Source: an uncultured Acidobacteriota bacterium (GTDB taxonomy: Bacteria > Acidobacteriota > Thermoanaerobaculia > Multivoradales > SZUA-115). From it: DNA of 64,000 nucleotides. Below the pieces are notes generated by a model that saw nothing but the letters and a program-made list of their open reading frames with translations, was not told the DNA's origin and made no database searches. The position numbers and the translations under genes are program-made. Shown here piece by piece: positions 1-64,000 of this stretch. The DNA is taken from positions 896,001 to 960,000 of the forward strand of contig CAWDVR010000002.1 of the NCBI GenBank assembly GCA_963805975.1, read 5' to 3'. Positions within the stretch are counted from its first letter, which is position 1. The number at the start of each line of letters is the position of its first letter.

Positions 1-464
1 GCCTGGCGCATCTCCGGGTTGCCGTCGATGCGGGCCACGTCGGCCCGCGCCGCGAGCGCCAGCGCCAGGCCGCGGTCGCCCTTCACCCAGATCGCGTTCA
101 CCAGGTAGAAGGAGCGGTACTCCGCACCCCGGAGCTCGAGCTCGGCGAGGAGCGGGCCCTGGGTCTCCTGTGCCGTCTTCATCAGGGCCTGGTAGACGAA
201 GTGGCCCTTGGCGAGCTTGCCCCGGAGCGCCGCCGCACCCGAGAGGTCCGCCTGCTCCGCCAGGACGACGAGGAACTCCGCCTCGGCGCCGGCCCTCGTG
301 TTCTCGAACACCCACGGATCGATCTTCCCGGCTCCCGGCTGGGCCTGGGCAAAGTTGCCAGGCGCCAGCAGCGCACTGCTCAAGACCGCCAGGCACCACA
401 GGCTCCGCCACCCCGAGCCCAGGCTGACGCCCGGCACCCTGCTCATCGAACTGCCTTTTTTCAT
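1..464 (-). CDS. S8 (subtilisin-like, bacillopeptidase F-type) serine peptidase, N-terminal part (signal peptide and propeptide); continues beyond the left edge
   Basis: Manual translation from ATG at 464 (GAGGAG RBS upstream): MKKGSS...KIDPWVFE...EFLVVLAEQADLSGAAAL...YRSFYLVNAIWVKG...DVARID, typical of an S8 propeptide. The catalytic domain is outside the window. Confidence 0.75.
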   Translation of the reverse strand, partial: MKKGSSMSRVPGVSLGSGWRSLWCLAVLSSALLAPGNFAQAQPGAGKIDPWVFENTRAGAEAEFLVVLAEQADLSGAAALRGKLAKGHFVYQALMKTAQETQGPLLAELELRGAEYRSFYLVNAIWVKGDRGLALALAARADVARIDGNPEMRQ

Positions 465-542
465 GACTTTCTCCTCTGAACGACGGAGTGCCAGTACCGG
501 TCGAATCAGAGACGAGCGCTAGACTCGCGGGCGGAGACAGGA

Positions 543-1553
543 ATGGCGAAGAGACGCTCCGCTCGCGACCAGCTCACGCTCTTCGGTGCCGTGGAGGCTC
601 CACCGGCCGTGGGCACGGCTCTGTTCGAGCCCGAGCTGGAAGCGCTGGCAGCCGAGGTTCCGCCGGAGATCCGGCTGGGTGGCTCCACCTGGTCGTTCCC
701 CGGCTGGGCCGGTCTGGTCTTCGACAAGGAATACCCGACCTCCGCGCTCGCCAGGGACGGCCTCGCGGCCTACGCGCAGCACCCGCTGTTCTCGATGGTG
801 GGGGTCGATCGGACCTTCTACAAGCCGATGACCAGAGAGGAGCACGCCGCCTACGCCGCGGTGGTGCCGCCGGGCTTCCGTTTTCTGGTCAAGGCCCACG
901 AGGCGCTGACCATCTTCCGTTACCCGGATCTCGACCGCTACGGCGAGCGCCGGGGCGAGATCAATCCCCTGTACCTGGACGCCGCCTACGCCAGCGAGGC
1001 GGTGGTCGCACCGATGGTCGCGGGACTCGGCGAGCGCCTGGGAGCGATCCTGTTCCAGTTCCCGCCCAAGGCGGCCGAGAGCCCCGAGGGCTTTGCCGAG
1101 CGGCTGGGCCATTTCCTGGGCAGCCTCCCGCGCGGGCCGGTCTACACCGTCGAGATCCGCAACCCCGCCCACCTCACCCCGGCCTACGTCGAGGCGCTCC
1201 GGAGCGCGGACGTCAGCCACTGCTACAACGTCTTCCCCGGCATGCCGGACCTCCTGACCCAGGCGCGCACGGTGGCCGGAACGGGGCCGGTGTTCGTGGT
1301 CCGCTGGGTGGTGCGGCCGGGCCTCACCTACGCCGGCGCCCGCACCCGCTTCGCACCCTTCCACGAGCTGGGCGACGAAGACCCGGCCACCCGCCGCACC
1401 GTGGCCGCCATGGCCCTCAAGGCGCTGAGCCGGGGCACTCCCTCCCTGCTCTCGATCCACAACCTGGCGGAAGGCTCCTCGCCGCTCTCGATCGTCGAGC
1501 TGGCGGAGGAGATCGTGCGGCAGAAGACGGCGGAAGCGCACTCCGCGAGGTGA
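543..1553 (+). CDS. DUF72 (YecE-like) domain protein
   Basis: Motifs LGGSTWSFPGW, DRTFYKP, VKAHEALT, LFQFPP, VEIRN. Confidence 0.88.
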   Translation: MAKRRSARDQLTLFGAVEAPPAVGTALFEPELEALAAEVPPEIRLGGSTWSFPGWAGLVFDKEYPTSALARDGLAAYAQHPLFSMVGVDRTFYKPMTREEHAAYAAVVPPGFRFLVKAHEALTIFRYPDLDRYGERRGEINPLYLDAAYASEAVVAPMVAGLGERLGAILFQFPPKAAESPEGFAERLGHFLGSLPRGPVYTVEIRNPAHLTPAYVEALRSADVSHCYNVFPGMPDLLTQARTVAGTGPVFVVRWVVRPGLTYAGARTRFAPFHELGDEDPATRRTVAAMALKALSRGTPSLLSIHNLAEGSSPLSIVELAEEIVRQKTAEAHSAR

Positions 1554-1559
1554 CAGCTC

Positions 1560-1858
1560 GTGGTGGTGGCATGCCTGACGGTGGTTTCGGCAGCCTCTCG
1601 ATGGGCCGACCCGAGCTACACCGTCGAGTACCCACAGGGCTATCGGCAGTGGACGCATGTGATGAGCTACGTGATCGGCGTCGCCGTGATGGTCAAGGAC
1701 AGTCAGCGTTATACCGAGACCGGGGGCTGGGCTACGAGGTCTTCGTTGGCAAGGGCCGGTCGAATGGTGTGTTGAATGCGCAGAGCCGGATGGGCTGCTA
1801 CGACCGCCATCTACGGCAAGAGAAGCAGGACTTTGTCTTCACTGCGCTGCGCGAGTGA
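1560..1858 (+). pseudogene. Degenerate cytochrome P460-family gene remnant
   Basis: YPQGYRQWTHV and VAVMVKDSQRYTETGGW in one frame. After a 1-nt shift near 1730 it continues GYEVF...CYDRH...DFVFTALRE*. The CxxCH heme motif has become CxxRH and the central segment is missing. Confidence 0.75.
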
Positions 1859-1917
1859 TCCAGAGGAGCAGCCGGGCCTCTGGCGAGGGGCAGCTCGGGA
1901 CCGCCGCTGCCTGCGGC

Positions 1918-3162
1918 CTACAACCCTCCATCCTGCTCCGCGCTCAACGCCATTCCCGAGCTCACCAGCCATTCCAGGGCCGCTTCGCCGGCGAGCTGGC
2001 GGCGCCAGCCGGAGAGGAGGGGGAGCGCGGGCTCGCGGCTGCGATCGCCGGCGACCCACCAGGCGAGGAGGGCTTCGGCCTCGGAGCGCGAGGAGACGAA
2101 GCGCGGGGCGATCTCGGCCTGGCGGGCCAGCTCCTCGAGCCGGTTCCAGAGCTTGCCCACGCGCTTGCGTTGCGGCAGCGAGAGGCGTGCCGGCCGCGGC
2201 GCGTCAATCCGTTGGCCCTTGGAGCGCCGGATCGCCGCCAGCACGTGCCGGCCATGGCGGCTGACCCACGTCGAGCCCAGGCCCTCGATCGCCGCGAAGT
2301 CCTCCGGCTTGTCGGGCAGGCGGCGCGCCAGCTCGAGCAGGGCGCGGTCCTTGACGATCCAGGACGGCGGCCGGTTGTCCTCGATCGCCTGCCGCTCCCG
2401 CCATTCGGCGAGCGCCTGGAGCGCGGCGAGCGAGCGCGGGGGCAGGGTCTGCCAGGCACCGAGGCGGAGATACGCGTCCTGGGGGGCGACGCGTCGGGTG
2501 GCGGACTCCGCGAGGCGCATCGACTCGGCTTCCACCCAGGCCAGCCGGCCGCGGTCGGCGAGGCGCCGCTCGAGCTCCTGCCACACCCGCGGCAGGTAGT
2601 ACACGTCGTCCAGGGCGTAGCGAATCTGTTCTGCCGAGAGGGGCCGGGCCAGCCAGTCGGTGAACTGCATGGCCTTGTCGAGGGCCGGGCCCGAGAGCTT
2701 TTCGACCAGCGCCGCGTAACCGATCTGGTCGCCGAGCCCGAGAAACGCGGCGGCGATCTGCGTGTCCACCACCTGCTGCGCGCGGGTGCCGAAGAGCGCC
2801 GCGAGAAGCGCGAGGTCGCCCTGCGCGGCGTGGAGAACAGTGCGGATCTCCTGGGAGGCGACCAGCGCCACGATCGGCGCCGGGTCCACCGCCAGCGGAT
2901 CGATGGCCGCCACGTGCGGCTCCTCGACCGGTCCCCAGCCCACCTGCAGCAGGGCGAGCTCCGGCTGGTAGCGGCCGGCGGAGGCGAACTCGAGGTCGAG
3001 GGCAAAGCAGCCGGCCTCCGCGATCGCACGCGCCACTGCCGCGACGTCGGCGGCCTGGGTGAGGGGTTGGGGGGCGTCGGACAAGGCGGATGGAAGGAGG
3101 TTGGGCCAGAAGGCCGACCGCGTGCCGGCCGGCCGAAGGCGGGATTCTACCTTCGGCGCCAC
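1918..3162 (-). CDS. rnd: Ribonuclease D (DEDDy 3'-5' exonuclease with HRDC domain)
   Basis: ALDLEF, HAAQGDL, DTQIAA, TDWLARPLS, YALDDV, then HRDC WRERQA..DNRPPSWI. Start codon uncertain. Confidence 0.88.
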   Translation of the reverse strand: MAPKVESRLRPAGTRSAFWPNLLPSALSDAPQPLTQAADVAAVARAIAEAGCFALDLEFASAGRYQPELALLQVGWGPVEEPHVAAIDPLAVDPAPIVALVASQEIRTVLHAAQGDLALLAALFGTRAQQVVDTQIAAAFLGLGDQIGYAALVEKLSGPALDKAMQFTDWLARPLSAEQIRYALDDVYYLPRVWQELERRLADRGRLAWVEAESMRLAESATRRVAPQDAYLRLGAWQTLPPRSLAALQALAEWRERQAIEDNRPPSWIVKDRALLELARRLPDKPEDFAAIEGLGSTWVSRHGRHVLAAIRRSKGQRIDAPRPARLSLPQRKRVGKLWNRLEELARQAEIAPRFVSSRSEAEALLAWWVAGDRSREPALPLLSGWRRQLAGEAALEWLVSSGMALSAEQDGGL

Positions 3163-4173
3163 TTACGCTCGCGCCAGCCCGACGGCGGTCCTCGTGGCCG
3201 CGTACACCACCATCGCGGCGAGCAGCAGCTTGACCCCGGCCGGCGCCAGCACGATGCCCACGCCGAAGAGGCCGACGGTCGAGAGCGTCCCACCGAGGGC
3301 CATCGCGAAGATCCGGCGCCATCGTCCGCTCACCTGCCAGGCGCGCAGTCGCCAGGCGAGCTTGATCTCGCGGAAGGAGAGCGCTCCCTGCGCCCCCGAG
3401 CCGGGTGCGGAAACTTGCGCCGCAGTCTCCCGCCAGGTCGCGGAGTCGCGCGCCATCGCGCGGCGCTCGAGCTCCGCCGCCTCGTCGCGGCTCGTGGGCC
3501 TGCCACTGGCGAGCGCCATCGCCACGGCACCGCCCACCAGCAGCGTGAACCCGAGGAAGGCTGCTCCCCCCAGCGTCGCGAGCCATGCCCCTTGGTGGGC
3601 CTGGAGGTACGCCTCGAGCGCCCGGAGCGGCGGCAGAGCGCTGCCGATCGCGATCACGAGGATCACCAGCGCGAGCCAGGCAACATTCTTCACCAGAGAC
3701 CACGAGCGAACCGCGAGTGTCGGCGGTGCCGGCAACGTGACTCTCTCCTCCTCGGGGGCCGGACCGGGAGAGTCTGCGGCCTCGTCCTCCGCGTCGAGAT
3801 CGGCCCCCATCTCCTCCGCCGCCACCGACTGGGCGCGAGTGAGCCTGCGAACGAGGGCGATCCAGAGGGCGTGGAAGCCGAACCAGGCTGCGACCACGCC
3901 CACGAGAAGAGTGAGGTTCCGCCCGTTCCATACCACGCCGGTCAGCCGAAAGAAGTGCAGGAAGGCGGCGCTCAGCCCGGCCCAGGCCAGCAGGTACAAA
4001 GCCCCCAGCCACCCCGCCCGTGCCCAGGGGCGGGGGCCGATCGTGTGCTCCGCCGCGGGCGGCGGCGGTTCGACGAGGGCGGCGCTGAAGCGCACCATGG
4101 CCCAGACCATCACCAGCAGCAGGATGGCCAGCGCGGCGAGCGCCGCGGGAAGCGATGAAGCGAGCGCCTGCAC
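3163..4173 (-). CDS. Hypothetical multi-pass membrane protein
   Basis: About 7 hydrophobic segments with an acidic linker; abuts rnd; no recognisable motif. Confidence 0.65.
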   Translation of the reverse strand: MQALASSLPAALAALAILLLVMVWAMVRFSAALVEPPPPAAEHTIGPRPWARAGWLGALYLLAWAGLSAAFLHFFRLTGVVWNGRNLTLLVGVVAAWFGFHALWIALVRRLTRAQSVAAEEMGADLDAEDEAADSPGPAPEEERVTLPAPPTLAVRSWSLVKNVAWLALVILVIAIGSALPPLRALEAYLQAHQGAWLATLGGAAFLGFTLLVGGAVAMALASGRPTSRDEAAELERRAMARDSATWRETAAQVSAPGSGAQGALSFREIKLAWRLRAWQVSGRWRRIFAMALGGTLSTVGLFGVGIVLAPAGVKLLLAAMVVYAATRTAVGLARA

Positions 4174-4197
4174 GGCAGCGGCTCAGAGAAACGGGCT

Positions 4198-5490
4198 TCA
4201 GGGCCGGCGAACGACCTTCCCGCCCAGCATCACGAAGTGGACGCGCTCCAGAAGGCTGAGATCGGAAAGCGGATCTCCGGGCACGGCGATGAGGTCCGCG
4301 AGCTTTCCCGGCTCGACGGTGCCGAGCCGGTCCTCCCAGCCCAGGAGCTCGGCACCGACGCGCGTGGCGGCCTCAATGGCCTGCATCGGGGTCATGCCGG
4401 CCCTGGCCAGCGCGGCGATCTCACGGGCGTTGATCTCCGGCGGGTAGCCGCCGAAGTCGCTCCCCACGGCGATCTTCACCCCGGCGCGGATCGCGGCCCC
4501 GAGCCGCTGGTAGTGCTCCGCGGCGTAGCGGCGGGAGAGCTCGACCATCTTGTCCTGCATGCCGGAGGGTGAGCCCTTCTCGATGTAGTAGTCGCCGATG
4601 TAGACGGTCGGCACCAGGAACACGCCGCGCTCCCTGGCGAGGGCGATGCCCTCGTCGTCGATGAAGGTGCCGTGCTCGATCGAGCGCACGCCGGCGCGGA
4701 TCGCCTGCTTGATCCCCTCCGCGGCGTGGGCGTGCGCCATCACCGGCACGCCGTGGCGCCCGGCCTCCTCGACCGCCACGGCCAGCTCCTCGGGCGAGAA
4801 GTGGACGTCCTGCGGGCTGTCGCCCGCCGACATGAAGGCGCCGGTGACCAGCAGCTTGATCCAGTCGCTGCCGTGCTTGATCTCCTCGCGCACCGCCTTG
4901 CGCATCTCCTCGACGCCGTCGACGATCCTGCCGTCCGGCACCACGTGGTGCTCGGGGCCCAGGAAATTGATGTCCCCGCCGCCACCGGTGATCGACAGGT
5001 AATGGCCGGCGCCGGTGAGGCGCGGCCCCACGAAGAGCCCCTCGTCGATCGCCCGCCGGAGGTCGAGGTGGGCGTAGTGGACGTCGGCGTCGCCGGCTAT
5101 GCGGAGCGTGGTCCAGCCGGCGTGCAGGTTGATCTGGACCGCTTTCAGGCCGCGGAGCGCCTTGGAAGCGGAGGAGCGCCGCAGGTGGTCGAGCTGGTAG
5201 TCGTCGCTCGAGATCAGCGGGTGGGAGTGCGCGTCGATCAAGCCCGGCAGTAGCGTCGAGCTCCCGAGATCGATCACCGGCACGCCGCTCGGGATGATCT
5301 CGCGGCCGCCCACGGCGGCGATGCGCTCGCCCTCGACCAGCACCGCGGCGTTCGTCCTCACCTCGCCGCTCCGGCCGTCGATCAGCCGTGCGGCGACGAT
5401 CGCGACGCGTGGCGACGGCGTGGGCTCGGCCACCGCCGGCATCGCGAGCGCTGCGGCGAGAAAGCAGAGGAACTTCATGCGCGGGGGCAT
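4198..5490 (-). CDS. Secreted metal-dependent amidohydrolase (Xaa-Pro dipeptidase-like subgroup)
   Basis: Signal peptide; PGLIDAHSH, DWIKL, MAHAH, SIEHG, GSDFG, GKLADLIAV. Confidence 0.92.
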   Translation of the reverse strand: MPPRMKFLCFLAAALAMPAVAEPTPSPRVAIVAARLIDGRSGEVRTNAAVLVEGERIAAVGGREIIPSGVPVIDLGSSTLLPGLIDAHSHPLISSDDYQLDHLRRSSASKALRGLKAVQINLHAGWTTLRIAGDADVHYAHLDLRRAIDEGLFVGPRLTGAGHYLSITGGGGDINFLGPEHHVVPDGRIVDGVEEMRKAVREEIKHGSDWIKLLVTGAFMSAGDSPQDVHFSPEELAVAVEEAGRHGVPVMAHAHAAEGIKQAIRAGVRSIEHGTFIDDEGIALARERGVFLVPTVYIGDYYIEKGSPSGMQDKMVELSRRYAAEHYQRLGAAIRAGVKIAVGSDFGGYPPEINAREIAALARAGMTPMQAIEAATRVGAELLGWEDRLGTVEPGKLADLIAVPGDPLSDLSLLERVHFVMLGGKVVRRP

Positions 5491-5599
5491 GCGGTAACGA
5501 TCCTCTCACGATCTCGTAACGGCAGGCCGCTAGCTTCGTGGTCACGGGCCAGGGCCGGCGGTACGGCCCTACCGACGACCATCCACCCTGGAGGAACGC

Positions 5600-6817
5600 A
5601 TGTCGAGAAGACCCCTCAACCGCTGGCTGTTGGCATCAGGCACCCTGGCGCTCGCCGCCCTGCTCCCGGGCGCGCTCGCCGCTCAGGTAGTGACCCCGAG
5701 CCTCTTCTACTACGACGGCAGCAACCTCACGAGCTTCAACCGCAACACGATCTTTTGGGAGCCCACCGGGGAGTACGCTCTCCAGCCCGGCTTCAACCTC
5801 TCCTTCAACGGCCGGCCCGACCCCGCGGCGCCGTGCACGGTGGACAGGAATGGCCCCACGATCCGCAACCTCCACTGGGCGAGCTCCCTGGTCGATACCG
5901 GGATCGTCGACGGTGCCGACAAATGGACCCCGAGCTGCGAGAACTGGCAGGGGTTTACCTATGCGCGGGTCCACAACGCGGCCTCGGGCGGTGGCATCGG
6001 CTACCAGACGTACACCGGCAAGAAGCCCTACGACGAATCCCCGGCCTTCTGGTGGCCGTACGGACCGGGCGGCGACCGATACGGTGCCAACCCCAACCTG
6101 ATGGGGGCCTTCGGCACCTTCCGCTTCAACTTGGGGCTGCCGGGCACCTTGATGCGGCCGTGGAGCGGGAACAACCCGGACAACGACCGGCGGCGCATGG
6201 CGGTTCGCAGCACCCAGCTCCTCAAAAAGATCCAGGTGCAGGGCGCCCAGTCGCAGGTGCAGCAGCAGTTCGGGTTCACAGTGCTCAACGTGCGCTGCTG
6301 GCAGCAGGGCATCACTCCCACCAGGCCGTGCCAGCTCAACATCGTCGCCAACACCCTGGTGGTCAACACCCAGGCCCAGTACACCTCGAATGCCCACACC
6401 TTCCAGGACCCGGCACAGGGAAGCATTCCGGTGATCTACGGCCCGATCCCGAGCCAGGGCCAATCCCTCACCATGAGCTGCCCCGGCTTCGGCTGCGGCA
6501 ACAACGTCTGGACCTCCTGGCTGGACCCCACCCAGCACGGCAACACGCCGTGGCCGGGCCCCAAGACCTTCCAGATCGAGATCTCTTTCAACCAGCTCCT
6601 GCGCATGCTGGCCGTGACCACGGCCGCCCGGCTCGGGGAATCGTTCCCTACACCCGGTCAGATCGAGTCGGTCTACGGCGACCAGTACGCCAACCCGCAG
6701 CAGTGGGTGCTGCTGGACATCGGCTTCGGCCAGGAGGTGCACAACAAGAACGTCGCCCAGAACCGCGTCTACCTGGGCGGCAACATGACCAAGCTCGAGG
6801 TCTACGCGGCCGAGTGA
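5600..6817 (+). CDS. Hypothetical secreted protein (405 aa)
   Basis: GGAGG RBS, AxA-type signal peptide, native codon usage, rich in G/N/Q/P/W with several Cys; family not recognised. Confidence 0.8.
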   Translation: MSRRPLNRWLLASGTLALAALLPGALAAQVVTPSLFYYDGSNLTSFNRNTIFWEPTGEYALQPGFNLSFNGRPDPAAPCTVDRNGPTIRNLHWASSLVDTGIVDGADKWTPSCENWQGFTYARVHNAASGGGIGYQTYTGKKPYDESPAFWWPYGPGGDRYGANPNLMGAFGTFRFNLGLPGTLMRPWSGNNPDNDRRRMAVRSTQLLKKIQVQGAQSQVQQQFGFTVLNVRCWQQGITPTRPCQLNIVANTLVVNTQAQYTSNAHTFQDPAQGSIPVIYGPIPSQGQSLTMSCPGFGCGNNVWTSWLDPTQHGNTPWPGPKTFQIEISFNQLLRMLAVTTAARLGESFPTPGQIESVYGDQYANPQQWVLLDIGFGQEVHNKNVAQNRVYLGGNMTKLEVYAAE

Positions 6818-6828
6818 GCGAGAACGCC

Positions 6829-6853
6829 GACCGCGCGCCAAGGGCGCGCGGTC
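6829..6853. terminator. GC-rich hairpin between convergent genes (candidate terminator)
   Basis: gaccgcgcgcc-aag-ggcgcgcggtc, perfect 11-bp stem; no U-tract. Confidence 0.45.
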
Positions 6854-7448
6854 AGTGCTTGCCCCAGATCTTCTCCAGCCGCGCGTCCCGGCCGCAGCTC
6901 GAGCGGTAGAAGCGGTAGCGGATCGGGTTCTTCTTGGAATAGTCCTGGTGGTACTCCTCGGCGCGGTAGAAGACGTCGAGCGGCACGATCTCGGTGTGGA
7001 TCGGCGAGGCCAGCTTGCCCGCCGCCTCGAGCGCCGCCTTGCTGGCCTCGGCGAGCTTCTTCTCTTCCGGCGTCCGGTAGAAGATCGCCGTGCGGTACTG
7101 CGGGCCGTGGTCGCAGAACTGCTGGTCTTTGACCGTGGGGTCGATGTTCTTCCAGAAGTGGTCGAGGAGCGCCTGGTAGCCGACCTTTGCCGGGTCGTAC
7201 ACCACCTCGATCGACTCGGTGTGGCCGGTGCCGCCGGCCGAGACCTGCTCGTAGGTGGGGTTCTTGATTCGGCCGCCGGCGTAGCCGGAGTCCACCCCCA
7301 CCACGCCGGGCAGCTTCTCGAAGTCGGCTTCGATGCACCAGAAGCAGCCGCCGGCAAAGTAGGCCTTCTCGGTCGGGGCCGCTCCGGCGCCGGCCGCCTG
7401 AAGCAAGGCGAACAGAATCGCCAAGGGAACCTTCCAACCTCGCTTCAT
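6852..7448 (-). CDS. msrA: Peptide-methionine (S)-S-oxide reductase MsrA, exported
   Basis: AGGCFWC, GYAGG, PTYEQV, GHTE, AEEYHQDY; N-terminal signal peptide. Confidence 0.95.
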   Translation of the reverse strand: MKRGWKVPLAILFALLQAAGAGAAPTEKAYFAGGCFWCIEADFEKLPGVVGVDSGYAGGRIKNPTYEQVSAGGTGHTESIEVVYDPAKVGYQALLDHFWKNIDPTVKDQQFCDHGPQYRTAIFYRTPEEKKLAEASKAALEAAGKLASPIHTEIVPLDVFYRAEEYHQDYSKKNPIRYRFYRSSCGRDARLEKIWGKH

Positions 7449-7449
7449 G

Positions 7450-7974
7450 TCAGCTCCTCAGAGCCGGCAGCGGCTCGCCCTCGGGCACGAAGGTGAGCGC
7501 CACGCCGTTGTTGCAGTAGCGCTTGCCGGTGGGGCTCGGTCCGTCGTCGAAGACGTGGCCCTGGTGGCCGCCGCAGCGGGAGCAATGGTATTCGGTACGC
7601 GGCAGCACCAGCTTCCAGTCGGTCTTGGTCTCGAGGCTCCCGGGCAGGAAGTCCCAGAAGCTCGGCCAGCCGGTGCCGCTCTCGTACTTGGCGGCAGCGT
7701 CGAAGAGCGGCAGGAAACAGGCGGCGCAGAGGAACTTGCCCGGCCGCTTCTCGGCGTTCAGAGGGCTGGTGCCGGAGCGCTCGGTGGCCTCCTCGAAGAG
7801 CACCGCGTAGGAGTTGCCCGGCAGGAGCTTCTTCCACTCTTCCTTGGACTTCGAGAGCTTCCCGGAGCCCTTCCCCGCTTCGTTCGCCGCCATGGTCTTG
7901 CCTCCGCATGCGGCCGGCAGGGCGGAGGCCGCCAGCAAGCCGAGGGTCGATTGCAGGAAGTGTCGTCGGTTCAT
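7450..7974 (-). CDS. msrB: Peptide-methionine (R)-S-oxide reductase MsrB, Tat/lipoprotein signal
   Basis: MNRRHFLQ...LPAAC signal; CAAC, KYESGTGWPSF, RTEYHCSRCGGHQGHVFDDGP, RYCNNG. Confidence 0.95.
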   Translation of the reverse strand: MNRRHFLQSTLGLLAASALPAACGGKTMAANEAGKGSGKLSKSKEEWKKLLPGNSYAVLFEEATERSGTSPLNAEKRPGKFLCAACFLPLFDAAAKYESGTGWPSFWDFLPGSLETKTDWKLVLPRTEYHCSRCGGHQGHVFDDGPSPTGKRYCNNGVALTFVPEGEPLPALRS

Positions 7975-7982
7975 ATCTCTTT

Positions 7983-9452
7983 CTACGGCGGCGGACGGCC
8001 TCCGGATGCCTCTCGCCGTGTTCTCTGTCGCCACAGGAAGTAGGCCGGCACGCCGAGGGCCACGAAGGAGAGGCCGAGCAAGGACTCGCGAGGCCGCTCG
8101 GAGAGCGTGCTCACCACCAGAGCCAGCGAGGCCAGGATGAACACCGCCGGCACCACCGGGTAGCCCCAGACGCGGTACGGCCGCGGCAGCTCCGGGCGCC
8201 GGGCGCGCAGCACGAAGACCGCGGCGCCGGTCGCCACGTGGAACAGCACCGCGGCGAAGATGACGTAGGTGTAGAGCTGGCTGTAGGTGCCGGAGAGCGT
8301 CAGCAGCAGGGCCCAGGCGGTCTGGATCCACAGGCTCTTGGCCGGGGTGCGATGACGGGGGTGGATGTCGGCCAGGGCGCGGAAGAAGAGGCCGTCCTCA
8401 GCCATCGGCAGGTAGGTCCGCGAGCTGTAGAGAATGGTCGCGGACAGGCAGCCGAAGGCCGAGACCAGCACCGCCGCCGACAGCAGCCGGGCGCCGGCCG
8501 GGCCGAAGAGGCTCGCGGCCGCCGCCTCGCCGATGCGCGTGGTGCCGGCCATCTCCTCCGGCGTCAAGGCGCGGAAGTAGGCAAGATTGATCAGCACGTA
8601 GAGGCCCAGCACCGCCAGCGTGCCGCCGATCAGCCCGATGGGCAGGCCCCGCGCGGGGTCCTTCATCTCGCCGGCCGAGAAGGTCAGGCCGTACCAGCCG
8701 TCGTAGGTCCAGAGGGCGGCGATCATGCCTACCGCGAAGGCCGCCGCGAGGCCGGCGCCCGGCAGCGGCGCGAAGAACGGGCTCGCCGCCTTGGCCGGCA
8801 CCAGGAAGCCGATGCCGGCGAGGAGCAGCATCGCCGCGATCTTCGCCAGCGTCAGCAGGTTCTGCACCCAGGCGCCTTCCTTCAAGCCGAGGTAGTTGAC
8901 CGCGGTCAGCAGGACGATGGCGAGGGCGCCGCCGAGCTGGCTGCCGCGGAGCACCCACGGCCAGCCGCCAATGTCGGCGGAGACGATCGCGTGCTCGGTC
9001 GAGAAGAACGGCAGGAAGCTTCCCAGGTACTCGCCGAAGCCCACGGCGATGGCGGCGATGCCGCCCGACATGATGACCGTGAACGCCGTCCAGCCAAAGA
9101 GGAACGCGGGCAGCGGACCGTAAGCCTCTTTCAAGAACACGTACATGCCGCCGGCCCTGGGGAACATCGCCCCGAGCTCGGCGTAGGTCAGCGCCCCGGC
9201 CAGGGTGAAAAGACCGGAGGCGATCCACACGGCGAGGATCCAGGCCTCGCTCGGCAGCACGCGCGCGATGTCGCCGGTGGTGAGGAAGATGCCGGTGCCC
9301 ACCACCGAGCCGATGGTGAGCAAGGTGCCGTCGAAGGCCGAGAGGCCGCGCACCAGGCCGGGCGCGCGGGCGTCCGGAGCGGTGTCGGGAGCACTTCCAC
9401 GGGGTTTTCGCAAGGTGCGCGGCAGCCTAGCGCCGCGCGCCCGGCGGCGCAA
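7983..9452 (-). CDS. APC-family (LAT-like) amino acid permease
   Basis: GSVVGTGIF, YAELGAMFPRAGGMY, WTYDGW, HPRHRTP, RPYRVWGYP; about 12 TM segments. Start uncertain. Confidence 0.92.
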   Translation of the reverse strand: MRRRARGARLPRTLRKPRGSAPDTAPDARAPGLVRGLSAFDGTLLTIGSVVGTGIFLTTGDIARVLPSEAWILAVWIASGLFTLAGALTYAELGAMFPRAGGMYVFLKEAYGPLPAFLFGWTAFTVIMSGGIAAIAVGFGEYLGSFLPFFSTEHAIVSADIGGWPWVLRGSQLGGALAIVLLTAVNYLGLKEGAWVQNLLTLAKIAAMLLLAGIGFLVPAKAASPFFAPLPGAGLAAAFAVGMIAALWTYDGWYGLTFSAGEMKDPARGLPIGLIGGTLAVLGLYVLINLAYFRALTPEEMAGTTRIGEAAAASLFGPAGARLLSAAVLVSAFGCLSATILYSSRTYLPMAEDGLFFRALADIHPRHRTPAKSLWIQTAWALLLTLSGTYSQLYTYVIFAAVLFHVATGAAVFVLRARRPELPRPYRVWGYPVVPAVFILASLALVVSTLSERPRESLLGLSFVALGVPAYFLWRQRTRREASGGRPPP

Positions 9453-9483
9453 CCCGAGCCGCTGACGGCCTGCCCTCTCCTCG

Positions 9484-11973
9484 CTACCCCTCTCCCTTGA
9501 GCGCCCGCACCGGGTCCACGGCGGTGGCGCGACGCGCGGGGAGGAGGGTGGCGAGGAAGGCCACCGCGGCGAGGAGGGCCGCGGTCAGGACGAAAGTCTT
9601 GGGGTCGAGCACCGAGAGGCCGTAGAGCAGTTCCCCGAGGGCGCGGCTGGTGAGGAGCGCCACGGTGCTACCGGCCAGCAGGCCCACGGCGATACCGATC
9701 GCCACCAGCTTCATGCCGTGGGCGAGCATCATCCGCACCACCGAGTCGCTCTCGGCCCCCAGCGCCATGCGGATGCCGATCTCGCGGTTGCGCTGCCCCA
9801 CGGCGTAGGACATCACACCGTAAATGCCGATCATCGCCAGCACCAGGGCCAGGCCGCCGAAGACGCCCAGGAGACCCGCCGCCAGCCGCGCCGGCCACAG
9901 CGACTGGGCGACCGTGGCGGTCATGGTCTCGACGTTCAGGATCGGTAGGTTGCGCTCCAGCGCCCGCACCTGGTCGCGCGCCAGGGTCATCGCCGTCGAG
10001 ACCCCTTTCTCGTCCTTCGCTCGCACGAAGAGGGCCATCGCGGGGCCGAAGTGCTGGCGCCGCGGCAGGTAGATGTAGGGCACCGGGTCCTCGCCCAGGG
10101 TGTTGACCTTGCGGTCCTTGGCGACGCCCACCACCTCGAGCAGCCAGTCCTGGCCGAAGAACTTGAAACGCTGGCCGACCGCGTTCTCCCCCGGCCAGAA
10201 CTGCTTGGCGGCCGCCTCGCTGAAGACTGCCACGTAGGGCGAGCCCATGCGGTCGAGCGCGGTGAACTCACGGCCGCCGACCAGGGGAATGCCCAGGGTC
10301 CTCAGATAGCCCTCGCCCACCGGGTCGATGGTGGTCAGGATGCCGTTGTTCTCGGCCTTGGGGTCGCGGCCCTCGACCAGCACGGTACGCATGAAGCCGC
10401 CCTGGGCGAGCGGCACGTTGGTGGCGAGTGTCGCCGACTCGATCCCGCCGCTCCCCTCGAGCCGCTCGAGCACCTGGTCGAAGAACTGCTCGGCCTGCGG
10501 CTGCTTGAAGCCCACGGCCGCGGTGTTCAGGAACATCACGGCGGTGCGGCCGGAGTCGAAGCCGGGATCGATCCGCGTGGCGTTGCCGAGGCTCCGCAGG
10601 AAGAGGCCGGAGCCGATGAGCGCCACCAGCGACAACGCCACCTGGCCGGCGACCAGGAGGTTGCGGAGCGAGAACAGGCTGGGCCGGCCGGCAGGCTCGT
10701 CGGCCCCGCGCTTCAGGCTCTGCACCACCGATGGGCGGGTGGCCTGGAGGGCCGGCGCCAGCCCGAAGAGCAGGCTGGTGAGGAGCGCCACGCCGAGCGT
10801 GAAGGCGAGCACCCGGCCGTCGAAGGAAAGGTCGAGCACCAGGCCCTGGAGGAACGGCGGGCGCAGGGCCCAGAGCGCGGTGCGCGCCCACCAGGCGAGC
10901 ACGAAACCCGCGGCGGCGGAGGCCAGGCCGAGGAGCAGGCTCTCGGCGAGGAGCTGGCGGATGAGCCGGCCGCGGCTGGCGCCGAGCGACAGGCGGACGG
11001 CGATCTCGCCCTTGCGGCCCATGGCGCGGGCGAGCATCAGGTTGGCGACGTTGGCGCAGGCGATGAGCAGCACCAGGGCCACGACGCCCATCAGCAGGCT
11101 GCTGCCCCCCGTGAGCGCTGCCCGCTGCTGGGGAGGCACGCGGCTCTCGAGCAGGGGCGCCAGGCCGACGTTCCGGCCGGTGTTCTCGATCGGGTGCTCC
11201 TGCTCCAGCGCCTTGCCGATGGTCTGGACCTGGGCTGTCGCCGCCTCGAGGGAGACCCCGGACTTCAGGCGCGCGAAGGTGAACGTGATCAGCGCCCGGC
11301 GGCTCTTGAAGTGGCCGGCCAGATCGGGCGGCGCCAGCAGCTCGTAGGCCATCGAAGGCGCCCAGGCGGCGGGCGCGCCGAACACCACCGGGGTGTCGAA
11401 GGCCACCGGCGCCACCCCGACCACGGTGAACGGCTGGGTGTTGAGATGGATGGTGGAGCCCACGATGGCGGGGTTGGCGCCGAAGTTCTCGCGCCAGGTG
11501 CGGTGGGCCAGCACCACCACCGGGTTCCTGCCCGGCACCTCGTCCTCCTCGGGCAGGAAGAAGCGGCCCAGCGCCGGCTGGGCGCCCAGGGTCTTGAAAT
11601 AGCCGCCGGAGACGAACTGCATGCCGATCGGCTGCGGCTCACCCTCACCCAGCTGCAGGCTGGCGCCCAGGAAGGTGAGGTTGATGGTCGAGGAGAAGAC
11701 CTGGTTGCGGTCCCGGTAATCCTCGAAGTTGGGCCTCGAGATCGGTAGCTGGTTGCCAAGGAACTGCTGCTTCGTATCGGTGCCGAAGAGGACCACCAGC
11801 TCCTCGGGCTTCTCCACCTGGATGCCCTTGAAGAAGAGGGCGTTGACCACCGAGAAGATGGTCACGTTGGCGGCCAGGCCCACGGCCAGCGAGGCCACGG
11901 CCACGGCGGTCACCGCCGGCGACTTGAGCATCATCCGAAGCGCGAATCGCAGGTCTTTGAGGAAACCGTCCAT
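9484..11973 (-). CDS. ADOP-type duplicated MacB/FtsX ABC permease
   Basis: MDGFLKDLRFALRM..KSP, LLIACANVANLMLAR, EIAVRLSLGA, GIYGVMSY..REIGIRMALGA, PARRATAVDP; no ATPase gene adjacent. Confidence 0.92.
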   Translation of the reverse strand: MDGFLKDLRFALRMMLKSPAVTAVAVASLAVGLAANVTIFSVVNALFFKGIQVEKPEELVVLFGTDTKQQFLGNQLPISRPNFEDYRDRNQVFSSTINLTFLGASLQLGEGEPQPIGMQFVSGGYFKTLGAQPALGRFFLPEEDEVPGRNPVVVLAHRTWRENFGANPAIVGSTIHLNTQPFTVVGVAPVAFDTPVVFGAPAAWAPSMAYELLAPPDLAGHFKSRRALITFTFARLKSGVSLEAATAQVQTIGKALEQEHPIENTGRNVGLAPLLESRVPPQQRAALTGGSSLLMGVVALVLLIACANVANLMLARAMGRKGEIAVRLSLGASRGRLIRQLLAESLLLGLASAAAGFVLAWWARTALWALRPPFLQGLVLDLSFDGRVLAFTLGVALLTSLLFGLAPALQATRPSVVQSLKRGADEPAGRPSLFSLRNLLVAGQVALSLVALIGSGLFLRSLGNATRIDPGFDSGRTAVMFLNTAAVGFKQPQAEQFFDQVLERLEGSGGIESATLATNVPLAQGGFMRTVLVEGRDPKAENNGILTTIDPVGEGYLRTLGIPLVGGREFTALDRMGSPYVAVFSEAAAKQFWPGENAVGQRFKFFGQDWLLEVVGVAKDRKVNTLGEDPVPYIYLPRRQHFGPAMALFVRAKDEKGVSTAMTLARDQVRALERNLPILNVETMTATVAQSLWPARLAAGLLGVFGGLALVLAMIGIYGVMSYAVGQRNREIGIRMALGAESDSVVRMMLAHGMKLVAIGIAVGLLAGSTVALLTSRALGELLYGLSVLDPKTFVLTAALLAAVAFLATLLPARRATAVDPVRALKGEG

Positions 11974-12097
11974 GAGCGAGCTCCTTGCCGGCTGTTCTCT
12001 CGATAGTACGCCAGTGGTCCCGGGAGGTTTCCCCGGCCGCCACCAGCGAAACGAACTAAGATCGATCCCGTTCCATCCGTGGGGAGTACCGGATCTC

Positions 12098-12772
12098 ATG
12101 CCCGCCAGAACCCGAGCCGCATCGCAGCAGGCCTCCCTCTACGCCGTCCACCCCGGCGTTGCCATGACCCAGAAGTGGATCGCCGAGATGAAAGACCGGA
12201 CCGGCCGCTCGCTCGCCGGCTGGCTCGATCTGATCCGCGAGCAGGGCCCCGCCGGGGAGAAGGAGGTCGCGGCCCGGCTCAAGCAGGAGCACGGCTTCAC
12301 GACCCACAACGCGAGCTGGATGGCGCAGCGGGCCTCGAACAGGGCCCTGGGCCTCGCGGACGAGGACCCCGACGCCTACCTGGCCGCGGCGCCCCGCTAC
12401 GTGGAGACGATGTACACCGGCAAAGAGGCGCTGCGGCCGATCCACGACGCCGTCGTGAGCCTGGTCCGCGAAGTGAGCCCGGAGGTGCGCATCTGCCCCT
12501 GCACGACCATCGTGCCGTTCTACCGGGAGCACGTCTTCGCGCGCACCCAGCCGGCCACCAAGACCCGCGTGGACGTCGGCCTGGCGCTCAAGGGCCACCC
12601 CGGCAAGCTGCCGGCGCGCCTCGTGGACACCGGCGGCCTGGCCAAGGGCGACCGCATCACCCACCGCATCCCTTTGCAGCAGGTGGGCGAGGTGGACGAC
12701 GAGGTCGGCCGCTGGCTCGCCATCTCCTGGGAGCTCGACGCGCCGAAGAAGGCGAAGCGCCCCTCACCCTAA
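12098..12772 (+). CDS. DUF4287/DUF5655 domain protein
   Basis: RTGRSLAGW, LKQEHG, CTTIVPFYR, TKTRVDVGLAL, DRITHRI, VDDEV..WL. Confidence 0.8.
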   Translation: MPARTRAASQQASLYAVHPGVAMTQKWIAEMKDRTGRSLAGWLDLIREQGPAGEKEVAARLKQEHGFTTHNASWMAQRASNRALGLADEDPDAYLAAAPRYVETMYTGKEALRPIHDAVVSLVREVSPEVRICPCTTIVPFYREHVFARTQPATKTRVDVGLALKGHPGKLPARLVDTGGLAKGDRITHRIPLQQVGEVDDEVGRWLAISWELDAPKKAKRPSP

Positions 12773-12799
12773 CCCTCTCCCCGCAAGCGGGGCGAGGGG
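12760..12799 (+). repeat. Extragenic palindromic repeat, CCCCTCACCC..CCCTCTCCCCGCAAGCGGGGCGAGGGG type (copy 1 of 3)
   Basis: Near-identical copies at 24061-24101 and (inverted) 24151-24192; internal hairpin. Confidence 0.85.
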
Positions 12800-12805
12800 A
12801 CCGGA

Positions 12806-12861
12806 GTAAGGGCGACCCTCGTGGTCGCCCTCGTCAGGGCGGGCACGAGGCCCGCCCCTAC
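12806..12861. repeat. Inverted pair of GTAG-type REP sequences (REPIN-like doublet)
   Basis: GTAAGGGCGACCCTCGTGGTCGCCCT on + and GTAGGGGCGGGCCTCGTGCCCGCCCT on -, 4 nt apart; each is a GTAG-like tetramer plus a hairpin. Confidence 0.75.
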
Positions 12862-15122
12862 AGGCCCTTCACCACCGCCGTCGCCTTCTCCACCTCGGCC
12901 GTGAAGCGGGCCAGCACGCCGGCCAGCACCTCGATCTGCTGGCCGGCCTCGGCGAACTTCCTCACCTCGATCGCCTCGCGCACCGCCGGCAGGGTCTTGA
13001 CGCCGTAGCCCGTGTAGTTCCCCGGCGCGTAGAGGTAGTGGCGGTACCACGGCCGCCCCGGCAGCCCCTCTTTGCGCAGCAGCGCTCGCTCGAGCCCCAT
13101 CAGGATGCCGTCGAGCTTCGCCTGCTCGGCGCTCGGGAGCGGCTTGCCGCTCGCCGCCCGCGCGGTTCCGGCGCTCTCGTAGCGCTCGACCGCGGCCTGG
13201 AGCGCTGCCACCGCGTTGTCGAGCGGCGCGAAGTTGAGGTAGGGCACCGGCTCCTTGGCCTGGGGGACGACGAAGGTCTTCCGCGGGTCGGACACCGCCT
13301 CGTAGACCTTGCGCTCGAGCCGCCCATTCTCCTCCACCGTCGAGTCGCGGAGGTCGTCCGTCATCTTCTTGACGTCCGTCACGTACTCGCCCACCGTGGC
13401 GGAGAAGCGGCCGAGCTCGAAGGGCAGCACGTCGGCGTTGGCGAAGCGCAGCATCACCCGGCCGCCGGCCTGGGCGAGCGCCACGCCGTAGCGGAAGTCG
13501 GTGTCCATGAAGCGGGTGTAGTGGTCGAAGGAGTCGTAGATCGAGTGGTACTGGCCGTACTCGCCCTCGTCGCCGAAGGCGAAGTTGAGCGAGGCGACCC
13601 CGAGGTGCTGGAGGAAAGGGGTGAAGTCCGAGCCCGAGCCCAGGGCGGAGAGGCGGAGCGGCTTGCCGTCCCGCGCCTCCCGGCGCTCGGTTGGGGAGCC
13701 GTTGAGCTCGACGTAGGCCCGCAGCCGGTCCGCGGCGCTGCCGCCCTTCTCCGGATCGGTCACGTCCCGCGCCACCTCGTTCATGAAGAGCTCGAGCGTG
13801 TGCGAGCCGCCCATGCCGAAGAAGCCGCGCTCGTTCGAGTCCGAGTTGGCGTAGAGCACCGCCTTCTGGGCCAGGAGCTCGGCGTGCGCTTCCACCCACT
13901 CGGTCGAGCCCAGGAGGCCCGGCTCCTCGGCGTCCCAGCCGGCGTAGACGATCGTCCGCTTGGGCCGCCAGCCCTCCTTGGCGAGCATGCCCACCGCCCG
14001 CGCCTCTTCGAGCACCGCCACCATGCCGGAGATCGGGTCGGTGGCGCCGTTCACCCAGCCGTCGAAGTGGTTGCCGCGGATCACCCACTGGTCCGGCCGC
14101 TCGGCTCCGGGGAGCTTGGCGATCACGTCGAGCGCCGGCGCCAGGTCCCAGTTGAACGCGAGCTTCAGATGGACCTTCGCCGGGCCCGGCCCCAGGTGGT
14201 AGGTGATGGGCAGCGCGCCGCGCCAATCGCGGGGCGCCACCGGCCCGCCGAGCGCGGCGAGGAGCGGCTTCGCGTCGCGGGCGGAGATCGGCAGCACCGG
14301 GACCTTGGTGAGCGTCGTCGCCTCGGAGAGCGGTAGGCGCTTGGCGTCCTTGGTGGCGCCCACGAACGGCGTCAGCGGGTCGCCCGAGCGCTGCGGTACG
14401 TCCGTCACCGAGCCGCGCTGCACGCCCTGGTCCGGCCGCCAGCCGCCCTGGGGATAGACATCGCCCCAGGCAAAGCCGTCGATGTCCGGGTCGGAGTAGA
14501 TGATGCAGCCGATGGCGCCGTGCTCGGCCGCCACCTTGGGCTTGATGCCGCGCCACGAGGCGCCGTACTTGACGATCACGATCTTGCCCTTGACGTCGAT
14601 CCCGTGCTTGGCGAGCTCCTCGTAGTCCTTGGGCAGGCCGTAGTTGACGTAGACCAGCTCACCCGTCACGTCGCCGTCGATCGAGTAGGCGTTGTAGGTC
14701 GGGAGCTGCTCGGCGGTCTGGCCGGAGGTCGAGTCCTCGGCGAGCGTGTCCTCCTTGAGAGAGGCCGTGAAGCGCGTCGGGGCCACCATCTCCAGCAGCC
14801 GCACCTTGGGGGTCGGGAACAGCACGTGGAACTCCTCGATCGCGGCCTCGTAGCCCCAGGAGCGGAAGAGGCCCACCATCATCTCGGCGTTCGCCCGCCC
14901 CTGCGGCGAGCCCACGTGGTTCGGCCGCGCCGACATCTGCTGCATCCACTGGCGGAGGTTGTCGGCGGAGAGCTGGGCGTCGAGCTTCGCCTCCAGGGCA
15001 AGCTGCCCGGCGACCCGCTCCGGAGCGAACCCCTGGAGCGACTTCTCCGGCGGCGTGGCAGCGGCTACGGGAGCCAGGGCGAGGGCGACGAGAACGAGCG
15101 ACGACGAGGCGAGCTTGCGCAT
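12858..15122 (-). CDS. M28 glutamate carboxypeptidase II-like peptidase (PA, M28 and TfR dimerisation domains)
   Basis: Signal peptide; VYVNYG, GVQRGSV, GNHFDGWVNGATDP.SG, WDAEEPGLLGSTEW, GSGSDF, YHSIYD, RPWYRHYLYAPG. Confidence 0.93.
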   Translation of the reverse strand: MRKLASSSLVLVALALAPVAAATPPEKSLQGFAPERVAGQLALEAKLDAQLSADNLRQWMQQMSARPNHVGSPQGRANAEMMVGLFRSWGYEAAIEEFHVLFPTPKVRLLEMVAPTRFTASLKEDTLAEDSTSGQTAEQLPTYNAYSIDGDVTGELVYVNYGLPKDYEELAKHGIDVKGKIVIVKYGASWRGIKPKVAAEHGAIGCIIYSDPDIDGFAWGDVYPQGGWRPDQGVQRGSVTDVPQRSGDPLTPFVGATKDAKRLPLSEATTLTKVPVLPISARDAKPLLAALGGPVAPRDWRGALPITYHLGPGPAKVHLKLAFNWDLAPALDVIAKLPGAERPDQWVIRGNHFDGWVNGATDPISGMVAVLEEARAVGMLAKEGWRPKRTIVYAGWDAEEPGLLGSTEWVEAHAELLAQKAVLYANSDSNERGFFGMGGSHTLELFMNEVARDVTDPEKGGSAADRLRAYVELNGSPTERREARDGKPLRLSALGSGSDFTPFLQHLGVASLNFAFGDEGEYGQYHSIYDSFDHYTRFMDTDFRYGVALAQAGGRVMLRFANADVLPFELGRFSATVGEYVTDVKKMTDDLRDSTVEENGRLERKVYEAVSDPRKTFVVPQAKEPVPYLNFAPLDNAVAALQAAVERYESAGTARAASGKPLPSAEQAKLDGILMGLERALLRKEGLPGRPWYRHYLYAPGNYTGYGVKTLPAVREAIEVRKFAEAGQQIEVLAGVLARFTAEVEKATAVVKGL

Positions 15123-15245
15123 GCGGACTCTCCTTGGGTGGCGGCAGGGGGCGGGTGGAGAGAGATTCTACTGCCCCAGCCGGCGACCGAGCCGGCGCCG
15201 CGCATAGACTTGCGCACCTCTCGCGACGGTTGCTCCACGGCCCGG

Positions 15246-16787
15246 CTACGGCCTTGGCAGCCTCAGGACCCGCAGCACTCCACGCCCCACCACGTCCGGT
15301 GAGAGGACCAGGATCTCCGGTCTGCCGTCCCCGTCCAGGTCTGCGATCTCGACCTCCTCGCCGCGCTCGACCTCTTCGCGGTCGACCTCTGCGCCCGAGG
15401 CCGAGAGAGTGAGCACCACCTTCTCGGGGTCCTCCTCCGGCTTGCGGAGCGGGAGCGTCCAGCGGGGCTGTTTCTCGATCACCCGCCCGGAGCTCGCGGC
15501 GCCGGCGAAGATCGTCACCGTCTCGGTGCCGACGGCAACGAGATCGGGCCGGCCGTCGCCGGTCAGGTCGTGGCCGTAGCGCCACTTCGAGGGAGGCTGC
15601 TCGACCGTCGAATGGCGTGCCTGGGTCGAGAAGCGCCCGCCACCCAGGCCGGGCAGGGCTTCTAGGGCCAGCTCGGGCGCGGTCAGTCCCTTGGTGTAGA
15701 CCAGGACCAGGTCCTCCTTGCCGTCGCCGTCCGTATCCGTGACGTGCATGTCCGGCTCGGCCCAGCGCGGCGCGCCCGTGTCATAGGAGAGGAGCGGCAG
15801 CTTGCCGGCGCGGGTGCGGTCCGCCGCCAGCGAGAACACCCGCAGCTTGCGGTTCTCGAACAGGGCGAGCTTGCCGGCGGTCTGGGTGAGGGCGATGAGC
15901 ACCGTCTTGCCGCCGAGGACGGCGTAGCGGCTCCCCTCGACCCCTTCCGGCGACGGCAGGCGCGACCAGGCCTCGGTCCTGACCGCCTCCCCGTCGGCCG
16001 GCAGCTCGACGAGGAAGCTCCGCAGCCGGCGGTCGCCGTGCGCCTCGGGGCCGATCGCGAACCGCGGCCCGCCGGCGCCTTCTTCGTCCAGGAGCGTCAC
16101 CCGCGGGCTCGCGAGCCGCAGGCCGGTGGGCTCGCGGGCCACGGAGATGGGCAGCGGGATGCGGGTGCGCAGCCGCGGCGCGGGTTGGCCGGGCTCGTAG
16201 AGGTAGAGGGCCCCGGCTTCGGAAGCGACGAGGAGGCCCGAGTCCAGGAAGGGGCCCAGGGCGCCCGCCTTGCGCAGCCGCTTGGGCGACAGCGAGCGCG
16301 GGTCGAAGCCGGGATGGCGCAGCAACGGCTTCGGCTCCGGTCGAGCCCCGAGCCCCGAGACCGGGCCCAGCGTGTCGAGCTCGCCCATGCCGCCCAGCAG
16401 GACCTCGGCCTCGCCGTCGCCGTCGAGGTCGCCGGCGAAGAGGGCCTTGGCGCCGCCGGGCAACCCGGCCGCGAGCTCCACCAGGCCACCGCCGGCCTGC
16501 GTCTCCAGCCGGTACAGCGACCGCGGGCCATCGACTTCGCCTTCGGGCCGCACCAGGAGCAGCACGCCGGATACGAGCTTCTCTCCAGCCACGAGCGCCG
16601 CGACGATCGGCCCCGGCAGCACGGCGTCGATCCGCTGGCCGGTGCCCACCTCGAAGCGGCCGATCGCAGGCGGCTCCGGGGGCGGAGGCTTCGGCCGCTC
16701 CGGCGCTGCGGCCCCGGCACCGCGACCTCCCGTGGCCACGAGAGCGAAGAGAAGAGCCGTGAGGCCCGGCCGGCCTCGCACCGTCAT
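15246..16787 (-). CDS. Secreted FG-GAP/VCBS repeat protein
   Basis: Repeated Ca-binding motifs GDLDGDGEAE, DTDGDGKED, DLTGDGRPD, DLDGDGRPE; signal peptide. Confidence 0.8.
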   Translation of the reverse strand: MTVRGRPGLTALLFALVATGGRGAGAAAPERPKPPPPEPPAIGRFEVGTGQRIDAVLPGPIVAALVAGEKLVSGVLLLVRPEGEVDGPRSLYRLETQAGGGLVELAAGLPGGAKALFAGDLDGDGEAEVLLGGMGELDTLGPVSGLGARPEPKPLLRHPGFDPRSLSPKRLRKAGALGPFLDSGLLVASEAGALYLYEPGQPAPRLRTRIPLPISVAREPTGLRLASPRVTLLDEEGAGGPRFAIGPEAHGDRRLRSFLVELPADGEAVRTEAWSRLPSPEGVEGSRYAVLGGKTVLIALTQTAGKLALFENRKLRVFSLAADRTRAGKLPLLSYDTGAPRWAEPDMHVTDTDGDGKEDLVLVYTKGLTAPELALEALPGLGGGRFSTQARHSTVEQPPSKWRYGHDLTGDGRPDLVAVGTETVTIFAGAASSGRVIEKQPRWTLPLRKPEEDPEKVVLTLSASGAEVDREEVERGEEVEIADLDGDGRPEILVLSPDVVGRGVLRVLRLPRP

Positions 16788-16791
16788 CTTC

Positions 16792-18456
16792 CTACTCGGC
16801 TTTCGACAGGTAGAGATCGAGGCGCACCGGCGCAGCGTCCTCGTCGTCGGGCGAGCGGCCGGAGGCCGGCCGCGTCTGGGTGAGCATCAGGTCCGCGCGG
16901 CCGTCGCCGTTCAGGTCCTCGACCCGCACCAGCGCCAGATCCTGCGGCGGCTCGTCGAGCGGGATCGAGAGGTCCGGGGCGCCGGGATACGAGCAGTCGT
17001 CCCGGCCGCGGTGGAGGGTCACGGTCTTGCCGCGGCCGATCTGCACGAAGTCCGCACGGCCGTCGCCGTCGAAGTCGCCGGCGAAGAGCGAGAGCTGCCC
17101 CAGTCGGAGGTTGTTGAGGTCGATCTTGAACTCGCCCGCGAGGTCCAGGCCGGTCACCGGCTGGAAGCTGCCGTCGCTCTTCTGACACCAGATGCGGAAG
17201 TCGAGCCCCAGGGTGATGCGCTTCACCGCCAGCACGCGCACCGCCTGCAGCAGCGAGAAGTCGAGCGCCACGGCCACCAGGTCGAGGCGGCCGTCGCCGT
17301 TCAGATCCTGGAAGCCGCCGGGGATGCTCGGCCCGTCGCCGCCGGCGCCGAAAGCGTAGCCCACGGTCGAGAGGACGCGCCCGCCGCTCTCCGGGACCGG
17401 GCCCAGCGGATGGATGCGGTAGGTGAAGTGAGGCTCCTTCGCCTCCTTGAGGCCGGCCCGCAGGCCCTTGGGGTCCTCGTTCGGCTGCTCCTCGGTCACC
17501 ATCTCGGCTTGGCCGTCGCCGTCCAGATCGCCCACGAAGACCACTTCCGGCTTGGCGTCGCGAGAGCGGTCTCCGAGCGGCGCGATCGGTGGCGCGAAGT
17601 GCCCGCCGCCCGTGCCTCGCAGCACCTGGAATTCGTTCCACTGCTTCAGATGGTCGCGCAGCAGGAGGTCGGGCAGGCCGTCGGCGTCCACGTCCTCGAC
17701 CACCGGCAGCGGGTAGTGCCGCACCAGGCCGCGGTGGTACTGGAAGGCCTTGCCCGGGAGGCGGGAATCGAAGGGCAGCGCCACCCTCGCCGCCGGCTGG
17801 CGCTCGAGGCTGCCGGCGCGAGCCAGGTAGATCGAGGCGCCGTCCGAGGTCGGCAGCAGGAAGTCCGCGGCGCCGTCGCCGTCGAGATCGCGCGCCAGCT
17901 CGAGGCGCGGTACGAATACGCCGGCACCGGCGAGCACCGGCGGCTCGGCGATCCAGGGCTCGAGCGAGAGGGTGCCCTCCGCCGACAGCCGCAGCACCGA
18001 CACGCCCTCGTCGGTGAGCGCCAGCACCGGCTGCGACGCCGGCCCGGCCTCCATGCTGATCACCGAGGGTTGGAGCGCCAGCGGCTCGCCAGCCAGCCGG
18101 TAGCCGCCGGCGCCGTCCGCCAGGTACGCCCGCACCTCGCGCCGGTCGAGGAGCGCCGAGACCACGGTCAGCACCTCGACCAGGCCGTCGACCCCCTCCA
18201 TCTCCGAGGACTCCTCGATCCCGATCTCGCCGTGCTCGGTGTAGGCCAGCACCACCGCCAGGTCGAGCCGGCCGTCGTGGTTCAGGTCCGCCGGCACCAC
18301 CACCGCCGGCGCACCGGGAAGCTCCAGGCGCACGCGCTCCCGGTCGAGCGGGCGGGAGGCGGCGGCGAGACCCGGAGGCATCGCGCTCGCGAGCATCGCG
18401 AAGAGCAGGCAGCGGATCGTCGGGGCTGGGGCGAGGCGGGAGGTGTGGGAGCGCAT
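16792..18456 (-). CDS. Secreted FG-GAP/VCBS repeat protein
   Basis: Seven DxDxDG-type motifs (DLNHDGRLD, DLDGDGAAD, DVDADGLPD, DLDGDGQAE, DLNGDGRLD, DFDGDGRAD, DLNGDGRAD). Confidence 0.85.
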   Translation of the reverse strand: MRSHTSRLAPAPTIRCLLFAMLASAMPPGLAAASRPLDRERVRLELPGAPAVVVPADLNHDGRLDLAVVLAYTEHGEIGIEESSEMEGVDGLVEVLTVVSALLDRREVRAYLADGAGGYRLAGEPLALQPSVISMEAGPASQPVLALTDEGVSVLRLSAEGTLSLEPWIAEPPVLAGAGVFVPRLELARDLDGDGAADFLLPTSDGASIYLARAGSLERQPAARVALPFDSRLPGKAFQYHRGLVRHYPLPVVEDVDADGLPDLLLRDHLKQWNEFQVLRGTGGGHFAPPIAPLGDRSRDAKPEVVFVGDLDGDGQAEMVTEEQPNEDPKGLRAGLKEAKEPHFTYRIHPLGPVPESGGRVLSTVGYAFGAGGDGPSIPGGFQDLNGDGRLDLVAVALDFSLLQAVRVLAVKRITLGLDFRIWCQKSDGSFQPVTGLDLAGEFKIDLNNLRLGQLSLFAGDFDGDGRADFVQIGRGKTVTLHRGRDDCSYPGAPDLSIPLDEPPQDLALVRVEDLNGDGRADLMLTQTRPASGRSPDDEDAAPVRLDLYLSKAE

Positions 18457-18510
18457 CTTCTAGTCTAGAGACGCTGCCGACCGGCCGATGTTACGCGGTG
18501 CGCCGTGCCC

Positions 18511-19707
18511 TTACTTCCGCCCCGGGTAGACCTCGAGCGCCCGGGCCAGGAGCCGGGTGGCGCGGCGGATGGCGTCGACATTCAATACAAAGGCGATGCG
18601 CGCCTCCTGCTCGCCGCGGCCGGGGGTGGCGTAGAAGCCGTTGCCGGGAGCGAGCATCAGGGTCTCGCCGCCCTCGGAGAAGTCCGTCAGGAGCCAGGAG
18701 CAGAAGCGGTCCGCGTTGTCGATCGGCAGCCGCAGCATGGCGTAGAAGGCGCCCTTGGGCTTGCCCGCGATCAGGCCCGGGATGGTCTCCAGCACCTCGA
18801 AGGCGGCGTCGCGCCGGCGCAGGTACTCGAGCCGCATCTCCTCGTAGTAGCTGGCCGGTAGCGACAGCGCCGCGTTGGCCGCCAGCTGCTCCATGGTGGG
18901 AGGGCAGAGCCGAGCCTGGCCGAAGCGCAGGGCGGCGTCCACCACCTCCGGGTTCTTGCTCACCAGGCAGCCCACCCGCGCCCCGCAGGCGCTGAAGCGC
19001 TTGGAGATGCTGTCGAGGAGGATGGCGCGGTCCTCGAGCCCCGGCAGGGCGAGCACGGAACGGCTCACGGCGCCGTCGTAGACGAACTCGCGATACACCT
19101 CGTCGGCCAGCAGGAAGAGGTCGTGCTCGAGCGCGATCTCCCCGAGGGTCTCGAGCTCCTCGCGGCTCAGCACGTAGCCGGTGGGGTTGTTGGGGTTGCA
19201 GACCAGGATGGCGCGGGTGCGCGAGGTGATGCTGCCGCGGATGCTGTCGGCGGGGGGCAGGGCGTAGCCGTCCTCCGGCCGCGAGGTCACCGGCACGACC
19301 TTGACGCCGGTCTCGACGGCAAACCCGTTGTAGTTGGTGTAGAGCGGCTCCGGGACGATCACCTCGTCGCCCGGGTCGGCGACCGCCAGCAGGGCGAAGA
19401 TGATCGCCTCGCTGCCGGCCGTGGTGACGAGCACGTCCTCCTTCTCGACCGCCAGCCCCAGGCCCTGGTAGTAGCGGGCCAGGTTCGCCCGGTACTCCGG
19501 GAGCCCCCCGGAATGGCCATACTCGAGGATCTCCAGGTCGTGGTTGCGGAACGCGTCGAGCATCACGCGCGGCGTGGGCACGTCGGGCTGACCGATGTTC
19601 AGGTGGTAGACGTGGGTGCCCCGGCGCTTGGCCTCGTCGGCCAGGGGGACCAGGCGGCGAATCGGCGAGGGCGGCATGATCCGCGCGCGCCTGGCGATGG
19701 GAGGCAT
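18511..19707 (-). CDS. PLP-dependent class I/II (aspartate-type) aminotransferase
   Basis: LNIGQPD, CNPNNPTG, ADEVYREF, DSISKRFSACGARVG (PLP lysine). Confidence 0.93.
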   Translation of the reverse strand: MPPIARRARIMPPSPIRRLVPLADEAKRRGTHVYHLNIGQPDVPTPRVMLDAFRNHDLEILEYGHSGGLPEYRANLARYYQGLGLAVEKEDVLVTTAGSEAIIFALLAVADPGDEVIVPEPLYTNYNGFAVETGVKVVPVTSRPEDGYALPPADSIRGSITSRTRAILVCNPNNPTGYVLSREELETLGEIALEHDLFLLADEVYREFVYDGAVSRSVLALPGLEDRAILLDSISKRFSACGARVGCLVSKNPEVVDAALRFGQARLCPPTMEQLAANAALSLPASYYEEMRLEYLRRRDAAFEVLETIPGLIAGKPKGAFYAMLRLPIDNADRFCSWLLTDFSEGGETLMLAPGNGFYATPGRGEQEARIAFVLNVDAIRRATRLLARALEVYPGRK

Positions 19708-19778
19708 GCTGGAGGGAGATCCTTTCTTTCGTCGGCGAGCAACGCTCGGCTGCACCCCATTCTATAGACTCCGTCGCC

Positions 19779-20600
19779 ATGTACCCACGCCAGCCCGCCC
19801 GTTGGCCGCCCGAGGGCGGCGGTTTCGCCGGAGGGCCCCCGGCGCCGCGGCCCCTGCTCTATCTCCTGGGCTTCATCTTCGTCACCTTCACCCTCCAGTT
19901 CTTCGCCACCACCAAACCCTGGCTCGCCCTGCTGCGGCTCACGCCCGCCGTCTGGGAGGCGGGGTTCGTCTGGCAGCTCCTCACCTACGGCTTCGTCGGC
20001 TTCGGCCAGCCGGATTTCTGGATCCTCCTGCAGCTCCTGATGCTCTTCTTCTTCGGCCGCGACGTGTACGGGGAGCTGGGGCGGATCCGCTTCTGGAAGC
20101 TCCTCGCCTACGGCGCGCTCACCGCCTCGGTGGTCGCGGTGCTGGTGGAGCTCCTCGCCGGCTCGGCGGGCTGGTTCCCCGAGCGCCTCCCCTTCATGCT
20201 GATCCAGGGCCAGCAGATCCTGCTGGTGATCCTGGTGGCCGCCTTTGCCGTGCTGCGACGAAACGCCGTCATCCTGCTGATGTTCGTGCTGCCGGTGAAG
20301 GCGCGCTGGTTCCTGCCGCTCGAGATCCTGCTCGGCTTCCTGGGCTTCCTGTGGTCCAAGGATCTGGCCGGCTTCCTGGGTCTCTCTGCCGCGGTGGGCA
20401 TCACCTGGTGGCTGCTCCAGCCCACCAGCCTGCGGCGCCTGCTGCGCGAGGCGCGCCTGCGCCTGGAGCAGCGCTGGCTCAAGCTCCGCATGGCGGGCCT
20501 CCGGCGCCGCCGCGGTTTCAAGAGCCTCGACGGCGGCAAGGCTGGCAGCGGTACGGACCGAGGCAACGGCAAGCTGCACAAGGGGCCGTGGGTGAACTGA
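19779..20600 (+). CDS. Rhomboid-like membrane protein, probably catalytically inactive
   Basis: VWQLLTYGF, FFGRDV..G..RFW, LMFVLPVKARW; no GxSG or catalytic His; basic C-terminal tail ending PWVN. Confidence 0.7.
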   Translation: MYPRQPARWPPEGGGFAGGPPAPRPLLYLLGFIFVTFTLQFFATTKPWLALLRLTPAVWEAGFVWQLLTYGFVGFGQPDFWILLQLLMLFFFGRDVYGELGRIRFWKLLAYGALTASVVAVLVELLAGSAGWFPERLPFMLIQGQQILLVILVAAFAVLRRNAVILLMFVLPVKARWFLPLEILLGFLGFLWSKDLAGFLGLSAAVGITWWLLQPTSLRRLLREARLRLEQRWLKLRMAGLRRRRGFKSLDGGKAGSGTDRGNGKLHKGPWVN

Positions 20601-20674
20601 AGGCTCGGGAACACCGGCTGGCGCCGGCGCGTAGACTGCGCGGGTCCCTGCCCTTCCAATCGACGGAGCCCTGC

Positions 20675-21576
<902 letters not shown>

Positions 21577-21580
<4 letters not shown>

Positions 21581-23229
21581 AGCAGAAGGCCCTCCTGGTG
21601 GCGCGGCGCGAGTACTTCGAGAACCTGCGTACCAAGACGTTCTGGATCGGCATCCTGGTGGTGCCGATCCTCCTGGTGATGGCGACCGCGGTGCCGATCT
21701 GGCTCGAGATGGCGAAAGAGGCCCGCTCCTACGCCGTCATCGACCGCTCCGGCTGGCTGCTCGAGGCGGTGGAGCGCCGCGCCGCCGAGGAAGATCTCGA
21801 GAGCGTGCTCGAAACCGCTCTCGAGCGCGAGCGGCTGGGCCGGCTCGCCACCAGCGGCCTGCCCCAGCCGGTGCGTGACGCGGCCGCCGCCCTGGCCGGC
21901 GCCATGCCTGCCCAGCCGCTCGAAGACGCGGTCGCCGGGACCCGGAAGGGGGCGCGCGACCGCGAGGAGAAGGTGCTCCGGTCGATGGCCAGGACCTCGC
22001 TCGCCGGCGGGGAGATCGCGGGCGAGGGCCTCGCCGACCTCCTGCCGGCCGCGGACGCCGAGCGGCTCGCCACCCTGGCGCCCGCGCTCGGCGCCTGGTG
22101 GAAGGGCGTATCGCCCGCCGAGGCGGGCAAGGTCTCTCCCAACCTCGCCAAGACCCGCTTCCTGCGCGTCGAGGTGCCGGGGGAAACGCCCGAGGCGCTC
22201 GAGGACCTCAACCGCCGGGTGGGAGCCGACGAGCTCTTCGGCTATTTCGTCCTCGCCCCCGACCCGCAGGCCGGCACCGAGCCCGGCCGCTACGTGTCCC
22301 GCAACCTGACCGACCGCGAGCTCTACGAGTGGTTCACCAACCTCGCCAACGGTGCGGTGCGCGAGCGGCGGCTGGCGGCCCGCGAGATCGATCCCGCCGT
22401 CGCCCGCTGGGTCCAGGAGCCGCTGCCGTTCGAGGCTCGGAAAGTGGCGGCCGGAGGCGAGGAGGCCGAGGTGAAGGCGCAGGACTTCGTGCGCCAGTGG
22501 GCGCCGGTGGCCTTCGTCTACCTGCTGTGGATCGCCGTCATGTCGATCGTCCAGATGCTCCTCAACAACACCATCGAGGAGAAGTCCAACCGCATCCTGG
22601 AGGTGCTGCTGTCGTCGGTGTCGCCGCTCCAGCTCATGGTGGGCAAAGTGCTGGGCATCGCCGCCACCGGCCTGACCATGATCGGCACCTGGCTGCTCTT
22701 CCTGGTGGGGGCGGTCTCGGTGGTGATGGCCTTCGTCGGCGACCGCGTGGACCTGGGCCTCGCGAGCGTCGCCACCGATCCCCTGCTGCTGGTCTCCTTC
22801 GTCGTCTACTTCGTGCTCGGCTACCTGCTCTACGCCGCCGTCATCGTCGGCGTCGGCTCGGTCTGCAACACGCTCAAAGAAGCCCAGAACCTGATGATGC
22901 CGATCATGATGGCGATGATGGTGCCGCTCTTCTCCATGATCCCGATCGGCAAGGACCCCAACAGCACCTTCGCTCGCGTGATGTCCTTCATCCCGCCGTT
23001 CACGCCGTTCGTGATGATGAACCGCGCCGCCGCGCCGCCGAGCGCTTTCGAGTACCTGGTGACCACGGTGATCCTGGTGCTCTCGGTCGCCGCGGCCTTC
23101 TGGGCGTCGGCCAAGATCTTCCGCATCGGCATCCTGATGACCGGCAAGCCGCCGCGCCTCTCCGAGATCCTGCGCTGGCTCAAGGCGCCGGTGGGGCAGG
23201 TGCCGGACCGGCAGCGGGCGGAGCACTGA
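21577..23229 (+). CDS. ABC-2 type transporter permease (NatB/YhaP-like) with a large extracytoplasmic domain
   Basis: ATGA overlap with the ATPase; ARREY..LRTKTFW, EEKSNRILEVLLSSV, GKVLG, SFIPPFTPFVM. Confidence 0.9.
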
Positions 23230-23250
23230 AGGGCGGTACGATCCCGCGTC

Positions 23251-24054
23251 ATGGACAGTCATCTCGCAGGCAAGCGGTTCCTCTTGACCGGCGCCACCGG
23301 CGGCATCGGCCAGGTCACGGCCAGGGCCTTCGCTGGCGAGGGCGCGCTCCTCGCCCTCCACTGCCACCGCAGTCTCGACAGCGGGCGGGAGCTCGCCGCC
23401 TCGCTCCCGGCGCCCGCCGTCGCTCTCCAGGCCGATCTGCGGGACGAGGCGCAGGTGGAGGGGATGTTCGCCGCCATCGCGCGCGACCTGGGCCCGCTCG
23501 ACGGCATCGTGGTCAACGCCGGCGTGTGGGTGGACACACCCGTTCCCCTCCACGCCATGAGCCTCGAGCAGTGGAACGAGACCCTCGCCCTCGATCTGAC
23601 GACCGCGTTCCTCACCTGCCGCGGCTACTTCCGCGAGCTGGCCGAGGCCCGCGACCGGGGAGCGCCACGCCGGGAGGCGTCGGTGGTGCTGGTGGGCTCG
23701 ACCGCCGCGCTCTTCGGCGAGGAGAACCACGCCGACTATTCCTCAGCCAAGGCGGCGATGAGCTACGGCCTGACGCGCACGCTCAAGAACGAGATCGTGC
23801 GCCTGGCGCCGCGCGGCCGGGTCAACTGCGTGTGCCCCGGCTGGGTGATGACGGCGATGTCGGCCGCGGTGCTCGAGAACAACGCGGCCGTCGCCCGCGC
23901 CACCTCGACCATGGCGCTGCGCAAGGTGGCGACCCCGGAGGACGTGGCCGCCGCGATCGTCTTCCTCTCCTCCGACGCCCTGGCCGGTCACCTCTCCGGC
24001 ACCATCCTGCCGCTCGCGGGCGGGATGGAGGGACGGCTGCTGCACGGGGAGTAG
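23251..24054 (+). CDS. Short-chain dehydrogenase/reductase
   Basis: TGATGGIG, VNAG, YSSAK, VNCVCPGW. Confidence 0.93.
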   Translation: MDSHLAGKRFLLTGATGGIGQVTARAFAGEGALLALHCHRSLDSGRELAASLPAPAVALQADLRDEAQVEGMFAAIARDLGPLDGIVVNAGVWVDTPVPLHAMSLEQWNETLALDLTTAFLTCRGYFRELAEARDRGAPRREASVVLVGSTAALFGEENHADYSSAKAAMSYGLTRTLKNEIVRLAPRGRVNCVCPGWVMTAMSAAVLENNAAVARATSTMALRKVATPEDVAAAIVFLSSDALAGHLSGTILPLAGGMEGRLLHGE

Positions 24055-24060
24055 GAGTCG

Positions 24061-24192
24061 CCCCTCACCCCTGCCCCTCTCCCCGCAAGCGGGGCGAGGG
24101 GTTCTGAGCTGCAAGACCGGTAGGACCCTTACCCTTCGCTCCCTTCCGGCCCCCTCGCCCCGCGAGAGCGGGGAGAGGGCTGGGGTGAGGGG
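24061..24192. repeat. Inverted doublet of the CCCCTCACCC palindromic repeat (copies 2 and 3) between convergent genes
   Basis: 24061-24101 forward and 24151-24192 reverse; match the copy at 12760-12799. Confidence 0.85.
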
Positions 24193-24200
24193 CGCTCTGC

Positions 24201-25046
24201 CTATTCCTCCATCCGGCACTCGGAGAGGTGGCGCGCCAGGAGCACGCCGTAGGCCACCCGCTGGCCGTCCTCGAAACCGTCGCGGTACCTGGAGCTCTTC
24301 TCCCCGGACGGGTAGCGGCTGGCCGACGAGAAGGTCGAGCGCAGCCAGCCATCGCAATCGCTCGCCGAGTACCACTTCATCGCTTCGGCGCCGGCACCGA
24401 AGCCCTCGGCGTACTCTTCATCACTCGAGGCGTCGCGCAGCGCGTACTCGGCCTCGCCCAGCACCTCCTCCAGCCGCCGGTCGATCGCCGCGTTGACCTG
24501 CTCCGCTTTCCAGACCCGGTGCTCGGCGACGGTCTGCTCGTACCCTTCGGGGAAGCGCTCCTGCCGCCGCCGGTTCCAGCCCGGGGCCGCCTGCGCCTGA
24601 TCGCGGCTGGGGAAGCGGTCGAGCAGGCCGGCGAGCACCGGGTCGAGGGCCGCCGCGTCCTTGGCCTTGGCAGCCTCACGGGGCAGCTCGATCAAGAGCT
24701 CCACCTTGCAGGAGAGCTCCTCGAACAGCCGGTAGGGCCCGTCCGTGAACGGCCGCAGCAGGCCCTCGTCGACGTCGAGCAGGATCTCGATTCGCGAGCG
24801 CTTGAGATCCACCTTGTGGACCCGCGCCAGCTCCCCGGCGTCGAGACGGACGGTGCCCTTGCCGGAGACCGCCCGGCCTGCGACCTGGTTGTTCGTGTAG
24901 GAGCCGTCGCAGTTCGAGCTGACCGGCGCCTTCACCACCACCCAGGCCTCCCGCCAGCGCGCGGCGAGCTGGTCCTCGAGATCGGACGCCGCGGCCGGCG
25001 CCGTTGGCGCCAGGGCTGCCAGCAGGATGACGGTCCACCACCTCAT
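24201..25046 (-). CDS. Hypothetical secreted protein
   Basis: GAGGAG RBS, MRWWTVILLAALAPTAPAAA signal, several Cys, C-terminal YxxGF motifs. Confidence 0.75.
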   Translation of the reverse strand: MRWWTVILLAALAPTAPAAASDLEDQLAARWREAWVVVKAPVSSNCDGSYTNNQVAGRAVSGKGTVRLDAGELARVHKVDLKRSRIEILLDVDEGLLRPFTDGPYRLFEELSCKVELLIELPREAAKAKDAAALDPVLAGLLDRFPSRDQAQAAPGWNRRRQERFPEGYEQTVAEHRVWKAEQVNAAIDRRLEEVLGEAEYALRDASSDEEYAEGFGAGAEAMKWYSASDCDGWLRSTFSSASRYPSGEKSSRYRDGFEDGQRVAYGVLLARHLSECRMEE

Positions 25047-25127
25047 GGGCTTCTCCTCTCGAAACCACGGAAAGCGATGCGAAACGGCTGCTATATTCTG
25101 CGCTCTTTTCCGCTCCCGGAGGCCAGC

Positions 25128-27269
25128 ATGCGACTCGTCCGCCACGCGCTCCTCGTGCTCGCCCTCCCGTGGCTCGTCACCTGCGGCGCTCCCGGCGCCG
25201 GCCGGCCGAGCGCTCCCGCCGTGACTGGAACGACTAGCGCGACCGAGATCCTCTGGGACGAGTGGGGCGTGCCGCACATCTTCGCGCGGGGCGACGAGGA
25301 GCTGTTCTACGCCCAGGGCTGGGCGCAGGCCCAGGCGCACGGCGACCTGCTGCTCGAGCTCTACGGCCGCGCCCGCGCCCGGGGCGCCGAGTACTGGGGC
25401 GAGCGCTGGCTGCCGGCGGACCGCTGGCTGGCGACGAACGGCGTGCCGGAGCGCGCCGCCTCCTGGTACGCGGCGCAGGCGCCCGACGAGCGCGCCCTGC
25501 TCGACGCCTTCGTCCACGGGGTCAACGACTTCGCGCGCGCACACCCCGAGGCGATCGCCGACCAGGTGGAGCCGGTGCTGCCGGTGAGCGGCGCGGACGT
25601 GCTTGCCCACGTGCAGCAGGCGATCCACTTCACCTTCGTCGTCGACCGCGAGAGCGTCGAGGGCACGGCGGAGCGGCTCTCGGCCGGGTCCAACGCCTGG
25701 GCCGTGGGGCCGTCGCGCTCGGCCTCGGGCAAGGCCATGCTGGTCGCCAACCCGCACCTGCCGTGGACCGACCTCTTCACCTGGTTCGAGTCGCACCTCG
25801 TGTCTCCCTCGGTCAACGCCTACGGCGTCTCGCTCGTCGGCACGCCGTTTCTCGGCATCGCCTTCAACGATCACCTGGCCTGGACCCACACTGTCAACAC
25901 CCAGGACGGCGCCGATCTCTACCAGCTCACCCTCGAGGGCGACGGCTACCGCTTCGACGGCGAGGTGAGGCCTTTCGAGCGCCAGACGCGGACGCTGAAG
26001 GTCCGCCAGCCGGACGGTTCCTCGAAAGAGGAGGCGCTCGAGATCCGCCGCTCGGTGCATGGGCCGGTGGTCGCGGCGCAGGGAGACCAGGCGCTCGCCC
26101 TGCGCGTGGTGGGCCTCGAGGACGCGCACCTCACCGGGCAGTACTGGAAGATGGCGACGGCCAGGGACCTCGCCGGCTTCGAGGGCGCTCTCGACGATCT
26201 CCAGATGCCGATGTTCACCGTGATGTATGCCGACGACGCCGGCCACGTGCTCCACCTGTTCGGCGGGCGCACGCCGGTGCGCCCGGCCGGCGACTGGGAC
26301 TGGTCGGGCGTGGTGCCGGGCGACACCTCGAAGGCCCTGTGGACCGCGACCCATCCCTATGGCGAGCTGCCGCGGGTCCTCGACCCGCCGAGCGGCTGGC
26401 TGCAGAACGCCAACGACCCGCCCTGGACCACCACCTTCCCGGCAGCGCTCGACCCCGGCGCCTTCCCGCGCTACATGGCACCCCGCTTCATGCACTTCCG
26501 AGCCCAGCGCTCGGCCCGCATGCTGCAGCAGGACGAGTCGATCACCTTCGACGAGCTCGTGGCCTACAAGCACTCGACCCGGATGGAGCTCGCCGAGCGC
26601 ATCCTCGACGACCTGGGGCGCGCCGTGGAGGCGCACGGCGACGAGACGGCGAAGCGCGCCCTGGCCGTGCTCGCGGCCTGGGACCGCAGTGCCGACGCCG
26701 GGAGCCGTGGCGCGGTGCTCTTCGAGCGCTTCTGGCGCGGTCTCGCGCACGGCGGCAAGCGGCCGTTCTCGACCCCCTGGAACGAGGGCGAGCCGCTCAC
26801 CACCCCGGACGGCCTTGCCGACCCTGCCGCCGCGGCAGCCGCCCTCTCGGCGGCCGCGGCCGGTGTCGAGGCGGATCACGGCGCGCTCGACGTGGCCTGG
26901 GGGGAGGTCTACCGCCTGCGCCAGGGCTCGCACGACCTGCCGGCCAACGGCGGGCCGGGCGGCCTGGGCATCTTCCGGGTCACCGACTTCGAAGAGGCCG
27001 ACGACCACCGACAGGTCGCCGGGGGCGGCGACTCCTACATTGCCGTGGTCGAGCTGGCCCAGCCAGTGCGCGCCCGCGTGCTCCTCTCCTACGGCAACTG
27101 GAGCCAGCCCGGCTCCCGCCACCGCGGCGACCAGCTCGAGCTCTACTCGAAAAAAGAGCTCCGGCCCGCCTGGCTCACGCGGACCGAGATCGAGGCGCAC
27201 CTGGAGCGGCGGGAGGTGGTGAGCGATGGTTCGAGCAGTAGCTCCGGCGCCCCGCCCGGGACTCCGTGA
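25128..27269 (+). CDS. Penicillin/cephalosporin acylase family Ntn-hydrolase (S45), probable lipoprotein
   Basis: WDEWGVPHI, GSNAWAVG (nucleophile Ser), ANPHLPW, WTHTVN, SVHGPV, QNANDPPW, LSYGNWSQPGS.H..DQ; LVTC lipobox. Confidence 0.93.
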   Translation: MRLVRHALLVLALPWLVTCGAPGAGRPSAPAVTGTTSATEILWDEWGVPHIFARGDEELFYAQGWAQAQAHGDLLLELYGRARARGAEYWGERWLPADRWLATNGVPERAASWYAAQAPDERALLDAFVHGVNDFARAHPEAIADQVEPVLPVSGADVLAHVQQAIHFTFVVDRESVEGTAERLSAGSNAWAVGPSRSASGKAMLVANPHLPWTDLFTWFESHLVSPSVNAYGVSLVGTPFLGIAFNDHLAWTHTVNTQDGADLYQLTLEGDGYRFDGEVRPFERQTRTLKVRQPDGSSKEEALEIRRSVHGPVVAAQGDQALALRVVGLEDAHLTGQYWKMATARDLAGFEGALDDLQMPMFTVMYADDAGHVLHLFGGRTPVRPAGDWDWSGVVPGDTSKALWTATHPYGELPRVLDPPSGWLQNANDPPWTTTFPAALDPGAFPRYMAPRFMHFRAQRSARMLQQDESITFDELVAYKHSTRMELAERILDDLGRAVEAHGDETAKRALAVLAAWDRSADAGSRGAVLFERFWRGLAHGGKRPFSTPWNEGEPLTTPDGLADPAAAAAALSAAAAGVEADHGALDVAWGEVYRLRQGSHDLPANGGPGGLGIFRVTDFEEADDHRQVAGGGDSYIAVVELAQPVRARVLLSYGNWSQPGSRHRGDQLELYSKKELRPAWLTRTEIEAHLERREVVSDGSSSSSGAPPGTP

Positions 27270-27338
27270 AAAGACAGGGCTGCGTCCGTCTCAGGAGGCC
27301 TAGCAACCCCGAGGTTGCAGACCGACCAGGAGACCACC

Positions 27339-27704
27339 ATGCCCAAGAACCCTCCCCGTAACACCGAGCTCTACGAACAGGTACCCGACGGCTCGAAGCT
27401 CGAGGTCCGCGTCGGCCCCGCGGGCGCCTCCTTCACCTCCGACGCGAAGTTCTTCACCAGCGGCGAGCTGGCCCAGGAGTGGACGGACGCCAACCTCCGC
27501 CCCGGCCCCAAGAGCCCCAAGCTCGGCGCCGGGAAGGCGTATTTCCTGAGCGTCCGGCTCAAATTCCAAGCCCCGGCGACCGCGACGATCGACGTGCAGA
27601 TCACGCGGGCCGACAACACTACACATTCGACTCCCATCCACTGGGACTTGAAGGGCAAGGCCAACGGGAACGTGGTCCGCGGCCTGTTCATTCAGATGGC
27701 CTAG
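27339..27704 (+). CDS. Hypothetical small protein (121 aa), beta-rich
   Basis: AGGAG RBS, no signal peptide, 15 nt upstream of the next gene. Confidence 0.75.
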   Translation: MPKNPPRNTELYEQVPDGSKLEVRVGPAGASFTSDAKFFTSGELAQEWTDANLRPGPKSPKLGAGKAYFLSVRLKFQAPATATIDVQITRADNTTHSTPIHWDLKGKANGNVVRGLFIQMA

Positions 27705-27719
27705 GAACGGGAGACAACG

Positions 27720-29117
27720 ATGAAACCAGCACTGACACTGGCCTCGCTCTGCCTTCTGCTCGCCGCTCCCGCCGGTGCCCAAGGTCTGCCTCCGGCAGCC
27801 TGCGGCAATGACGAGCCATTCATCGACTGCTTCAACCGCATCGAGGGTGCCGTTCTCGAGGCTGCGGTTGCCCAGGAAGTGCACGAAGAAACTGCGAAGA
27901 AACTGGCGAGCGAAGGTTCCGCGGCCGGCGAAGGCAGCCTGCGCGACACGCTCGCGTCGTTCTTCGGGGCCCTCGACCTCGGCACCATCAGCCGCGAGGG
28001 GCAGAGCATCACCCTGAACTTCAACCCCAACCGGTTCCGCCTCGGTCCACACAACAAGATCTCCTTCGGCGTGGAGATGCGCGAGCCCGAAGTCTTCTCG
28101 AACCTGATCGACGAGGTGCCCGAGGACGACCGGGCGAACCGCAAGGACGAGCTCGGCAAACAGCTCGAAGACCTGGACGACATGACGGTCTCAGTGGCCT
28201 GGAACCGCGAAGACCAGCGTTTCGGCCGCAACAGCAAGCCGCACAAGAAGCTCCTCAAGGCCGTGGCCGGCTTCGAAGAGAACACCCAGGCGCTCATCGA
28301 TCTCTTGCCTGGCACGGGTATCGAGCTCAGCTCCTCTAGATCCTCGGTACCGGAATCAAGGCGCGCACAAGCTGGCGAGCTGGAGCGCCGGCTGGTCGCC
28401 ATGGCCCTGGCCGTCCAGGAGCGGCTGACGGACGACCCAACCTTCATTTCCAAAGACCTCTCACTGCTCGACGACCTGCTGAACAATCAACCGCAGCTCG
28501 AGGTCTCCGGGTCTCTCCGTGAACGGGCCGACCTGGTCGGCCGGGACGAGATTCTCGGCAAGGTCAGCTACGAGTGGGGCTGGGCGAACCTCAATGCCTA
28601 CCGTAGATCCCTCGATGGGGCGGAGCCCAACCCTGTCAACTTCACGGCGTTCTTGCAGGACAACGACCTCCTGGCCGCGGATGGTGGGCCGGGGCCGATG
28701 CTCAAGTACGGCCTGCGGCTCTCGACCTCGCTCGAGTACGCTCGCCTCCGGCCCTATCACTTCGAGCTGCCCGACGACGGGGTGGTGCTCGACCTCAAGA
28801 ACCACGAGAAATGGACTGGCTCCCTTTCGCTCGGCTCCGCCATCGCGTTCGACGCCGAGGGCAACGCCACCTCGCGCTGGGAGCTCGAGGGCAGCTACGT
28901 GCGAGTGGAAGACGATCCGACACGGCCGGAGACGCGCATCCTGGGCACCCTGAGCGTGATCCAGGAGCTGACCGACGGCAGCAGCGTCTCCCTGGGCCTG
29001 GTCTACGCCAACAAGCCCGAGCTGCTGGAGGCCCAGGACGTCGACCACGAGATCTCCGCCCGCGTGGGGCTCAAGTACTCGCTCGACCGCAAGCCGGGGA
29101 GCACTGGCGGCGGGTAG
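27720..29117 (+). CDS. Hypothetical secreted protein, C-terminal half resembles an outer-membrane beta-barrel
   Basis: Signal peptide; amphipathic strands (GKVSYEWG, LSTSLEY, WELEGSY, VSLGLVY, RVGLKYSL). Confidence 0.7.
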   Translation: MKPALTLASLCLLLAAPAGAQGLPPAACGNDEPFIDCFNRIEGAVLEAAVAQEVHEETAKKLASEGSAAGEGSLRDTLASFFGALDLGTISREGQSITLNFNPNRFRLGPHNKISFGVEMREPEVFSNLIDEVPEDDRANRKDELGKQLEDLDDMTVSVAWNREDQRFGRNSKPHKKLLKAVAGFEENTQALIDLLPGTGIELSSSRSSVPESRRAQAGELERRLVAMALAVQERLTDDPTFISKDLSLLDDLLNNQPQLEVSGSLRERADLVGRDEILGKVSYEWGWANLNAYRRSLDGAEPNPVNFTAFLQDNDLLAADGGPGPMLKYGLRLSTSLEYARLRPYHFELPDDGVVLDLKNHEKWTGSLSLGSAIAFDAEGNATSRWELEGSYVRVEDDPTRPETRILGTLSVIQELTDGSSVSLGLVYANKPELLEAQDVDHEISARVGLKYSLDRKPGSTGGG

Positions 29118-29169
29118 GCGCTGCGACCGCTCTTGGGGGTAGGATCTCTCCGCGGGAGGTCCTATCCCT

Positions 29170-29550
29170 ATGCAGCGCAAGACCCAGCAACGAACCGCCA
29201 TCCGTTCCGTGATCGAGGAGGCCGACCGGCCGCTGTCGCCGCTCGAGATCCTCTCCTCGGCCGAGGACCAGGCTCCGGGGCTGGGCATCGCCACGGTGTA
29301 CCGGAACATCAAGGCCATGGTCCAGGAGGGCTGGCTCCGCATCGTGGAGCTGCCGGGCGCGCCCAGCCGCTACGAGGTCGCCGGCAAGGGCCACCACCAC
29401 CACTTCCACTGCCGGGCCTGCGACCGGGTGTTCGAGGTGGACGACTGCCCCGGCCGGCTGTCCGACCTCGCTCCCAGGGGCTTCCTGGCCGAGGCCCACG
29501 ACATCATCCTCTACGGCCTCTGCGCCGCCTGCTCGACCTACGTGGGGTGA
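29170..29550 (+). CDS. Fur-family transcriptional repressor
   Basis: TQQRTAI, GIATVYRN, HHHHFHCRAC, YGLCAAC. Confidence 0.92.
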   Translation: MQRKTQQRTAIRSVIEEADRPLSPLEILSSAEDQAPGLGIATVYRNIKAMVQEGWLRIVELPGAPSRYEVAGKGHHHHFHCRACDRVFEVDDCPGRLSDLAPRGFLAEAHDIILYGLCAACSTYVG

Positions 29551-29640
29551 GAGCCGGGGGCACGGGCGCCCCGAAACCCGCGTGATACCATCCGCCGCCA
29601 CACGGTTGTCACACGATCCCTACATCTCGCGGGAGGCCCG

Positions 29641-30309
29641 GTGAAGCTCGACGCCGTGATCCGCTGGTTCATGCCCAAGGAAGAGCGCTTCCACGAGCTC
29701 TTCGACCGCAACACGGCCAACCTACTCGCCGGCGCCCGCGTCTTCGCCGCGGTGGCCGCCTCGACCAGCCTCGAGATGCGCCGCGTCAAGGTGGTGGAGC
29801 TCAAGGGCCTGGAGCACGTGGGCGACCAGATCACCAACCAGATCTTCGACGCCCTCAACTCCACCTTCATCACCCCGATGGACCGCGAGGACATCCGCTC
29901 GCTGGCCAACGACCTGGACGACGTGCTGGACTACTTCGAGAGCGTCGCCACCTCGCTGGTCCTCTTCGAGCTCGACGACAGCCCCGAGGCGCTGCGCCAG
30001 TTCGCGGCGATCCTGGAGTCGATGAGCGAGGAGATCGAGGGCGCCACCTCGCTGATCTGGAACCTCGGCAACGCCAAGGCGATCCAGGAGTCGCTGATCC
30101 GCGTCTCGGAGCTCGAGAACCGCGCGGACCAGCTCTACCAGACGGTGATCGCCGAGATCTTCAAGGGCAAGGGCGGCTTCGGGCCCAAGGGCGGCGACCC
30201 GCTCGAGATCCTCAAGTGGAAAGAGGTCTACGACGGGCTCGAGAACGCCTGCGACGCCTGCAAGGACACCACGCACGTGCTCGGCAACATCCTGGTCAAG
30301 GGCGTCTAG
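29641..30309 (+). CDS. DUF47 / Pit accessory (PhoU-like) protein
   Basis: LEHVGD, TFITPMDREDI, LDDVLD, ELENRAD, KWKEVY..LE.A.D.C. Confidence 0.92.
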   Translation: MKLDAVIRWFMPKEERFHELFDRNTANLLAGARVFAAVAASTSLEMRRVKVVELKGLEHVGDQITNQIFDALNSTFITPMDREDIRSLANDLDDVLDYFESVATSLVLFELDDSPEALRQFAAILESMSEEIEGATSLIWNLGNAKAIQESLIRVSELENRADQLYQTVIAEIFKGKGGFGPKGGDPLEILKWKEVYDGLENACDACKDTTHVLGNILVKGV

Positions 30310-30314
30310 CCGCC

Positions 30315-31301
30315 ATGGAGTACGCGGTCCTCGGCATCATCGTCGTGGCCCTGGCGTTCGACTTCCTGAACGGCTTCCACGACGCCGCCAACTCGATCGC
30401 CACCGTGGTCTCGACGCGGGTGCTGTCGCCGCAGAAGGCGGTGGTGTGGGCCGCGGTCTTCAACTTCGTGGCCGCCTTCGTGCTCGGCACGCACGTGGCG
30501 AAGACCATGGGCAAGGGCATGATCGACCTCTCGGTCGTCACCCAGGAGGTGATCTTCGCCGGCCTCTTGGGCGCCATCTTCTGGAACCTCTTCACCTGGT
30601 ACTACGGCCTGCCGGTCTCCTCCTCGCACGCCCTGATCGGCGGCTACGCGGGCGCCGCGGTGGCCAAGGCCGGGTTCGGGGCGATCCTGGTCGGCGGCTG
30701 GGCGAAGCCTCTGCTCTTCATCGTGCTGGCGCCGATGATCGGCGGCACCCTGGGCTTCCTGCTGATGGTGACCGTGACCTGGATCTTCCGCCGCTGGCAC
30801 CCGTTCCGGCTGGACTCTCTCTTCCGCCGCCTGCAGCTCCTCTCGGCGGCGGTCTACAGCCTCGGGCACGGCGGCAACGACGCCCAGAAGACGATGGGCA
30901 TCATCACCGGCCTGCTGGTCGCCTCCGGCTACCTGGCGACGTTCGAGGTGCCCGTCTGGGTGATCCTGATCAGCCATGCCGCCATCGCGCTCGGCACCAT
31001 GTTCGGCGGCTGGCGCATCGTCAAGACCATGGGCACGCGCATCACCAAGCTCCAGCCCTTCGGCGGTTTCTGCGCCGAGACCGCCGGCGCCATCACGCTC
31101 ATCGGCGCCACCCTGGGCGGCATCCCGGTCTCGACCACTCACACCATCACCGGCGCCATCATCGGCGTGGGCGCCACGCGCCGCCTCTCGGCCGTCAAAT
31201 GGGGCGTAGCCGGCCGCATCCTCTGGGCCTGGGTGCTGACGATCCCCATCTCGGCGCTGGTCTCCGCGCTGTGCTTCTGGGGAGTGGAGCTGGTCCGCTA
31301 G
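30315..31301 (+). CDS. pit: PiT-family inorganic phosphate transporter
   Basis: NGFHDAANSIATVVSTR, GLPVSSSHALIGG, HGGNDAQKTMG, GIPVSTTH. Confidence 0.94.
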   Translation: MEYAVLGIIVVALAFDFLNGFHDAANSIATVVSTRVLSPQKAVVWAAVFNFVAAFVLGTHVAKTMGKGMIDLSVVTQEVIFAGLLGAIFWNLFTWYYGLPVSSSHALIGGYAGAAVAKAGFGAILVGGWAKPLLFIVLAPMIGGTLGFLLMVTVTWIFRRWHPFRLDSLFRRLQLLSAAVYSLGHGGNDAQKTMGIITGLLVASGYLATFEVPVWVILISHAAIALGTMFGGWRIVKTMGTRITKLQPFGGFCAETAGAITLIGATLGGIPVSTTHTITGAIIGVGATRRLSAVKWGVAGRILWAWVLTIPISALVSALCFWGVELVR

Positions 31302-31705
31302 CCGGGGGCGCCTCTGAGGTTCTCTGCCTTCAGCGTGGCCACCTCGACGACTTGATTGAAGTGGCTGTCGAGATGGTAGAGCGTGGCCCCGGCGCGGATC
31401 GCTGACGCCGCGATGATCAGGTCGGTTGTCGGGACGGTGATGGCCCGGCGGCGGAGCCTGAAACCAAGCTCCACTGCGAGCTCGAAATCCTTGGTCTCCA
31501 GGTCCAGCAGATGGAACGCATCGAAGTCGGCTGCGAGCTTTCGCAGCTCGAACTCATTCGGTGCGAACGCCAGGATTTCGACGCGGATGAGCCCATTCAC
31601 CGCCACCTGATCGGCGGCGATGGCCTGGGCCACCTTTCTGCGAGCCTCCGGCTGACCGGCTGGTCGGTAGTACTCGATGAAAGCCGAGCTGTCGACGAGA
31701 ATCAC
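31298..31705 (-). CDS. vapC: VapC PIN-domain toxin
   Basis: GTG start overlapping the antitoxin stop (GTGA); ILVDSSAFI, VEIL, TTDLIIAASA, YHLDSHF. Confidence 0.88.
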   Translation of the reverse strand: MILVDSSAFIEYYRPAGQPEARRKVAQAIAADQVAVNGLIRVEILAFAPNEFELRKLAADFDAFHLLDLETKDFELAVELGFRLRRRAITVPTTDLIIAASAIRAGATLYHLDSHFNQVVEVATLKAENLRGAPG

Positions 31706-31908
31706 GATTCCTGCCGCAGCCGCTCGAGCGTCGCCTGATCGAGAGTGAGGTCGATCCGTCCTTGGTGGTCCAGGGCGTCGGCCAGACGCCGCCTGCGAAC
31801 TGCTTCGCTCAAGGCGGCGCGGATCGTCTCGACCTTGCTCGAGGTGCCGAGGGCTTCGCCCGCTTCCCGAATCAAGCTGTCCTCGACACTCACGCTCATC
31901 CGGCCCAT
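31702..31908 (-). CDS. vapB: VapB-type antitoxin
   Basis: GGAGG RBS; MGRMSVSVEDSLI.EA..LGTSSK.ETI.AAL; 68 aa directly upstream of the PIN toxin. Confidence 0.85.
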   Translation of the reverse strand: MGRMSVSVEDSLIREAGEALGTSSKVETIRAALSEAVRRRRLADALDHQGRIDLTLDQATLERLRQES

Positions 31909-32018
31909 ATCGCACCTCCAATCAGCACCACGAGGATACACCAGTGCGAGGTGTGTGCCCGTCGGAGAAGCCTGCACGCGAGAGGCTAAGATGAAGGCTC
32001 ACCCATAGGGAGAACTCC

Positions 32019-33452
32019 ATGCAGCGTCCTGATCATCGCCTCATTCCAATCCCGGCGACCCTCGTGCTCGCGGTGACTCTTTTGATGGCCGGCTCCGTAC
32101 GCGCGGCCGACGTGCCCGCCAAGCCGGCTCCGCCGCCTGCTTCGGCGCCTGTCGCCGCTCCCGTCCCCACCTCCCAGAACTGGCCGATGTTTCGCGGGCC
32201 GGCGGCTTCGGGGGTGCTCGAGGGGCAGAAGCTGCCGGACACCTGGGCCGCCGAGCCGGCAGCGAACGTGCTGTGGAAAGTGGCCATCCCCGGCCTCGCG
32301 CACTCGAGCCCGGTGGTGTGGGGGGACCGTTTGTTCGTCACCACCGCGGTCTCGGCGCGGGACGACGGCGAGTTCCGCTACGGCCTCTACGGCGACGGCA
32401 CCACTGCCGCCGACCGGGTGGTGCCCCACCAGTTCAAGCTCTACTGCCTGGACAAGAAGAGCGGCAAGATCCTGTGGGAGCGCATCGCCTTCGAGGGCAA
32501 GCCGCGCTCCGGCCGGCACATCAAGTCCACCTACGCCAACGCCAGCCCGGCGACGGACGGCAGCCTGGTGCTGGCGTTCTTCGGCTCCGAGGGCCTCTAC
32601 GCCTACGATCTCGACGGCAACCTGAAGTGGAAGAAAGACCTCGGGATGATCACCACCAGCGCCTACAACGAGCCCGACTACGAGTGGGGTGCGGCCAGCT
32701 CGCCGATCTTCTGGAAGGACCTGGTGATCGTCCAGGCGGACACCACGACCGAGGACTTCCTGATCGCCCTGAAGGCCGCGACCGGCGAGACGGCCTGGCG
32801 CACCGAGCGCGACGAGTGGCCCTCCTGGGCGACGCCCAACGTCTACGAGGGGCCGACCGGGGCCGAGCTGGTCACCAATGCGCCGAAGATGATCCGCGGC
32901 TACGACCCGGCGACCGGCAAGGAGCTGTGGAAGCTCGGTCCCAGCTCGGACATCACCTCGCCGACCCCGGTGTTCACCGCCGACCGCATCCTGGTGACGA
33001 GCGGCCGGCGCCCGGTCAAGCCGCTCTTCGTGCTCAAGCCCGGCGCGCGCGGCGACATCACGCTCAAGGAAGGGCAGCAGAAGAGCGACTTCGTGGTCTG
33101 GCACAAGACTGGGGTGGGCCCCTACATGCCGACGCCAATCGTCTACCAGGGGCTGATCTACACCCTGCGCAACGACGGCATCTTCGCCTGCTACGACCTC
33201 GAGACCGGTGAAGTGGTCTACGAGCAGCGCCTAGCTCACCGCGGCAGCGGCTTCTCGGCCTCGCCGGTGGCGGCCGACGGCAAGCTCTACGTGGCGGGCG
33301 AGGACGGCGACGTTTTCCTCATTCGCGCCGGCCGCACCTTCGAGCAGCTCGCCATGAACCCCATGGGCGAAGTGGTGATGGCGACCCCGGCCCTCTCCGA
33401 CGGCCGCCTGTACGTGCGCGGCCTGAAGCACCTGTTTGCGGTGGGCAGGTAG
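32019..33452 (+). CDS. Secreted PQQ-binding-like (BamB-like) beta-propeller protein
   Basis: WPMFRGP, HSSPVVWGDRLFVT, ASPATDG, SWATP, SASPVAADG, MATPA. Confidence 0.9.
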   Translation: MQRPDHRLIPIPATLVLAVTLLMAGSVRAADVPAKPAPPPASAPVAAPVPTSQNWPMFRGPAASGVLEGQKLPDTWAAEPAANVLWKVAIPGLAHSSPVVWGDRLFVTTAVSARDDGEFRYGLYGDGTTAADRVVPHQFKLYCLDKKSGKILWERIAFEGKPRSGRHIKSTYANASPATDGSLVLAFFGSEGLYAYDLDGNLKWKKDLGMITTSAYNEPDYEWGAASSPIFWKDLVIVQADTTTEDFLIALKAATGETAWRTERDEWPSWATPNVYEGPTGAELVTNAPKMIRGYDPATGKELWKLGPSSDITSPTPVFTADRILVTSGRRPVKPLFVLKPGARGDITLKEGQQKSDFVVWHKTGVGPYMPTPIVYQGLIYTLRNDGIFACYDLETGEVVYEQRLAHRGSGFSASPVAADGKLYVAGEDGDVFLIRAGRTFEQLAMNPMGEVVMATPALSDGRLYVRGLKHLFAVGR

Positions 33453-33511
33453 CCCTCCCGAAGTGGGTGGCGCCTGCTAGTAGCAAGCACCGCAGGGCCT
33501 CCTTCTGTCTG

Positions 33512-33552
33512 CATTTGACAGTTTAAAATTATCGTGCCATTAATATTGACGG
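33512..33552 (+). promoter_or_regulatory. AT-rich segment with a perfect TTGACA (-35-like) upstream of the Ig-like gene
   Basis: tttgacagtttaaaattatcgtgccattaatattgac in otherwise GC-rich DNA; -10 box imperfect. Confidence 0.35.
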
Positions 33553-33667
33553 CTCGATGTGTCGTCTGACTGCGGCCACGGAATGTCCGTGCGCCCGCAG
33601 AACATCCAACCTGGACGAGCCTCTGGCTCGGTGATCCGAGCCACAAAGAAACAGGAGAGAACTCGCG

Positions 33668-34027
33668 ATGAGAAGCCTGCTCCGTGCCGTCATCCTCCTG
33701 CTGCCTCTGGTGGCCCTGCTGAGCGCCTCGGCCCATGCGGTCTGCAATGGCACGCCGACCGCGAACACGGATGTCTACAACATCGCCAAGAACACGACGG
33801 TCAACATCTACCACAACGACCTCAAGGCCAACGACACGGACCCGGAGAGCGACGCGCTCAGCGCCTATATCTCCGGCTATCCGACGGCCGGCGGCTGGTG
33901 CGGCATTGGCCCGGATGGCGTCTGTTACCAGCCGCCGACGGGTTTCACGGGACTGGTGTCCATTCCCTACGCGGTGACTGACAACTGCACCTCAGACGGG
34001 GGCACTGTCCTCGTCTTCGTGCAGTAG
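33668..34027 (+). CDS. Small secreted single Ig-like (Big_9/cadherin-like) domain protein
   Basis: AGGAG RBS, signal peptide, PTANTD, DLKANDTDPESDAL, YQPPTGFTG, YAVTD; four Cys. Confidence 0.78.
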   Translation: MRSLLRAVILLLPLVALLSASAHAVCNGTPTANTDVYNIAKNTTVNIYHNDLKANDTDPESDALSAYISGYPTAGGWCGIGPDGVCYQPPTGFTGLVSIPYAVTDNCTSDGGTVLVFVQ

Positions 34028-34036
34028 CCACTTGCC

Positions 34037-34070
34037 GGGCAGGCCCCTCGAGGAGCCCCGGGGCCTGCCC
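34037..34070. terminator. Hairpin between convergent genes
   Basis: gggcaggcccc-N12-ggggcctgccc, 11-bp stem. Confidence 0.5.
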
Positions 34071-34071
34071 T

Positions 34072-36863
34072 TCACCACTTCAACCGCACCACCACCGGGT
34101 CATGGTCGCTGGCGCGGCCGGCGTCGGCGAATTCGGCGCTGACGTGGACCACGTCGATCTCGGGAGAGCCCTTCTTCGCCAGCGCTGAGCTCACCAGCAC
34201 GTGATCGAGGACCTGGGAGCTGCCCTCGAAGACGTAGGTGTAGCGGTCGTCCTCCGACAGGCGGTGCATCAGGTCCACCAGGCCGGCTCCTTCCAGGGCT
34301 GCGAGCGGCAGCGTCCCCTCGTGCTCGTTCAGGTCGCCGAGGACGATGACGCGGGCCTTGGGGTCCGCGTCCAGGATCTCGCCCACGAAGGCCCGCACCC
34401 GGCGCGCCTGGCAGAGGCGCTGCGGCTCGCTCCCCCGCTGCGGCGGCTGGCGGGCACCGAACGGGCGGTCGTCGCGACTCCTCGAGGTCCAGTGGTTGTT
34501 GAGCAGGAACAGCGTCTTGCCGCCGAAGACCACCTCGGCGGCGAGCGGCAGCCGGCTGCCTTCGTAGCCGCTCGTCGAAGAACCGGTGAAGCAGGGGTCG
34601 CCGGCACCGATGCGGGTCGGAGGCTTGGCCAGACGCACGCGCTCCGGGTGGAAGAGGTAGGCGACCCGGATGTTGCCGCCGGGCTGGCCGCCTCCGCCGT
34701 TGTTCACCGGGTCGATCTGTTGGAAATCGTAGCGTGGCCCGCCGGCCGCCACCACGGCTGCGACGAGCGCCTCGAGGCCGCCCTGCGCGCTCACCACGTC
34801 GTCGTCCGACGGGCCGGAGTCGTCCTGCACTTCCTGCAGGGCGACGATGTCGGGGGCAGCCAGATCGCGGGCGATGATCTCCGCCAGCCGCGCCCGCTTC
34901 TCGGGCGACGAGGCGAGCGAGTAGTTCTCCAGGTTGAAGGTCGCCACGGTGAGCTTCCGCCGGCCGGACCGGAGCCTCGTGGTCTCGGCCGCGAGGCCTC
35001 CCGCTACGCGCCGCGGCGGCTCGGTCGCCACCAGCCGAAAGCCGCCGAACCGGTAGTCGAGCACGCCCTCGATCGGCCCGGCGAAGCGATCGCCCACGCT
35101 CGTCTGGGGTGGCGTCGCGAGCAGGCTCGCGTCCACGAGGATGCGCTCCGGGTTGGCATCTCCTTCGTTCCGCAGCAGGCCACCGCGCGCGGTGCGGCGC
35201 CCGGAGCCGGCGCCGCCGTCCGGCAGCACGGTGAAGGTGCCGTGGCTGTCGGAAGGGCCTACGGTCGCCGGCTCGCGCACCTCGACGCGCATGCTCTCCA
35301 GGCTCTCGTAGAAGTCGAGGGCATCGCTGTCGGGCTCGTAGCGGGTCAGGCCGTCGTCGTCGATGACCCTCGGCACCGGCCGGCCTGGCCGCCCGAGCAC
35401 GACTGCCGGCGGCAGCCCTGAAGCGGTGGCCGGGCTCGAGGAACGCAAGCGCAGGCGCGTCACCGTCAGCTCGCCGGTGCGGCCCGCCTCCTCCACCCGG
35501 CCGCTCACCACCAACGAGGCGCCCGGCCGGGGCAGGCCCGGCCCGCTGCCGCTCGCGGCGGCAGGGTCCACCACGAAGAGCCCGTCCGAGGTCGCCGGAT
35601 CGCCGTCGCCGCTCGAGTCCTGGAGCCAGAAGCCGCCGGCCCTGGAGCCCGCGGCGCTCACCACGCCGGGCAGCCCCCAGACCCAGCTCCCCTCGTACGG
35701 CGAGCGATGGCTGTGGCCCTGGAGGGCGGGGATCGTCATCCGCTCGTCGCTCGCCGCGAAGGCGAAGAACTGCGTGATCTCGTCCGCGTTGAAGTTGTTG
35801 TCGGAGACGAAGAGCAACGTCCGGCGTCCGTCCGCCAGCATCGGGCCCCAGCTCATGCCCTCGACGTTGTCGAGCGTCAGCCCCAGCTCGGCGAAGTCGA
35901 GCAGCAGAGTCTTCCCGGCGGCGGCGACCCGCTCCGTGGCGCCGGCCAGCCGGCCGCGACCCGAAATGTCTTCGGCGCCGGCGAGCGAGACGAGGTAGAG
36001 CCGCACGCTGAAGCCCACGCCTTCTACCCAGGCGCGCTCCACCGCGAGAAGGCGAACGGAGTCGAGCGCCAGGAGCTCTACCAGGCCACCGACCTTGGTT
36101 CCCGTCGGCGGTCGGGGCACCGCGTCAGCCGGTCCACCCAGTAGAGGTGCTCGGCCTGGGCACGGCCGCTGGCCGCGTCGAAGACCAGGATGCGCGCCGG
36201 GCTGCGCTCGTCGAGCGTGGCCGCCGGCCCGTCCTGCGCCAGCGCGCCCTCGGCGGCGGTGATCACCCGGGCGCCGTCCGGCGTCACGGTGAGGGCCTCG
36301 AACCCCTGGTTCGAGCGCACGCCGGTCCGCCCGTCCGCGCCGGGCAGGAAGTGCCCCGGCAGCGGCAGGTCGCGGTGAGACCAGCCGTCGAGCCGCAGCT
36401 CGCGGACGAAGGGCGGTGCGTCGGGGTTCGGCTCGCCGGACCTCCGCCCGCCTTCCGAGGAGAGAAAGAGCGTGCCGGCGGGCGAGAGCACGAAACCTTC
36501 CGGATCGAGCGAGCGCGGCGGGAAGGCCTTGCCACGCGCGTCACGCAGCGTGGTCACCGCCTCGACGCGCACGTCGTCCTCGCTCAAGCGCCCGTCCTCG
36601 ACCTCGATCGAGAGCGTGTAGAAGCGCGCCGGCGCTCGCTCGCCGCCGTCGTCGGAGAGGGCGTAGAAGACCCCGCGCGCGCGGTCGAAGGTCAGGCTCG
36701 AGAGCCCGCCCACCTCGGCGCCCTCGTAGCGCATGCCGGTGGGCAGCCGCGCCTCGCCCAGGAAGTCGAGTCGGGTGAAGGGAGGGGATTCCCCCGCCGC
36801 CGGCCCCGCCAGCCAACCGGCCAGGAGGAGCAGCCGCGAGAGGCGATGCACGAGAGCGCGCAT
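34072..36863 (-). CDS. Secreted phytase-like (esterase-like) domain fused to OB-fold and EEP nuclease/phosphatase domains; one frameshift near 36130
   Basis: 36078-36863 frame: GGLSSL, ALSDD, DPEG, NQGFEALT. 34072-36120 frame: DNVEGM, VSDNNF, QGHSHRSP, YESLESMRV, TFNLEN, QEVQDD, GDLN, LDHVL, ASDHDP. Adding one C at GAC CGG restores a single ORF. Confidence 0.82.
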
Positions 36864-36874
36864 GGATCGCCCTG

Positions 36875-38326
36875 CTATCCCGGCTGCGACGCGCCGGCCA
36901 CCACCACCCGGTTTCGGCCCCGGCGCTTGGCCTCGTAGCAGGCGTCATCGGCACGGCCCACGAGCTCCGCGGGGCTCGAGGGATAGCAGGCGGTGGCCGC
37001 CGCACCGATCGATGCCGTGGTGGTGAGGGCAACGCCGCCGGCGAGGGTCGCGAGGGGCTCGCGCTCGAGCGCCGCGCGCACCCGTTCCGCCACCTCCCCC
37101 ACTTCCCCCGCCCGGGTGTGCGGGGTCAGCACCACGAACTCTTCGCCGCCCCAGCGAAAGAGGAGGTCGGTCGCCCTGAGAGTGCCCTCGATGCGCCGCG
37201 CCACCCGCTCGAGCACCAGGTCGCCGGCGTCGTGGCCGTGCCGGTCGTTGAGCGCCTTGAAGCCGTCGAGGTCGACGAACAGGGCGCCGATCCCCAGGCC
37301 CAGGCGCCGGCTGCGCTCGGCCTCGCGCTCGAAGGCCGGCGCGAAGGCGCGGCGGTTGTAGCAGCCGGTCAGGCTGTCCTGCATGGCCTCTCGCCGCTGG
37401 CGCTCGCCCATGCGGGCGAGGGCGGTCGAGAACATGCCGGTGGCCACGATCAGCGCCGTCGACAGCAGGCCCATCGCCAGGATGATCTCGCGCAGCCGCG
37501 GCAGCAGCAGCTCGCCCGAGGAGGTGCGCGCATCGATCGAGCCCTCGATCGATCCCAGCGCCTGGTGGACTCCCAGGAACACCACCAGGCCGAGGACGGC
37601 AAAGCCGGCCACGGCCAAGCCCACGCCATGGACGTAGCTGAGCTCGTGCCGGGGTGGAGCCACGAACTGGCGGTCGACCCAGCCGCGGACCTTGGGGCCT
37701 GCCCAGCGCAGCACCGGGACCACCACCAGCGCGAGCGGTACGAAGTCGCCCACCACCCAACCGCGCCAGATCCGCTGGCCGGCCACCGGATCGAGCCCGT
37801 GGCTGGTGTTCCACAGGATCGCCGCCAGCGACCCGGTGACCGCCGCCACCAGCCCTGCTCCCAGGAACCAGGCCACGTCACGCCGGTGTGGGAGATCGGG
37901 GTCGACCCGCAGGGCGACGAGCGCGCCCCACAGCATGAGGGTCTCGATCACCCCGGCGACCGCGAAGAGAGCGGCGAGCTCGAGCGGCAGGCCGCTCGCC
38001 AGCGCGCTCGCCACGTTGGCGAAGTAGATCGGCACCGCACCCCAGGTCGGTCCCAGCCACAGGGCGACGAGCACCGAGAGCAGGAAGGGCGGGTAGACGG
38101 TGAGGTGGAAGGAGATGCCGCCGAGCTCCACCGCGAGGCCGTTCCAACCCCAGACCACGTTGAGGACGCCGGTCGCGATCGAGACCAGGATGAGGGCCAC
38201 CCAGGCATAGGCCACCCGGCGCACGCGCGGGCTCTGCTCGACCGCCCGGAGCTCGCCGAGCGGCCACCAACCGGGCCCGCGCTCCACCAACGGCCCGGTC
38301 CCCGCCGCGGGGCTGTTCCAGATCAT
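36875..38326 (-). CDS. Membrane-bound diguanylate cyclase (MASE1-like TM sensor plus GGDEF)
   Basis: DSLTGCYNRR, DLDGFKALNDRHGH..GD, RxxD I-site (RATD), RWGGEEF. Confidence 0.92.
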   Translation of the reverse strand: MIWNSPAAGTGPLVERGPGWWPLGELRAVEQSPRVRRVAYAWVALILVSIATGVLNVVWGWNGLAVELGGISFHLTVYPPFLLSVLVALWLGPTWGAVPIYFANVASALASGLPLELAALFAVAGVIETLMLWGALVALRVDPDLPHRRDVAWFLGAGLVAAVTGSLAAILWNTSHGLDPVAGQRIWRGWVVGDFVPLALVVVPVLRWAGPKVRGWVDRQFVAPPRHELSYVHGVGLAVAGFAVLGLVVFLGVHQALGSIEGSIDARTSSGELLLPRLREIILAMGLLSTALIVATGMFSTALARMGERQRREAMQDSLTGCYNRRAFAPAFEREAERSRRLGLGIGALFVDLDGFKALNDRHGHDAGDLVLERVARRIEGTLRATDLLFRWGGEEFVVLTPHTRAGEVGEVAERVRAALEREPLATLAGGVALTTTASIGAAATACYPSSPAELVGRADDACYEAKRRGRNRVVVAGASQPG

Positions 38327-38336
38327 GAGCCGCTAT

Positions 38337-39419
38337 TTAACCATAGGGCTTCGCTCGTTCCGTCGACGACTGAGGAGCGCGTTTGGTGCGGGAATTTTCA
38401 GCAAATTCTCTTGCGAGGAGATAGCCGCGGATCGCTTCGGCGGCGCAGGCGTGCCCGCTGGCGGTGGGATGGAAGCGGTCGCGCGCGAGACGGCTCTCGC
38501 CCGTGCGACGGCAGGCCTGGAAGGCGGATACCAGATCGAGGTGGAAGAAGCCGTTGCGCCGCGCCGCGGCGGCCGGAAGCCTGTGCTGATCAGCAAAACG
38601 GTAGTCCTCGAGGAGAGCCCCGAAACGCGGAAAGACCACCACCAGCACCTGGAAGCCGTGCTCACCGGCCAGCCGGCCCAGGTCGTCGAAGGCGCCGGCC
38701 ACGGCAGCCTCGTCCGGCTGCGGCAGGTGCTCCGGCCCGACCCGCCAGAACCACAGCAGGCGATAGAGGGCGCTCGCGGCAAGCCGAGGATTGACCCGGC
38801 CCTGGGCCATGTTTCGCGTGCCAGGCGCCCTGGCCCGAAGACCGGCCAGAATGCCGCCGTCGTCCTGGCGGGTGTCGTTCAGGCAATAGGCCAAGAGCAC
38901 CAGATCGGGCGTGAAACGCAGGCCACGGTCGGCGAGGAGAGCCACCTCCTGCCGGGTGTCGTAGCCGGTGACCGCGAAGTTGATCACTTCCGCGGTCATG
39001 CCCGCCTCCGTCAGGCCGGCCTCGAGCCGGGCGGGGAAGACATCTGCCGGCTCGCGTACGGCCTGCCCCGCTGCAATGCTGTCGCCGAGCACCAGGATGC
39101 GGAAGACGCCCGGCGGCTTCTCCACGGCGCGCTCGCGGTCGCGAAAGCCGAGGCTGTTGCTGCGGCCCACGTAGTCGTGGAAAGAGTCGAGCTCACCCTG
39201 GTGGTCGTAGTGAGGAACCGGCTCGTAGCCGAGCCTGGGGTTGGGCGAGAGCCGGAACCGGCCCTCCTGGACCAGCACGATCTCGGGAGCGATGCCGGTG
39301 AGACGCACCAGGAGCTCGGCGACCGCAAGGCCGCCGGCGAGGCCCAGCCCGGCCAGGGCCAACCGGCCGAGAAGGGGCGCGCGAGGCCTGTGAGGCACGG
39401 TTCCGGTCGAGACCTTCAT
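38337..39419 (-). CDS. SGNH/GDSL hydrolase family protein, membrane anchored
   Basis: NSLGFRD, LGDSIA, NFAVTGY, CLND, DRFHPT. Start uncertain. Confidence 0.88.
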   Translation of the reverse strand: MKVSTGTVPHRPRAPLLGRLALAGLGLAGGLAVAELLVRLTGIAPEIVLVQEGRFRLSPNPRLGYEPVPHYDHQGELDSFHDYVGRSNSLGFRDRERAVEKPPGVFRILVLGDSIAAGQAVREPADVFPARLEAGLTEAGMTAEVINFAVTGYDTRQEVALLADRGLRFTPDLVLLAYCLNDTRQDDGGILAGLRARAPGTRNMAQGRVNPRLAASALYRLLWFWRVGPEHLPQPDEAAVAGAFDDLGRLAGEHGFQVLVVVFPRFGALLEDYRFADQHRLPAAAARRNGFFHLDLVSAFQACRRTGESRLARDRFHPTASGHACAAEAIRGYLLAREFAENSRTKRAPQSSTERAKPYG

Positions 39420-39569
39420 CGGGGGGAGAGCGGCAATATAGCCCACCTCGGCAGCCATCCCCCGGCAGCGAAACCTCTGGTAATCTCCCCATCTAGTCAG
39501 AGTTGCTACTACAACAGCCGGTGCTCGGTGCTGTCACCCCGGTGCCGGAGTCGTATCGAGGGAGCCGCG

Positions 39570-42500
39570 ATGAGGAAGACGCGACAGAGACCGAAGAGGA
39601 GCCTGGTGCCCGCCGGTCCGGGCCGCGTGCTCGTGCTGACGGGTGCCCTGGCCCTCGCCGCCGGGGCCCTGGTCGCCGGGGCCATGGGTGCCGGGGCCGG
39701 AGACGCCGAGAGGCAGGGAACCACGCCGCCCCAGGGCATCCGCGACCACACGGCGACCTACGTCGCCTTCACCCACGCCACGGTGGCCGTCTCTCCCGAC
39801 AAGGTCATCGAGAACGCCACCCTGGTGGTGCGCGGCGGGCGGGTGGAAGCCGTGGGAGCGGGCCTCGCCGTGCCGCCCGGCGCGATCGAGACCGACCTCG
39901 AAGGCAAGCGGGTCTATCCCGGCTTCGTCGACCTGGTCTCCGAGTACGGCGTCGCCAAGCCGAAGGACGAGGACGCGCCGGGCCGCCGCCAGGGCCCCGG
40001 ACGGCGCCAGCGCACGCCCCAGTACGAGGGCCAGCGCGTGGGCGCCAACGCCTGGAACGACGCCATCCACGCCGAAACGGACTGGGTGGAGGCCTTCAAG
40101 CCCGACCGCAAGGCCGCCGAGGCCCTGCTCGACCGCGGCTTCACCACCGTGCAGGCGGCGCGTATGGACGGCATCTTCCGCGGCCGCGGCTTCGTGACCT
40201 CGCTCGGCGAGGGCACCCCCAACGAGGTGCTGATCGAGCCCTACGGCGCCCACTTCGCGTCCTTCGATCCCGGCAGCTCGCAACAGGAGTACCCGGGCTC
40301 GCTGATGGGCTCGATCGCGCTGGTCCGCCAGACGATCCTCGACGCGCAGTGGTACGGCAAGGCCGCGAGCGCTCTGCGGGCCAATCCCGACCAGCCGGCG
40401 CCGGAGCTCGACCGCGCGCTGGCGGCCCTCGCCGCCAACCAGAGGCCGGTGATCTTCGACACCGCCGAGGAGCTGTCGCTGCTGCGGGCCGCGCGCATCG
40501 CCAAGGAGATGGGCGTTCCCTTCCTCTACCTGGGAAGCAACTTCGAGCACCAGCGTGCCGCCGAGGTGGCGGCCCTCGGAGCACCCCTCGTCCTGCCGCT
40601 CAGCTTTCCCAAGGCGCCGCCGGTGCAGAGCTACGAGGACGGCCTCGACGTCAGCCTGGCCGACCTGCGGCACTGGGAGCGCGCGCCCTCGACCGCGGCG
40701 CTCCTCGACGCCAAGGGCGTGCGCTTCGCCTTTACCAGTTTCAAACTGCGCGACGGCGAGGACTTCTGGGACAACCTGAGGAAAGCGGTACGCCGCGGGC
40801 TGCCGAAGGAGAAGGCCCTGGCGGCGCTGACCACCGTGCCCGCCGATCTCGCCGGCCTCGGACGCGAGGTCGGAAGCCTCGAGCCCGGCCGGCGGGCCGA
40901 CTTCTTCGTCGCCGATCGCGACCCGTTCAGCGAACGGGCGAAGCTGCTGGCGGTGTACGTCGGCGGCCGGGTGGCCAAGGAGATGACGCCGGTCGACGCC
41001 GTCGATTTCCGCGGCGGCTGGCGCTTCCCGCTCGACGGCAAGGACTACGAGCTGTCGCTCACCGGCGAGAGCGAGCGCCTGCGGGGCAAGGTGTTCGCCG
41101 GCGAACAGACCACCGACGTCGAGAACCTGCACGTCTCGCCGCAGATCGCTTCCTTCTCCGCCAACCTCGGTACGCCGGCCGCACCGGCGCAGGCGCGCTT
41201 CACCGTGCGCTCGATCGGTGGCGAGCTGGTCGGCCAGGCCAGCCTGGCCGATGGCCGCCGCGTGAGCTTCACGCCGGTGCGCCTCGAGGCGGCGCGGGCG
41301 GCGAGCGGGGGTGGCGGCGGGGATCGCTGGGAGCAGCGGTCGGAGGAGCGGCGCAAGAAGGAGGCGGAGGTGGACGCCAGGCCGCTCGTCTCCCGGCAGA
41401 CCGCGCCCAACGCCGCCTTCGGGTTCATCGAGCGGCCGACCCGCGAGAACGTGCTGATCAAGAACGCCACGGTGTGGACCAACGAGGCCGAGGGCGTGCT
41501 CGAGGGGGCGGACGTGCTGATCTCCGCCGGCAAGATCGCGGCCGTGGGCCGGGGGCTCACCGCGCCGGCCGGCACGCGGGTGATCGACGGCACCGGCAAG
41601 CACGTCAGCGCCGGCATCATCGACGAGCACTCGCACCTCGCCATCTCGCGCGGCGTCAACGAAGGCAGCCACGCGATCACCGCCGAGGTGCGGATCGGCG
41701 ACGTGGTGGACCCCGACGACGTGGGCGTCTACCGCGCGCTCGCCGGCGGCGTGACCGCGGCGCAGCTCCTCCACGGCTCGGCCAACCCGATCGGCGGGCA
41801 GGCTCAGGTGATCAAGATGCGCTGGGGGGCCTCGTCGGAGGACATGAAGCTCGAAGGCGCGCCGCCCACCATCAAGTTCGCGCTGGGCGAGAACGTCAAG
41901 CAGTCGAACTGGGGCACGGAGAACAACCGCTACCCGCAGACGCGGATGGGCGTCGAGTCGCTGATGAAGGACGCCTTCCTCGCCGCCCGCGAGTACGGCG
42001 AGCGGCACCGGCGCTACCAGGCCCTGCCAGCGGCGGAGCGCCAGAAGACCGTGCCGCCACGCCGCGACCTGACGCTCGAGACCCTACTCGACATCCTCGA
42101 GTCCAAGCGCTTCGTGCACTGCCACTCCTACGTGCAGAGCGAGATCCTGATGCTGATCCGCCTGGCCGAGGAGCTGGGCTTCAAGGTGCAGAACTTCACC
42201 CACATCCTCGAGGGCTACAAGGTGGCCCCCGAGATGGCGGCGCACGGCACCACGGCCTCGTCCTTCGCCGACTGGTGGGCCTACAAGTTCGAGGTCTACG
42301 ACGCCATCCCCTACAACACCTGCCTGATGGCCAAGGCCGGGGTCGTCACCTCGATCAACTCGGACTCCGAGGAATCGATCCGCCGGCTGAACCAGGAAGC
42401 GGCGAAGTCGGTGATGTACTGCGACATGGAGCCCGCCGAGGCGCTGAAGCTCGCGACGCTCAACCCCGCCATCCAGCTCAAGATCGACCACCGCACCGGC

Positions 42501-42788
42501 AGCCTCAAGGCGGGCAAGGACGCGGACTTCGTGATCTGGAACGACAACCCGCTGTCGATCTACGCCCGCGCGGTCGAGACCTGGGTGGACGGCGTGCTGA
42601 TGTTCACGCTCGAGCGCGACGCGGCGCTGCGCCAGGCGGACGCCGCCGAGCGCCAGGCCCTGATCGACAAGGTGCTGGCCTCGGGCGAGGAACAGGGGCG
42701 TTCCGAGTGGAGCATGCGGCGCAACGAGAAAGACTGGCACTGCGACGACGTGGAGGACGTGTGGCATGCGCGCTATGAAGATCGATAA
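39570..42788 (+). CDS. Secreted double-domain amidohydrolase
   Basis: N-terminal domain lacks HxH (GFVDLVSE); C-terminal domain has IDEHSH, IKFALGEN, HCHSY, THILEG, NSDS. Confidence 0.9.
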   Translation: MRKTRQRPKRSLVPAGPGRVLVLTGALALAAGALVAGAMGAGAGDAERQGTTPPQGIRDHTATYVAFTHATVAVSPDKVIENATLVVRGGRVEAVGAGLAVPPGAIETDLEGKRVYPGFVDLVSEYGVAKPKDEDAPGRRQGPGRRQRTPQYEGQRVGANAWNDAIHAETDWVEAFKPDRKAAEALLDRGFTTVQAARMDGIFRGRGFVTSLGEGTPNEVLIEPYGAHFASFDPGSSQQEYPGSLMGSIALVRQTILDAQWYGKAASALRANPDQPAPELDRALAALAANQRPVIFDTAEELSLLRAARIAKEMGVPFLYLGSNFEHQRAAEVAALGAPLVLPLSFPKAPPVQSYEDGLDVSLADLRHWERAPSTAALLDAKGVRFAFTSFKLRDGEDFWDNLRKAVRRGLPKEKALAALTTVPADLAGLGREVGSLEPGRRADFFVADRDPFSERAKLLAVYVGGRVAKEMTPVDAVDFRGGWRFPLDGKDYELSLTGESERLRGKVFAGEQTTDVENLHVSPQIASFSANLGTPAAPAQARFTVRSIGGELVGQASLADGRRVSFTPVRLEAARAASGGGGGDRWEQRSEERRKKEAEVDARPLVSRQTAPNAAFGFIERPTRENVLIKNATVWTNEAEGVLEGADVLISAGKIAAVGRGLTAPAGTRVIDGTGKHVSAGIIDEHSHLAISRGVNEGSHAITAEVRIGDVVDPDDVGVYRALAGGVTAAQLLHGSANPIGGQAQVIKMRWGASSEDMKLEGAPPTIKFALGENVKQSNWGTENNRYPQTRMGVESLMKDAFLAAREYGERHRRYQALPAAERQKTVPPRRDLTLETLLDILESKRFVHCHSYVQSEILMLIRLAEELGFKVQNFTHILEGYKVAPEMAAHGTTASSFADWWAYKFEVYDAIPYNTCLMAKAGVVTSINSDSEESIRRLNQEAAKSVMYCDMEPAEALKLATLNPAIQLKIDHRTGSLKAGKDADFVIWNDNPLSIYARAVETWVDGVLMFTLERDAALRQADAAERQALIDKVLASGEEQGRSEWSMRRNEKDWHCDDVEDVWHARYEDR

Positions 42789-44205
42789 CCGAAGAATGGA
42801 CGAGGGCAGGCAGGCTCTCCTGCTGCGGTGCTCGAGCTCCCTTTGGGCGGCCTGCGCTCCTCGCAGGAGAGCCTGCCTGCCCGGACCCGCGGCCCAGTGG
42901 AGCCTCCTCACCACACTGTTGTTGGTGGTGGCGGGGGTTACCTCTGCGCACGACCAGGTGCCCGGCGCCAAACAGACGAAGCCCGTGCTGCTCAAGGGCG
43001 GCGACCTCTACACCGTCTCCTCGGGCGTGCTGCCGGCAACCGACCTGCTGTTCGACGGCGGGCGCATCACGGCGATCGGCAAGAACCTCGCAGTGCCGGC
43101 CGGCGCCGAGGTGGTGGACGTCGCCGGCCAGCGCGTCTACCCAGGGCTGATCGCGCCGCACACCACTCTCGGCCTGATCGAGATCAACGCCGTGCGCGCC
43201 ACCAACGACCAGGCCGAGGTCGGCGGCGTGACCCCCGAGGTGGCGGCGCACGTGGCCTTCAACCCGGACTCGGAGCTGCTCCCCGTCACCCGCGCCAACG
43301 GCATCACCACGGTACAGGTGTCTCCGGCGGGTGGGCTGATCACCGGGCGCAGCTTCCTCGTGCACCTCGACGGCTGGACCCGCGAGGACGCGGCGGCGAA
43401 GCTGATCGACGGCCTGGAGGTGGTCTGGCCGGCCGCCGCCGTGGTGCAGGCGCCGTGGATGCGGCAGCCGGTCGACGACCAGAAGAAGGAGATGGCCGAG
43501 GCGCGGCGCACCCTGCGCCAGGCCTTCGCCGACGCCCGCAACTATCACCTCGCCCGCGCGGCCGGCAAGGCGACGACGATCGACTCGCGCTGGGAGGCCA
43601 TGCGGCCGATCTGGAACGGCGAGATGCCGGTCTACGTGGCGGCCGACGACTACCGGCAGATCGTCGAGGCGGTGGCCTTCGCCAAGGAGCAGAAGCTCCG
43701 CATGGTGCTGGTCGGCGGGCGCGAGTCCTACCTCGCCGCCGACCTGCTGAAGCAGCACGACATCCCGGTGATCGTCAGCTCGACCACCGCCGTTCCCCTG
43801 CGTCCGGACGACGACTACGACCTGCCCTTCAAGCTCCCGGCCCTGCTGCATCAGGCCGGCGTGCGCTTCTGCATCTCCCACCTCGAAGGCTCGGCCTGGG
43901 ACCAGCGCAACCTGCCGCTCGAGGCTGGCTACGCCGCGGCCTTCGGCCTGCCCAAGGACGTGGCACTGGCCTCGATCACGCTCTCCACGGCCAAGATCCT
44001 GGGCCTGGCGGACGAGCAAGGCTCCCTCGAGGTAGGCAAGAGCGCCACCCTCTTCGTGTCGCGCGGCGACGTGATGGACATGCTGGGCCAGAAGGTGACG
44101 CGGATGTGGATCGAGGGCCGCACCGTGGACCTCGACAACCGCCACAAGATGCTCGAGCGGAAGTACCGGGAAAAAATCGAGCGCGCCGCGGCGGCGCGGG
44201 AGTAG
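42766..44205 (+). CDS. Amidohydrolase-fold partner protein with degenerate metal ligands
   Basis: VYPGLIAPHTTLGLIEI, RANGIT, RNLPLEAG, GSLEVGKSATLF; overlaps the upstream gene by 23 nt. Confidence 0.87.
   Translation: MRAMKIDNRRMDEGRQALLLRCSSSLWAACAPRRRACLPGPAAQWSLLTTLLLVVAGVTSAHDQVPGAKQTKPVLLKGGDLYTVSSGVLPATDLLFDGGRITAIGKNLAVPAGAEVVDVAGQRVYPGLIAPHTTLGLIEINAVRATNDQAEVGGVTPEVAAHVAFNPDSELLPVTRANGITTVQVSPAGGLITGRSFLVHLDGWTREDAAAKLIDGLEVVWPAAAVVQAPWMRQPVDDQKKEMAEARRTLRQAFADARNYHLARAAGKATTIDSRWEAMRPIWNGEMPVYVAADDYRQIVEAVAFAKEQKLRMVLVGGRESYLAADLLKQHDIPVIVSSTTAVPLRPDDDYDLPFKLPALLHQAGVRFCISHLEGSAWDQRNLPLEAGYAAAFGLPKDVALASITLSTAKILGLADEQGSLEVGKSATLFVSRGDVMDMLGQKVTRMWIEGRTVDLDNRHKMLERKYREKIERAAAARE
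42804..42882. repeat. Perfect 20-bp inverted repeat inside the 5' end of a CDS
   Basis: gggcaggcaggctctcctgc (42804-42823) pairs with gcaggagagcctgcctgccc (42863-42882). Confidence 0.85.
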
Positions 44206-44356
44206 CGGCAGCGCGGCTCCGCGCCCTGGCTCCCAACCGGCCAGCCCCGCGCTGGCGGGGCGGGGCCCGCCTCACTGCCTTGTCACGTCCATGCCGGGCT
44301 CAAACCAGGGCCCTGGCAGCGGCCGGTGTCGTCCCGGCCGCCACAGAGCGAACCTT

Positions 44357-44384
44357 GGAATATTTCAGCGTGGGCGCTCGTACT
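44357..44384 (+). promoter_or_regulatory. Possible ECF-sigma type promoter
   Basis: GGAATA-N16-TCGTAC upstream of the gene at 44506; resembles the GGAA../CGT ECF consensus. Confidence 0.25.
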
Positions 44385-44505
44385 CCCCGATATCGTCGCC
44401 GCTCTTCGAAACGGCGGGGGCGCTTCGCCTCAACCAGGTTCTCGCAGGGCATCGCACGGCCCGCGCGGGTCCACCTCTCCCGGCGCGACTCCCAGGAGAC
44501 CTGAT

Positions 44506-46243
44506 ATGACCATCGCTCAGACCGACGAACCGACTCCTCGGAAGCCGCTCCGGCTGTGGCCCGGCGTGGTCGCCGTGGTGCTGCAGTGGCTGCTCTGGTT
44601 CGTCGTCCCCATCGTCGCGCCCGATGCCGCCATGTTCGCGATGCTTGGCGGAGTCGCCTGCGGGTTGGCTGTCGTCGTGTGGTGGCTGTTCTTCAGCCGG
44701 GCGCCCTGGTCCGAGCGCTTGGGCGCCTTCGTCGCTGATGATCGTCGCGGTGGTCGCGACACGCGCCATCCTCCACGAGTCGATTGCGACCGGGGCGATG
44801 GGGATGATGTTCTCCATCTACGCCATCCCGGTCCTGAGCCTCGCGTTGGTCGCCTGGGCGGTGGCCAGCCGTCGCCTCTCTGCCGGACCTCGGCGCGCGG
44901 CGATGGTCGCGGCCATCCTGCTCGCGTGCGGAGTGTGGACGCTCCTGCGGACCGGTGGCATCAGCGGCGGCGGTGCCCAGATTTCGCCTGGCGGTGGTCG
45001 ACCGACTCCCGAGGAACGGCTCCTGGCCCAAGCCGGCAAGACGAGCCGACGGCGCCGCCGCCCGGCTCCGGCAGCGGCGGGAGACAGGAGCCGACTGGCC
45101 CGGCTTTCGCGGACCGGATCGCGACGGCATCGTCCGCGGCGTGCGGATCGAGACCGACTGGTCGAAGTCGCCGCCGGTCGAGCTGTGGCGCCGGCCGATC
45201 GGACCGGGCTGGTCGTCCTTCGCGGTCCACGGCAACCTCCTCTACACCCAGGAGCAGCGCGGTGACGACGAGGTCGTCGCCTGCTACAAGCTGACCACCG
45301 GCGAGCCGGTGTGGAGACACCGCGACGCGGCCCGGTTCTGGGAGTCGAATGCCGGCGCCGGTCCGCGCGCGACGCCGACCCTCAGCAACGGCCGCGTCTA
45401 CACGCTCGGTGGCGACCGGAATCCTGAACGCGCTCGACGCCGGCGACGGCTCCGTCGTGTGGTCGCGCAACGCGGCGGCCGACACCGGCGCGAAGCTCCC
45501 GGATCTGGGGCTTCTCGAGCTCGCCGCTGGTGGTCGGCGACCTCGTCATCGTCGCCGCCTCCGGCACGCTCGCCGCCTACGACCTCGCCACCGGCGATCC
45601 GCGCTGGCTCGGCCCGGCCGGCGGCGCGAGCTACAGCTCGCCACATCTCGCGACGATCGACGGAGTCGCGCAGGTCCTGCTGCTGAACGGCGCCGGCGCG
45701 ACCAGCGTCGCGCCGGCCGACGGCACGCTGCTCTGGGAGCACGCGTGGCCGGGCGACCCCATCGTGCAGCCGGCCCTGACCGCGGACGGCGACGTCCTGA
45801 TCAGCGTCGAGCGACCGGAAGCGGCACTGCGCCGCCTCGCGGTCGCGCACGGACCCGGCGGATGGACCGCCGAGGAGCGCTGGACGTCGATCGGGCTGAA
45901 GCCCTACTTCAACGACTTCGTCGTTCACAAGGGCCATGCCTTCGGCTTCGACGGCAGCATGCTCGCGTGCATCGACCTCGAGGACGGCAAGCGCAAGTGG
46001 AAGGGCGGACGCTACGGCCACGGCCAGCTCGTCCTGTTGCCCGACCAGGACTTGCTGCTGGTGCTGTCGGAGAAGGGTGAGCTGGCGCTGGTCGCGGCGA
46101 CCCCCGACCAGTTCACGGAGCTCGCGCGGCTCCCGGCGATCGAGGGCAAGACCTGGAACCACCCGGTGCTGGTCGGCGACGTCCTGCTGGTTCGCAACGA
46201 CCAGGAGATGGTCGCGTTCCGGCTGTCCCTCGCGGGCGGCTGA
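44506..46243 (+). pseudogene. Membrane-anchored PQQ-like beta-propeller protein with multiple frameshifts (pseudogene or assembly errors)
   Basis: Pieces in all three frames: PLRLWPG.., MIVAVVATR.., [51 protein letters not shown]. Single-base indels near 44734, 44978, 45001, 45039-45080, 45411 and 45502. Confidence 0.8.
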
Positions 46244-46249
46244 CCCGCC

Positions 46250-48025
46250 CTACTCCGCCACCGGCACTTCGAGCACGCTGGGGTGGGCCGTGTCGTGGAA
46301 GAGCTGGACGTTGGCCGCCCGGATGTCGGCCGCGGTCTCGTGACCGATCTTGCCGCCGGAGTTGAAGTTGCGCTGGAAGTCGGGTGAGTCGACGGGGCCG
46401 ACCATCAGGCGCAGGCGGGTGCCGGCGGGGAGGCGCCGGACGGTGAACCAGAAGCTGTCGAAGATGTAGGGCAGCACGGCGCCCGCGGGCACGGGCCTGG
46501 CCTCGCTCGGGCCCTCGCGGTAGCGGGCGCGCACCATGTCCCAGCCCAGGAGCAGGCTCCGGCCCGTGGGCTCTATGGCCCAGACCCCCGCCGCGAGGTC
46601 AGTGTCCGGCACGTCGAGCGCCACGTAGAGCGTGAGCTTCATGTTGCCGGCGAGGGTCGCCGGCTCGGCGAGCGGGGCGCTGTGGTAGACGAGCCGCCCC
46701 TTGCGGAAGGCGTCGCGCGAGTCGAGGTTGTAGTCCTCGACCTCGTCCAGGTAGCCCTCGGCCGTCGCCCTGTCCTGCGGGTCGTAGCGGAAGGCGTCCG
46801 GCGACTGGCGCTCGCGCGGCGCGCCCTCGAGGTAGCCGGAGTGGAAGGGGTCGCCGGCACGGCCGCCGTCCGAGGCCAGGTAGAAGCGCAACGTGCCCTT
46901 GGCGAGCGCCTCGAGGCTGGGCGCCCCCCGCCACTCGTCGGCGCCCATCACGTAATAGGTCACCTGGTCCTTGATCGCCGGCGGGCGCGACTTACCGCGC
47001 AGCAGGGAGTCGTACCAGTCGACGTGGAGCTGGTCGAGGTCGAGGACCGCGTGCTCCGGGAACTCGAAGCCGCCGAGCTCTTGCTTCGGATAGCGGGTGC
47101 CGGCGTGGTCCCAGGGGCCGAGCAGCAGGTAGTGCTTGCCGCGCGCTGCGGCCGAGGCGTGCTGCAGGTGCTCGCGGTAGTAGCGCAGCGCGCCCGGCTG
47201 GTCGCCGTCGAAGTAGCCGGTGATCGAGAGGATCGGCAGGTCCATCGCCCGGTAGTCCTCGGGCGTCGGGTTGTGCCCCTGCCAGAAGGCGTCGTAGGCG
47301 GGGTGCTCGAGCCAGCGGTCGAAGATCCGGGTGTCGATCCCCGAGCGCTTGGCGAGCTCCGCGAAGGGCGCCAGGTCCTGGTAGAGGCGCAGGAACTTGC
47401 GGTGCCAGTAGCCGTCGTCGCCAAAGAGCTCGCGGTTCGAGACGTGGCCCTGGGTGAAGGCGAGCCATTGCGCCATGTAACTGATGAAGACGCCCTTGGC
47501 CTGTGGGTAGTCGTGGCCGGGATAGACAGCCGCGGTGGGCACCACGGCCGCGAGGCCCGGCGGGTTCTCGGCCAGGGTCTGCCACTGCGTCATGCCGCGG
47601 TAGGAGCCGCCGCGCATCACCACCCGGCCGTCGCTCCACGGCTGGCGGCGGATCCAGGCGACCACCGCCGCACCGTCGGGCCCGTTGCCGAACAACGGGT
47701 TGAACTCGCCGTCCGAGCCGCCGCGCCCGCGACGGTCGACGCTCACGTAGACGTAGCCGGCCGCGACGAACTTCCAGGCCCGCTTCTGCTGCTCGTCGTT
47801 GACGTAGGGCGTGAGCACGAAGATCGCGGGGAGCGGTTCCCTCTGGTTCGCCGGCCTCCAGATGCGCGCCGAGAGCTCGATGCCGTCGGGCATCGGGATG
47901 CGCTGGTCCACCACCAGGTCGATCTCGGTGTCTTTCGGGTCGGGGCCGGCTTCCCGAGCCGCGGCGGGAGAGAGGGCGCCCAGCGTGAAGAGGAGGGCGA
48001 GGGCGAGGATCTTCCGCTGCTTCAT
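46250..48025 (-). CDS. CocE/NonD family serine hydrolase, secreted
   Basis: IPMPDG..LSA, TPY, DRRGRGGSDG, GGSYRG nucleophile, GYFD, GPWDH; ATGA overlap with the upstream M20 gene. Confidence 0.92.
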   Translation of the reverse strand: MKQRKILALALLFTLGALSPAAAREAGPDPKDTEIDLVVDQRIPMPDGIELSARIWRPANQREPLPAIFVLTPYVNDEQQKRAWKFVAAGYVYVSVDRRGRGGSDGEFNPLFGNGPDGAAVVAWIRRQPWSDGRVVMRGGSYRGMTQWQTLAENPPGLAAVVPTAAVYPGHDYPQAKGVFISYMAQWLAFTQGHVSNRELFGDDGYWHRKFLRLYQDLAPFAELAKRSGIDTRIFDRWLEHPAYDAFWQGHNPTPEDYRAMDLPILSITGYFDGDQPGALRYYREHLQHASAAARGKHYLLLGPWDHAGTRYPKQELGGFEFPEHAVLDLDQLHVDWYDSLLRGKSRPPAIKDQVTYYVMGADEWRGAPSLEALAKGTLRFYLASDGGRAGDPFHSGYLEGAPRERQSPDAFRYDPQDRATAEGYLDEVEDYNLDSRDAFRKGRLVYHSAPLAEPATLAGNMKLTLYVALDVPDTDLAAGVWAIEPTGRSLLLGWDMVRARYREGPSEARPVPAGAVLPYIFDSFWFTVRRLPAGTRLRLMVGPVDSPDFQRNFNSGGKIGHETAADIRAANVQLFHDTAHPSVLEVPVAE

Positions 48026-49611
48026 CGTGGGTTGGTCTCCGAAGGGCCGTCGCCGGGCGGCATGGTCAGGATGGCGGCGATCGAGGTGATGCCCTGCCAC
48101 AGGTGGCCGAGCCGCAGGTTCTCGTTCTCTTCGTGCTGGTTGTTGTCGAAGTTCACGATCGGCAGGAGCGCCGCCGGGAAGCCCAGCGCCTCGATGAACG
48201 GCGCGATCGGCACCGTGCCGCCCAGCGTGCGGAGGACGACCGGCTTCTCCCCCCAGGCGCGCTCGAGCGCCGCGATCAGCCGCTGCGAGCCCGGCGCCAC
48301 CGGCGAGGTACGGAAGGCGTTCGTGCCCTGCCCCGCCACCAGCCGGGCGAGCCGGGGATGGCGCGCACGGGTGGCGTCGTCGGGGTCCTCGTCCACCAGG
48401 TGGAAGCCCCGCGCTACCACGTGCTCGCGCAGCCGGCGCACCATGTCGTCGGCCCTCGTTTCCTGGACCAGCCGGATGTCGATCTCGGCCACCGCGCGGT
48501 CCGGGATGATGGTGCGCGCCTCGGCCCCGACGTAGGCGCTGGCCAAGCCCCGGATGTTCAACGTCGGGCGCAGCAGGGCCTGCTGCAGGGTGAGCCCCGG
48601 CTTCTCCGGCGCGGCGATGCCGAAGGTCCGGAGCAGCCGCTCCGGCTCCTCGGGCACGGCGGCGAGCAGGGCCTCTTCCTCGGCGGTGAGCCGCACCAGG
48701 TCGTCGTAGAAACCCGCGACCTTCACCTCGCCGCTCTCGTCCTTCATCGAGACCAGGAGATGAGCAAGGGCGAGGGCGGGGTTCGGCACCCAGTTGCCGT
48801 AGTTGCCGCTGTGCACGCCGACCTTCGGGCCGTAGACGGTGAGCTGCGCGGTGACGATGCCGCGCGCGCCGAAGACCAGCGTCGGCTGGCCGGTGAAGTA
48901 GGCCGGGCCGTCGAGGATCAGCATCAGGTCGGCCGCGAGCCGGTCGCGATAGCGGGCGATGGCCGGCACCAGGCTCGGGCTGCTGGCCTCCTCCTCGCCG
49001 TCCAGGACCACCCGCAGGTTCGAGGTGAGAGCGAAGCCGGAAGCCCGCACGGCGTCGATCGCCGCCAGCAGGGCGACGATCGGCCCCTTGTCGTCCGAGG
49101 CCGAGCGCGCGTAGAGGCGCCAGTCCGGCTCGAAGCTCGTGCGTTCGCGGAGGCCCGCGATCTCCTGGGCTCCCTGGTCCACCCGCCCCCCCTCGAGACG
49201 CCCGGAGCGCAGCACCGGCTGCCAGGGGCTTTCCTGCTGCCAGCGCGCGGGGTCGACCGGCTGGCCGTCGTAGTGGCAGTAGAGGAGGAGGGTGCGGGAG
49301 GCGCCCGGCACCCGGAGCTCCCCGTAGACCAGAGGGTTGCCGTCGGTCTCCAGCACCTCGGCCGCAAAGCCGCGCCGGGCGAGCAGGCCGGTGAGGAGCT
49401 CGGCATTCCTGCGGATGTTGGCGCGGTCGGCCGCGACGTTGGGAAGGGTCAGGAGCTGGACCAGCTCGCCCACGATGGCCTGCTGGTGGGCGGCGGTGTA
49501 GGTCTCCACTCGGGCGCGGAGGTCGGCCGGCTGGGCCGCGGCGAAGCCCGGGCCAACGATCAACGCACCGACGGCGCAACCCGTGATTTGCAGTGTTCTG
49601 AAAGCTTGCAC
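48022..49611 (-). CDS. M20/M25/M40 family metallopeptidase, secreted
   Basis: GTG start after GGAGGAGG; YCHYDGQP, ARSASDDKG, DGEEE, HSGNYG, GGTVP, NQHEENE. Confidence 0.92.
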   Translation of the reverse strand: MQAFRTLQITGCAVGALIVGPGFAAAQPADLRARVETYTAAHQQAIVGELVQLLTLPNVAADRANIRRNAELLTGLLARRGFAAEVLETDGNPLVYGELRVPGASRTLLLYCHYDGQPVDPARWQQESPWQPVLRSGRLEGGRVDQGAQEIAGLRERTSFEPDWRLYARSASDDKGPIVALLAAIDAVRASGFALTSNLRVVLDGEEEASSPSLVPAIARYRDRLAADLMLILDGPAYFTGQPTLVFGARGIVTAQLTVYGPKVGVHSGNYGNWVPNPALALAHLLVSMKDESGEVKVAGFYDDLVRLTAEEEALLAAVPEEPERLLRTFGIAAPEKPGLTLQQALLRPTLNIRGLASAYVGAEARTIIPDRAVAEIDIRLVQETRADDMVRRLREHVVARGFHLVDEDPDDATRARHPRLARLVAGQGTNAFRTSPVAPGSQRLIAALERAWGEKPVVLRTLGGTVPIAPFIEALGFPAALLPIVNFDNNQHEENENLRLGHLWQGITSIAAILTMPPGDGPSETNPR

Positions 49612-49749
49612 CGCTCCTCCTCCGATCCGTGTAGTAAGTCTTCCACAGACGCCGGTGCCTTGGCGAGGTGGAAAGGCTCTTTCTACAGCGAACCGGCTAT
49701 CTACTACTATGATAGGAGTATCCGCTCGACCCGTTCCTGCAAGGAGACG

Positions 49750-52700
49750 ATGATGAGGAGCCTTCTCGCGTACCGAGCCCCGTCCACGATCGTGGCGCTT
49801 ACTGCCGCTGCCCTTTCCTTCCTCGCTGCGCCGGCCGGGGCGGCGAACCTCGAGCCGGACCTGCTGGCCGGCCTCGCGGCGCGCTCGATCGGCCCCGCCG
49901 GGATGAGCGGCCGGGTGGCCGCCATCGAGGCCGTGGTCGCGGACCCGGAGATCGTGTACGTGGGTGCTGCGACCGGCGGCGTCTGGAAGTCGACCAACGG
50001 CGGCCTGTCGTTCACGCCGATCTTCGACGACCAGCTCGTGCACTCGATCGGCGCGCTCGCCATCTACCAGCCCAACCCCGCGATCGTCTGGGCGGGGACC
50101 GGCGAGGGCAACCCCAGGAACAGCGTCTCGGTGGGACAGGGGATCTACCGCTCGCTCGACGGCGGCGCCACCTGGCAGCTCCTGGGGCTCGAGAAGACCG
50201 AGCGCATCCACCGCATCCTGCTCCACCCGGCCGACCCCGACCTCGCCTACGTCTGCGCCATGGGCCGGGCGTGGGGCGAGAACCCGGACCGCGGCGTGTT
50301 CAAGACCACGGACGGCGGCAAGACCTGGACGAAGATCCTCTACCTCGACGAGAAGACAGGCTGCGGCGAGCTGGCGATCGACCCCGCGAACCCGCAGAAG
50401 CTCCTCGCCGGGCTCTGGCAGTTCCGCCGCTGGCCCTGGTTCATGGAGTCCGGCGGCCCCGGCTCCGGCCTCTACGCGACCCACGACGGCGGCGCCACCT
50501 GGAAGCGGCTGCAGGAGGAGGACGGCCTGCCCAAGGGTGAGCTCGGCCGCATGGGGATCGCCTTCTCGCACTCCAACCCCGAGATCGTCTACGCGCTGGT
50601 CGAGGCCGAGAAGAACGCCCTGCTGCGTTCCGAGGACGGCGGCCGGAGCTGGAAGACGGTCAACGACGAGACCGACGTGGCGCCGCGGCCGTTCTACTTC
50701 AACGACGTGCGGGTCGATCCCGCCTGGCCCAACCGCGTCTACACCATCTCGCAGTTGATCCGGGTCTCGGACGACGGCGGCAAGACCTCCCGCACCCTGC
50801 CCGGCGCCGGCTGGAGCGACCTCCACGGCGACTACCACGCGATGTGGATCCACCCCGGCAACCCGAACCTGATCTACGTCGGCAACGACGGCGGCGTCGC
50901 CGTGTCGCAGGACCGCGGCAAGAGCTTTCGCTTCGTCTCCAACCTGCCGCTCGCCCAGTTCTACCACGTGGCCTACGACATGGAGACGCCCTACAACCTG
51001 TACGGCGGCTTGCAGGACAACGGCTCCTGGCGCGGCCCCAGCTCGGCGTGGGCCGCGGGCGGCCTGCGCAACCACCAGTGGAAAACGGTCGGCGGCGGCG
51101 ACGGCTTCGACGTGCAGCCGGACCCCGAGGACCCGACCCGCGGCTATTCCATGTCGCAGGGCGGCTACTTGGTGCGCTGGAATTTGAAGACCGGCGAGGA
51201 GCGGATCATCCGCCCGGCGCCGCCCGAGGGCATCGAGCTGCGCTTCAACTGGAACACCGGCCTGGCGCTCGACCCCTTCGCCCCGGCCACCGTCTACTAC
51301 GGCAGCCAGTTCCTGCACCGCTCGCGCGACCGCGGCGAGACCTGGGAGACGATCTCGCCCGACCTCACCAGCAACAATCCCGAGTGGCAGAAGCAGAGAG
51401 AGAGCGGCGGCCTGACCCTGGACGTGACCGCGGCCGAGAACCACTGCACCATCCTGGCCATCGCCCCCAGCCCGAAGCAGCAGGGCGTGATCTGGGTGGG
51501 CACCGACGACGGGCGCTTGCAGGTCACCCGCGACGCCGGCGCCACCTGGGCGAGTGTCGAGAAGAATCTCCCGCGGGTGCCCGCCAACACCTGGATCCCG
51601 CACGTCGAAGCCTCGCAGTTCGATCCCGCGGAAGCCTTCGTGGTGCTCGACAACCATCGCCGCTCGGACTGGGCTCCCTACGTCTACCGCACGCGCGACT
51701 TCGGCAAGACCTGGACCAGTCTCGCGACCTCCGACCTGCGGGGCTACGCACTCTCGATCGAGCAGGACCCCGTGGAGCGCGACCTGCTCTTCCTCGGCAC
51801 CGAGTTCGGCCTCTTCCTGTCGCTCGACGCCGGCGCCTCCTGGCTCCCCTTCCGTCACGGCCTGCCGACCGCCTCGGTGATGGATCTCGCCGTCCATCCC
51901 CGCGATCACGACCTGATCATCGCCACGCACGGCCGCGCGCTCTACGTGCTCGACGACCTGACGCCGCTGCGCAAGCTCACCGCCGAGGCGCTCCGGGAGC
52001 CGCTCCACCTCTTCCCCACCGCGCCGGCCCGCCAGTACTGGCGCACCCCGGACGAGGGCGGCTTCGGCTTCGGCGCCGGCGAGTTCCGGGGGCAGAACCG
52101 CGCCTACGGCGCCCTCCTCACCTACTCGCTCTCCGCGCCCGGCCTGCCGCTGGCCGACGAGAAGAAGGAGCGGGCGCGCAAGGAGCGCGAGCGCCAAGCC
52201 GCGCGAGCGGAGCCCGAGAAGGAAGGAGAAGAGAAAGCCGCCGACAAGCCACCGGAGAAGCCCGGGGTGAAGATCGAGATCACGGACGCCGCCGGCGCCG
52301 TGGTGCGCACCCTCGAGGGCCCGGCCAAGCTGGGCATCAACCGCATGGCGTGGGACTTCTCCCGCGACGCCTTCAAGCTGCCGCCGAGCGACGAACCGCG
52401 GCCCTGGGAACCGAGCGGGCCGCAGGTGCCGCCCGGCACCTACGGCGTGACCGTCAAGCACGGCGAGCAGGTGGCCAAAGGTTCCGTCACCGTGCTGGCC
52501 GATCCGCGCTCCACCAACACCCCGGCGGATTGGGAGCGCCGCTGGCAGGCCACCCTGCGCCAGGGGGAGCTCAACGACCGCGCCATCGCAGCCCTCACCC
52601 GCATCCAGCGCACCCGCAAGGACATCGATCTGGTCTCCGGCAAAGTGCGGCAGGCGGCAGAGGACCAGGGCGAAAAAGACCGGAAGAAGATCGACGAGGA

Positions 52701-53010
52701 CCCGCTCCTCAAGGCGGGCGAGAAGGTCAAGGAAGGCCTGACCGAGCTCGAGAAGCGGCTCTGGATCCTGCCCGACACCAAGGGCATCCCGGCCGAGGAG
52801 GGGCTGGTCTTGAGCCACATCTCGCAGGTGGGCTGGTTCCTGGGCTCGTCCTGGGACGCGCCCAGCCCCACCCAGCTCGCCTATCTCGACATGGCCGCCA
52901 AGCGCCTGGAAACCTTCCAGAAAGATCTCGACGCCTTCTTCGCCACCGAAGTGGCCGCCTACAAGAAGCAGGTCGAGGAGGCGAAGGTCGGGTTGCTCGG
53001 CGGGGTGTGA
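49750..53010 (+). CDS. Large secreted VPS10/BNR (Asp-box) repeat glycosyl hydrolase-like protein
   Basis: RSIGPAGMSGR, repeated S/TxDGGxTW, GTGEGNPRNS, HGDYH, GGLQDNG, GGGDG, GTEFG, ATHGR. Confidence 0.9.
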   Translation: MMRSLLAYRAPSTIVALTAAALSFLAAPAGAANLEPDLLAGLAARSIGPAGMSGRVAAIEAVVADPEIVYVGAATGGVWKSTNGGLSFTPIFDDQLVHSIGALAIYQPNPAIVWAGTGEGNPRNSVSVGQGIYRSLDGGATWQLLGLEKTERIHRILLHPADPDLAYVCAMGRAWGENPDRGVFKTTDGGKTWTKILYLDEKTGCGELAIDPANPQKLLAGLWQFRRWPWFMESGGPGSGLYATHDGGATWKRLQEEDGLPKGELGRMGIAFSHSNPEIVYALVEAEKNALLRSEDGGRSWKTVNDETDVAPRPFYFNDVRVDPAWPNRVYTISQLIRVSDDGGKTSRTLPGAGWSDLHGDYHAMWIHPGNPNLIYVGNDGGVAVSQDRGKSFRFVSNLPLAQFYHVAYDMETPYNLYGGLQDNGSWRGPSSAWAAGGLRNHQWKTVGGGDGFDVQPDPEDPTRGYSMSQGGYLVRWNLKTGEERIIRPAPPEGIELRFNWNTGLALDPFAPATVYYGSQFLHRSRDRGETWETISPDLTSNNPEWQKQRESGGLTLDVTAAENHCTILAIAPSPKQQGVIWVGTDDGRLQVTRDAGATWASVEKNLPRVPANTWIPHVEASQFDPAEAFVVLDNHRRSDWAPYVYRTRDFGKTWTSLATSDLRGYALSIEQDPVERDLLFLGTEFGLFLSLDAGASWLPFRHGLPTASVMDLAVHPRDHDLIIATHGRALYVLDDLTPLRKLTAEALREPLHLFPTAPARQYWRTPDEGGFGFGAGEFRGQNRAYGALLTYSLSAPGLPLADEKKERARKERERQAARAEPEKEGEEKAADKPPEKPGVKIEITDAAGAVVRTLEGPAKLGINRMAWDFSRDAFKLPPSDEPRPWEPSGPQVPPGTYGVTVKHGEQVAKGSVTVLADPRSTNTPADWERRWQATLRQGELNDRAIAALTRIQRTRKDIDLVSGKVRQAAEDQGEKDRKKIDEDPLLKAGEKVKEGLTELEKRLWILPDTKGIPAEEGLVLSHISQVGWFLGSSWDAPSPTQLAYLDMAAKRLETFQKDLDAFFATEVAAYKKQVEEAKVGLLGGV

Positions 53011-53023
53011 GGAAGGCCGCCGG

Positions 53024-53251
53024 CTACGGTAGTTTGCCGGCGTAGCTGTCCCGGACAGTGCGGCTGATGAAGGTCGCGAGGCCTTGCCCCGCGGCCGCCA
53101 GCCTCTTCATCTCCTCCACCGCCCACTCGCCAGTGCTCGGGTAATCGTACAAGTAGCGGGCTCCGCCCTCGAACTCGACCTCGATCGCCTCCGGCCGGAT
53201 CTCGTAGGCGGTCACCGGGGAGTTGCCGCTGAGGTTTGCGTACCTGGTCAT
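53024..53251 (-). CDS. Small KTSC-like protein (75 aa)
   Basis: YANLSGNSPVTAYE, V.F..G..YLY, MKRLA..G.GL.TFI; GAGG RBS. Confidence 0.75.
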   Translation of the reverse strand: MTRYANLSGNSPVTAYEIRPEAIEVEFEGGARYLYDYPSTGEWAVEEMKRLAAAGQGLATFISRTVRDSYAGKLP

Positions 53252-53320
53252 GGGGCACCTCGGCGGCCTGCGCTACGGCTCACGGTTCTATTTCAACGCG
53301 AGAACGAGGCTCGCCGCAGC

Positions 53321-54190
53321 TCAATGAGAGTCCCGTAGCGCCTCCAGCTTCCGCCGCAGCAGCTCCGCCTCCGGCAGGCCGCGCTCGAAGCCGAGGAGCG
53401 CGTCCTCCCACGAGCCGTAGACCGGGTTTGAGAGCATGATCCACCGGCTGCCCCAGTAGGCGGCGTAGGGCCTGGCAAGCGCTTCGCGTTGCTCCACGCT
53501 CTGCTTGACGCCGGAGAGGAAGTCGCCGAGGTCGTCGCCCACCAGGAGCAGCACGCGGAACTGGTCGGCGACGAACTTCCTGCGCGGGCCCTTGTCCGAC
53601 TCCTTCCACTCCTCGCGCGAGCCGCGCGTGAAGAGCGTCTCGCGCTCGGCGGCGAGCGGGAAACCCTGGCGGCGCAGGTTCTCGCGCGTCGCCTCCTGCA
53701 CCCCCACGTCGCGGTTGGTGACGTAGAACACGGTCACACCGCGCTCGGCCGCGTAGCGTGTGAGCTCCGCCGCACCGGGAACGGGGGGCGCGGCGCTCTC
53801 GTTGCACCAGGCGGTCCAGGAATCGCTCGCGTAGCGCTCGCGCTTGCGGATGAGCCGGGCGGCGTAGGGCGAGTTGTCGAGCACCGTCTCGTCCACATCG
53901 AGAATGATCGCCGGCGGCCGGCTGGCGAAATCCCCGCTCTGCTCGGTCGCGGCCGTCCAGGTGGGGTCGGCGAGCGCGGCGTCGAGAGCGCGCCGCGCCG
54001 CCGCGTACGCCTGGAGCGACGACGCGCGGTACTCCTCGGCGGTCTGCTGCCAGAGGTTGGCGTTGAGGACGTCGTAGCTGAACGCCTGGGCCGGCGGAGC
54101 AGCCGCCGGCGGCGCGGTGGCGCAGCCGGCGGCGAACAGCAGGAGCAGCGGTACGGCGAGCGAACGCGCTCTGCGCATGGGCGACCTCAC
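53321..54190 (-). CDS. Class C acid phosphatase / 5'-nucleotidase lipoprotein (e(P4), HAD)
   Basis: FAAGC lipobox, DVDETVLDNSPY, YVTNR, K..RR, GDDLGDF, NPVYGSW. Confidence 0.92.
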   Translation of the reverse strand: MRSPMRRARSLAVPLLLLFAAGCATAPPAAAPPAQAFSYDVLNANLWQQTAEEYRASSLQAYAAARRALDAALADPTWTAATEQSGDFASRPPAIILDVDETVLDNSPYAARLIRKRERYASDSWTAWCNESAAPPVPGAAELTRYAAERGVTVFYVTNRDVGVQEATRENLRRQGFPLAAERETLFTRGSREEWKESDKGPRRKFVADQFRVLLLVGDDLGDFLSGVKQSVEQREALARPYAAYWGSRWIMLSNPVYGSWEDALLGFERGLPEAELLRRKLEALRDSH

Positions 54191-54191
54191 C

Positions 54192-56465
54192 CTAGAACCG
54201 TAGCAGATAGCTCACCTTGACGAAGAACTGCCGGCCGGTGGAGGTGTCGGCCGAGTGGGTGAAGCCGATCGACGGCGGGGTCGTGGGCAGGACGCGGACG
54301 TTCTCGTAGTTGTCGGTGTAGCCCAGGTAGATGGCGGTGCCGGGATTGAGCAGGTAGGTCAGGAGCACGTCGCCGGCCCACCGCTTCTGCTCGCCGAGCT
54401 GGATCAGCGACTCGCGGGGCGAGAGGCCGAAGTAGTCGAGGATGACGCGCGCCGAGAGCTCGCGCGTGAATTGATAGGCGAACTTGCTGCGCAGGAGGTT
54501 GTTGACGTAGATCGTCCGCTCGCCGTCGAGCGACGGCGACACCCGGCCTCGGGTCGAGAGGTCGTTGTAGATGTAGGTGTTGTCGATGCGGAACCGGTCG
54601 ATGGGCTTCAGCGTCAGTGTCACCTGCAGGGTGTCGCCGTCGCCGAGGAAGGGATCGAGGCCCTCGGCCGGGATGAAGTTGATGGCGTCGCCGCGGGCGT
54701 AGAAGATCGAGCCGGTGAGCCAGGAGAAAGGCTCGGAGGAAAGGCTGACCGCGTACTGGTCCTTCCTGAACTCCTCGCTCAGGAAACGCTCGTAGGCCTC
54801 GGTGGCGGAGAGCGTGACGGTCGTCGCCCGCGTCAGGTTCACGGTGTAGGAGCCGGTCACGTCCCAATCCTGCTTGGTGCTGTCGTGGTCCCAGGTGCCG
54901 AGGAACGAGAGGGTCGGGCCGTGGCTCACGATCGTCGGGTGCTCGGTGGGCCGGAACAGGTAGGTCAGGCTCTGCGAGGTCTGGCGGATGTCGACTCGCG
55001 GCACGAAGCCCAGATCGGTGCGGAAGTCCTCGCTGATGTCGCTGAAGGAGCCGGTGTAGGTCAGGTGCAGGCCGCTCCGCGCAATCTCGGCGTAGAAGGC
55101 CTCGCCGTCGAGGTCGTCCTCGCCGTCGAGCGTGAAGCGGCTGCCCGCGGCCTGGGCGCTGAAGGCCCAGTTGTCGTCGATCTGCAGGCGGCTGTCGAAC
55201 GAGGCGACGGTGTCGGCGAACGGGCCGACGTCGCGCTGGGTGGCGAGGAAGCCGACATAGGAGCGCTCGCCGAACTCCCGCTGCACGCGCGCCACGCCGA
55301 TCTTCGCCCGCTCGTCGTCGACCAGGCCGAAGTCCTCCTCGAGCGGCGACACGTCGTCGATCGCCAGGCCGCCGAACACCCAGCGGCCCTCCTTGCCGGT
55401 CACCCGCACGCCGTAGTCCGGCTCGCGGATGCGGCGTGAGAAGAAGAGGTTGATCGGTGTCGAGAAGAAGCCGGCGTTCTCGATGAAGAAGGGCCGCTTC
55501 TCGGGGAAGAAGACCTCGAAGCGCTTGTTGACGATCACCTGCGGCTCGTCGGACTCGACCTGGCTGAAGTCCGGGTTGACGGTCACGTCGACAGTCACCG
55601 CGTCGCGCAGCACGAACTTGGCGTCGAGGCCGGCGCGGGCCTCGTCGTCGGTCTGGTAGCTGGCGCCCCGCGCCGGGTCGTCCTCGAGCACCCGGGCGCG
55701 GCCGTAGGCGGCGTAGGGGATGAACTGGAAGTTGCGGGAGGGCGAGATGGCCTCCGGGATGGCGAGCGCCCCGAACTGGTTGACGAAACCCGAGATGCGC
55801 TGCGTGTTGAGCGGGTAGTAGGCGAACTCGTTCTTGCGCGGGATGATGCGCGCCAGCGCGAAGCCCCACTCCTGCTCTGGCGCCTTGGGGAAGCGCATGC
55901 TCTTCCACGGGATGGCGAGCATCGCCACGTAGCCGTCGTCCGTCAGCCGCCCCTCCGAGGTCCACAGGGTGTCGAAGTCGAACTGGTAGCCCTGGCCCTC
56001 GGTGTAGATGCCGTCGAGCTGCACGCCGAAGGGGTTGATGGCGAAGACGTAGGCGCGCTGGCGGTCGTGGAAAGTGTCGAGGAAGATCTCGACGCCCTCG
56101 TCGCCGAAGATGTCCTCGCGCTTGCCCAGGTGGGCGCGGATCTGCGCCGGGTCGTCCTTGCAGACGAAGACCACGTAGAGCTGCTTGTCGTCGTAGGACA
56201 GGTAGGCGGTGGTGGGGAGCGTCACCGGCGCCCCGTCGTCCGGCGTGTTCTGCAGGAACTCGGTGACCCTGAGCCCCGCGTCGGCCGGCACCCCGCCGAC
56301 GTAGTCGTCGAGCCGTGGCGGCGCCGCCGCCTTGGGCAGGCGGAGCGAGGCCGTCGCCGGCGGCGGGGGAGCGTCCTGGGCAAGGAGCGCGGGCGCGGCG
56401 GCGAGCGCCAGGGCCAAACCCAGGATAGTGATCTCGAGGCGAACGAACGGGCGAATCGTGGACAT
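54192..56465 (-). CDS. DUF5916 outer-membrane protein with N-terminal CBM9-like domain
   Basis: LDTFHD, INPFGVQ.D, IPWKSMRF, VNPDFSQVESD, FPEKRPFF.E, FFSRRI, C-terminal FFVKVSYLLRF. Confidence 0.88.
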   Translation of the reverse strand: MSTIRPFVRLEITILGLALALAAAPALLAQDAPPPPATASLRLPKAAAPPRLDDYVGGVPADAGLRVTEFLQNTPDDGAPVTLPTTAYLSYDDKQLYVVFVCKDDPAQIRAHLGKREDIFGDEGVEIFLDTFHDRQRAYVFAINPFGVQLDGIYTEGQGYQFDFDTLWTSEGRLTDDGYVAMLAIPWKSMRFPKAPEQEWGFALARIIPRKNEFAYYPLNTQRISGFVNQFGALAIPEAISPSRNFQFIPYAAYGRARVLEDDPARGASYQTDDEARAGLDAKFVLRDAVTVDVTVNPDFSQVESDEPQVIVNKRFEVFFPEKRPFFIENAGFFSTPINLFFSRRIREPDYGVRVTGKEGRWVFGGLAIDDVSPLEEDFGLVDDERAKIGVARVQREFGERSYVGFLATQRDVGPFADTVASFDSRLQIDDNWAFSAQAAGSRFTLDGEDDLDGEAFYAEIARSGLHLTYTGSFSDISEDFRTDLGFVPRVDIRQTSQSLTYLFRPTEHPTIVSHGPTLSFLGTWDHDSTKQDWDVTGSYTVNLTRATTVTLSATEAYERFLSEEFRKDQYAVSLSSEPFSWLTGSIFYARGDAINFIPAEGLDPFLGDGDTLQVTLTLKPIDRFRIDNTYIYNDLSTRGRVSPSLDGERTIYVNNLLRSKFAYQFTRELSARVILDYFGLSPRESLIQLGEQKRWAGDVLLTYLLNPGTAIYLGYTDNYENVRVLPTTPPSIGFTHSADTSTGRQFFVKVSYLLRF

Positions 56466-56508
56466 CGACAAATCTCCTCCGAAGGCTCTTCGAAACGTCG
56501 AAAGGTGG

Positions 56509-57831
56509 TCAGAAAGCGCGGGTCAACAACAGCAGGAGCGCCGGGATCGCGACCACCCCCGCCGCCGCCCAGGCGAGCCGGCGATCCTGCCGGCGCGCGC
56601 GGGCGAGGGCGTCCGCGTACGGGATGGTGGTGTGCGAGATCATGGTGTAGAGCGGCATCCAAGCGGCCGGGAAGAGGCGCGACAGCAGCAGGTCGAGCCG
56701 CTTGCGGGCGCGGAAGAAGGGCGAGCTCACCCGCTGCCGCAGCTCCAGGAAGTTCTCCTTCGACAGCTCGGCCAGGGTGTCGGTGTGCACCTTGCGCCGC
56801 CGCTGGTAGTCGGCCAGCGCTTCGCCGCGCCGGCTGCCGTGCTCCTCCAGGCAGGCGACGAGCGTGGTGCAGTCCTCGAACGCCGAGTTCATGCCCTGGC
56901 CGTAGAACGGGTAGACGGCGTGGCAGGCGTCTCCCACCAGCACCAGCCAGTCGCCCAGGTGCCAGGGCGAGGTGCGGGTGGTGACGAGCGAGCCTTCCGG
57001 GTGCCGCCGCCACTGCTCGAGATAGTCGGGCACCAGGGCCGGCACGTCCGGGAAGTAGCGGCGGAAGAAGGCCGCGATCTCCTCGGCCGAACGGAGCTCG
57101 GCAAAGCTGTCGGGGCCCTCGAAGGGCAGGAACAGGGTCGCGGTGTGCGAGCCGTCGAGATTGGGGTGGGTGACGATCAGGCAGTGGCCCCGCGGCCAGA
57201 CGTGGAGGGCCGTGAGCTCGATCGCCGAGGAGCCATCGGGCTTCGCCGGCACGGTCAGCTCCTTGTAGCCCCACTCGAGGTACTCCTGGCTGTAGTTGGC
57301 GCGCTCGCCGCGCTGCATCTCCTGGCGCAGGCGCGAGAACGCGCCGTCGGCGCCGATCAGCAGCTCCGCCGCCACGGCGAGCGTCCGCCCGCCGGCCTCG
57401 TCGGCCACCGCCAGCGTCCGCGCCTCCTTGTCCAGGGCGAGGCAGCGATGGCGGAAGTGGAAGCGCGCGCCACGACCCTCGGCGCGGTCGATCAGGGCGC
57501 GGTTGAGCTCGTTGCGGTCGACCGAGTGCAGCACCTCCTCGCCGCGGTTGCCGTAGGCCTGGAAGCTGGTGCCACCGCCCTCGGCGTGGATCACCCGGCC
57601 GCGCATGGTCACGGCACGGCCCAGGATCTGCTCTTTCATCCCCACCATGGCGAGCGCCGCCAAGCCCCGCTTGGAGAGCCCGAGGTTGATCGAGCGGCCC
57701 TCGGCCCCCAGGCGCAGGCGCGGGTCGTCGCGGCGCTCGTAGACGTCGACCTCGAAGCCGCGCTCGGCAAAGGCGGCGGCCAAGAGCGACCCGGTCAGGC
57801 CGGCGCCCGCGATGGCGATGCCGTGGCTCAA
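56509..57831 (-). CDS. kmo: Kynurenine 3-monooxygenase-like FAD-dependent monooxygenase
   Basis: GAGLTG, ERRDD, GRSINLGLSKRG, GADGAFS, GYKEL, LHVWPRG, GDACHAVYPFYGQGMNSAFED, ENFLEL, PLYTMI..T..PY. TTG start with GGAGG RBS. Confidence 0.85.
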   Translation of the reverse strand: MSHGIAIAGAGLTGSLLAAAFAERGFEVDVYERRDDPRLRLGAEGRSINLGLSKRGLAALAMVGMKEQILGRAVTMRGRVIHAEGGGTSFQAYGNRGEEVLHSVDRNELNRALIDRAEGRGARFHFRHRCLALDKEARTLAVADEAGGRTLAVAAELLIGADGAFSRLRQEMQRGERANYSQEYLEWGYKELTVPAKPDGSSAIELTALHVWPRGHCLIVTHPNLDGSHTATLFLPFEGPDSFAELRSAEEIAAFFRRYFPDVPALVPDYLEQWRRHPEGSLVTTRTSPWHLGDWLVLVGDACHAVYPFYGQGMNSAFEDCTTLVACLEEHGSRRGEALADYQRRRKVHTDTLAELSKENFLELRQRVSSPFFRARKRLDLLLSRLFPAAWMPLYTMISHTTIPYADALARARRQDRRLAWAAAGVVAIPALLLLLTRAF

Positions 57832-57884
57832 ACGAGCCTCCGCGGGCTCAAACGAGCCTCCGCGGGCTCAAACGACCCCCCGCG
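57825..57884. repeat. Tandem 20-bp repeat x3 spanning the DUF6875/KMO junction
   Basis: ggctcaaacgagcctccgcg twice, then ggctcaaacgaccccccgcg. Confidence 0.95.
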
Positions 57885-58701
57885 CCAGCTCCAGGGCCTG
57901 GGCGAGGAGCTCGGAGTGGCGCAGCTCGATCTCGGCGTTGACCAGGGACTCGAGCGCGATCTGGAAGTTGCGCCCGCTGGTCTCGCTGCCGAAGCGGCGC
58001 AGGTAGGAGCGCAGGAAGCTCGCCCGCGTGGCGGGGGCGTCGAGCGAGCGCGACAGGAAGGGCAGGTCGGACTCCACCATGTGGCGGATGGCCACCATCG
58101 GGATCGGGCTGGCGAGGGGCCGGAAGTCGTCGCTGCGCAGGCCCGGCGTCTCGTTGCCGGGATAGAACTCGCCGATCATCAGCCCGGCCTGGACGAAGTG
58201 GGGCTTGAGCTCCTGCTTCACGTTCTCGATCAGCTCCGCCGCCGTCTCCGCGTCGAGGTCGGGGAACACGGTGACGATCGACTTGTTCATGCACAGCGGC
58301 TCTTCCCGCGGCTCGAGCGCGAGGAAGGTCTCGCGATAGGCGGTGAGGACGGCGAGCAGCTCCTCGCGGCTCGGGCTGGCGCCGGGCACCAGGGCGAGCC
58401 ACACGGTGCCGAGCTTGAGCGAGGGCCCGACGAACGGGCAGACGGCGCCGCTCCTCCCGAGATCGGCGTGCGGCTGCGCGAGGAAGCTCCGCAGCCAGGC
58501 GACGACCGCGGCGAGCGCCGGGTAGCGGTCGGCCTGGGTCTCGACCTCGGTGGCGAGGAAGAGGCGGCCGGTTTCGTCGATCGTCATCGCCGCCGGGGCA
58601 GTCGCGCCATGGCGGCCGGTGACCGGACAGACGGCGGCGAACTTCGGATGGGCACCGGAGGGTTCGCGGCAGGAGGCGTCGGGGGTCGGGGTCGTGTTCA
58701 T
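57868..58701 (-). CDS. DUF6875 family protein (putative heme-dependent oxygenase)
   Basis: WLRSFL..PHADLGRSGAVCPFV, GLMIGEFYP, PGL...DFRPL.SPIPMVAIRHMVESDLPFL; N-terminal CPVTG. Start could be 58740, 58701 or further downstream. Confidence 0.8.
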   Translation of the reverse strand: MNTTPTPDASCREPSGAHPKFAAVCPVTGRHGATAPAAMTIDETGRLFLATEVETQADRYPALAAVVAWLRSFLAQPHADLGRSGAVCPFVGPSLKLGTVWLALVPGASPSREELLAVLTAYRETFLALEPREEPLCMNKSIVTVFPDLDAETAAELIENVKQELKPHFVQAGLMIGEFYPGNETPGLRSDDFRPLASPIPMVAIRHMVESDLPFLSRSLDAPATRASFLRSYLRRFGSETSGRNFQIALESLVNAEIELRHSELLAQALELARGVV

Positions 58702-58726
58702 AGCGTTCTCGATTCCAAGGCTGCTT

Positions 58727-60082
58727 TCAGGAGCGGGCAACGAGCTCGGCCGCCACGCTGGGAGGGCCGACGGACGCGGAAGGCTCGGGGCTACAGTCGG
58801 GGAGCTCCTCCTCCACCCGGCGCAGCGGGCGGACGAGGTAGCCGGTGGCTGCCAGGGCGGTCATGGCGAGCCCGCCGAGCAGGAACATGGCGGCCATGCC
58901 GCGGCCGGGGCCGGTGCCGATCAGCCGGCCGAGGCTCGCCGCCCAGGCGCCGCCGGGAGCCAGCAACGGCTCGAACACGCGGTCGGCGAGCGGGCCGGCG
59001 AGCGCATAGCCCAGCGGCATGGCGGCTTCGCTCAGCATGCGCTGCACGGCAAAGGAGCGCCCCTGGTAGTCGGGCGGCACCTTCACCTGCCAGATCGAGT
59101 CGTTCGAGGCGTTGATCACCGGCAGGGTGAAGAAGAAGCAGAAGCCGGCCGCCGCCAGCAGCGGGATCGACGGCGCCGGGCTGTGGAGCGCGATCGCGAG
59201 GCCGGCCAGGGCGAGGAAGCCGAGCACGCCGTGGATGCGCCGCCGCGGGCCGCCCCACAGGCTCATGACGAGCCCGCCCGCCACCAGGCCGCAGCTCGCG
59301 ATCGACATCTGGAAGCCGAGCTGCGCCGGCGTGCCGAAGGCGAGGATCATCGGCGTGATGAGCACCGCGAGGATGCCGAGCGCGAAGTTGAAGCCGCCGA
59401 AGACCAGCAGCATGGAGAGCAGGCCGGCGCGCTCGCGCACGTAGCGCCAGCCGAGCGCCACCTCCTCGAGAAGGCTGGTCCCCGCCGCCTCGGCCCTGGG
59501 TGGGCGCGGGATGCGCGCCGCGGAGAGCGCCGCCACCGCCACGACGAAGCTCGCGCAATCGACCGCCAGCACCGTGGCCAGCGAGAAGGCGGAGACCAGG
59601 ACCCCGGCGAGCATCGGCCCCAGCACCTGGGCCGTGGCGCGCGCCATCTGCACCATGCCGTTGGCCCGCGGCAGGTGCTCGGCCGGCAGCAGCAGCGGCA
59701 GGCTCGCCGCGTAGGCCGGGATGTGGAAGGCGCTGGTCAGCGCCATCACCGCCGCGCTGACGTAGACGTGCCAGACCTCGAGCCGGTCGGAGGCCGCGAG
59801 CAGCGCCGCGGCGAGCGTGGTGGCCGCGGCCACCACGTCGGCCCCGATCATCGTGCGCCGGCGGTCCCAACGGTCCACCAGGGCGCCGGCGAAGAGCGAG
59901 GCCAGGACCGCCGGGATCGCGGCGCAGACGAAGATCAGGGCATAGCGGGAAGCCGAGCCCGTGACCTGGTAGACCCAGATCCCCATCGCGAAGGCCGAGA
60001 GCCCCGAGCCGATCAGCGACACGAGCTGCCCGCTCAGAAGCAGGGCGAAGTCGCGGCGGCGCAAGAGCGGGGCGAGGCTCAC
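58727..60082 (-). CDS. MFS efflux transporter of the NRPS-associated (EntS/Mef-like) type
   Basis: GTGA overlap with the NRPS stop; GQLVSLIGSGL..FA, GALVDRWDRRR..I.AD, RANG, QGRSFA, GPLADRVFEPL, GPGRG. Confidence 0.92.
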   Translation of the reverse strand: MSLAPLLRRRDFALLLSGQLVSLIGSGLSAFAMGIWVYQVTGSASRYALIFVCAAIPAVLASLFAGALVDRWDRRRTMIGADVVAAATTLAAALLAASDRLEVWHVYVSAAVMALTSAFHIPAYAASLPLLLPAEHLPRANGMVQMARATAQVLGPMLAGVLVSAFSLATVLAVDCASFVVAVAALSAARIPRPPRAEAAGTSLLEEVALGWRYVRERAGLLSMLLVFGGFNFALGILAVLITPMILAFGTPAQLGFQMSIASCGLVAGGLVMSLWGGPRRRIHGVLGFLALAGLAIALHSPAPSIPLLAAAGFCFFFTLPVINASNDSIWQVKVPPDYQGRSFAVQRMLSEAAMPLGYALAGPLADRVFEPLLAPGGAWAASLGRLIGTGPGRGMAAMFLLGGLAMTALAATGYLVRPLRRVEEELPDCSPEPSASVGPPSVAAELVARS

Positions 60083-63000
60083 CGCGCCACCTCCGCCGCC
60101 AGCTCCCCTACGAGCTCTTGGGGCTGCGGGGCGGGCAACGCGCCACGGCGCTCGAGGAAAGCGAGGTAGAGGTCGGCCAGGGCCGCGTCCGCCGGCGGGC
60201 AGAGGATGCCGGCCGCGGCCAGGAGCTCCTCGGTCGCGGTGCAGTCGAGCTCCGGCTCGGAAGTGTCCGGGTCGTCCACGTACACCGGCAGCCAGGGCGC
60301 GAGAGCGTTGGCCTCTCCCGCCGCCACCGCGGCCCGCAGCTCGGCGAGCCATTCCCGGTAGGGCAGGTCGCGCACCGCGTAGCCCCGCGCCCGCAGCCGC
60401 TCGGCGAGCCGGCCCACGGGCAGCGTACGGCGGTTGAAGAAGTGAAAGGCGCCGCCCGGCGCCCGGGTAAGAGACAGATGGACGATGCCGCGCGCCACGT
60501 AGTCGACAGGCGCCATGTCCAACGTGTCGTCCGGGTTGGGCAGCGCGCCCAGCTCGATCGCGCCGCGGAGCCAGGTCGAGAAGAAATCGCCAGGGTTGGC
60601 GGCGCCGCTGTCGCTCGCGCCGGTGATACGCGCCGGGCGGTAGACGGCGACCGGCAGGCCGCGCTCGCCGGCAGCCGCCACCAGCTTTTCCGCCACCCAC
60701 TTGCTCTGGTTGTAGCCGCCCTGGATCTCGGCGACCGGCGGCAGGGCGTCGCCCTCGCGTACGACGCGGTCGAAGTACGACGGCACGACGAAGACGCCGA
60801 GGGTGGAGACGAAGTGGACGGGCTTCAACCGATGGCGCGAGGCGAGGCGCAGGATCTCGACCGTGCCGGCGACGTTGGTGGCCCGCAAGCGCTCGTAGGG
60901 GGCCAGGAAGTTGACCGCGCCGCCGTTGTGGTAGATGGCGTCGAGCCGCCGCGCCAGCTCGTCGAAGGTTTCTGCCGACAGGCCCAGCCGCGGCGCGCCG
61001 AGGTCGCCGAGCACCGGCTCGATCCGGGCCTCCAGAGCGGGTGTCGCGAGGCCGTAGGAAGCGAGGTTGTCGAGCACGCGGCGCAGGCCCTCGGCGGGTG
61101 TCGCGGCGCGCACCAGGCAGAGGATCCTGGCCCGCGTGCGGGCGGCCAGCTCGGCGGCGAGGAAGGCGCCCAGGAAGCCGGTGGCGCCGGTCAGGAGCAC
61201 GGCGCGTGCCTCGGCGGGCGGCCGCGCGGGGTCGGCCCCGGCCGCCTGCACGTCCGCGGGCAGGGCCGCTTCCGCCTGCCAGTCGACGCCCGGCTCCACC
61301 TCGCGCCCGAGCCGCGCCGCCTCCACGCGCTCCGCCAGGGCCGCCGGCGTCGGCGCCTGGAAGACCGCGGCCAGCGGCAGCTCGACGCCGAGCTCCCGGC
61401 GCACGCGCGTCAGCAGCGGAATGGTGGCGAGCGAGGTGCCGCCGAGGGCGAAGAAGTCGTCGTCCGCGCCCACCTGGCCGGGCTCGAGCCCCAGGCTCGC
61501 CGCCCACACCCGCACCAGCGCCGCCTCGATCGGTGTGCGGGGCGCTAGGCGGGCGCGCTCGGCCGCGGCCGGAGGCGCCGGCAGGGCCTTGCGGTCCACC
61601 TTGCCGTGCGAGGTCAGGGGCAGCTCGGGCAGCAGCACGAAGCTCGAAGGCACCATGTACTCGGGCAGCTTCTGGCGCAGCAAGGCTTTGAGCTCCTCCG
61701 CCAATCCCGGTTCCTCCCCGCCCTCGACCGCGGCATAGGCCACCAGCCGCCGGTCGCCGGTGCGCTCCTCCCGCGCCATCACCGCCGCCATGCGCACCCG
61801 GGGATGGGCGCCGAGCGCCGCCTCGATCTCGCCGGGCTCGACACGGAAGCCGCGGATCTTGATCTGCTGGTCGGCCCGGCCCAGGAAATAGAGCCGGCCG
61901 TCCGGCAGGCGGCGCGCGAGGTCGCCGGTCCGGTAGAGACGCGTACCCGGCTCGCCGTAGGGATCAGGCGCGAAGAGGCCGGCCGTCAGCCCCGGCCGCC
62001 CGAGGTAGCCGCGGGCCACGCCGGCGCCGCCCAGGCAGACCTCGCCGGCCACGCCCGGCGGCACGGGCCGGCCGAGACGGTCCAGCACGTAGGCACGGAC
62101 GTCGCCGTAGGGCCGGCCGGCGGGCATCTCCGGTGTCGTCCATTCGGGCGCCGTCCATGGGGGAGCGGAACCGGCCGCGCGCTCGATCGTGGCGCAGACC
62201 GTGGCCTCGGTGGGCCCGTAGTGGTTGTAGAGCGGCGCCCGGCCGTGGGTGAGCCGCGCCCAGGCGCGCGCCCTCTCCGCCGGCACCGCCTCGCCGCCGA
62301 CCATCATCAGGCGCATGCCGGGCAGGGGGTCTTTCTCTCCCCGTGCGTCCCACTCCTCCACCCAGCGGCCCCACAGCGCGGCCGGCGCGTCGATCGCCGA
62401 CACCCGCTCCGCGGCGCAGAGCTCCGCCAGCTCGCGGGCCGAGAGCTCGCCCGGGGCCGGGTGCAGCACCAGCGTGGCGCCGGTGGCCAGGGCCGGGAAG
62501 AGGTCCCCCACCGAGGCGTCGAAGTAGAGCGGCGGCAGCATCAGCAGCCGGTGCCCGGCGAAGCCGTGGACACGCGCGAACTCGCGCACGAAGTGCTCGG
62601 CCGAGCGCTGACTGACGGCCACGCCCTTGGGCTTGCCCGTCGAGCCCGAGGTGTAGATCACGTAGGCGAGCTGCCCGGGCAGCGCGGTGGGGACCTCTCG
62701 CGAAAGGCCGTCGTTCGGGCTGACCTGTTCTTCGTCCGCGGGCGCTGCGTCATCGGTGGCGAGCAGGCGCACCGCCGAGCCGGCCACGGCCGGCGCCAGC
62801 GCGGGCAAGAGAGCACGGCGGGTGAGCACGATCCCGATCCCCGCGTCGGCGAAGAGCTCGGCCAGCCGCGCGCCGGGGCTCGCCGGATCGAAGGGCACGT
62901 AGGCGCCGCCGGCGGCGAGCACGCCGAGCACCGCGACCGGCATCTCGACCGAGCGGTCGAGGACCACGGCGACGCGCGTCTCGGCCCCCACGCCCAGGCC

Positions 63001-64000
63001 CGCGAGCTTCTTGCCCAGCCGGCGCGCGCGGGCCAGCAGCAGGCCGTAGGTCAATCGGCCGTCGGCGGCGGCCACTGCCTCGGCCTCGGGAGTGCGCTCG
63101 GCCTGCCGCGCGCAGAGGGCGAAGAGGCCACCCGAGAAAGGGGGCCCGGGCTCGCCGCTCGCCGCCCAGGTGGCGACCGCCTGCTCGTGCTCGGCGGCCG
63201 TCAACAGGGGGAGCTCACCCATCGGGAGCGACGGGTCCGCCACCGCGGCCCGGGCGAAGGTCTCGAGGTGGCCGATCCAGCGGGCGATGGTGGCGGCGTC
63301 GAAGAGGTCGGTCGCGTAGTCGACGACACCGGCCAGGTCGCGCCCGTCCTCGGCGAAGGAAAACGTGAGATCGAAGCGGGCGGCGGCCACCGGCGGCTCG
63401 ACCACCGAGACCTCGAGCCCGCCGGGACGATCGGCGCCGCCGCCGGCCGGCGCGTTCTGCAGCACCAGCATGGTCTGGAAGAGCGGGTTGTAGCTCGGGC
63501 TGCGCTCCACCCGCAGCCTCTCGACCACCGCCTCGAGCGGCGTCTCCTGGTGGGCGAAGGCCGCCAGGCAGACCTCTTTCGCACGCGCGACCAGCTCACG
63601 GAAGGGGGGCTCGCGGAACGAGGGCTCCCCCGCAAGGTCGGCGCGCAGCACCAGGGTGTTGACGAAGAGGCCGATCAGGCCTTCGAGCTCGCCGCGGTCG
63701 CGGTTCGCGACCGCGGTGCCGAGCGCCAGGTCGCGCCGGCCGGAGAGCCGGCCGAGGAACGCCGAGAGGAGCGCGACGAGCGCCATGAACAGGCTCGCCT
63801 GCTCGCCGCGCGCGACGGCGCCCAGCGAAGCGGCGAGGCCGGGGAGCACGAAGGCCTGCCGGGCGCCCGCCAGGCTCGCGACCGGCGGCCGGGCCCGGTC
63901 GGCCGGCAGGTCGAGCACCGCCGGCAGGCCGGCGAGCGCCTGCTCCCAGGCGGCGAGGGCCTGCTCCGCTCCCGGCCCGCCGGCACGCCGCCGGTGCCAC
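60079..64000 (-). CDS. NRPS, C-terminal part: condensation (partial), adenylation, PCP and terminal thioester reductase domains; 5' end outside the window
   Basis: C: LDLPADRARP, IGLFVNTLVLR, HQETP, PLFQ. A: YTSGSTGKPKG, FDAS, NHYGPTE, YRTGD, KIRGFRVE, GKVDRKAL. PCP: FFALGGTSL. R: LTGATGFLG, YNQSK, RPARI. Confidence 0.96.
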   Translation of the reverse strand, partial: WHRRRAGGPGAEQALAAWEQALAGLPAVLDLPADRARPPVASLAGARQAFVLPGLAASLGAVARGEQASLFMALVALLSAFLGRLSGRRDLALGTAVANRDRGELEGLIGLFVNTLVLRADLAGEPSFREPPFRELVARAKEVCLAAFAHQETPLEAVVERLRVERSPSYNPLFQTMLVLQNAPAGGGADRPGGLEVSVVEPPVAAARFDLTFSFAEDGRDLAGVVDYATDLFDAATIARWIGHLETFARAAVADPSLPMGELPLLTAAEHEQAVATWAASGEPGPPFSGGLFALCARQAERTPEAEAVAAADGRLTYGLLLARARRLGKKLAGLGVGAETRVAVVLDRSVEMPVAVLGVLAAGGAYVPFDPASPGARLAELFADAGIGIVLTRRALLPALAPAVAGSAVRLLATDDAAPADEEQVSPNDGLSREVPTALPGQLAYVIYTSGSTGKPKGVAVSQRSAEHFVREFARVHGFAGHRLLMLPPLYFDASVGDLFPALATGATLVLHPAPGELSARELAELCAAERVSAIDAPAALWGRWVEEWDARGEKDPLPGMRLMMVGGEAVPAERARAWARLTHGRAPLYNHYGPTEATVCATIERAAGSAPPWTAPEWTTPEMPAGRPYGDVRAYVLDRLGRPVPPGVAGEVCLGGAGVARGYLGRPGLTAGLFAPDPYGEPGTRLYRTGDLARRLPDGRLYFLGRADQQIKIRGFRVEPGEIEAALGAHPRVRMAAVMAREERTGDRRLVAYAAVEGGEEPGLAEELKALLRQKLPEYMVPSSFVLLPELPLTSHGKVDRKALPAPPAAAERARLAPRTPIEAALVRVWAASLGLEPGQVGADDDFFALGGTSLATIPLLTRVRRELGVELPLAAVFQAPTPAALAERVEAARLGREVEPGVDWQAEAALPADVQAAGADPARPPAEARAVLLTGATGFLGAFLAAELAARTRARILCLVRAATPAEGLRRVLDNLASYGLATPALEARIEPVLGDLGAPRLGLSAETFDELARRLDAIYHNGGAVNFLAPYERLRATNVAGTVEILRLASRHRLKPVHFVSTLGVFVVPSYFDRVVREGDALPPVAEIQGGYNQSKWVAEKLVAAAGERGLPVAVYRPARITGASDSGAANPGDFFSTWLRGAIELGALPNPDDTLDMAPVDYVARGIVHLSLTRAPGGAFHFFNRRTLPVGRLAERLRARGYAVRDLPYREWLAELRAAVAAGEANALAPWLPVYVDDPDTSEPELDCTATEELLAAAGILCPPADAALADLYLAFLERRGALPAPQPQELVGELAAEVAR

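Follow-up and report, generated by a model that had tools for sequence, protein, structure and literature searches.

We identified a gene cluster in a 64,000-nucleotide stretch of DNA (the window) that represents a family found in several phyla. We propose, with a probability of roughly 0.55, that in this family a cytochrome P422 (DUF6875) and a paralog of kynurenine 3-monooxygenase (KMO) produce a dihydroxytryptophan that an NRPS would incorporate into an Ala-Gly-(dihydroxytryptophan) aldehyde or alcohol for export by an MFS protein. The P422 would act on free tryptophan, most likely at N1 and next most likely at C6, and the divergent KMO paralog would add a second hydroxyl at C7, a position chosen because it adjoins the ring nitrogen and corresponds to kynurenine C3. 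We predict that the terminal NRPS module loads the dihydroxytryptophan and joins it to Ala-Gly; a reductase would release the product at either oxidation level. A GT87 glycosyltransferase may glycosylate one hydroxyl outside the cytoplasm, and elsewhere in the family the cap would be a methyl group added by an O-methyltransferase. The dihydroxytryptophan would be the conserved business end of a molecule with variable upstream residues, and this end is most plausibly metal-binding or redox-active, or else a protease-directed aldehyde.

More tentatively, at slightly under even odds, the unit may be a new amino acid, 1,7- (or 6,7-) dihydroxytryptophan, formed by P422 and a KMO repurposed for indole hydroxylation, with its own code (DAGDMGHVC), reductive release, and envelope glycosylation or O-methylation. 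We found no precedent for a KMO homologue acting on indole C7. The literature searched likewise gave no described product for the family and no match to the cluster, in agreement with an initial annotation that had not recognized the combination. Its central proposal, two tryptophan-pathway oxygenases serving a reductase-terminated NRPS and an exporter, is supported, and the genes co-occur widely.

Organization of the operon

All four tightly linked minus-strand genes of the initial annotation (NRPS, MFS, DUF6875 and KMO-like) are present at the positions assigned to them, with the GTGA overlap between the NRPS and MFS genes and the 25-nucleotide gap between the MFS and DUF6875 genes. As a gene set, however, these four were too few. 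They belong to a longer operon extending 9 kb beyond the window, and retrieval of sequence past position 64000 added two NRPS genes and a GT87 gene upstream, up to window-equivalent position 73031; a DUF5916 gene lies downstream. The order is GT87, NRPS1 (Ala-type), NRPS2 (Gly-type), NRPS3 (X-reductase), MFS, DUF6875, KMO-like and DUF5916 (Table 1).

Table 1. Features of the operon; positions beyond 64000 are window-equivalent and lie outside the window.
Feature	Position	Strand	Remarks
DUF5916/CBM9-like envelope protein	54192..56465	-	757 aa, N-terminal hydrophobic segment; Pfam PF19313 + PF06452; ESM Atlas 0.99
KMO-like class A flavin monooxygenase	56509..57831	-	440 aa, C-terminal hydrophobic helix
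20-nt tandem repeat, 3.0 copies	57825..57884	.	covers P422 stop and kmo start
DUF6875 = cytochrome P422	57868..58701	-	277 aa; PF21780
MFS exporter, Mef/EntS-like	58727..60082	-	451 aa
NRPS3, C-A-PCP-R	60079..64000, start beyond window at 64656	-	1525 aa in all
NRPS2, C-A-PCP	68059-64653	-	Gly-type code read in intact same-genus copy
NRPS1, C-A-PCP	71463-68056	-	Ala-type code
GT87 membrane glycosyltransferase	73031-71475	-	518 aa; GT87 homologues in related clusters

The TTGA-coupled junction proposed for the DUF6875 and kmo genes needs a correction. The TTG overlapping the DUF6875 stop codon is in the wrong frame for kmo, and the in-frame TTG, preceded by GGAGG, is placed 37 nucleotides downstream by the tandem repeat. 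The close relative L005 does have its overlapping TTG in the kmo frame. The DUF5916 gene begins 43 nucleotides past kmo and also adjoins the cluster in L005, L029 and the Rugamonas, Janthinobacterium and Lysobacter loci; its product likely works with the cluster at the outer membrane of diderm hosts. On the DUF5916 side lies an acid phosphatase gene (53321-54184), which we left outside the cluster since the two do not adjoin in L005. A scan for promoters and terminators gave signal no better than chance.

In this assembly the A-T parts of NRPS1 and NRPS2 carry frameshifts, which we counted against the main explanation. The A-T sequence has 24 net frame-breaking events over 4.1 kb, compared with 0 over the 2.7 kb of C domains; the 8 kb downstream also has none within its coding sequence. 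This confinement led us to reject a true pseudogene, and the breaks look like assembly errors.

The P422 and KMO-like oxygenases

The DUF6875 protein matches PF21780 with 202.5 bits (cut-off 24.5; E = 7e-60). A preprint (bioRxiv 10.64898/2025.12.11.692455) names this family cytochrome P422, Cys-heme enzymes that hydroxylate tryptophan at N1, C6 or C7, and separates these thiolate enzymes from His-ligated heme hydroxylases; ZigI is another such tryptophan hydroxylase (PMC13307353). The window copy carries RSGAVCP (Cys88), ExxKxxxK, MIGEF and RHMVESDLPF. All four motif sites are present, three of them (the RxGxVCP heme motif, MxGxF and Rx(M/L)x3Dx2F) at the published spacing, and the fourth, SBR2 Dx2(Q/H)x3K, with its Lys anchor retained and its substrate-binding Gln changed to Lys. 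Motifs and residue spacing agree with Mc170 and ThnD from the preprint, and the Cys-to-Lys (78), Lys-to-Met (9) and Met-to-Arg (31) distances are identical to those of Mc170. The protein had initially been likened to Luz15-type hydroxylases. We set that family aside as unsupported, since both the preprint and the invariant Cys motif assign DUF6875 to the Cys-thiolate P422 enzymes rather than to the His-ligated ones.

The window enzyme shares its Pfam family, heme ligand motif, substrate clamp motifs and NRPS-cluster setting with the P422 enzymes described in these two sources. However, pairing or fusion with a KMO-like protein is not described in the available part of the preprint, and the SBR2 Lys sets the window copy apart: Gln occupies this site in 119 of 120 close homologues, and a Q132A mutant is reported there to keep 43% of its activity. 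We counted this Lys against the main explanation, together with the lack of a ferredoxin gene in the operon.

Among 84 P422 members tested on L-Trp, the preprint reports hydroxylation at N1 by 41 enzymes, at C7 by 18 and at C6 by 15; NRPS-linked cyanobacterial and proteobacterial members are reported to act at N1, and the C7 type is described as bypassing KMO. Our P422 tree is poorly resolved, has no characterized P422 among its rows (two of which, L174 and L185, are labelled KMO-linked yet have no KMO gene in their flanks), and gives the window copy no firm position. The choice between N1, C6 and C7 therefore rests on the clade descriptions in the preprint. A PDB sequence search with the P422 gave no match. 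Among the matches listed by a fold search with its model, the preprint's P422 crystal structure was absent and no TDO- or HDAO-like fold appeared, an absence that does not exclude one.

The KMO-like protein has its best PDB match in Pseudomonas fluorescens KMO (E = 7e-91), with which it shares the class A flavoprotein fold (TM 0.87), the amino-acid anchors R84, Y98, N369 and Y404, and F238, P318 and F319 (P. fluorescens numbering; PMC5477544). In contrast, the conserved hydrophobic ring pocket of KMO (A56, I106, L213, F238, P318, F319, M373) and L226, which borders a water pocket next to the substrate ring (PMC5477544), are not intact: A56G, I106L, M373L and L226H were found, along with I224V and F409H. 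Judged from these residues, the ring pocket is rebuilt (L226H, M373L, F409H) while the anchors stay. The 30 P422-associated KMO rows of the tree form a single clade (support 98/93) distinct from the canonical KMOs that adjoin kynureninase or TDO, and all 30 have His at L226. The window enzyme is linked to P422 and an NRPS instead of TDO or kynureninase, and a housekeeping KMO was rejected. The family defines a KMO subfamily labelled kynurenine 3-monooxygenase in databases whose pocket suggests another substrate. A second KMO-family gene occurs in 30 of 40 hosts (one is VioC).

VioC is also the best NCBIfam model for the KMO-like enzyme (NF053548), but the score of 191 bits is far under the cut-off of 760, whereas a verified VioC scores 807, lacks R84, Y98 and N369, and sits on a long separate branch. 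We rejected a VioC orthologue on the score and the anchors. The missing anchors and the separate branch also make VioC-like chemistry rather improbable, in which P422 would give 1-hydroxytryptophan and the flavoenzyme would oxidize indole C2 to a 1-hydroxy-oxindole, a cyclic hydroxamate iron chelator. The VioC model being the best match would suit this chemistry, as would N1 being the commonest P422 activity and the one reported for NRPS-linked members. Against it, the O-methyltransferase found in many loci could block such a hydroxamate.

Of the 120 best KMO homologues, 11 are single-chain P422-KMO fusions, which fit consecutive steps without an intervening enzyme. They leave no obvious room for the two intermediate enzymes of a kynurenine route, an unlikely but appreciable alternative in which P422 would make 6-hydroxytryptophan, host TDO and a formamidase would open the ring, the KMO paralog would yield 3,4-dihydroxykynurenine, and the aldehyde would condense with the aryl amine to a 1-benzazepinone imine. 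The KMO fold, with every carboxylate and amine anchor that of KMO, is consistent with this route, and fungal NRPSs make benzazepines from kynurenine; however, fungal kynurenine clusters bring their own IDO (PMC9598734). The search for TDO and kynureninase genes near the cluster, suggested at the outset, found neither in the 57 fully flanked DAGDMGHVC loci, and TDO and kynureninase lay in the cluster at 0 of 80 and 0 of 73 loci. TDO is encoded elsewhere in the genome of 77 of 81 hosts, which makes kynurenine available and was counted against the main explanation, and this genome encodes TDO, kynureninase and two cyclase-family genes. In four hosts, including the 99%-complete G008, neither a family nor a protein search gave a TDO.

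NRPS modules and the terminal A-domain code

Each of the three NRPS genes encodes a single module. NRPS3 ends in C-A-PCP-R, as first annotated, and its reductase passes TIGR01746 (329 against 213 bits) with intact motifs (TGATGFLG, ST and YNQSK; Rossmann and Ser/Thr-Tyr-Lys triad). Myxochelin MxcG and other C-A-PCP-R modules have the same domain order and MxcG is the best NCBIfam match, but its 732 bits lie far under the 2300-bit cut-off and the operon has no aryl-carrier genes.

The terminal A domain has the code DAGDMGHVC, for which we found no published assignment in the literature searched. It keeps Asp235, as for an alpha-amino acid. Of the tryptophan-, kynurenine- or anthranilate-derived units first envisaged, tryptophan is favored. 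Kynurenine is possible but less likely, as no cluster contains TDO, the oxygenases are occasionally fused and the KMO paralog is distinct. Anthranilate appears unlikely and was rejected, given Asp235 and a cluster without kynureninase. Pyrrolobenzodiazepine clusters (e.g. porothramycin) combine a KMO gene with a reductase-terminated NRPS, and their TDO and kynureninase make an anthranilate starter; in the window cluster these two are missing and the aromatic unit comes last, not first.

An acid at A-domain position 278 is typical of basic residues and was counted against the main explanation. Asp278 with Gly239 resembles Orn/Lys/Arg pockets, and the best fold match of the P422 model is AglA, crystallized with arginine. 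A terminal basic amino acid would give a leupeptin-like aldehyde, the oxygenases acting elsewhere or after release. We consider this highly improbable: a separate Lys-type module (DAEDIGTVI) lies upstream of the DAGDMGHVC module in four loci, both oxygenases retain residues for binding a free aromatic amino acid, and eight loci that lack any further A domain in the 10 kb upstream of this module still have P422 nearby.

The arrangement of three genes for Ala, Gly and an oxygenated aromatic residue with a terminal reductase, with hydroxylases and often an O-methyltransferase, is that of saframycin SfmA/B/C (PMC6274189). A comparable Pictet-Spengler reaction, joining an Ala-Gly aldehyde and hydroxytryptophan into a tetrahydro-beta-carboline, is nevertheless the least probable reading. 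SfmC needs a cryptic fatty acyl chain (PMC6274189), whereas NRPS1 opens directly with an elongation-type C domain and has no acyl-loading module or acyl-ligase starter. The ordinary HHxxxD motif is found across the family (HHIVFDA in NRPS3), the NRPS3 C domain clusters with ordinary elongation domains, tailoring is Trp-type rather than Tyr-type, and single-module and internal-module versions of the cluster exist.

Distribution of the family

A scan with the A-domain motif alone gave 119 loci, 57 of which have the DAGDMGHVC code and full 20-kb flanks. The family marked by this code occurs in Acidobacteriota, Lysobacter, Rugamonas, Chloroflexota and many rare actinomycetes. Both oxygenases occur at 53 of the 57 loci, with a reductase at 56, an MFS gene at 55 and an O-methyltransferase at 40. 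DUF6875 is present at 55, compared with 5 of 400 random Actinomycetota genomes besides the centre genome, a linkage far above chance. Among the 80 closest P422 loci, a set that overlaps the A-motif set and like it contains related genomes that are not independent, 40 have a KMO-like gene and 30 of these show a DAGDMGHVC module within 10 kb; in the 40 without KMO the code appears once and DPW-type codes in 17. The O-methyltransferase and GT87 never occur together in 80 + 80 flanked loci.

Its presence in culturable Lysobacter and actinomycetes shows that the system is not confined to one lineage. A single metagenome cluster becomes a defined family, which the scan estimates at about 220 stored stretches; culturable carriers include Lysobacter enzymogenes, Rugamonas, Salinispora, Saccharothrix, Nonomuraea and Planomonospora. 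The family links an unassigned A-domain code to a pathway and lets the P422 preprint's forecast of undiscovered N1-hydroxytryptophan peptides be tested directly. The enzyme pair would be a useful biocatalyst if it doubly hydroxylates tryptophan regioselectively. In Herbidospora, the cluster 'nrps-2' was predicted in silico only as x-Gly-Lys-x with its last residue unpredicted (PMC4599437); the main text mentions neither kynurenine nor a monooxygenase, and the module order and gene sizes it gives fit the family member in L240 and L241.

Extent of the gene run

On reading the sequence of the window (G000:C2:896001-960000) we found the terminal NRPS, MFS exporter, DUF6875 and KMO-like (kynurenine 3-monooxygenase paralog) genes where the initial annotation had placed them, and the GTGA overlap between NRPS and MFS and the gap of 25 nt to DUF6875 are exact. 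The TTGA-coupled kmo junction it described stands only in part. The overlapping TTG is present, but a 20-nt unit repeated three times puts it out of frame with kmo, and the in-frame TTG, preceded by GGAGG, lies 37 nt further downstream. In a close relative (locus L005) kmo shares its frame with the overlapping TTG. Beyond position 64000 the same minus-strand run extends upstream, so that the whole comprises GT87, NRPS1, NRPS2, NRPS3, MFS, DUF6875, KMO-like and DUF5916 genes. The three NRPS genes are joined by GTGA overlaps, and their proteins share similar short segments at both termini that look like docking domains.

Coordinates of genes in the minus-strand run
Gene	Position	Strand	Remark
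GT87	73031-71475 (window-equivalent)	-	sequence beyond window
NRPS1	71463-68056 (window-equivalent)	-	sequence beyond window
NRPS2	68059-64653 (window-equivalent)	-	sequence beyond window
NRPS3	64656-60079 (window-equivalent)	-	spans window end
DUF5916	56465-54192	-	last gene of run

NRPS1 and NRPS2 are frameshifted in the source assembly, while both counterparts are intact in a same-genus genome (G001; 81% DNA identity). Relative to G001 there are 24 net frame-breaking events in 4.1 kb of A-T sequence; the C domains (2.7 kb) and the coding parts of the 8 kb downstream are free of them. Because the breaks spare the C domains and downstream genes, local assembly error fits better than decay. 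Genes at 44326-46243 and 46250-49579 also seem split between reading frames, so the window assembly may contain further indel errors.

A-domain codes were taken from motif anchors and checked against a LgrA alignment. The intact G001 copies of NRPS1 and NRPS2 have DLFNNALTY and DILQLGLVW, which we take to be Ala and Gly codes, and the code of NRPS3 is DAGDMGHVC. The first C domain clusters with elongation domains, apart from the first modules of the same genome's other clusters (FastTree only); because of this grouping it may be idle, accept an unidentified donor, or permit module re-use. Related codes AAGDMGHVG, DLTDMGHVG and AAGDVGHVG occur elsewhere in the source genome (G000:C5:188782, 195162 and 252104), two of the three without the amine-binding Asp235.

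A recurrent core

The proposed NRPS, MFS, DUF6875 and KMO set recurs at many loci. DUF6875, named cytochrome P422 in the available text of a 2025 preprint (10.64898/2025.12.11.692455), is present in 11 of 150 relatives, several of which preserve the order reductase-MFS-P422-KMO-DUF5916. Genome G004 is split, with GT87-MFS-P422-KMO-DUF5916 on one contig (C1, L029), lacking an NRPS between GT87 and MFS, and a multi-module NRPS ending in DAGDMGHVC-reductase on another (C5, L049). Among the best 80 of 581 P422 loci we found KMO at 40, MFS at 42, reductase at 32, DUF5916 at 8, GT87 at 6 and methyltransferase at 2; DAGDMGHVC lies within 10 kb of 30/40 KMO-bearing loci versus 1/40 without KMO.

Scanning by A-domain motif alone gave 119 loci. 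Flanks were obtained for 80, and 73 of these bear the code, 57 with the full 20 kb; these counts include kin, and the P422-anchored and motif-anchored sets overlap. The 57 full-flank loci include reductase (56), MFS (55), P422 (55), both oxygenases (53) and O-methyltransferase (40), and both oxygenases occur in 57 of all 73. The DUF6875 background is 5/400 Actinomycetota genomes, and the motif is found in 16/61 genomes around L. enzymogenes. The preceding module is Gly-type in 41/49 loci and Lys-type in 4/49; at another 8 loci the 10 kb upstream contain no module. At a few loci (L094, L174) the code-bearing module lies within a longer NRPS and no reductase was seen. The family shares a constant core of an exporter, the DAGDMGHVC module and the two oxygenases (P422 and the KMO paralog), and varies in its upstream residues and capping enzyme.

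Several neighbouring arrangements were also seen. MBOAT acyltransferase genes follow the oxygenases at L086:12067-17133, L094 and L174, versions whose NRPS showed no terminal reductase; L086 adds a carbamoyltransferase. A tryptophan halogenase and divergent P422 near a single-module family member (L175:853-3250, Virgisporangium) suggest a halogenated variant. KMO-less P422 genes adjoin DPWxxGxID A domains at L077, L091, L098, L103, L109 and other cyanobacterial loci, a candidate second hydroxy-Trp peptide family. Bigger NRPS clusters in G002 (L020/L052) and G056 (L026/L047) have divergent P422-KMO pairs and the code DAGDVGPVC or DAGDVGPVA.

The two oxygenases

The nearest named record to the window P422 is from a Thermoanaerobaculia MAG (76% identity). 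Family motifs and spacings are identical to those of members Mc170 and ThnD, with one deviating site, Lys162, which is Gln in 119/120 close homologues. At this residue (codon 58216-58218) the window copy reads Lys-Gln versus Gln-Lys in a close relative, a real swap or an assembly error, which alters a conserved substrate anchor. The structural model (m989a61679679, 57868-58701) finds its best fold match in AglA of Streptomyces monomycini: Foldseek gives E 8e-4 with TM about 0.4, and VIA gives Z 9.8 (rmsd 4.0 across 148 residues), with no other match reaching Z 8. AglA is a YqcI/YcgG Cys-heme arginine N-hydroxylase. AglA would be a distant relative, at odds with the unique fold claimed in the preprint sections available (10.64898/2025.12.11.692455).

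As far as that text goes, P422 enzymes hold heme through a Cys ligand, and among 84 soluble members 41 hydroxylate Trp at N1, 18 at C7 and 15 at C6; NRPS-linked members of Cyanobacteriota, Pseudomonadota and Actinomycetota are mostly N1-hydroxylases, and one actinomycete C7 subclade is likewise frequently NRPS-linked (10.64898/2025.12.11.692455). Excerpts of the zigralone paper tie a different member to C7-hydroxylation followed by O-methylation (PMC13307353). A quick tree groups proteobacterial and cyanobacterial P422s (SH-aLRT 94) and does not settle the place of the window copy. Our best guess for regiochemistry is N1, then C6.

The flavoprotein has the KMO fold and keeps R84, Y98, N369 and Y404 (P. 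fluorescens numbering), so its substrate is likely a free amino acid; a verified VioC does not keep these anchors. The 30 P422-associated rows of a 42-row tree fall into a single clade (98/93), throughout which L226 is replaced by His and M373 by Leu; the original L226 and M373 are retained in all 6 rows adjoining kynureninase or TDO (tryptophan dioxygenase). His at L226 also occurs throughout the best 120 homologues including the query, as expected of matches picked by similarity. In the KMO account consulted in part, L226 lies in a water-filled pocket next to the bound ring (PMC5477544), and its replacement by His suggests a substrate already bearing a polar ring substituent. P422-KMO fusions make up 11 of the best 120 homologues; three were examined over full length. 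We inspected 13 additional KMO loci, and 30/40 host genomes have a second KMO-family gene. That of the source genome (G000:C5:285538-286851) adjoins a giant NRPS cluster and falls in a sister clade (L226 kept, M373L, F409H) with L290 and L286.

Proposed pathway and its standing

In the simplest reading free Trp would be oxygenated twice in succession. P422 would act first, since Trp is the substrate of its family and the fusions have P422 at their N-terminal end, and the flavoenzyme second, at C7, the counterpart of the KMO target position next to the ring nitrogen. The code counts against this double oxygenation: it is unassigned, and it has an acid at a position typical of pockets for basic residues. 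A kynurenine route to the building block is a possible alternative because TDO is encoded in 77/81 host genomes, but two queries found none in four hosts. The initial annotation had looked to kynurenine-pathway genes, and TDO and kynureninase are absent from all 57 full-flank code-bearing loci. Under double Trp oxygenation, the ordinary C motifs, together with the intact motifs of the reductase, predict release of Ala-Gly-X as an aldehyde or alcohol. In no flanked locus does GT87 co-occur with the methyltransferase (PF00891), which suggests interchangeable caps for a single hydroxyl. In L. enzymogenes and Rugamonas, GT87 has nucleotidyltransferase genes close by.

The full-text literature, with most subscription journals outside coverage and MIBiG not compared, contained no product or account of this combination, and we consider it rather improbable that the product has been described. 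Judging from the parts consulted, saframycin (PMC6274189) has a similar layout, but its acyl starter is missing from the window cluster, and fungal kynurenine NRPS clusters carry their own IDO (PMC9598734). Herbidospora nrps-2, an in silico entry x-Gly-Lys-x listed with no product in the portion seen (PMC4599437), is likely a family member. The system is real and widespread, an apparently uncharacterised variant among reductase-terminated NRPS pathways; its building block and its flavoenzyme activity are probably new. Its carriers include culturable strains, which makes the pathway testable.
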